Shown here: piece by piece, positions 1-33,105 of the stretch | How positions within the stretch are numbered: position 1 is the stretch's first letter | How the letters are laid out: the number at the start of each line of letters is the position of its first letter | Assembly: GCA_038496445.1 (NCBI GenBank) | Contig: JALMLS010000045.1 | Location: 1-33,105, forward strand | From: Trichosphaerium sp. ATCC 40318 | Lineage: Eukaryota; Protista; Tubulinea | Length of the DNA stretch: 33,105 bases | Direction: 5' to 3' | Notes under the pieces: generated by a model | The model's database searches: none | Seen by the model: only the letters and a program-made list of their open reading frames with translations | What the model was told of the DNA's origin: nothing | Program-made: the position numbers and the translations under genes

Positions 1-10
1 AATAATAGAA

Positions 11-562
11 ATGAGCATAGAAGTATACAACATATGGCCTTTGCTGTCTAGAAGTGCAGCAATGTCAACACGGTTTGATTTTAAGCTTAACCCACATGGC
101 GTGTGGATTAATTGTCCACGTGGGAAATCACGCGAAGCATGGGTAAAACGGCGCGTATGGGAACGAGGAAAGAAAAAAGACTACAAAGAAAGATACGAGA
201 ATGGTAAAATGAAACAACACACGTGCTACAAACACGGCAAACGTCATGGATACAGTAGGAAATGGTTTTGTGATGGACGCCTAAGAAGCGAGTGTACTTA
301 TGTCAATGGTTTAATTGAGGGAGAGTATAGGGAATGGGATAAGCACGGTAGACCCGTTAAGGAGTTGTGGTACCAGCATGGTTCAAAGGAAGGGCGTCAA
401 AGGAGGTGGTCATGTGCTTCTCAGCTACTTGAATGCTATACATACCACGACAATAAGCCGAATGGAGAATATTTAAAATACCATAGAGGACGTCTTATTT
501 TGCGATGTTTGTACAAGGATGGTAGGATTGTTTCTTCCGTTGGTACTAGAGATTTCTTCTAA
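11..562 (+). CDS. MORN-variant (MORN_2/YwqK-like) repeat protein, intronless
   Basis: Repeats of the type Y-x-NG-x(5-6)-Y-x-x-G-x-x-x-G (YENGKMKQHTCYKHGKRHG, YVNGLIEGEYREW, YQHGSKEG, YHDNKPNGEY). The start could be the second Met. Confidence 0.75.
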   Translation: MSIEVYNIWPLLSRSAAMSTRFDFKLNPHGVWINCPRGKSREAWVKRRVWERGKKKDYKERYENGKMKQHTCYKHGKRHGYSRKWFCDGRLRSECTYVNGLIEGEYREWDKHGRPVKELWYQHGSKEGRQRRWSCASQLLECYTYHDNKPNGEYLKYHRGRLILRCLYKDGRIVSSVGTRDFF

Positions 563-1020
563 AATACACTAAAAGTTACATGGCATTTATTGTTCTCAAA
601 CCTCGAGGCTTATGCAAATAACAAGAAATCGAAACCTTTGCTCACTTTATCCAAATAAACGTCAACTAGAGTGGCGCCGATAGACATTATTCTCCTTGAA
701 ATAGCGTTTTGCTTCAATCGGTGTTAATCTACCAGATTGTTTTGGTTCAAAGATCTAATTCTTTTAAGAAAGAAATGAAAATAATTATTGCAATTCAACC
801 AATAAGTTTTCTAACTGACGTTTAATATTTTTCTTTTGGTTTGGTCCAAGCCTTGCTTTCAACATAGGTGTTGTGTATGCAGCTTGACTTAAATGCCGTG
901 CGCAAAAAGAGTGTACTGAATTTTTCTTTACCCAACACTTTGGAGTTACACATGCAACAATACTGTTCTAAACCGATGTTTCCGAGATAACAATTTATTA
1001 ATGTTGTTGACTACAATACA

Positions 1021-2209
1021 TCAAGGGACATGTCCAATTTTTTTAATACCTTTCTTTTTAAGTTCTTTAATTCCGGCTAGCGTAACTCTTGTTAAAGACA
1101 ATCCTAATATCTCAAGACTACCAGGTAATGATTTTATGCCTTTATCTGTAATATTACAACCACGCAATTGCAACACCTTTACGTCAGATGATATGGCGCT
1201 AATCCAATCATCTGTTGCATTTGTATGAGTTAGATCAATTGAATAAGCACTTGATAAACTCTTCATAAATATCCCTTTTCGTAATGACCTACAAGAGGAG
1301 AGGTTGATATCATGTACACCAACCAAAGCTGAAACACCTATATCAGTAACTCCAGTATACTCCAAATTTATGGTATGAACACCAGCTAACGCTGCTACAC
1401 CTTTATCCGTTATGTCCTTGCAATATGTTAAATCTATCTTATGTACACCTGCTAGCGATACAATTGAATCTGTTACATGTGTATAACTTAAATCTATGGT
1501 ATGTACACCAGCTAGTGACGATACATCTGTTATATTAGTTGAACTTAAATCAATTGTATGTACACCTGCCAAAGAAGGTATACCCAAGTCAGTGATATGT
1601 TCATATTTTTTCAAATTTATTGTATGCACTCCAGATAAGACAGATAGTACGTCATCTGTGGCACTTGAGTTAACTATGCTAATCGTTGGTATTCCAGAGA
1701 GAGCCTTCAAACCTATTTCTGTAATCTCTTCAGCTTTGTACAGACAAATGTAATTGAGGTATGGAGCAAGTTGTGCCAAACATGAATCTGTTATATCTGG
1801 ACAGCGTTTTAGTTCTAATCGTTTAACACCAATCAAATGATTTAACCCTTTGTCTGTTATACAATAGTTGAAGCAAAGGCTTATTGATTTAATACCAGAA
1901 AGAAGACAAAGATCTTTGTTGGTAGTGCCCACAAAGCGTTTTGTTGATACTGTAGTATTCTGTAGAAGAGGACTTCCTTCGAGATAAGAAAAACACTTGT
2001 GTGATTTTACATATATTGTACCATAACCAATGTGAGTGTGGATGATGTCTCTTAGCCGTCTACAGCTTTGGGAAATTGGATATAGGAAGATATAGTCCAA
2101 AAATGCAAGTAAATGAGCGATAATCTCTGTAGGAATATCTAGAAGCTCGGTATTGCTCTTGGTTGTATTGCATACAGGTGTGTGCCGTGTGCGCTTTGTT
2201 CTTCGCATG
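1021..2209 (-). CDS. F-box and leucine-rich-repeat protein, intronless
   Basis: F-box LLDIPTEIIAHLLAFLDYIFLYPISQSCRRLR followed by about 10 LRRs of the form L-x-GVHTIDLS-x-T-x-ITD. The likely ATG is MRRTKR at ~2209; the ORF track extends the frame to 2274. Confidence 0.85.
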
Positions 2210-2525
2210 GCAGTATTTGTAGGGGGTTTTGTTGAATTGCTATATGTTGGGAAGTTAAACAGCACTGAGAACAAAGAGTGCAGATTAATTTATTGACTGT
2301 TCTTGATTGATAGATTATTAAAAATACCAAAAAACTCAATCAAAAACAAAATCTACCATAAAATTTTGAAACAAGCTTGCTTGGCCACAATTCTTATAGT
2401 TCAAATGGTTACATAGTCTCTGTGTTTGATGGGTCACTACAGGTACAACATTCGGGTAGAACCCACAAAACATAGGTTGGTTTTAAGGAATTTTGTAGAC
2501 TACTAAGAATTCATGTTCTTTCACC

Positions 2526-4152
2526 ATGGCTACCATGCTGAAAGCAAGGCTTGGACCAGACCAAAAGAAAGTAATCGACGTTCCACGTGACTTTGGCGAA
2601 CGAAGCACCGTTTTAGCAGCGCAGCTGGAGCAAATCGACAGTGGAGAGTCAATAGATGATTATTTGATTGTTCTCAAGCACGCTGAGGGATTCTGTTGGC
2701 TTGTATCACATTACAACAAACCAATAAGCTCAGTATGCGATAAATTGTGTATGGTATCTGAAAAAGAGCGCTTAGAGTGTATACAAGTTGTACGAACATT
2801 TTTGTTTTTGAGTCACACAGGTGTACTTAGCTTGACCTTTTTTTCGCTGAGAATGTCTTTGTTTCGAAATGTGCTCGACTAAAGTAAAACATAGTCAAAT
2901 AAACCAAACAAACAATGTACTTTGTTTATCTGAGAGACTTTACTGGGTTTTTTGTTAACTTTGTTGTTTATCTAGATCTATGACGCTTTAGATTGTTGTG
3001 ATTACTTGGACTTACAAATGCCTTTGTTCATGCAAAGTATAACACGTATGCTTCAGCTTGAAGGATGTGACATAAGAAATGATTTTGTTCAATATTGTTG
3101 GCCTGTAAACTTTTCATCAGCAATTCAAGATGCCTATGAAGGGAGTACGTAACTCTACTAAATGTGTATTCTAATATAGTAAAGAGTGGTTTGGAACACT
3201 GAGAAAAAGAATTATCAGCGGTCCGGTTTATACCCACCAGCCGGCTTTCACGGTAAGTGAGCATACAATAAAATCTCATGGAATTATTTGTATTACCTCT
3301 GGTCGCACTTTTGGTAACAAAAAAGTCACATGTTGGAACTATTCTTTAAACACCAAACAATTCAGAATACTCGGCCTCCTTGATGAGGCTGCAGGTTTTC
3401 ACATTGCTAAAGAATACTTGACAAAGTATTTTTTAGAAGGAACTGCAAAGATAGACAGTGTGATTGTTGCTCACTGTTCATCGTTTTGGAGTTTATTGTC
3501 AGCAAGTGAACTATCAGATATCGAGGCTCAAGCAGGAAGTGATAGATGTCTGGGTAAATTTATTGTCGATAATCTTGTATCTTTCCAATATCTCAAGTGT
3601 TTTATTGACATTGCACAAAGCAACGATAGGGCTCTTGCGTCGAAAATAGAGCATTCAATTCTGTACCATTTAGCTCAAATTGAATCTGCACCTAATTTGA
3701 ACCTTGTTATTGATCTTATGAAGCATATTCCTCCCTCAGAGACTTGGCAAGCAATTAAACGTGATAATTTTGACATAAATGCTGTACCTCCAATACCTTT
3801 CTTTTGGAATGCATTAAAGTACAAAAATAGATCACAAATTACAGATTTTTGATTAATGTAATTCCCTAGGATAGGCATGCTAAGCAATCAGCTTGATTTT
3901 GGTGACTTGAATCATGCTAGGTTTGCGGACTGTATCACTCGCAAAGTTGGTACTTCTGTGACACTCATGAGAGGACAGCACAATCCAAACAGGCAGAGGT
4001 CAAAAGTTTACGTTGCATTGGAACCACTAGATTTAATACCAACTGTACTAAGTGGATGGCGATCAAAATGGAAACAAAAAAAACATACATACAATTTGGA
4101 CTGGTACAGCGCTTTCCTCACATGCAAAGAACCAGTTCTACCTACGAGCTAA
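2526..4152 (+). CDS. Multi-exon protein with a BTB/POZ (Skp1-like) N-terminus and an unknown C-terminal domain
   Basis: The N-terminus (STVLAAQLEQ...IYDALDCCDYLDLQ) resembles Skp1/BTB motifs. A GT-AG intron at 3819-3869 removes the two in-frame stops between ORFs 3418-3852 and 3877-4152, and the paralog has an intron at the same position. The 5' exons are approximate. Confidence 0.55.
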
Positions 4153-4301
4153 TTAATATCATAGGGATTGTGGCTATATACCTTATACTCCTAAAACTGA
4201 TAATTGACAACAGGTCAATTTAGAACTATTCACAAGATTCGCTAGAAAACTGTAAGAAAATTGTGAGAATAAAAACAACTTTCAGAACAACTTAGGTAAC
4301 G

Positions 4302-5208
4302 TTGATCGTGCGCCGTATCAGTGAAAGTGATATGACTGGAGATGGGATAATTTATGTTCATGGACGTGCTGTTGGAAAGAAAAAAGGTTCAAGGTGGCAT
4401 TACCATTTAAATGTAGAAGCTTTTAGAACCTTGTGCCTCATTGATAAAACTGCAGGGTTTATAGTTGCTAAAGAATACTGCAGGGTTTATAGTTGCTAAA
4501 GAATATTTAAGAAAATACTTGTCAAAATCCATTCGGAATAATGAGGTTAAGATAGACGAACAAATCATTGCTGCTTGTTCTCCTTGTTGGAGCGAATTAA
4601 CAAGCACAGAACTTGCAGAAATGGAAGCCCAAAGAGATGGCTGCATAGCAATACTTTTAATAACTAATCTTGTATCTTTCTCATATCTCAAGTGTTTAAT
4701 TGATACTGCACAAAAAGATGATGAACTGCTTGCTAAGAAAATAGAACACAATATAATTTTCAGTGTTAGCCAATCAAAAAGAAGCTTAGCTGACTTAAAC
4801 GAAATTATTGAAGTCGTTGAGCACATACCACCATCAGAAGCTTGGCAAGTAATTTATTGTGATACCTTTAATGTCGATAGGGTACCTGCCATACCTTTTT
4901 TCTGGAAAGCTTTAAAGTACGATTCAGCAAGTCACCTGATTAATAACCAACTTGTTAGAGCTGGGATGCTGAACGGTCAACTAGATTTAGATACAGTACC
5001 ACACAAAAAGTTTGAAGACTGTATTAGGGGCACGCCATCCAAGGGACATCACAAGAGTAGCAACATTGTCTTGCAACCACTATCATTTGTACCAACAGAA
5101 TTGATTGGCTGGAAAGCCAAATGGTCACAGAAGAGACACAGCTACGAATTTGACTGGTACATTCCTCCCTTTGTTTATTCTAATTATTCAGTAGGGATTG
5201 TGGTTTAA
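4302..5208 (+). pseudogene. Partial tandem paralog of the 2526-4152 gene, frameshifted by a 28-bp tandem duplication
   Basis: Clear protein similarity (AGFIVAKEYL/AGFHIAKEYL, NLVSF, HIPPSE-x-WQ, IPFFW-x-ALK, GW-x-x-KW, DWY). No BTB-like N-terminus is recognisable upstream, and the duplication at 4449-4504 shifts the frame. Confidence 0.65.
4449..4504 (+). repeat. Perfect 28-bp tandem duplication (actgcagggtttatagttgctaaagaat x2)
   Basis: Read directly: units 4449-4476 and 4477-4504. Confidence 0.95.
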
Positions 5209-5420
5209 CAACATGAAAACAAAACGAGACAGAATATTTCCAGCTGAGCAGTTGGCTTCAAGTTCCATATACTCCACATCTTAACGCACAAATGGCTATG
5301 TCTAATAAGCCAGACCAAGACAATGTGTTATAGTCTCGTAAAAAGAATACACCTACAATGCTTTGTTTATACATATCCATTGGTTTTGTTTGTAAATTTT
5401 GTGCAAGGAGAAAACACTTT

Positions 5421-6650
5421 TTAATGATTAACATATGGCACTGTCTTTACAATTACAGACCTACAAAAAGGGCAAGTCTTAAGCTTTCGTGTACATGAGG
5501 TACACATAGAATGTCCACATGGATCTATTACCTTCTGCTTAGGACTAGACATACATATGGAACAAATTGTTAAATCTCTTCGCTCCCTCTCTTGACGAGC
5601 AAGTTTGGCTTCTAAAGTTTTCGTGAGTGCTTCCATCTTTTTATATCTAGCCACAAGAACGTCTCTCCTTGGAGGCTTTGAAGGTAAAGGTGACACAACC
5701 ACAGGCGTGCTCTCTCTGTTGTTAGTGCTAGCGAGCTGTGCCAAAAGCTTTTCCCGTAATCGTTGTTCCAAAGAAATACTAGCAGACTTTTCTAATGGTT
5801 GCGTGGACATCTTCAGTTTATCTTCACATAGCACCTTCTCGCATTTCTTCTCGTGTACTTCTGAAAATGCACTCGATCCTGTATCGTGTCGTACTGGTTT
5901 ATGGTCTCGTATTGGTGATGGTGGCATACAAGATGTCTTAGCTGGCGAGGAGTATTTTTTAGGTGGAGAGCATGTTTTAGCTGGAGAGGAGCATGTCTTA
6001 GGTGGCGAGGAGCATTTCTTAGCGTTAGGCAAAGGTTTAGATGCTTCAACTTTCATGAGCTCGTCGCAAAGTTTATCCAAAGCATCTGAAACCCAAAACT
6101 CATTTCCTCTGTTATCACGCGCGTACCATTGTGTAAAATCGCTATTTATCGAAACGTGCTCCATGTATCGCGACTTAATAAACTTTTGAAAGATGTCAGG
6201 AAGACCTTTAGATTGCATGGTGTAGTTGTTCATGAATTGGATGAAATACAAATCTTTAGTGAATACCATCGTTTGTACGTCACCGAGCTTCTTTCTATTA
6301 GTTACCAGGCGTCTATGAAGCTCTGGAGGTACACCTCCCCATGCGTATTCGCCGATTTGTAGAACTGCGAAGAACGATGGACCAGGGCCAAGGAAAACCT
6401 TTGTTATTATGCCTTTTAGTATCAATTGCTTCAGGGAGGGGTTCTCAACGTGAAAATTTACTTCGTCTTTGTATTTAAAGAAATACTGGTCTCTGTCGCC
6501 CAGATCGTAATGTATGACACGCTTAGTGTCTGTTTGGAGAGTGGGAATTAAATTTGGCGGGCAATCATTGTAATTGGTGTATTTATCGCTCAAAGCAACG
6601 TATTGAGAATTTTTATCGACGCCAAGAGCGACTGCCTGAAATTGTGCCAT
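5421..6650 (-). CDS. C-terminal RING-finger (C3HC4) protein, probable E3 ubiquitin ligase, intronless
   Basis: CSICMSSPKQKVIDPCGHSMCTSCTRKLKTCPFC at the C-terminus, preceded by a coiled coil. Internal K-x-CSSP tandem repeats lie at ~5925-6020. Confidence 0.85.
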   Translation of the reverse strand: MAQFQAVALGVDKNSQYVALSDKYTNYNDCPPNLIPTLQTDTKRVIHYDLGDRDQYFFKYKDEVNFHVENPSLKQLILKGIITKVFLGPGPSFFAVLQIGEYAWGGVPPELHRRLVTNRKKLGDVQTMVFTKDLYFIQFMNNYTMQSKGLPDIFQKFIKSRYMEHVSINSDFTQWYARDNRGNEFWVSDALDKLCDELMKVEASKPLPNAKKCSSPPKTCSSPAKTCSPPKKYSSPAKTSCMPPSPIRDHKPVRHDTGSSAFSEVHEKKCEKVLCEDKLKMSTQPLEKSASISLEQRLREKLLAQLASTNNRESTPVVVSPLPSKPPRRDVLVARYKKMEALTKTLEAKLARQERERRDLTICSICMSSPKQKVIDPCGHSMCTSCTRKLKTCPFCRSVIVKTVPYVNH

Positions 6651-7186
6651 GCTAATTTGTGTACATAAGTTTTACTTCTTTTTACCGCGTTTTTTCACCA
6701 CGTACTAATACGTGATAGTGGAGTTCCTACTTGGGCGTAGGTTGACGTCGCTAGACATCCTTAAACGTTGTTGTATCATTTCCAGGACGACGACAGGTTC
6801 GCCATTGAAGCACTCAAGCTTGAGTGCTTTCAAGGTGCTTACTCGTTTAGAGGCGTAAAAAGGTCACGTGTCAGTGACTATAGCCACCATTTCGCTTGTA
6901 CTTCCCACCATAGGATTGTCACCACCCTCTTGTGAGCGTTTGTACTCCTCTAAATTCTTCCTCAAGCTCCTTCAACTGCAACATTGTGCGTAGAATTAAG
7001 TATAGTAGTGTACAAATGATTACAAGCATGTACTTGCACGAGAAAAAGATTCACCGCAGCAACAAGAATTGGCACATTCAAAAATCACTCAAGCACCCTT
7101 TAATGTGCAGTTTAGACCTTCATCATATGTTTTGCAGTTATTGGAGTTGCTTCAAGCTTTGGATAATATTCGTATATTTTTACAGC

Positions 7187-10138
7187 TTATTTAATCTTAA
7201 TACCTACTTTATCAGGTTCTTCATTAACATCCTCAGGAACATCTTCAACCTCAAACCAAGCATTATCTGCAGCTTTTTTCTTTGCGTTTTTATCAGCATA
7301 AGCAGAATTTTTTTCTCTAGCAGCAAGTTTCTGATCAGCAATCTGCTTGCCATACTTTGATATTTGATAATCATAATATTCCATTAATTTTTCAGGGTTA
7401 CGCCTTTGTTTCTTTCTTTGTTCTAACTTCTCAATCCTAAAACGCAAAAAAGTAAACTCTCAAGTGCTATATTCACATTCTCTCTTTCCGTTATCAAGAG
7501 ATGAAAGTCGTGTGAGGGAGTCAAATACGTACGCTCTTACATTAATTGTATCGCCCCAAAAGGATTTCCTTGCTGTTTTATACATTTCCTTGGAGTGAGA
7601 TTTTGTTACTATTTTGCGCTCCAAAACACCCTAACATGAAATTAAGGAAAACCCAATGCAAAGATCATCTATTTCATTTTCGTTTTCATCAAACTGGCAA
7701 TACATACCTCACGTGTACATACATCTAGTAAAACATGTCCACCAGCTTTTATAGGTTGTCGTATAAGACGACCAAAATGCTGATCTGTACAAAAAAAAAA
7801 TAAGAACAAAATAGTTCAACTAACATGCTGCGCACGTACCTTTTTGTATTGGTGAAGGATCACTTAGTTTTCCTTTGGAAATAATCACATACGAAAACTT
7901 TTCGTTTTGAGGTGCTTTTTTCTGTCTATTGTTCCTAAACGACTCCACTGTCGCCTTCTGTATAAAATGACACCAATCTTTTTTCGCTTGCGGACAACTC
8001 AATTGATGAGGGCACTAATTGAACAAACACATAAGTCAACACAACAATAAAACAATTTCGGTCTTACAGGTGAAATTACGTGTGGATTATCTTTCTCATG
8101 CTGACCATATGTATCTAACACTGTAGTTCGAGCATTTCTAATATGTGCAAAACCTACAGGAGTACCAAAATCGACAAGTACCTAAGTTAACACAATAAGT
8201 AAAGAAAAAGTCTCAGGTTTGATGGAAACGCACCAATACTCCACCCTGCGGAACTCGATACCATAGTTCCTTCACTACAGATCGTCTATCTGCATCTGTA
8301 CTGAGTTCAGTCAAAAGAAAGGAACCCACAACCTAAATACAAGAGAATGAGTGACTTTTGTTTTACTCCGTTGCACTTGTAGTTCAAAATTTATGTTACC
8401 AACTCGTGTTTAACTTCACGGCCTTCGTGTATATATCTACTACGCTCAACATTATTAAACCCATCCAGGATTTTTTCTGAAAGTTCATTCATGTCATCAG
8501 ATGGCTCAATTAAAACATACTTGAACAGTTTTAGTGACATTAAATAATTTCAAAATTAAACAACAATTTGGAACCTTTTGAAGCCTTGGGTAAAGCTCTC
8601 GTATTGCCCATGTACCAACACCAGTACCAGAGCCACAATCGAGTACAGATTCAGGTTGAAATTTAGGGTATTTGTTACGTAGCTAGCACAAATGGGTTAA
8701 AAACAAGCTTGCAACGATATAAAGCTGCTTTCAGGAATACCTCATGCATAACACGATGTGTGCTTGTATAGATACTGTTTGAGCGCACTGCTAGAAAAGC
8801 CATTGATTCATTCTTTCTGTAAGTGATAGGTGGAATACGCAACTTTAATTTGTCTGCTGCTTTGGAGTACTCAGGGCTGTTCCGTTTTTTAAACGCTCTC
8901 TCCATATCCAAGAGCTCCTGTTCTTCAGCTTTTGCTTCTCTTAATTCTCTTGAGTTGGCAACTGCTTTTATCACTTCACGACGGTGCTTTTGAACAACGT
9001 AAGCGCCAAAAACGTAGAGATTTGATTTTTAAAAAAAAGCAAAAAAAAATACACTAAAGGAAAAAAACATCGACTCACCTGATTCGCTGATGAGTAAGGA
9101 GCTTGTTGGCGTAGGATATACGTTCAAAAAATACAACAAAAAAAAAAAGAGTAGATGTCATTGAAAAAAAAAACCTGTCATCAGCGATACAGAGTGCCCG
9201 ACGGTTAGAATGGTAAAACTTTCTTTTGGTGACGAAAAAAAAAAATAAATGCGTCTTCTCAAAGGAATGATTAGATAAACATAAGTCGAGAGTTGTATGA
9301 ATGGACGGCATAGTTTATTTTCAGTTACTAAAAAAACTGAATGAATAAAATGCAAAAAAGAAAATATGTCATGCCTGGGTATTTGTAGAGTTTCTTATGT
9401 TCAGCATTTCTGCTAGGTGCTTAGAATCCCTCTCAAGCCATGCGCGGTTCCATCCTACATAATGTGAGTTCATACGTTATAATAGTTTCTTGAGAACAAT
9501 ACCAAACGCTTATTACGCGTTTGGGCGGCGATTAATACGAAAATGGGGAAAATAGAGAGTATACGATGCTGCGTGCCTTCAAGAGCGTCTCTAATGCGAT
9601 TGCCAAGCGTAACAGGTAAAAAAGTTGTCCCAATCTTGAGGGAGTGCGATAATTTTGAAGAATCCTCTGGGGTTGAGTCTGTATCAGGTGTGCCTTTCTC
9701 AAGGTTGTCTTTCACTTCCTTTAAAGGGTCACTAGGCCTATCGCCCTCTGGGTCGCCAGCTTGTGGAAAGCCATAATTATCATCTAAATACGCTTAGAGG
9801 TCTCATTTCTTCACAATACGGCCATTCAAAACCAAAATGAGGTAAAAACGCTAACCTCCACCTTCTCCTTCGCCTTCTGGTTGTGAGTTTGGTATACTAG
9901 CGAGGTATTTAGCGAACTGTTCTTTATCTTTGTCTGGTAGGTCCAATAGCTTGTTTAATTTGTCTTGTACAGACTTGCTTTTTGCAACGCTTGATACATG
10001 GCGAATAGCATCATCTAAATGCTTTGTACTTGGTCCTTTCTTTACAGTTACAGTTTTGTGATAGCTTCGTTTTGATGCAACAGTTTTACTGCGTTGTGTA
10101 TTTCTGACTGCCGTGCAGTGTCGCAGGCGTACCAACAT
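7187..10138 (-). CDS. RSM22: Mitochondrial small ribosomal subunit assembly factor Rsm22/METTL17 (multi-exon)
   Basis: Spliced motifs VLDCGSGTG, CPHQLSCP...WCHF, EKFSYVI, RLIRQPIKAGGHVLLDVCT, YKTARKSFWGD. The N-terminus is basic and transit-peptide-like (MLVRLRHCTAVRN). Confidence 0.88.
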
Positions 10139-10370
10139 TTTGCATAACAAATGAGACCATTTTAGTTTGTCTTCTTTATTTTTTTGAGCCGAAAAAAAAC
10201 GGCAAATTTTGAGGGTGAAAGCTCGTCTGAAGTTGTTCGTTCTTTTCTGTATAGTCCTCTATCGATAATAAGATAGTACTTGCTACACCACAGTGACACT
10301 GAATGTGCACCGTTCGCTCCATAAACCTTACGGTTTATCGTATTCAATAGTTAAACAACTTCGCAAGAGT

Positions 10371-10976
10371 ATGACACACGCATACACCCATTACGATGGG
10401 AGGTTATCTGCCCAGAAGGGAGTAACCACTGCAATTCTTAAGTTCAAGTTATCTATGTCAGTATATGCTGAATACGACAAACAATCAACGCAAGGCTCGA
10501 GTTTATCGATGTTTACGAACATCGGCGGGAAAACATTTAGTAACGGTAACATAACAACACAAAACTCTTTACTAGAACCCTACAACACGTCATCTCACAT
10601 AAATAATAACTACACCTCTCTACGATCGTATTCTAAAACCCCTCTAATCAAATACAAAATTTCAAAAAATTTCGGCATAATCGGCGTAAACATGGCCAAG
10701 TTTCAGGTATATTCTCCACAATATCTCCACTTTCTAATTCGCCGCAAATGGGAACACAAAAAAATCCAAAAAACCACCCAACGCCATAAAAAACCAAGTA
10801 AAATTGTTAGTAAAAAATGTAAAAAAACTTCTGCTGAAAAAATAAAAGTATCCAACTCTCAAATCGTATCAAATGACGTTCTAAAACATCACAAGACCTC
10901 TCCTACCATAGTTCACAAGAAAACAATTTTTACGTCTGCTTTGTCCAAAAAAGGGGAAAAAAACTTTGGGGTCTAA
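10371..10976 (+). other. Long upstream ORF (201 codons from the first ATG) in the retroelement 5' region
   Basis: Stop-free frame 10293-10976 with first ATG at 10371. It is Lys-rich and low-complexity with no recognisable domain, and stops 5 nt before the ATG at 10982. Confidence 0.4.
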
Positions 10977-11017
10977 GTTTTATGCAACCCAAATTCATTA
11001 TAAAGTTACCAACAAAC

Positions 11018-13005
11018 ATGTCACAACGTCTAGTATTAACCATCCCTCATCTGGATAGCTCCAGAGCCAACCGCAAAGGTAGAGGTCCTAATAAACGTCG
11101 TCGTAGAGAAGATGATCACTACGATGACGATGATGACGGTTCTTCCTTTTTGCCTGACGTCTCACAAGAATGCAAACGGTTTGACAATATATCTTCCTTA
11201 CAACATAGCATTTTCCAAACAAATCCATCTTTTCAATACTTCCCACAAAATTCTCACTTTATTAGCTTCCTCAACGAACCATTCGAAACTGTTGATGGGT
11301 ATCCCCTTATTGTTGTCGTCAATGATGCCTCGATTACCTCTAGAGGTATTTCGGTGTCTGTCGAAGATATTGCAGAAGGCATCGAAATCAACAGGTTCCA
11401 AATGGGACCGGAATTTATGCCTATGGTCTACGTCTTTTTACCTGACGCCACCTCTTGCCGCGAACTTGCCCTTCGCTTGGAACGACGCCCAAAAACCCAT
11501 GTCTTCTATGCCAAAAACACCGATTGTGCGGTTGCTACTTTGATCTCAGTCACCAGAGGTATCGTAATCGCAACCTCTCCTTTTTACATAAATCGTCATC
11601 TTAAAAATTTCCTCTTTCAAAATCAAACGTCCTTTGCCTTTAAAAACCAATTCTGCACCACGAACTATATCACCTTATCAGTTAAAATAGTTCTCAAAAA
11701 ATTTCCAAAAAAAATATTTTTTCTTTTTCCTCGTACCTCTCTAAAACATCCATCTTCAAATTTCCCTTTCAAAATCACAAGTTTACCAATTCTACATGAC
11801 TATATAAATACAAAAACTCATTTTAAAATAGGAAAGCTCATCGATCCATCCATTACCAACATTGTGGGTGCCCACAATCGTAAAGCTAATCGCCGCAAAG
11901 TCCGCAATAACTCAGTTATGTTGGCGGCTTCTTGGAATAAGAATCATCAATATGGCGGTGCGGTCTTCGTAGACGCTCATTCTAGGAATGATGCGGTTCG
12001 AATGACCAACACGTTCGGCGAAGACAACTGGACCATGTTTCTCCAAGTTTCTTACAAACCACATCACAAGTACACCCTTATCGTTCCCAAGATGCCACGT
12101 GGTTTGCCAATCGCCACTGGTCTCAAATATGTCCACAAGCTTTTTAAAGATAGGCTTAACACCAAAGATCTTGCACCTGCAATGGATCCTCGCAAAGATG
12201 ACGCCATAGATGGATGCGTTTATGTCACTCTTACCAAAAATGCTTTTGAAGATGAAATTACGTATCTTGCCTCTCCTGAACTTTACTATAACAGGTCTCT
12301 CCTCGACAGACTACCAATGGAACCTATGAACGGATTCAACTACAAGGAGGGTAGATGTACCAATGACGGTAAACCCGTTAAACCAAATAACCCAGCTCTC
12401 CTCACTATGCATAACGAAATAGTTTATGTTAAAGGAATGATTCAAGGTCTCTCAGGAAACGTGGTCTCTCTCCTCAAAGTGCAAGTATTTTTTTACCTTT
12501 GTAAACCTTCATACAACCAATATTCTCACATTCATAATTTAGTATCAATGACACTCGTGAACTTGTCACTAGAGAAATCCTTAAAAACGGCGGCAACATC
12601 AACAACGGAAACTCCTCCAACGCAACAAACACCTCTAAAGACGTCAAAGATAAGAAAGAGAAAAAAGAAAAGAAGAAAACTACCTATATTGATGTCACCG
12701 AAGACAATGAAATCTCATGGTCTGAAGTTGCAGATGACTCTGACGAGGAGATGTCAGATGTCAAAAATATTATCGAAAAAGAAAATATCGATCCAAACAC
12801 GGGTCTCGGTTCAGGAAGAGTTCGTAGAGTTGCTACCAGGTCATCCAGATCTCGCTCTAAGGCAAGAGCAGAGACTGGAAAAAAATCCAACACCCCTAAG
12901 CCTAATCTCGATGACTACTTGGGTGACGTCGAATGTGACATCGGTCTCAGCAAAGCTACTCAAGAAAAATTGGATAAGCTCTCGGCACCTAAACAAGACG
13001 CATAA
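11018..13005 (+). CDS. Retroelement ORF1, spliced form (~521 aa): exons 11018-11178, 11266-11558, 11832-12480, 12543-13005
   Basis: Three AT-rich blocks with splice ends interrupt protein-like sequence: gtttga..ttctcac..attag (87 nt), gtatcg..aaaatag (273 nt), gcaagt..ttctcac..atttag (62 nt, GC-AG). Removing the third joins the protein-like frame INDTRELVTREILKNGG...KQDA*. No RRM or CCHC motif was recognised. Confidence 0.6.
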
Positions 13006-13052
13006 AAAACGTACTAACTTACAAATATATTGGTATTCAAGGCTCTGTTTCA

Positions 13053-13577
13053 TCATAAATAAAATAATTGCTCCTCTTTTGTCTTCTTTATTCTACAAAA
13101 CATTTGATTCTTGTCTATATGTACGACACTCACTTGTTCACAAAATTCAATACAATGTCTTTCTTACCATTATACTCCCCAAAGGTATAATGTGCCTTAT
13201 GCGATGTGTTCTCATTTTCCCCTCTGCTATTCGTAACATAATTTTGCACGCCTCTCTCTCTTTCTGCTCGCAACATATACACATGACTCTCTCCACGCGC
13301 AACATATACACTGCGGCGGTTTTCGTCATAATCATATATAAATGCTTTTTTCTTTGCGCTATAAACAATGGAAAACGTTATAATACCAATATCTGTAATT
13401 GTACACACAATGGAATAAACTTTGCTCGCATTTCTAGAATTAGTTACTATCACACCCATGTTCGTAAGTTTACAGCCCTTGTAGACGAGAACACAAGCGT
13501 ATCTCTGGTTTTTAAAATAAATAATTATGTTAAGCAATAAACATAATTACGGTCTTCGTTCCAGAACTAAAGGGCAT
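13053..13577 (-). CDS. Putative spliced antisense gene inside the retroelement (~145 aa): exons 13577-13551, 13504-13134, 13092-13053
   Basis: ATG at 13577, then minus-strand introns GTAATT..cttaac..CAG (13550-13505) and GTGAGT..TTTTGTAG (13133-13093). The first intron joins in phase with the 135-codon antisense ORF. Confidence 0.4.
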
Positions 13578-16500
13578 TCTGGTACAAGACCTGGTACTAA
13601 CGGTACTGAACACAGAGAAGTAGAAATCCGGAATATTGCAAAAAGATATAACAATGGAGGTTTCTCTAAAAATGAAATAACGAACAAACAATTAGAATTC
13701 GCCATCAGAGCGGACAACACAGACCACATAGACATTAACGGCGACAGAAGCTGTATTAAAGTATGTTCAATCAATTGTCGTGGTAAATGGTTTATTAGCT
13801 CGGGTTTAATTATGTTACAAGCCAGGAAAATGCAAGCAGATGTCATCATGGTTCAAGAAATGATGTGCAATAAATCAGAATTACAATACGATACAGATCC
13901 AGTCCTCCTAGACAAATATAAAATGTACACCAACCTACTTACGATAGAAGACAAAAGAGAGAAATGGTTTCGTGGGCAATTAACCAAACTGAGCTCTAGG
14001 CTCACGGAAGAAGAAAGAAATATAGCAATAAGTAAACTAAAATCGCAAAAACAAAAACTTAAAGTATTTAAAAAATCGGAGGGTATCAGCATCTTTATTC
14101 GTAAAGAACTAGTAGACAAAGTCAAAGAAGTTTACTATGACACATCCAGAAAACTCATGATTGTTGCCATTGGTGATGAAAATACCACCATAATCCTTGT
14201 GAATATATACTCACCAAGTAGTGGATCCAAAGAACAAGACTCCTTTTTTCGCAAAGTAAATAACATAATAAAAGTTTACACAAATAAATTCAATAGTACT
14301 AAGAAACACGTTATCATGGGTGGTGATTTCAACTCGGTCCTTAACAAAGACACAGACAGATGGTATGCAATAAATCATAATATGCAATTCTCAGATCACA
14401 CATCGGAAGCCCTTACGGACCTAATGTTAGATCATGATCTAGTGGCAGCTCATAGAATATTATACCCAGAAAAAGAAATGTACATGAGAGTGGGCATGAA
14501 ATACATCAATAAAGAACACATATACAGCTGCAAAGCGCTTCTTGATTTCTTCCTCGTTAAAAAAACAGATGAACTTAGAATATGGAACTTCTCTATCGAC
14601 GATGATCCGTTCACAGACAGTGACCATTACCCTATCTTACTTGAATTTGAATGGTGGTGGAAAGGGAACATTGACGGGAGTTAAACTAGAACAACCTAAA
14701 GATAGCCTTAACACTAAAAACGACAGTCTCGGATTACTCAACGACAAATTAATCAGTGATACACTTCACCGTAACTTCAACAGATGGCTAAACAATGATT
14801 CGCTAGATAGCCTAGACAAGTTAGCAAGTAATTTAACGGAAGAAATCTACGACAATTGCAAAGATATAGTGGGCACCAAACATCGCGAATTCCGTAAAAC
14901 CAGAACATCTAATGACCCTGAATTACGAAAATGGGGCAACCTAAAACATAGAATGCAAAAGCTAATGAATAACTCTAAAGATCCTATTGACATGTCAAAC
15001 TCTGAAGTAAAATCATGCTACAATATCCTCCAAAATATCCGCAAAGAATGCAATAAATTAACTATACATGATGAAGACAAACTTATTAAAAACATAAAAG
15101 AAAAAGGAATCAATGAGGATCTAGGTGACTACATTAAAATCATAATTAAACATATTAAAATTAAACGTGATCAAAGAGCCGTAACATATAAAGCAAATTC
15201 AATCAAAGAAAAAATCAACAATCTTATTGACAAGTTCCACGACAACCCTAAAGCCTTCTTTGACAATTTGTTACAACGGAAAGGAGCTACAGTCAATAGT
15301 CCTCTCAAAGATCCGGATACGGGAATAGTCACAAATAACCACAAAGAAAAAATGTCACTATTTGTCAAAGTGTGGGACAAAATACTTAATAAAAAAGACA
15401 CTATACCCACCGGTGATCCTTATTGGTTTAATGAAGAGGTAGATACTTCCAAAGTTAAAATGGATACTAATACATTCTCTATGAAAGAATTAAAAGAAGC
15501 CATCGAAGCCACTAAAAGTTGGAAACAACAAGGCGAAGATAGAATACCTGCAGAGGTTTATAAAAAACTTAATGAACAATACTTAAAAATAATGCTTGGT
15601 CTGTTCAACGGATGCTACACCAAAGGTTACATGCCGGACACATGGAAAAGATCATACCTATACTTAATACATAAGAGGGGATCCACATCAACAGACCCCA
15701 AAAATTACCGTCCTATAGCATTATTGGCGGTCCAATATAAAATTTACACAAGATTACTTTACAACAGAATTCTAGAATATGTGGATGGTAATAACATCTT
15801 AGCTAATGAACAAAATGGTTTCAGACCTAAAAGGTCCACTGTAGGACACATCACCACACTTATAAATATCATTGAGGACAGAAGACAATTTGCCGAAAAA
15901 AAAAAGACTGGCAATGTTATTTATTGACATCAGTAAAGCGTTCGATTCAGTAGAACACTGGTCTATGATTAAAACACTCAAGTATTACAACTTCCCTACC
16001 ACTATGATCGAAGCAATCTCAGCGCTGTACAAAGGTTGCCTCGGGAAAATCCTTACTGTAGACGGTCTCTCTGAACAGTTTAACATCACCAATGGAGTCA
16101 AACAAGGAGACATCTTATCGCCCATGTTGTTCGTTCTTTGCCTCAACCCAATTATAAAATATATCTCCAACAACATCCAAGGATACCAATTTGCCAACAA
16201 TTCCAAAATACAAATCTCCATCTTAGCATATTGTGACGATATAGTTCTGATAGCCGAAAATAAAAACAACTTATCCAATGCCATGAATCACTTCCTTAAC
16301 TTCTGCGACTATAACGGTTGGAAAGTTAACCAAGCTAAAACAAAATACATGGGTTCAGAGGACGCAGACCCTCTCGTGCTCATTAGAAATAACGTAAACG
16401 TCGAATTTCCAGGTATCGACATTGGTAAATCATATAAATACTTAGGCATTTATATAAATATCAACTTAGACTGGAACCGAGATGCACAACTAGTTAAGTC

Positions 16501-18616
16501 TGCATACATCTATAGACTCAATCTAATATCAGGCCGAGCTGTACCGTATGATTGTAAGATAATAATAATAAACAGAGTATTAAATGAAGCCCTCAAATAT
16601 CATATGAACTTTTACTCATTCCCGTCTGAGATTATGAAAAAATTGAAAAAAGCCGTAGTACAAATGTTGTTCAGATCAATACCAATGACTTCTAGATCGA
16701 AACATTGCCAATTATGGGCTAGTCGTAATTTAGACGGTAAAGAAGTTGTACCACCTCTCTTGGCCAATCAAATAGCGCTAGTCGCCAACACATACAAGTT
16801 TGCCTTGAATGCCGAAAACGGTTCGCTACCACAAGTCACGACCAAACAAAGACTCGCTGATAACACCTTCCTTCCTTCAATTAATCGTAAAGGCCTTCGG
16901 CAAGCAGCCACCACACACAATGCTAAAACCATTATTATTAAAAAAAATGACGACAGAATCACAATGTACAAAAAAATGTTACTCGGTATGAACATGTCAT
17001 GCGTAACCAGTATCACAGAAGCTCCCCCTTTACCAATTATGTTAAACGAGCAACAATGCGAAACTCTTAAAGATATAGGACTCTTGGATGACATCTCTAA
17101 AGTCAATGTTATCCGCAACGGTAGATTAGTGGACAGAAAAGAAATATGCAATCTCTTTGGCAAAACAGTTTCCGAATACAAATATCATGCACTCGCCAAG
17201 GTCATCACAGAAGGCAACAACAAAGCAATTAAAAATACACTTAACAAGGCAACCTTATCCAGTAATAGCATCGCGACTATCAATAGTAGTATAGACGATG
17301 ACTGGTACTGGCACGACGATACCGTCTGTGTTTGGACAGACGGATCTAGAATCCAAAAGAAAAACGGCAATGTGGCTGGTGTTGGGGTCTTCTTTGGAAA
17401 AGGCAATCTCAATAATCTAGCCTGTAGAGCCGTTACCAAACAAGATATTGACGCAGCTGAATTAGAAGCAGCTATAGTAGCTGTTAAAGTAGTACCTATT
17501 GACCAACCAATGCACCTTTTTACGGACTCAACTTACGTCATTAAAATGGCTTGTAAAGACAAGGTCTCCCCTTTCTCTTCTAACGCCATTGCCATCAAAG
17601 AACTTCGAGACGCGCTTAAAGATAGAACTAATAAAGGAGGAGAATGCCTCATACACAAAGTACCAAGTCATTACAATAAAAAAGTCAAGGCATACAAAAA
17701 AGAACCTAACCGCATGAAAAGATTAATGTCTGAAGTCAGCACTCTTAAAAATTCGTTTGGTAGTAATATCGAATGGATACTCGAAGGTAATGAACAAGCG
17801 GATAAACTCGCAAATCTAGGAAGAGAAGCAGACGAAACAGAAGGGAAAATACTTAACGGAACCCTAGATTACACGCTATACAACTCACAACTTAAACCGG
17901 TCGAGGGCAACATACGTAAATATATAGCGGACAACTTCAAAGAAAAAGCTAATAAAGAACTTATCAAGCGTAGACCTATTATGGCCAAAGCAGACATGGA
18001 TCTGTCGGCGATAAATTTTGGTAAACCCGACTTCACCATGAAAAAAATTAATACTACATTATTTAAAGCCAGAAATGGTAAACTATGCACACGTGAAATT
18101 ATGCACAAAAGGTCCATTGAAAACTGGCCAGGTGTTAATAAAGAAAAATACGCGGACAATGTTTGCATGTTCTGCAATGAAATTGAATCTAACCTACACG
18201 TGATAGCAGATTGCCCTAAATACGAAAGCTCCCGACAAGAAGCAGCTAAAGAAATTAAAGAAGTCATGAAGGAATATCTACCTCGTGCCAACTACAAAAG
18301 ATTTTGGTTGTCGTCTAATGACATTTGCTCGTTTCGACGTAACACTGCGCCAGATCTAGAAACTAAAGAACTAATATCCAAAGCCTACATACCTAAAAAA
18401 CTAGTCAACAATCTCAAAGATCAGGGATGCGATTCAGTCGCTGTCTCCAAGGCGCTGAAAAAAGTTCACCTTGTTCTAGCAAATATGATACACGTAATTT
18501 ACCAAAAAAGATGTAAGCTCCACGAACAATGGTGGATAGACTACAATACTGAATTCGTCGAATGCCCGGAAATGGAGGATATATACCGTCGTTTCGCTGG
18601 CACGCCAATCACGTAA
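13527..18616 (+). CDS. Retroelement ORF2 (APE endonuclease, reverse transcriptase, RNase H, C-terminal CCHC), split by two +1 frameshifts
   Basis: APE: SINCRG, VQE, NIYSP, GGDFN, LDFF, SDHYP. RT: NYRPIALL, QNGFRP, DISKAFDSV, GVKQGDILSP, YCDD, YKYLGI. RNase H: VWTDGS, AELEA, FTDSTYV, GNEQADKLA. CCHC: CMFCNEIESNLHVIADC. Frame changes occur at ~14650-14684 and at the A10 run 15896-15905. Confidence 0.93.
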
Positions 18617-18898
18617 ATCATATATCACTACGCCCTGGGGCCGCTTAGGCGAGCCCTGAAGGGCTACAATGGGTTATTATCCGAACTATCTTCTTCCATG
18701 TTAAAATTCTCTACTGGAGAATTCGGAGAAGATACACGGCGGCTACCGCCGCCGTGACTTACGTGAGAGCCGACTATCGGCCTTCGGAGAAGGAGACAAA
18801 ACAAGAGACTTGTTTTGACTTTTACCCATTTAATACAATACAATACAATTTTGAGCCAAATATTTCGCTTATTTCAGCAAGGTAAAACGCACGTTACC

Positions 18899-20213
18899 AT
18901 GAGTACTTTGCCTGTGTTCTTTCCACATGCAGAGCAACCAGACATTGTACGAGCTAGTCAAAAAGACGAATATTACAGGCGCTCGTTGTGTGATAAGTAC
19001 TTTAAGATTTGTAATCGGTACGTTGGGTCTTTCTGTATGTTAAAACGAAATTACGTATTTTGGTTAATAACTATCACGTAGCGTTATGGGACCGCGTTTT
19101 GCCACGCGTTTTAAAGAAGAACTGACACTAGTACGTAGTATTCCTTATCGTGTACCCACTCTAACTTTATAGGCGTCTGATAGCACTTACTTTGGCCTTT
19201 GCACTTTACTGGGGCGAAAGACGCTTGGAGAAGAGTATTGTGACATCTTACAAGTAAATGGCAGCAATGTGTCACCCTATTTTTATGTATGCTACAATTC
19301 TTCAATTTACAACAGCCTAACGAGCAACATAGGAGCGCGTTGCACTTGGTATATGGCAAATAATCGTACCTTACTTATACAACAAATTATGTTCAAAGCT
19401 ATTACGCTTAGCACGGCCTGCTATCCGTCTACCAAACTTCAAAAGTACGAACCCTCAGTAAATGTCAAGATTTTTTAACCAAATTGAAGGAAAAAAGCAG
19501 TGGATAGATATAGAACTCAGCGAAGAAAGAAAGGATCAGATCAATAAATATGTACCACAATTCAAACAGATAATGGACATTATACAACGGCTGCATGTCG
19601 GTGTGTTCTACTTTACAGGTACACTTGCTAAATCCTAGAAACTTTATACTTTTTGGCGTAATTGACTGTTTAAGGCGTGTTTTATCATTGGTCTAATAGA
19701 CTTGTGAACATACGTTACGTACGTTGAGCATAAAAATAGCGCAGTACTAAATACCTGGTCAGATATTTAATAGAAAACTTGATGAACAACGACCTCGATA
19801 CATGATACTTGGCCTTCTTATATTCATACAAATTTTCATTGCTTTGGCAATTTGGACGCATGAACGAATCAAGAAACCTGACACAGAGTACACAAGGGTT
19901 GTCGTTGGATATATTAGCCTAATGTATTCCTCTAGAAACCAGGAAGAAATAACCGAAACACCCCAGGCTTATGTTGTGAGTCCGGGAACTTGCTCGCTCT
20001 GTCTTGAAAACCGAACACACTCCACATCCACGCCATGTGGTCACTTATACTGCTGGAGTTGTATAACAGAATGGAGTAATACAAAAGTAAGTTTGGACTT
20101 TTTTTTTTACAATGCAATTTTGTTCTTGTCATTAATCTGGACTTTAGTTGGCATGTCCAATGTGCCGCGCACCATTCAAGAAAAAGGAATTGATGCGCGT
20201 ATACGGCATATGA
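18899..20213 (+). CDS. PEX10: Peroxisome biogenesis factor 10 (RING peroxin), multi-exon
   Basis: FPHAEQPDIVRASQKDEYY, TLGEEYCDI, LHVGVFYF-x-GVFYHWSNRL and the C-terminal RING CSLCLENRTHSTSTPCGHLYCWSCI...CPMCR. Confidence 0.92.
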
Positions 20214-20477
20214 GCTTAAGAGTTTTGCACAGTGTACATAATAAAATTTCTGTAAGACAGCCTTCTCTGCGTACATGCTGTGGTGAATGCTGAGAATGGG
20301 CGAAACCAGTACAATTCAGCAAGAGTTTTGATAGTACTCACAAACCGCGATTTTTTGGTAGTCTATTTATTGTCAGTGATTTTCTTGACTGCTGTAAAAA
20401 ATAATAGTGTATAGCTTGGTAACGCATACATCGTTGTAGAATTACATCTATAGTATTGAATTCACTCACACAACAAA

Positions 20478-21123
20478 ATGAATAGAGCCAACTTGGTTGT
20501 TACGTTTTTAAAGAGGAAGAACTGCTCGCTATGCGACAAAGCTATGGAGAAGCTTCAGATTGTTCAAAAGAAAGTAAGTGATTTTAAACCAGCTCTATGC
20601 TGTATTCTCTTATCCTGAACGCCTTGGAGTGCCCTAACAAACTATTAGCAACCTTTTGAGCTGAAAGAGGTAAATGTCGATGTAGCTCATTATAGAGTGC
20701 GTATAAGCGTTTAATACATTCACAAGCGATCAAGTTCATCGTTTAATCTGTTTTTTTTATCCTTTGCCGCAATAAGCGCGTTTGTAGGTTTGACATGTAC
20801 CTAACATTGTTGCATAGGTATGGGCGCGTCGTTACATGTTCGATGTGCCAGTTGCTTTGGTTGATGGCAAAGAAATCTTCCGCCATCATTGTGATACTGA
20901 CAGAACGCTAAGGGCACTACAAAAAGAGCGTGCACGCCTAGATAAAATTCACGCTGCGCTCAAAGGACACGAGAGCATTCTTTCCCAGAAAGACAAAGAA
21001 ACCGTCCTATCGCGACGTAATGTCATTGATCATGATATCAAAACAACACCAATTGAAGAAACAAGCGAAGAAGTTCGTGCTCATCTCACCCCAGAGCAAC
21101 TCGCACTCGAGGAGAAAAACTAG
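20478..21123 (+). CDS. Glutaredoxin-like protein (DUF836-type), multi-exon
   Basis: VTFLKRKNCSLCDKA (CxxC), then FELKEVNVD and RYMFDVPV, followed by a C-terminal extension. Confidence 0.75.
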
Positions 21124-21665
21124 ATACACAACTGGCAGCAAAAGAAACCAAAAAAAACAAGAATCGATCATTTGGATTATTGGTATTTTTTTTTTATTAT
21201 TTCAGGTTGTTCCGCTTGCTGTGTTGCTTCTACAATCAAAAAGGGGCACCAATAGCTTTTTTTTACAAGCAGAAGAGGAAAAAAAAGTGGTTCAATTGAA
21301 GTGTTTGTCCAAAATGTGATTATATGTACAGTTGTAATTACCTTAATTTGAAGCCTTTACGACTCCATGATCGTCTGTTTTATTGTACATGCTAGTGTTG
21401 TATTTTTTCACGTTGTGTTATTCTTTGTGAGTCTTTACACAAAGCTCCCTTTCAGGAAAAAATGAAAAATAGGAGTTGACATGAACGACTTCAATTTTCT
21501 TAGACTTCTCACCAATTTATACAATACCAGCGACAATACACGTGTTGTTACCCTATACCAGTGTTTCCATAAAAGTGTGAAACTATGCTTAGTAACGTCC
21601 AAGTTGTGAGTGTGTAGGTTTCAATTTCAACGTTCACGTTGTCGCATAGTCCCAGTAAATAACTG

Positions 21666-21859
21666 TGTAACGCTAAGAATTCCTATAGAACTCGGATAGA
21701 ATTCGTATGGAATTACTTGAGGAACTCTCAATGAGAAGTAGAAAATATATGAAATTTCCCATAAATTTCTATCTGTTTTCTATCAGTTATCTACTCTACT
21801 TAACTTGTAAATATTAATAAATTAGAACTTACATCAACCTCAACAACTGTTCCGTTACA
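21666..21859 (+). repeat. 5' LTR
   Basis: Terminal inverted ends tgtaacg...cgttaca; identical by eye to 24319-24512. Confidence 0.95.
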
Positions 21860-21861
21860 TT

Positions 21862-21876
21862 TGGCGACACGATCTG
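21862..21876 (+). promoter_or_regulatory. Primer-binding site
   Basis: TGGCGACAC... starts 2 nt after the LTR and is complementary to a tRNA 3' end (..GCCA). The tRNA identity was not determined. Confidence 0.7.
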
Positions 21877-22045
21877 ATTTGATACCCTGTGGACCCTCCA
21901 ATTTGGAGATCTAAACGGATAAAATACTTTTGGAGATAAATACTTAAAGGCACATATCGTTGTAGGTTCGGTTAAATAAGCCTACCTGAATAGCTACGTT
22001 CTGTATGACATTAGAGTCCCTAAGAATTCTGCAAAATTAGAAATC

Positions 22046-23077
22046 ATGAGCAGACGAGGAAATCAAGAAAATAATCCACAGCGTAGACAGGTTCAGGCCG
22101 CTCCACAACAACCGCCACAACAACCGCCACAACAACCCGCCCCTCAACAACCAGACCCACAAACGCCTCCCGACACACCTCAGAAGTCTACACAATCAAG
22201 ACAAAGTGGAACACAAATTAGTGCTTATCAAACACGTTTGTTAAACAAATTGACACTGGCTTCAAAGGCAAAAGATGTGGTTAAGAAAAGAAGAAAACGA
22301 TCAGTTACACCCTCATTTGTCAACAAATTTGAGCAAATCAAGCGAAGGACCACTCAACAATCACAGTTATCTGAAGTAGAAAAACTGGCAGATATTTTAT
22401 CAAAGCCTAAAATCCCAGATGACTTACCGTTATTCTATGGAAATGGTGATGATGTTATGGCATGGTTGAGAGCTATGATGGCGTTTTCCGAAATATATGG
22501 TTGGCAAGATGAACAATGGTATCAGGCAATCACTTCTCATCTACGAGATGGCGCACTGAATACATGGTGTTGTTTACCTCCACACCAACGTGTCAATATT
22601 GACAGTGTCATTGCAGTATTGATTGACGGCTATGCAGAAGATGAACGCCCAGACAAAGCTATGGATCGCTTTGAATCAACCAAACAAGGATCTGATACCG
22701 TACAAAACTATTATGGCAGACTCAAAGGAAAAGCAATTGATGCCGACATGAACCCAACTACAAATCCAAATGATAGAAATACATTCATTCGAGTATTTAG
22801 AAGAGGGCTCAACAAGAACATAAGAGATAAAATTGATCATAAATTCTATGTGGATATTGCTGACATATTGGCGGATGCTAAGAAACAAGAACAAAAATTA
22901 AAAAGTCAACAGTCACAAGTTGTTAGCGCTATAAGCTCAACACAAGAACAAGAAGATATGATTACTAAAATGGCAGAGGCAGTGGTATTGGCACTTCAAA
23001 AATCGGAAAGATGTTATAGGAAGCACCCAAGTTTGGCTCCTAAGGGTTGGTCACCCGCTAATAGATCAAAAAACTAG
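22046..23077 (+). CDS. Retrotransposon Gag
   Basis: Capsid-like motifs FYGNGDDVMAWL, LRDGALNTW, KQGSDTVQNYY, FRRGL, with a Pro/Gln-rich N-terminus. Confidence 0.85.
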   Translation: MSRRGNQENNPQRRQVQAAPQQPPQQPPQQPAPQQPDPQTPPDTPQKSTQSRQSGTQISAYQTRLLNKLTLASKAKDVVKKRRKRSVTPSFVNKFEQIKRRTTQQSQLSEVEKLADILSKPKIPDDLPLFYGNGDDVMAWLRAMMAFSEIYGWQDEQWYQAITSHLRDGALNTWCCLPPHQRVNIDSVIAVLIDGYAEDERPDKAMDRFESTKQGSDTVQNYYGRLKGKAIDADMNPTTNPNDRNTFIRVFRRGLNKNIRDKIDHKFYVDIADILADAKKQEQKLKSQQSQVVSAISSTQEQEDMITKMAEAVVLALQKSERCYRKHPSLAPKGWSPANRSKN

Positions 23078-23091
23078 ACTCAGGTGTTGGC

Positions 23092-24290
23092 TTGGGCTTA
23101 GCCAACATTTATATCATACAGCCCACTCAAACACGTGATGTTGATCCTAACCACGTGTTACTACCCAACCTCCTAAAAACAATAACCAGCTTGGCAATGG
23201 CTTTGGAAACAATCAACAAGTATTCTTATATTATTTTTGGCCAGAATGATAATTTGGATATTCGATTGAACGCTTTTATACTGGTTTTACACAGTTTTCC
23301 TTATGAAGTTTTTCTTGGCACTGTTTTGATTACAAACCTTGGCGGAACACAAGATGCTAACAAGTCAAAATGGATAGTTCAAGGCAGGTCAGGTATCGTT
23401 GAAATACTCTTTGTGTGCAGGCAACATCATTGGGCAAACTCTGTTTGTACTATTTTACTTGCCACATTCAATATGAGTTATTTGACAAGCAAAACGCTCC
23501 ACAACAATCGTTACCAGTGCTTCAACCAGTTTAAAACTTTGGTTGTGCTATCTATACTTATGGACAAATCCTTGGAGGAAGTCTCAGATGATTTTATGTC
23601 AATTATTCAGCCTGATCAGCTGTATAAGCTTCCGAAACTCCTTGGTTATTTGCACGATGTCTTTGCAGTTGGAAAGAAACCTGGACATATATTAACAGTC
23701 AAGAACAGGATCAAAGTACCTGGAGATGTCGTATCATTCCATATTACACCTTACCAAGTTTCGCTTAACGATGCAGACATAATTATTGAAGAAAACACTG
23801 AAAGCATGCTAAAGAATGGTGTCATTCGACCTTTTGAGTCAGAATGTGCGACGGTGGTGTCAGTACCAAAATCAGATGGTACTTTACGATTTTTTTTTTG
23901 TGGATTACAGAGTTATTCAAATGCCTATCCGCTAAACATACGTGGACCAATCTTTTCAAAGATTGATCGTTCATTTTGATATTGGCTTATTTGGTTTCTA
24001 TGGCAATGATGTTGATGTTCACTTGTATAACAAGGTTGGAACTTATGAAATTAACTGCATCTCAACATTTAAAAGCTCACAACTCTTTGTTACGCTTGGT
24101 CAAATGCAACAATTGATCACTACTTACTTATATCAAACCTCTTTAAGGGGGGAGGAATCTGGAGACATCTACCTCGGACACAATGAACATTAGACTAGGT
24201 GGATATGTTACAAAAGAGAACTGAAAACAACATTGAAGTTTACAATTTGGACAACAACCTCATGCGATTACCTTTCCAATCAAATATTCA
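23092..24290 (+). pseudogene. Degenerate pol remnant (protease-like region and start of RT)
   Basis: PYQVS...ESMLKNGVIRPFES...VVSVPKSDGTLRF matches the Ty3/Gypsy RT N-terminus. No YxDD, RNase H or integrase core was found. Confidence 0.75.
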
Positions 24291-24305
24291 AGAAAACTCT
24301 CTTTC

Positions 24306-24318
24306 AAGGGGGGAGGAA
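24306..24318 (+). promoter_or_regulatory. Polypurine tract
   Basis: aaggggggaggaa directly abuts the 3' LTR. Confidence 0.9.
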
Positions 24319-24512
24319 TGTAACGCTAAGAATTCCTATAGAACTCGGATAGAATTCGTATGGAATTACTTGAGGAACTCTCAATGAGAAGTAGAAAATA
24401 TATGAAATTTCCCATAAATTTCTATCTGTTTTCTATCAGTTATCTACTCTACTTAACTTGTAAATATTAATAAATTAGAACTTACATCAACCTCAACAAC
24501 TGTTCCGTTACA
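24319..24512 (+). repeat. 3' LTR
   Basis: Identical copy of the 5' LTR. Confidence 0.95.
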
Positions 24513-24789
24513 AACTGGTTATTCGGCTTTGTAGTTTAGTTGAACTAACTTCGTTTGGTTGACAAAAGAATGTAAACAGCGCTTACACGTACAATACCTG
24601 AACATAATATCATTGCTACTGTTCAAAGGGTTAATAAAGTGTTCGGAAAATATTATGCGGAATTCAATTGCAAGAAAACCGATTAGCCACGTGTTTTTAG
24701 TTATATGCCATTTGCTTTTATTTATAGATTTGACAATAACTAGAATACAACGCCAGGTTTGTATGTAGTAGTTTAATACATGTATTGTA

Positions 24790-25250
24790 GCATTATCTGA
24801 TGGATTCTCGATTGTAACAACCAGAAATTCTCCAATAGAATACTCTTGGCGTAAATCTAAGTGAACTCTACGAAGAGTTTAGCTATTGCACAAAACTCCA
24901 CAAGAGTTCTACATCGTGTGAGGCACAACTCATCACTTTTAAAGCGGAGCCTTCCGGCAGCTTGTAGACGCATTGAATCCTTGTTTGCTAAGATCAAGCA
25001 CTGCTCCGGAACCGGAACTGACCTTAAACCTCCGTGTTATTTACTATGATGAATCAAAAATGACCGTGATAATCCAGATATCTCTCTTTACTTTAGAAAC
25101 TGAAGCGGAGTTCTTAAGTGGTTGTGTTGTGATGAGAACTGACTTATTTTTTACTTTCACAAAAAGATCATGAGCGTTAAAGGTCGTGCTGTAGTTTATC
25201 GGCCTAGTCCAACGACACCTGTATCAGGGAGACTGCCAATGCTATTTGAG
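24790..25250 (+). ncRNA. Candidate structured non-coding RNA, family unassigned
   Basis: No convincing ORF and many stems, several of which use G-U pairs that favour the + strand (see findings). Confidence 0.3.
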
Positions 25251-25338
25251 TTCAAAATAAATAAGTTGGTATGTTTAGCAATGTATTTTTGTTATTACGC
25301 CACAAGACATTTTCGCTAATATGAAACTAGTGTCCACT

Positions 25339-27308
25339 CTACTTCTGTGAGACAGGATGGAAGTTACGAAGCTCTCCCACGTCCTTTAAGAATAAAGAAT
25401 TTAGCTGCAAGCGGCGTTCCCTTCGCCGAAGACTCAGTATACTGTTTGATGGCACTAAAACGACTAATGGCAAAAAATCACGTGATAAAAGAATGGAGAT
25501 AACCTTCGTAACTTTGCGGTAACACACTGCCGTAGATGTAAATAAACTGCTTGTACATACATTTTGACCATACTTGATGAAATTGTGTCACATATGCGAC
25601 AAGTGATATTTGAGGACATTGAATGTATTTAGTTACAGGTATTCTTTTTTTCTTGTTGTTTATTTACACAGCCTCTTCTTCTTTATCAACATAAGTTACA
25701 TTTTCTCCTTTTTTAGGCGCCGCGAATATCTCATCAAATGCAACCCAATCTTTTCTCGTGAATACTGTGTACTCATGGTCCGGACATATCTCTTTTGTAA
25801 CAGCTCTAACCTCCGTCCAAGGCAAAGGAATATATTGTACAAGCAATGTCCTTTCGCCTCTATCTCTTGCTTTAAACACTCGTGTGACATCTTCTACTGT
25901 ATAATACCGATAAGCATCACGTTCTTTATATGATTGCAACGTACACGTGAAGCATGCAACACTGAGGTTCTGTTTAAAAGTTGCTTTTAAAGCTGCCTTT
26001 AATAGCTTGCGCGAAGTAAAAGCTATATTGTTGTAATAAGAAAACTCTGACGCCCACCACTCTATCACAATCAGTCAATAAAAAATGTCACTCTAATTTA
26101 ACAGTACCAATTATATCACTCAGCCTCATATCTCTTCCACCTTCAGGAGCTATAAAGTAAAGATATATGTCTCTAATCTTTCGTTGAACATCCCTACCTC
26201 TCTAAATATCCTCATTAGAATTTGTATATTGAGAAAAACCTGAGTGTACATGATAGTCGTGTACAAAGTTATTAAACTCAAGAAATCCTGAGAAATCACG
26301 TAAAGTTGCTTTACCCTACCAATAAAAGTAAGGATAATTAGTTATTACTAGCTTTTTGTGTACACCAGATAGTTGGAAGGCACCGTCTATATATACACCT
26401 GCTTTTTTCACGTTTGGACGTCCAAGTCGTTGCAGCCCAAGCTTAAAAACATTAACTGTTTCTATTGGTTTTGGTGAAAGGTTTAATTTTATCTTTTTTG
26501 GCGCTTCGGCTTCTTTTTCTTCAGCTTCTGCAGCTGTTGAATCTTCAGTTTCTTCTTCAACGTTAGTGGCTTCATCCTTTTTGTGTTCATTGACATCTTG
26601 GGTAGTTTGAATATCATTTTCTTCTGTAACTTGTTCAACGTTTTCACGTGCTTCTTCCGAACTGACATTAACTTCGTTACTGTTTTCATCATTGCTTTCC
26701 TCTTGGTTAACAGATTTATTTTCTTCTGTAGGCTCTGAATTTGTATCAGCCTCTTTATCTTCGGAAGATACCCTATCTAATAGTGATCTATTAATACGAG
26801 CATACGCGCACCACGTGCCTGGACGAAGCGTTTTATTGTACTCTTCAATAGAACTAAAAACAGGAACATAGTGCGTCTTCTCAGATTCTACACCGACAAC
26901 TTGTTTGTCGTCTTGCACTGGAACAAGCCATCTCAACAAAGTGTCAATTATTTAATGTGCCATGTTGTTAATTACGTTGCACGTGAGTTCATAGCTTCTA
27001 TGAACGCCAGTTTACGAAACTGACTGTACGTCTTTGATGTAGGTTTGTCTCTGCGAATCTAAAGACGGCAAGTGTTATTTAATGATCTCACGATCCTAAA
27101 TACGCACAATATTCCATCTATGAACGACCTTAGGCCAGTTTGGAGTTTTTCCATTTCTCGTGATACCTTTTGCTTTTAAAAGCCTCCTATTGCTATCCTC
27201 GTCAAAACTTTTGCGTATTTCCATGTGTCTGGTAGATTGTTTGTGTGTCTGGCGCGTACGCAGTACTATTTTCGTTAAAACACTCTATACAACGTATATA
27301 CGAACCAT
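25339..27308 (-). CDS. Multi-exon hypothetical protein with an acidic low-complexity insert
   Basis: ORFs 26316-26939, 25664-26068 and 25339-25527 are bounded by GT-AG sites. WLVPV...YVPVFSSIEEY weakly resembles SseB-N. The start is approximate. Confidence 0.6.
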
Positions 27309-27455
27309 TGTGTGATTTAGCGCCATAGGCAGCAGACTTCAACATGATAGCTACGAATCACAGTAAACCCAGACGTCAAATGAAGTCTTGACTTGACACA
27401 CAATCAACAACTCTGCGGAGCACACGTATCAAGAATACTGAATCCATCACAGTTA

Positions 27456-28966
27456 ATGTCAACCTTCAAAATAAATAAAACATCGTTTAAAATAAACGAT
27501 AAGCAATACACACGCATTACACTTGAAAACGGAGGTACATCAACGAATTTAAGCTAAAATGACTTATTGGTAGGTGCTGGCGCGTATGTGACGCTTGTAC
27601 CCGAGGTAGGTGGCGCTGTAGAGCAAATTTGTTTACCAAACAACGAAAAACTTTTTACGTAAGTACACTGTACACCAAACAATGGGTTAACTCTAATGAA
27701 TTCTTTAAGATTGCTTGCTGCTCCAAATAAGAGGTAAATCACAAAAGAAAAAGTCGTACAACATTGTCGGTCTGTTTACAACCCTCAGTGATGGTAAAAC
27801 ACCTCTGAACAAGGCCTGGATAGATGACTACGCATCTTCATGGAAAGGTAGCATGCTCATGCCTTGGCAGAATAGGATAAGGGATGGCACGTGATTAATT
27901 TTGTTTTACGAATTAGGAAAACGATCGCTAACAATACTAAAGGAAAATACTCTTGGAGAGGTCAATGTACTTAAGCTGTGCGAAAATACATTGTGCTTAT
28001 TTTTAAACTAGCATACACATTACCTGTTAATGAAACGCCACGCAATTGCGCTTTGCATGGTCTGTTGTTTGACGCACCTATGACAGTAACAAAAGAAGTA
28101 AATAAATCCTATTTAGAACTAATTAACTCGCTCATTACTATTGTAGGTCGCAGACGATAAAGCAGCAAAAGTATGCCTCACTTACGAATTTGATAACAAC
28201 CCTGGCTATCCATGGAAGGTATGCTAAAGGACGTTGATACCACATCTTAATATGGGTAAAGGTGCAAGTTTCAATTCTATACACTCTAGACGCAGCTGGA
28301 TTTAAGTGTGAAATGTGGGGCGTTAATCAATCCGAATCATGTGCTCCATTTGCATGTGGTTGGCACCCATATTTTGCACTTAGTAGCGCTGATACGGTTG
28401 ACAAATGCAGTCTTAAGCTCCAAAATTGTAGGTTTGATATCGATTGTTTGTTTTAATCTAACAAGTTTAGGCGAGGAAACAATTGCAGACAAGCAATTAT
28501 GCCCTACGTCTTCAAAAAACCACCCTGGATTTGATTGCAGTATAAAAGACCTAAAATTGGATACTGCGTTTCGCATTGGTAGGTGGAATAGAACGTAGTA
28601 TAATAGCATCTAACATTTGCAGGAAAATTTTCTATTTCGGACCCAGTTACCGTCTCAGAAGTATGCATATCGTTGTTTTAGTGGTATTCCATTAACGTAT
28701 CTTAGGCACTCACTGCATCACCAATACCATCAAAGTGCAGCACTACGCGGGTTGCTGGTCCTGGTGCAACAATTGCCTTGTGGCAAGATACATCATTCCC
28801 CTTTGTACAAATCTACACACCGGATGATCGCACTTGTATAGCCATTGAACCAACGTCAGGGCCTCCAAACTCGTTTAATGTTCCAGAAAACGAAGAACAA
28901 TACTTTGTATTGAAAAAGAAGGCAGGTACCACATTCTACGGATCTTTTGGAGTTCGCCTTGAATAA
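27456..28966 (+). CDS. Aldose 1-epimerase / galactose mutarotase-like protein, many short exons
   Basis: Spliced motifs GSMLMPWQNRIRDG, LPVNE...ALHGL, GYPW, PFACGWHPYF, LDTAF, QIYTP...IAIEP...PPNSFN. Confidence 0.88.
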
Positions 28967-29201
28967 AATAACTTATTTCACATTTGGCACGTGGGGTTTT
29001 TTTTGTGAACGCTTTTGCCACACTTTCATCCCCGCACCAAAAGCACAACAAATAAACTCTTCGAAGAAGCAAAATTAGCGCGGTTTCCGTGACTACTGTT
29101 GACTATTGTGTCGTGCAAAGAATTGTAATTTACATAATTTTTTTGTCTGTCTGGAATTGCGTACTGCTCTACAACAAACGTTACGTAGCTCGAGCTACGA
29201 T

Positions 29202-32200
29202 ATGAACGAGGAGAATGTTAGTTTCAAAAAATTTGAAGCAAGTAACGACCCAATGGATACGTTGAGTACGTACATGCTATATTTTACGAACGAATGCCAT
29301 TTTATTTCATGTTATTCGTATAAGTTCAAATCCTAGTACTAATAAATTTAAACACTGCTTCGTACGCGTACCACTCATGCGAGTTTTAGTGGGCGAGGGA
29401 GAATTAGAATTATTAGAACTTCACACTTGTATTTCCTCACAAAGTGACGTTTACTGACGCTCTCATAGTGCCTGAAACAAAGAAAGAAGTACGTGACGAG
29501 CAAGGAGATACTGTAATGGAGGATAATGAAACGACAAACAAAGAAAACATCGAATTGAAGCGTAAACGCGCAAACTCGCTCACTCAAGCAAAGAGGTATG
29601 ATTAAAAATGTATTTTTCTGTTTCTTAGTCAGTTTTTTATTTTTCAAATTGAAAAGACGTTAAAGTTTCCTAATTACGTATTTGTCGCATAAAGGAACTT
29701 GTAGCGTAAAAACTTGTTTTACTGAATATCTTCTGTAGTAAAAAACGTATCAAGCTGGAAGTCAACAAGCAAGAACAATCTACAAACTACAGTGGTATCA
29801 ATGCTGAGATTATATCCGATGATGAATCGGTTGAGGAGTTTGGCGATAATGACAACAAAAAAGAAATAAAAAAAGAAGAAAAACAAGAGCAAAAAGATCA
29901 ACCAAAAGAAGAAGAAAAGGTCAAGGGACCATTGACATTGTCAAAAAATAGCGACAAGGAGAAATACGAACTTGGTGCTGGTATGAATGAGAAACTGCGG
30001 CCTTATCAACGCAAAGGCATAAAGTTCTTGTATCCTTTTTACTTTTACAAGTCATTTATGGCTTCAACTCCACTAGCACCAAAATTTGGTTAATTTAAAC
30101 GTCAAATGACGTTTTGTTAGTTACCAATTTTTTTTGCGTCTACATTGGTATCTAACAATCGCATTTTGACAGTATTGCCAATACTGGTGATTTGGTGGGG
30201 TTTTCTTTTTGCCAGCAGTATAAATAGTTGAACCTTGACACTACGAAAGATTCAAGCTCTTCAAACAAAAAACAGGGGTACAGTAACTTGCAATTTAAGT
30301 TTTTTTATATTAACTTTGTTTTAAAGGGCATCCTTGGAGATGATATGGGTTTGGGTAATGTTTTTTTTGTGTGCCAGTTTCGCTGAAATTAAAGCGAATA
30401 AAGTGTTTGGAAATTAAAGTTTTAGGGTTAACTGTAATATAGGAAAGACGGTTCAAGCGCTTGGGTTTTTGTTTGCTATATTGCCAAAACGTAAATCTAG
30501 ATTTAATCTATCACCTACAAAGGTTGGAAATGTATCTCATGTTGAATCAGCACCACCTGATCCCCAAAAGAAGCATGGCCAAGTGAGTGTATAAAATTTT
30601 TAAGAATAATAATAGTCTTACTCTCTTAGGTCCTTGTAGTATGCCCGGCGAGTGTTATACCTAATTGGGAGGATGAAACAAAGGTGTGGAGGCGGTTTGC
30701 GAACAGATCAGATGTAAGATTTCAAAGGTATTTGGGTCCAAAGAGGAAAGAAGTCATAGACAACTTGGATAATGGACGCGTTGAGATTGTATATACATCC
30801 TATGAAACTTTTAGACGCGATTTAGCTGTATTAAACCGAGACTGGCTTTGTGTAGTATTAGATGAGGTGCATCGTGTAAAAGGTAAGTTGGTTTTTGTTT
30901 TAAAGAAAACAACTGCTAACATCTCCAATAATAGCCCGCAAATCAAAAGTAGCTATGGCTTGTCAAGAACTCCGTACAATGCGACGATATGGCTTGACTG
31001 GTACAGTAATGCAGAATAACTTTGAGGAACTCTATACCTTGCTTAATTTTGTTCGACCTCACTGTCTTGGCACACTTGACAACTTCCGTCGTTTGTAAGT
31101 TCTTATCACCTTTAACAATATTTATTGAGCTCCTCCTAATAGTGGTAGGTATACTCACCCAATTAAAACGGGTCAACGACGTGATGCAAGTAAGCCTGAT
31201 ATTGCTAGAGCAAAAAGAGCAACAAAGCAGCTCAACACAATTATACGAAAGGTACTTGTACAATTTCTTTTATTTGAATTTTATATAATTCTAACACGTG
31301 TTCAAGATCGTTTTACGGCGTGATAAGTCTATCATTAGTGAATACTTGCCTGGTAAACAAGATAACATTGTATTCTGCAACTTGACGCAGTTACAAATAC
31401 GTATGTACAAGAGATTGCTTCAGTCAGATGAATTTCAAAGGCTGATTTCATACAAACAGCCTTGCAGCTGTGGGTACGTCTTGCATTGTCGCATAAACGT
31501 TGCTTACGTTTTTCAAAGCTCTGGTTTCAGGCAAAACGATTGTTGTTTTGCGAAAAAGGGCGGTGGTTCATGGAGAAGCCTTTTGTTCCCTGCATTGCAA
31601 ACACTATTAAAGCTATCTAATCGTGAGTATTGTTTTTTTTTGTTGAAGGCATTTAAATTTATGAGCAATTCTTTGTAGATACCATGTTGTTACAACCAAG
31701 TGAATTGAAAAGAGAAAAAGATAGAGCGAAACATACGCGAGCTGTAAATTTATGGAATATTGCCGTGGTATGAGATTGTTTTGTTATTCCTTTAGTTTGT
31801 TTGTACTAACTTTTTATTTTTTAGGGCGAAGATAGGGCATTGATAGAAGAACTTATTGAGACAAGACAACATGAGATGTTGTGTGGTAAAATACTTACTC
31901 TGAAATCTTTATTGCCTATCTGGAAAAGCAAAGGTCATAAGATATCCTTTAAGATTTTTTGATTCCTCTTTTTTTCGTACAAACATATAAAGTCGCTTAA
32001 CTATGATACATTCTACTCTTTTCTCAGTCCACCAAGATGTTGGATATTTTATATGGCGTTGTCAAAAGTGCAGGGCTATCATCATTACGTCTGGATGGAT
32101 CTACTCCTTTGAATGAGAGAAAGCGTAGAATAGATATTTTTAATAATCCTAAAGGACGTATTGATTTATTCTTGATAAGCACAAAAGCTGGTGGTCTTGG

Positions 32201-33105
32201 GTTAAATCTTACTGGTACTTTTAAACATAACTTGAACGTTGTTTTTTAATGAAACATAAATTAGGAGCCAATATTGTTGTTGTGTATGACGCCTCTTGGA
32301 ATGCTACACATGATCTTCAAGCGCAGGATAGAGCGTATCGTATTGGTCAAACGAAACACACTGATATTTACAGACTTATATCTGCTGGTACAATAGAAGA
32401 AATGACGTATGTGAAAAGCAATTGATGGTAGTACGTTTGTTGACAGGATGTAGGTATAATCGGCAGATATACAAACAACAAATGGCTGGTATAGGTATAG
32501 AAGGGACGTATGAACGTAGGTATTTCACTGGTGTGGAGGGAGTAAAAGGACAGGAAGGAGAAATTTTTGGGTTAATTAATCTCTTGAAACTTAGTAGCGA
32601 TAAGCTGTTCACAAATGGTAACTATTTTACATGATTCGCCAACGTATACTAAAAAACTATTTAGATATTATAGAAAAAGCTAAAGATTCCGAAGAAAACT
32701 ACATTGTAAAGGAGAACAAACTCAATAAGGAACAGCCTTCAATGCTAACTGGTACTGGCAAGTATTAATAAGTTATCTAAAGTTTGTATTCTGTAGGTTT
32801 GTTTGATAAACCTTCATCTCAAAACGAATCTACAATAGACCTCACAGGAGACGAGAAACTTATTGATCTTGACACGATAGCATCGCGTACGAACCTAGAG
32901 CTTTGTCCTTTGTCGTTTTAATAGCTTGAACGCCTTGTGCTAACTTTTCTTTAGAATTGAATAACAAATCTTTCTCAGTGTTCGATGATGATGTAGCCAA
33001 AGCACTTGCCGCTTCTGGTGTTTTGTACACTCACCGAAATAGGGTACACTGAAACCTTTCTTCTTTTTTTCTTCTTTTTTTTTTGAAAATTAAATGATTC
33101 AAAAC
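29202..33105 (+). CDS. ERCC6L2: SNF2-family ATPase, ERCC6L2/SWI2-like, multi-exon, runs off the window end
   Basis: [75 protein letters not shown] and the subfamily-type tail RQIYKQQM...RRYFTGVEG...GEIFGL. The start is approximate. Confidence 0.82.
30030..30249 (+). other. U12-type GT-AG intron
   Basis: 5' site GTATCCTTT and branch-like CCTTGAC about 10 nt before the AG. Removal gives GIKFL|FKLFK in frame. Confidence 0.85.
31942..32009 (+). other. U12-type AT-AC intron
   Basis: 5' site ATATCCTTT, branch-like gCTTAAC, ends in AC. Removal gives the conserved KGHK|[14 protein letters not shown]. Confidence 0.9.

What the first reader, a model, noticed from the sequence alone, without database searches (positions are those of the whole stretch)
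10982..13540. Intron-retaining LINE: ORF1 has three sense-strand spliceosomal introns, yet the unspliced frame stays open and runs into the ORF2 start (possible splicing switch)
Seen: introns at 11179-11265 (87 nt) and 11559-11831 (273 nt) are both multiples of 3 and stop-free. The third (12481-12542, 62 nt, GC-AG) changes frame. Spliced RNA gives a ~521 aa ORF1p ending at 13005, more than 500 nt before ORF2. Unspliced RNA reads on for 353 more codons of non-protein-like sequence and stops at 13540, overlapping the ORF2 ATG at 13527. At a rough 5% stop chance per codon that is about 1e-8 by chance. Known: RNA-mediated copying normally erases sense introns (Penelope-like elements are the known exception), L1 ORF2 is made by termination-reinitiation, and L1 proteins show cis preference. 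Inference: spliced RNA makes only ORF1p, while only unspliced RNA delivers ribosomes to ORF2. The RT would then copy only intron-containing RNA, which keeps the introns, sets the ORF1:ORF2 ratio and may avoid NMD. I do not know of this mechanism being described for APE-type elements.
Basis: partly seen in the sequence, partly recalled or inferred. Interest (0 to 1): 0.92.

Follow-up and report, generated by a model that had tools for sequence, protein, structure and literature searches.

The report
Intron-keeping LINE with coupled reading frames
A jumping gene of the LINE type carries ordinary introns in its first gene, and its unspliced reading frame stays open right up to the start of its second gene, a layout also seen in distant relatives that suggests splicing decides which RNA makes the copying enzyme and so gets copied.

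Summary
ORF 10982-13540 has 852 codons. The three proposed introns have GT/GC-AG ends and 5-6% G, against 18-21% in the exons. The frame is stop-free far beyond chance: exon 4 has 0 stops where 7.8 are expected from synonymous resampling, and the spacer has 0/173 against 10 and 12 in the other frames.

New here: a 25%-identical ORF1 on a metagenome contig (L001) has an intron at the same position, phase (2) and length (62 nt), with no segment at intron 2. Its unspliced frame also stays open through the tail exon.

In five related loci the upstream open frame ends between a 14-nt overlap with the ORF2 ATG and direct abutment on it (ATGA, TAAATG), with L001 reaching its ATGA only in a third frame. 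In a sixth (L010) it is fused in frame.

Best reading, about 0.58: spliced RNA makes ORF1p. Only unspliced RNA brings ribosomes to ORF2, so intron-bearing RNA is the one copied.

Splicing and reinitiation are inferred, not shown. This copy has two ORF2 frameshifts.

Other first-stage notes report LINE ORF1 introns elsewhere in this genome, unchecked. Splicing is absent from the two LINE reviews read. An intron in Tad transcripts (1996) could not be read.

The parts
10182..10190 (.). Candidate target-site duplication, left copy (TTTTGAGCC)
   Evidence: The same 9-mer occurs at 18849-18857, directly after the 3' tail. On its own this is weak: the two flanks share an 8-mer by chance with P about 0.15.
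10191..18848 (+). Whole LINE, about 8.66 kb: leader, ORF1, spacer, ORF2, 3' UTR and tail
   Evidence: APE, RT and RNase H domains. Candidate TSD and (ACAAT)3 tail. It sits between a minus-strand gene start at about 10150 and a downstream gene read as PEX10 from its N-terminal motif and RING domain (start 18889).
10293..10976 (+). Stop-free leader frame ('ORF0'): 227 codons, first ATG at 10371, ending 5 nt before the ORF1 ATG
   Evidence: 0 stops against 15 and 17 in the other frames, P about 1e-7. The translation is not protein-like and the codon score is 0.11. L001, L005 and L010 have stop-free leaders in frame with ORF1.
10982..13540 (+). Unspliced ORF1 frame, 852 codons
10982..11178 (+). 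ORF1 exon 1: basic and acidic N-terminus
   Evidence: Codon-usage score 0.39 in frame 0. G is 18%.
11179..11265 (+). Candidate intron 1: 87 nt (3n), GTTTGA..TTATTAG, stop-free in frame
   Evidence: G is 5%. CTCAC branch-like motif at -13. The donor is weak. The alignment with L001 neither supports nor refutes it.
11266..11558 (+). ORF1 exon 2: RRM-like domain
   Evidence: It aligns to L001 ORF1. The equivalent L001 segment folds in beta-alpha-beta-beta-alpha-beta order at pLDDT 65-79.
11559..11831 (+). Candidate intron 2: 273 nt (3n), GTATCG..AAATAG, stop-free in frame
   Evidence: G is 5%. It has 0 stops against 6 and 5 in the other frames. L001 ORF1 has no such segment. By eye, the spliced junction ...SVTRG|KLIDPSITN matches L001 ...KVVGQAKIDASDINN. 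It is about 4 times longer than the host introns.
11832..12480 (+). ORF1 exon 3: second domain plus a helix
   Evidence: 25% identical to P0121 residues 461-631 (whole-library E 1e-4, pairwise E 3e-10). The equivalent region of P0121 has a weak RRM_1 hit.
12481..12542 (+). Intron 3: 62 nt (3n+2), phase 2, GCAAGT..TTTAG, frame-changing
   Evidence: L001 has a GTACGT..TTTGCAG intron at 5521-5582, also 62 nt and phase 2. Both lie 11 codons plus 2 nt after the aligned 'IQ'. G is 6%. CTCAC at -18 in both.
12543..13005 (+). ORF1 exon 4: charged tail, read in frame +2 after splicing, TAA at 13003-13005
   Evidence: Codon-usage score is 0.50 in frame +2 and -0.12 in frame 0. There is no ATG, GTG or TTG in this frame before 12751, so most of the tail can be reached only by splicing.
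13006..13526 (+). ORF1-ORF2 spacer, stop-free only in the unspliced ORF1 frame
   Evidence: 0/173 stops against 10/173 and 12/173. No Rfam family at a meaningful score.
13527..13540 (+). Stop/start overlap: ORF2 ATG at 13527, TAA of the unspliced frame at 13538-13540
   Evidence: Comparable geometry in relatives: 13-nt overlap in L007, ATGA in L005 and L001, TAAATG in L002.
13527..18616 (+). ORF2 (APE, RT, RNase H, C-terminal Cys motif), split over three frames in this copy
   Evidence: Pfam hits Exo_endo_phos, RVT_1 and RNase_H. The frameshifts lie within about 14640-14680 and in the A10 run at 15896-15905.
18617..18848 (+). 3' UTR (richer in G+C, with GC-rich self-complementary stretches seen by eye; not folded) ending in an (ACAAT)3 tail at 18835-18849
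13130..13537 (-). Antisense ORF of 135 codons, in exact codon register with the open + frame (rival feature)
   Evidence: There is no support that it is a gene: no Pfam hit, best PDB hit E 0.04, AF2 pLDDT 35.6.

Best explanation
This is an APE/RT/RNase H LINE of about 8.66 kb whose RNA-binding ORF1 carries sense-strand spliceosomal introns.

Spliced RNA: removing the last intron (62 nt, phase 2, GC-AG) moves translation into the frame that encodes a charged C-terminal tail. ORF1p (533 aa) then ends at 13005, 521 nt before ORF2.

Unspliced RNA: the ORF1 frame runs on without a stop through all three introns, through exon 4 in its +1 frame and through the spacer. It ends at a TAA that overlaps the ORF2 AUG by 14 nt. 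Only on unspliced RNA, therefore, do translating ribosomes reach the ORF2 start, where ORF2 is begun by termination-reinitiation. In relatives with in-frame layouts ORF2 may instead be made as a fusion or by read-through.

Consequences: ORF2p acting on the RNA that made it would copy intron-bearing RNA. That preserves the frame-switching intron. It also works as a filter: any other intron upstream can survive only if it is a multiple of 3 and stop-free.

Shown here: the anatomy, the statistical excess of open frame, the avoidance of stops at synonymous sites, and the conservation of the intron and of the stop/start geometry in relatives.

Inferred: that splicing occurs and is partial, reinitiation, cis preference, and control of the ORF1p:ORF2p ratio.
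For: Anatomy and statistics:
- The ORF and intron coordinates hold.
- Introns have 5-6% G against 18-21% in exons.
- The tail codes in frame +2 (score 0.50), not frame 0 (-0.12).
- Exon 4 has 0 stops in the unspliced frame against 7.8 expected, with 0 of 5000 synonymous redraws reaching 0. The control frame has 20 against 18.7.
- The spacer has 0/173 stops against 10 and 12.

The L001 relative:
- ORF1 is 25% identical and APE 28% identical.
- It has an intron at the same site, phase and length. Its unspliced frame is open for 886 codons, including the whole tail exon (0 stops against 2.8 expected, P 0.035). A frame ends in ATGA on the ORF2 ATG.
- L001 has no segment at the place of window intron 2.

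Other loci:
- L002: a non-protein-like frame is open for 192 codons (P about 5e-7) across an RRM-like exon that lies in another frame. It ends TAA directly before the ORF2 ATG.
- L005: a 117-nt, 3n, stop-free, G-poor GT..AG candidate intron sits inside the ORF1 RRM, and the ORF1 stop overlaps the ORF2 start as ATGA.
- L007: a conventional ORF1 overlaps the ORF2 ATG by 13 nt.
- L010: leader, ORF1, G-poor non-protein-like sequence and APE form one frame.
- L006: no upstream open frame, with 27-31 stops per frame, which serves as a control.

A CTCAC branch-like motif lies 13-18 nt before the 3' splice site in four of these introns.

Known mechanism: stop/start coupling (UAAUG) is documented for the LINE SART1 (PMC3894237).
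Against: - There is no RNA evidence for any junction.
- Donors of introns 1 and 2 (GTTTGA, GTATCG) are poor matches to the host's GTACGT/GTAAGT. Intron 2 is about 4 times longer than the host introns in the window.
- This copy has two frameshifts in ORF2, so it is dead or mis-assembled.
- In L001 the unspliced frame stops 204 nt before ORF2 and a third frame carries on to the ATGA. A match to the model needs one indel in a contig of about 2x coverage.
- In L001, L002 and L010 the upstream frame is the ORF2 frame itself. That fits fusion or read-through as well as reinitiation.
- From general knowledge, reinitiation after an 850-codon ORF is usually inefficient in eukaryotes.
- The stop-free leader is not explained by the model.
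- The spacer segment 13130-13537 shows codon-position periodicity and an in-register antisense ORF. Part of the openness there could have another cause.
- Other genomic copies could not be examined.
Confidence: 0.58

Rival explanations
1. Ordinary alternative splicing gives two ORF1 isoforms. The long unspliced-frame extension, with hydrophobic segments in 13130-13537, would be a working protein domain. The frame would then be open because it codes, not because ribosomes must reach ORF2.
For: Segment 13130-13537 has coding-like codon-position periodicity in the + frame (70% pyrimidine at position 3). Its translation has three hydrophobic stretches. Other first-stage notes in this genome mention hydrophobic blocks in LINE polyproteins (unchecked).
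Against: No homolog was found for this part. The codon-usage score is about 0. The introns and 13006-13129 have flat composition yet are also stop-free. The extensions in L001, L002 and L010 share no sequence and differ in character, but all end at, or run into, the ORF2 start.
Confidence: 0.12
2. There is no splicing. The 852-codon ORF is the real ORF1, with low-complexity inserts, and the frame +2 'tail' is a relic or an overprinted frame.
For: The frame is intact. Donors 1 and 2 are weak. No RNA data are available.
Against: The frame +2 tail has the best codon-usage score of all ORF1 parts and has no start codon of its own before 12751. L001 has a canonical GTACGT..CAG intron at the same site, phase and length, followed by a similar charged tail in the shifted frame. 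The 273-nt segment is missing from L001 ORF1.
Confidence: 0.08
3. The open frame serves RNA survival or transit, not ORF2 initiation. Ribosomes running the full length of unspliced RNA would prevent NMD or long-3'UTR decay, or keep the RNA unfolded. ORF2 would start by another route, such as an IRES.
For: The leader is also stop-free, which a pure ORF1-to-ORF2 coupling model does not need. The non-coding parts are G-poor on the sense strand.
Against: The open frame ends within a few nucleotides of the ORF2 ATG in the window and in L002, L005 and L007, and in L001 through a third frame. That points to a link with initiation. Survival of the RNA and coupling are not exclusive.
Confidence: 0.12
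4. A real antisense gene (13130-13537, minus strand) keeps the in-register plus frame open in the spacer. The rest is chance.
For: The 135-codon minus ORF is in exact register. The plus frame has only 1 antisense-stop triplet in 136 codons, against 13 and 7 in the other frames. An earlier first-stage note (s1-390854) reads it as a gene.
Against: No family hit. The best PDB hit has E 0.04. AF2 mean pLDDT is 35.6. The codon score is -0.16. There is no antisense ORF in the spacer of L001. It cannot explain exon 4, the introns, 13006-13129 or the relatives.
Confidence: 0.04

Closest known systems
Translational coupling between ORF1 and ORF2 of LINEs (SART1 UAAUG; the L1 termination/reinitiation model)
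   Same: The upstream frame ends on or next to the ORF2 AUG. Here the overlap is 14 nt, and relatives show ATGA, TAAATG and a 13-nt overlap. SART1 coupling is described in PMC3894237.
   Different: Here the frame that reaches the ORF2 start is not the frame of mature ORF1p. It is the unspliced read-through frame, which is mostly non-protein-like.
Ty1/copia subgenomic GAG RNA made by splicing (Arabidopsis EVD; PMC5580714)
   Same: Splicing would give an RNA that makes only the structural protein. Unspliced RNA would serve both as the mRNA for the enzymes and as the template.
   Different: That case is an LTR retrotransposon with a single Gag-Pol ORF, and its splicing is coupled to premature termination. 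Here the element is a non-LTR element with a frame-switching intron and stop/start coupling. No termination signal could be assigned.
Penelope-like elements, the textbook intron-retaining retroelements
   Same: Sense-strand spliceosomal introns are kept through retrotransposition.
   Different: This element has APE, RT and RNase H. It has no GIY-YIG or telomerase-like RT hit.
Introns seen in transcripts of Tad (Neurospora LINE; Sewell and Kinsey 1996) and L1, as cited in PMC1636488
   Same: They are APE-type LINEs whose transcripts can be spliced. From my own knowledge, not tested here, Tad also has an RNase H domain.
   Different: The Tad paper is not held, so the position and role of that intron could not be compared. 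L1 splicing is generally regarded as aberrant (my own knowledge). No open-frame or coupling design is mentioned in the texts I could read.

Membership tests
APE-type non-LTR retrotransposon (LINE) | ORF2 with an apurinic-type endonuclease followed by a reverse transcriptase | tested here: met
   Exo_endo_phos E 5.6e-10; RVT_1 E 7.2e-27 and 2.5e-7; RNase_H E 2.1e-11.
APE-type non-LTR retrotransposon (LINE) | Upstream ORF1 encoding an RNA-binding protein, syntenic with ORF2 | tested here: met
   A homologous ORF1 sits upstream of a homologous ORF2 in L001. The RRM signal itself is weak: Pfam E 0.0078 in P0121 and a beta-alpha-beta-beta-alpha-beta order at pLDDT 65-79.
APE-type non-LTR retrotransposon (LINE) | Target-site duplication and a simple-repeat or poly(A) 3' tail | tested here: inconclusive
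   A 9-bp repeat TTTTGAGCC flanks the element and there is an (ACAAT)3 tail. A shared 8-mer arises by chance with P about 0.15.
APE-type non-LTR retrotransposon (LINE) | Multiple copies in the genome | not testable with these tools
   Only this window is readable. No second copy lies within it.
Spliceosomal intron (for 12481-12542) | GT/GC-AG ends, a branch-like motif, and length like the host introns | tested here: met
   GCAAGT..TTTAG, CTCAC at -18, 62 nt. Host PEX10 introns are 53-64 nt.
Spliceosomal intron (for 12481-12542) | Same position and phase in a homolog | tested here: met
   The L001 intron 5521-5582 is phase 2 and 62 nt. Both lie 11 codons plus 2 nt after the aligned IQ.
Spliceosomal intron (all three) | Spliced junctions seen in RNA | not testable with these tools
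   No transcript data are available.
Termination-reinitiation coupled ORFs | The stop of the upstream frame overlaps or abuts the downstream AUG | tested here: met
   ATG at 13527 and TAA at 13538-13540. Relatives.
Termination-reinitiation coupled ORFs | ORF2 translation depends on translation of the upstream frame | not testable with these tools
   This needs a reporter assay or ribosome profiling.
Penelope-like elements | GIY-YIG endonuclease and a telomerase-like RT in a single ORF | tested here: not met
   Pfam finds APE, RVT_1 and RNase H only.
Tad1 / I-type RNase H-bearing LINE clades | Phylogenetic placement of the RT within the clade | not tested
   No reference sequences were at hand. 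The closest database protein is P0001 at 26% identity, unnamed.

The most novel reading that the evidence does not exclude
A group of distantly related APE-type LINEs, in several hosts, would use a conserved frame-switching spliceosomal intron in ORF1 as the switch between two RNAs. One is a spliced mRNA that makes only ORF1p. The other is unspliced RNA, the only one on which ribosomes reach ORF2, by stop/start coupling or in-frame fusion, and hence the only one that is copied. This would explain how sense introns survive retrotransposition. It would also act as a filter, so that every other retained intron, the spacer and perhaps the leader are multiples of 3 and stop-free.
Probability: 0.5. 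Interest if true: 0.88.

Novelty: new variant of a known kind. Interest (0 to 1): 0.8.

Why it matters
How LINEs translate ORF2 and set the ORF1p:ORF2p ratio is a long-standing open question. Retention of sense introns by an RNA-copied element is regarded as exceptional and is mainly known from Penelope-like elements.

This element and its relatives offer a natural system with testable predictions. The design links splicing, translation and choice of template in one layout. It gives a simple selective reason for introns that are multiples of 3 and stop-free. It would extend to non-LTR elements the strategy of making the structural protein from a spliced RNA, so far known from retroviruses and Ty1/copia.

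There is also a practical point. Gene finders will mis-annotate such elements as giant ORFs.

Tried and rejected
- Homolog search with the whole 852-aa ORF in the word-indexed database found nothing. The full HMMER scan gave a single hit, P0121.
- An APE alignment used against the protein database found nothing. Against JGI metagenome contigs it gave only two contigs of 1.4 kb, of no use.
- Rfam on the window, the leader and the spacer found no family. In particular there was no HDV-like ribozyme at the 5' end.
- The antisense ORF as a gene: nothing supportive from Pfam, PDB or AF2.
- An internal poly(A) signal after the spliced ORF1 stop: AATAAA occurs 19 times on the sense strand against 16 expected, so the copy at 13058 says nothing.
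- uATG distribution in the leader: ATGs occur in all three frames, with no pattern.
- BLASTP of the two charged tails gave no alignment. A short motif seen by eye is listed only as noticed in passing.
- AF2 of the ORF1 domain with a 3-row alignment had mean pLDDT 46, too low for a fold search.
- A canonical GT donor at 12485 instead of GC at 12481 gives a 58-nt intron and a stop after three codons. It was rejected because the GC donor matches the L001 intron in site and phase and joins the well-scoring tail frame. It cannot be excluded without RNA.
- The host organism could not be identified with the tools left.
- The 1996 Tad transcript paper could not be read.
Full report
**What is in the window**

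An APE-type LINE occupies about 10191-18848 on the + strand.
- ORF2 starts at ATG 13527 and ends at 18616. It carries Exo_endo_phos, RVT_1 and RNase_H domains.
- In this copy ORF2 is split over three frames. One frameshift lies within about 14640-14680. The other is in an A10 run at 15896-15905.
- The element ends in a 3' UTR that is richer in G+C, followed by an (ACAAT)3 tail.
- A 9-bp repeat, TTTTGAGCC, flanks it at 10182-10190 and 18849-18857. The repeat is well placed but weak on its own, since the two flanks share an 8-mer by chance with P about 0.15.
- The element sits in a very short gap between two diverging host genes: a minus-strand gene and a gene I read as PEX10.

**Check of the observation**

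The ORF 10982-13540 has 852 codons. The three proposed introns have these ends and lengths:
- 11179-11265: GT..AG, 87 nt.
- 11559-11831: GT..AG, 273 nt.
- 12481-12542: GC..AG, 62 nt.

Their G content is 5-6%, against 18-21% in the four exons. Joining the exons gives a 533-aa protein that ends at 13005.

A codon-usage score trained on ORF2 gives 0.39, 0.19 and 0.28 for exons 1-3 in frame 0. For exon 4 it gives 0.50 in frame +2 but -0.12 in frame 0. So the tail really codes in the shifted frame. That frame has no ATG, GTG or TTG before 12751, so most of the tail can only be reached by splicing.

**Is the open frame more than chance?** Yes.

| Region | Stops in unspliced frame | Comparison | Estimate |
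|---|---|---|---|
| Spacer | 0/173 | 10/173 and 12/173 in other frames | Poisson about 1e-5 |
| Intron 2 | 0 | 6 and 5 in other frames | P about 4e-3 |
| Exon 4 | 0 | 7.8 expected from synonymous redraw | 0 of 5000 redraws reach 0 |
| Exon 4, control frame | 20 | 18.7 expected | no deviation |

For exon 4 I kept the tail protein and redrew synonymous codons from the element's own usage. Synonymous sites of exon 4 are therefore biased specifically against stops in the unspliced frame.

**Relatives**

The whole-ORF search in the word-indexed database found nothing. A full HMMER scan gave one hit, P0121, on the ENA metagenome contig L001.
- Its ORF1 domain is 25% identical to exon 3.
- The ORF downstream is an APE that is 28% identical from residue 2 on.
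- So ORF1 and ORF2 are syntenic in two very different elements. That places ORF1 inside the mobile unit.

L001 has a canonical GTACGT..TTTGCAG intron at 5521-5582.
- It is 62 nt and phase 2.
- In both elements the donor lies exactly 11 codons plus 2 nt after the aligned 'IQ'.
- After it a charged tail follows in the shifted frame and ends at 6090.
- The unspliced frame is open from 3512 to 6170. That is 886 codons and includes the leader (P about 5e-7) and the whole tail exon (0 stops against 2.8 expected, P 0.035).
- A third frame, open from 5670, ends in ATGA on the ORF2 ATG at 6374.
- The unspliced ORF1 frame is also the ORF2 frame, with only two TAA codons between them.
- The contig name indicates about 2x coverage, so an indel error is possible.

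L001 has no segment at the place of window intron 2. The alignment says nothing about intron 1.

Loci found through ORF2 similarity are not biased by the state of their upstream frames:
- **L002.** A non-protein-like frame is open for 192 codons up to TAA|ATG of ORF2. It passes through an RRM-like exon that lies in another frame (P about 5e-7).
- **L005.** A 1167-codon upstream ORF ends in ATGA on the ORF2 ATG. It contains a 117-nt, 3n, stop-free, G-poor GTACGC..CTTAG candidate intron inside the last RRM.
- **L007.** A conventional CCHC ORF1 overlaps the ORF2 ATG by 13 nt.
- **L010.** The leader, an RRM-type ORF1, 415 nt of G-poor non-protein-like sequence and the APE form one frame. It has a candidate phase-2 intron of 128 nt (3n+2).
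- **L006, L008, L009.** These are controls. L006 has no upstream frame (27-31 stops per frame). L008 and L009 have ordinary L1-like ORF1s.

A CTCAC branch-like motif lies 13-18 nt before the 3' splice site in window introns 1 and 3 and in the L001 and L005 introns.

**Reading**

An upstream frame ending at the ORF2 start is the conventional layout in this group, as in L007.

In the window and L001, and apparently in L002, the mature ORF1p ends early because of a frame-switching intron. A non-protein-like frame is nevertheless kept open to restore the stop/start geometry.

Only unspliced RNA delivers ribosomes to ORF2, and ORF2p acting in cis then copies intron-bearing RNA.

The model also explains why the switching intron is conserved while introns 1 and 2 are not. 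RNA that lacks introns 1 and 2 but keeps intron 3 would still work. It further explains why any retained upstream intron must be a multiple of 3 and stop-free.

Splicing, reinitiation and cis preference remain inferences.

**Caveats and rivals**
- Donors 1 and 2 are weak, and intron 2 is long for this host, whose PEX10 introns are 53-64 nt with 16-23% G.
- Segment 13130-13537 shows codon-position periodicity and an antisense ORF in exact register.
- That ORF has no family hit, no convincing PDB match and an AF2 pLDDT of 35.6. The L001 spacer has no antisense ORF.
- The same periodicity allows a coding, hydrophobic + frame extension, which would give isoforms by intron retention.
- The leader is also one stop-free frame (10293-10976, P about 1e-7) and ends 5 nt before the ORF1 ATG. 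In L001, L005 and L010 the leader is in frame with ORF1. The coupling model does not need this.
- The in-frame layouts of L001, L002 and L010 leave fusion or read-through as alternatives to reinitiation.

**Literature**

Searches for introns in LINE ORF1 found no description. A review of how LINE proteins are made (PMC3894237) and a general review (PMC2881922) do not mention splicing.

PMC1636488 notes that introns were seen in transcripts of L1, Tad, kangaroo-1, Penelope and Athena, with their importance unknown. The Tad paper could not be read.

The closest functional parallel is the spliced GAG-only RNA of Ty1/copia (PMC5580714).

Other first-stage notes report introns in LINE ORF1, stop-free leaders and in-frame ORF1-pol fusions on other pieces of this same genome. 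They are unchecked and I could not read those sequences.

**Verdict**

This is a new variant of a known kind of element. Interest 0.8.

Noticed in passing
window 10293-10976 (+): The leader is a single stop-free frame of 227 codons (first ATG at 10371) that ends 5 nt before the ORF1 ATG. It overlaps the open part of the ORF1 frame (from 10877) across A6 and A7 runs. L001, L005 and L010 have stop-free leaders in frame with ORF1.
   Followed up: partly
window 13130-13537 (-): An antisense ORF of 135 codons lies in exact codon register with the open plus frame. The segment has codon-position periodicity. There is no evidence that it is a gene.
   Followed up: yes
window about 14640-14680 and 15896-15905: There are two frameshifts in ORF2, the second in an A10 run. 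They are either real decay or homopolymer assembly errors.
   Followed up: partly
window 18617-18849: The 3' UTR is richer in G+C than the rest of the element, with GC-rich self-complementary stretches seen by eye (not folded). It ends in (ACAAT)3, which suggests a 3' end recognised by the RT.
   Followed up: no
window 21666-24512: Two identical 194-nt direct repeats (21666-21859 and 24319-24512) flank ORFs 22046-23077 (Retrotrans_gag hit) and 23092-23979. This looks like a short LTR element with gag but no pol.
   Followed up: no
window 12670-12720 and L001 about 5940-5975: Both charged tails carry a similar short motif, T-[YV]-[IV]-D-[VL]-[TS]-E-D-[NE]-I. It resembles a SUMO-interaction motif. 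It was seen by eye only, and BLAST finds no alignment.
   Followed up: partly
L010 112-3135: In a Logan contig the leader, an RRM-type ORF1, 415 nt of pyrimidine-rich G-poor sequence and the APE form one uninterrupted frame. This is an in-frame version of the same design.
   Followed up: partly
window 10151-10190 and 18858-18888: The LINE sits in a gap of only about 70 bp between two diverging host genes (a minus-strand gene and the gene read as PEX10). That points to a compact genome and to insertion into a shared promoter region.
   Followed up: no
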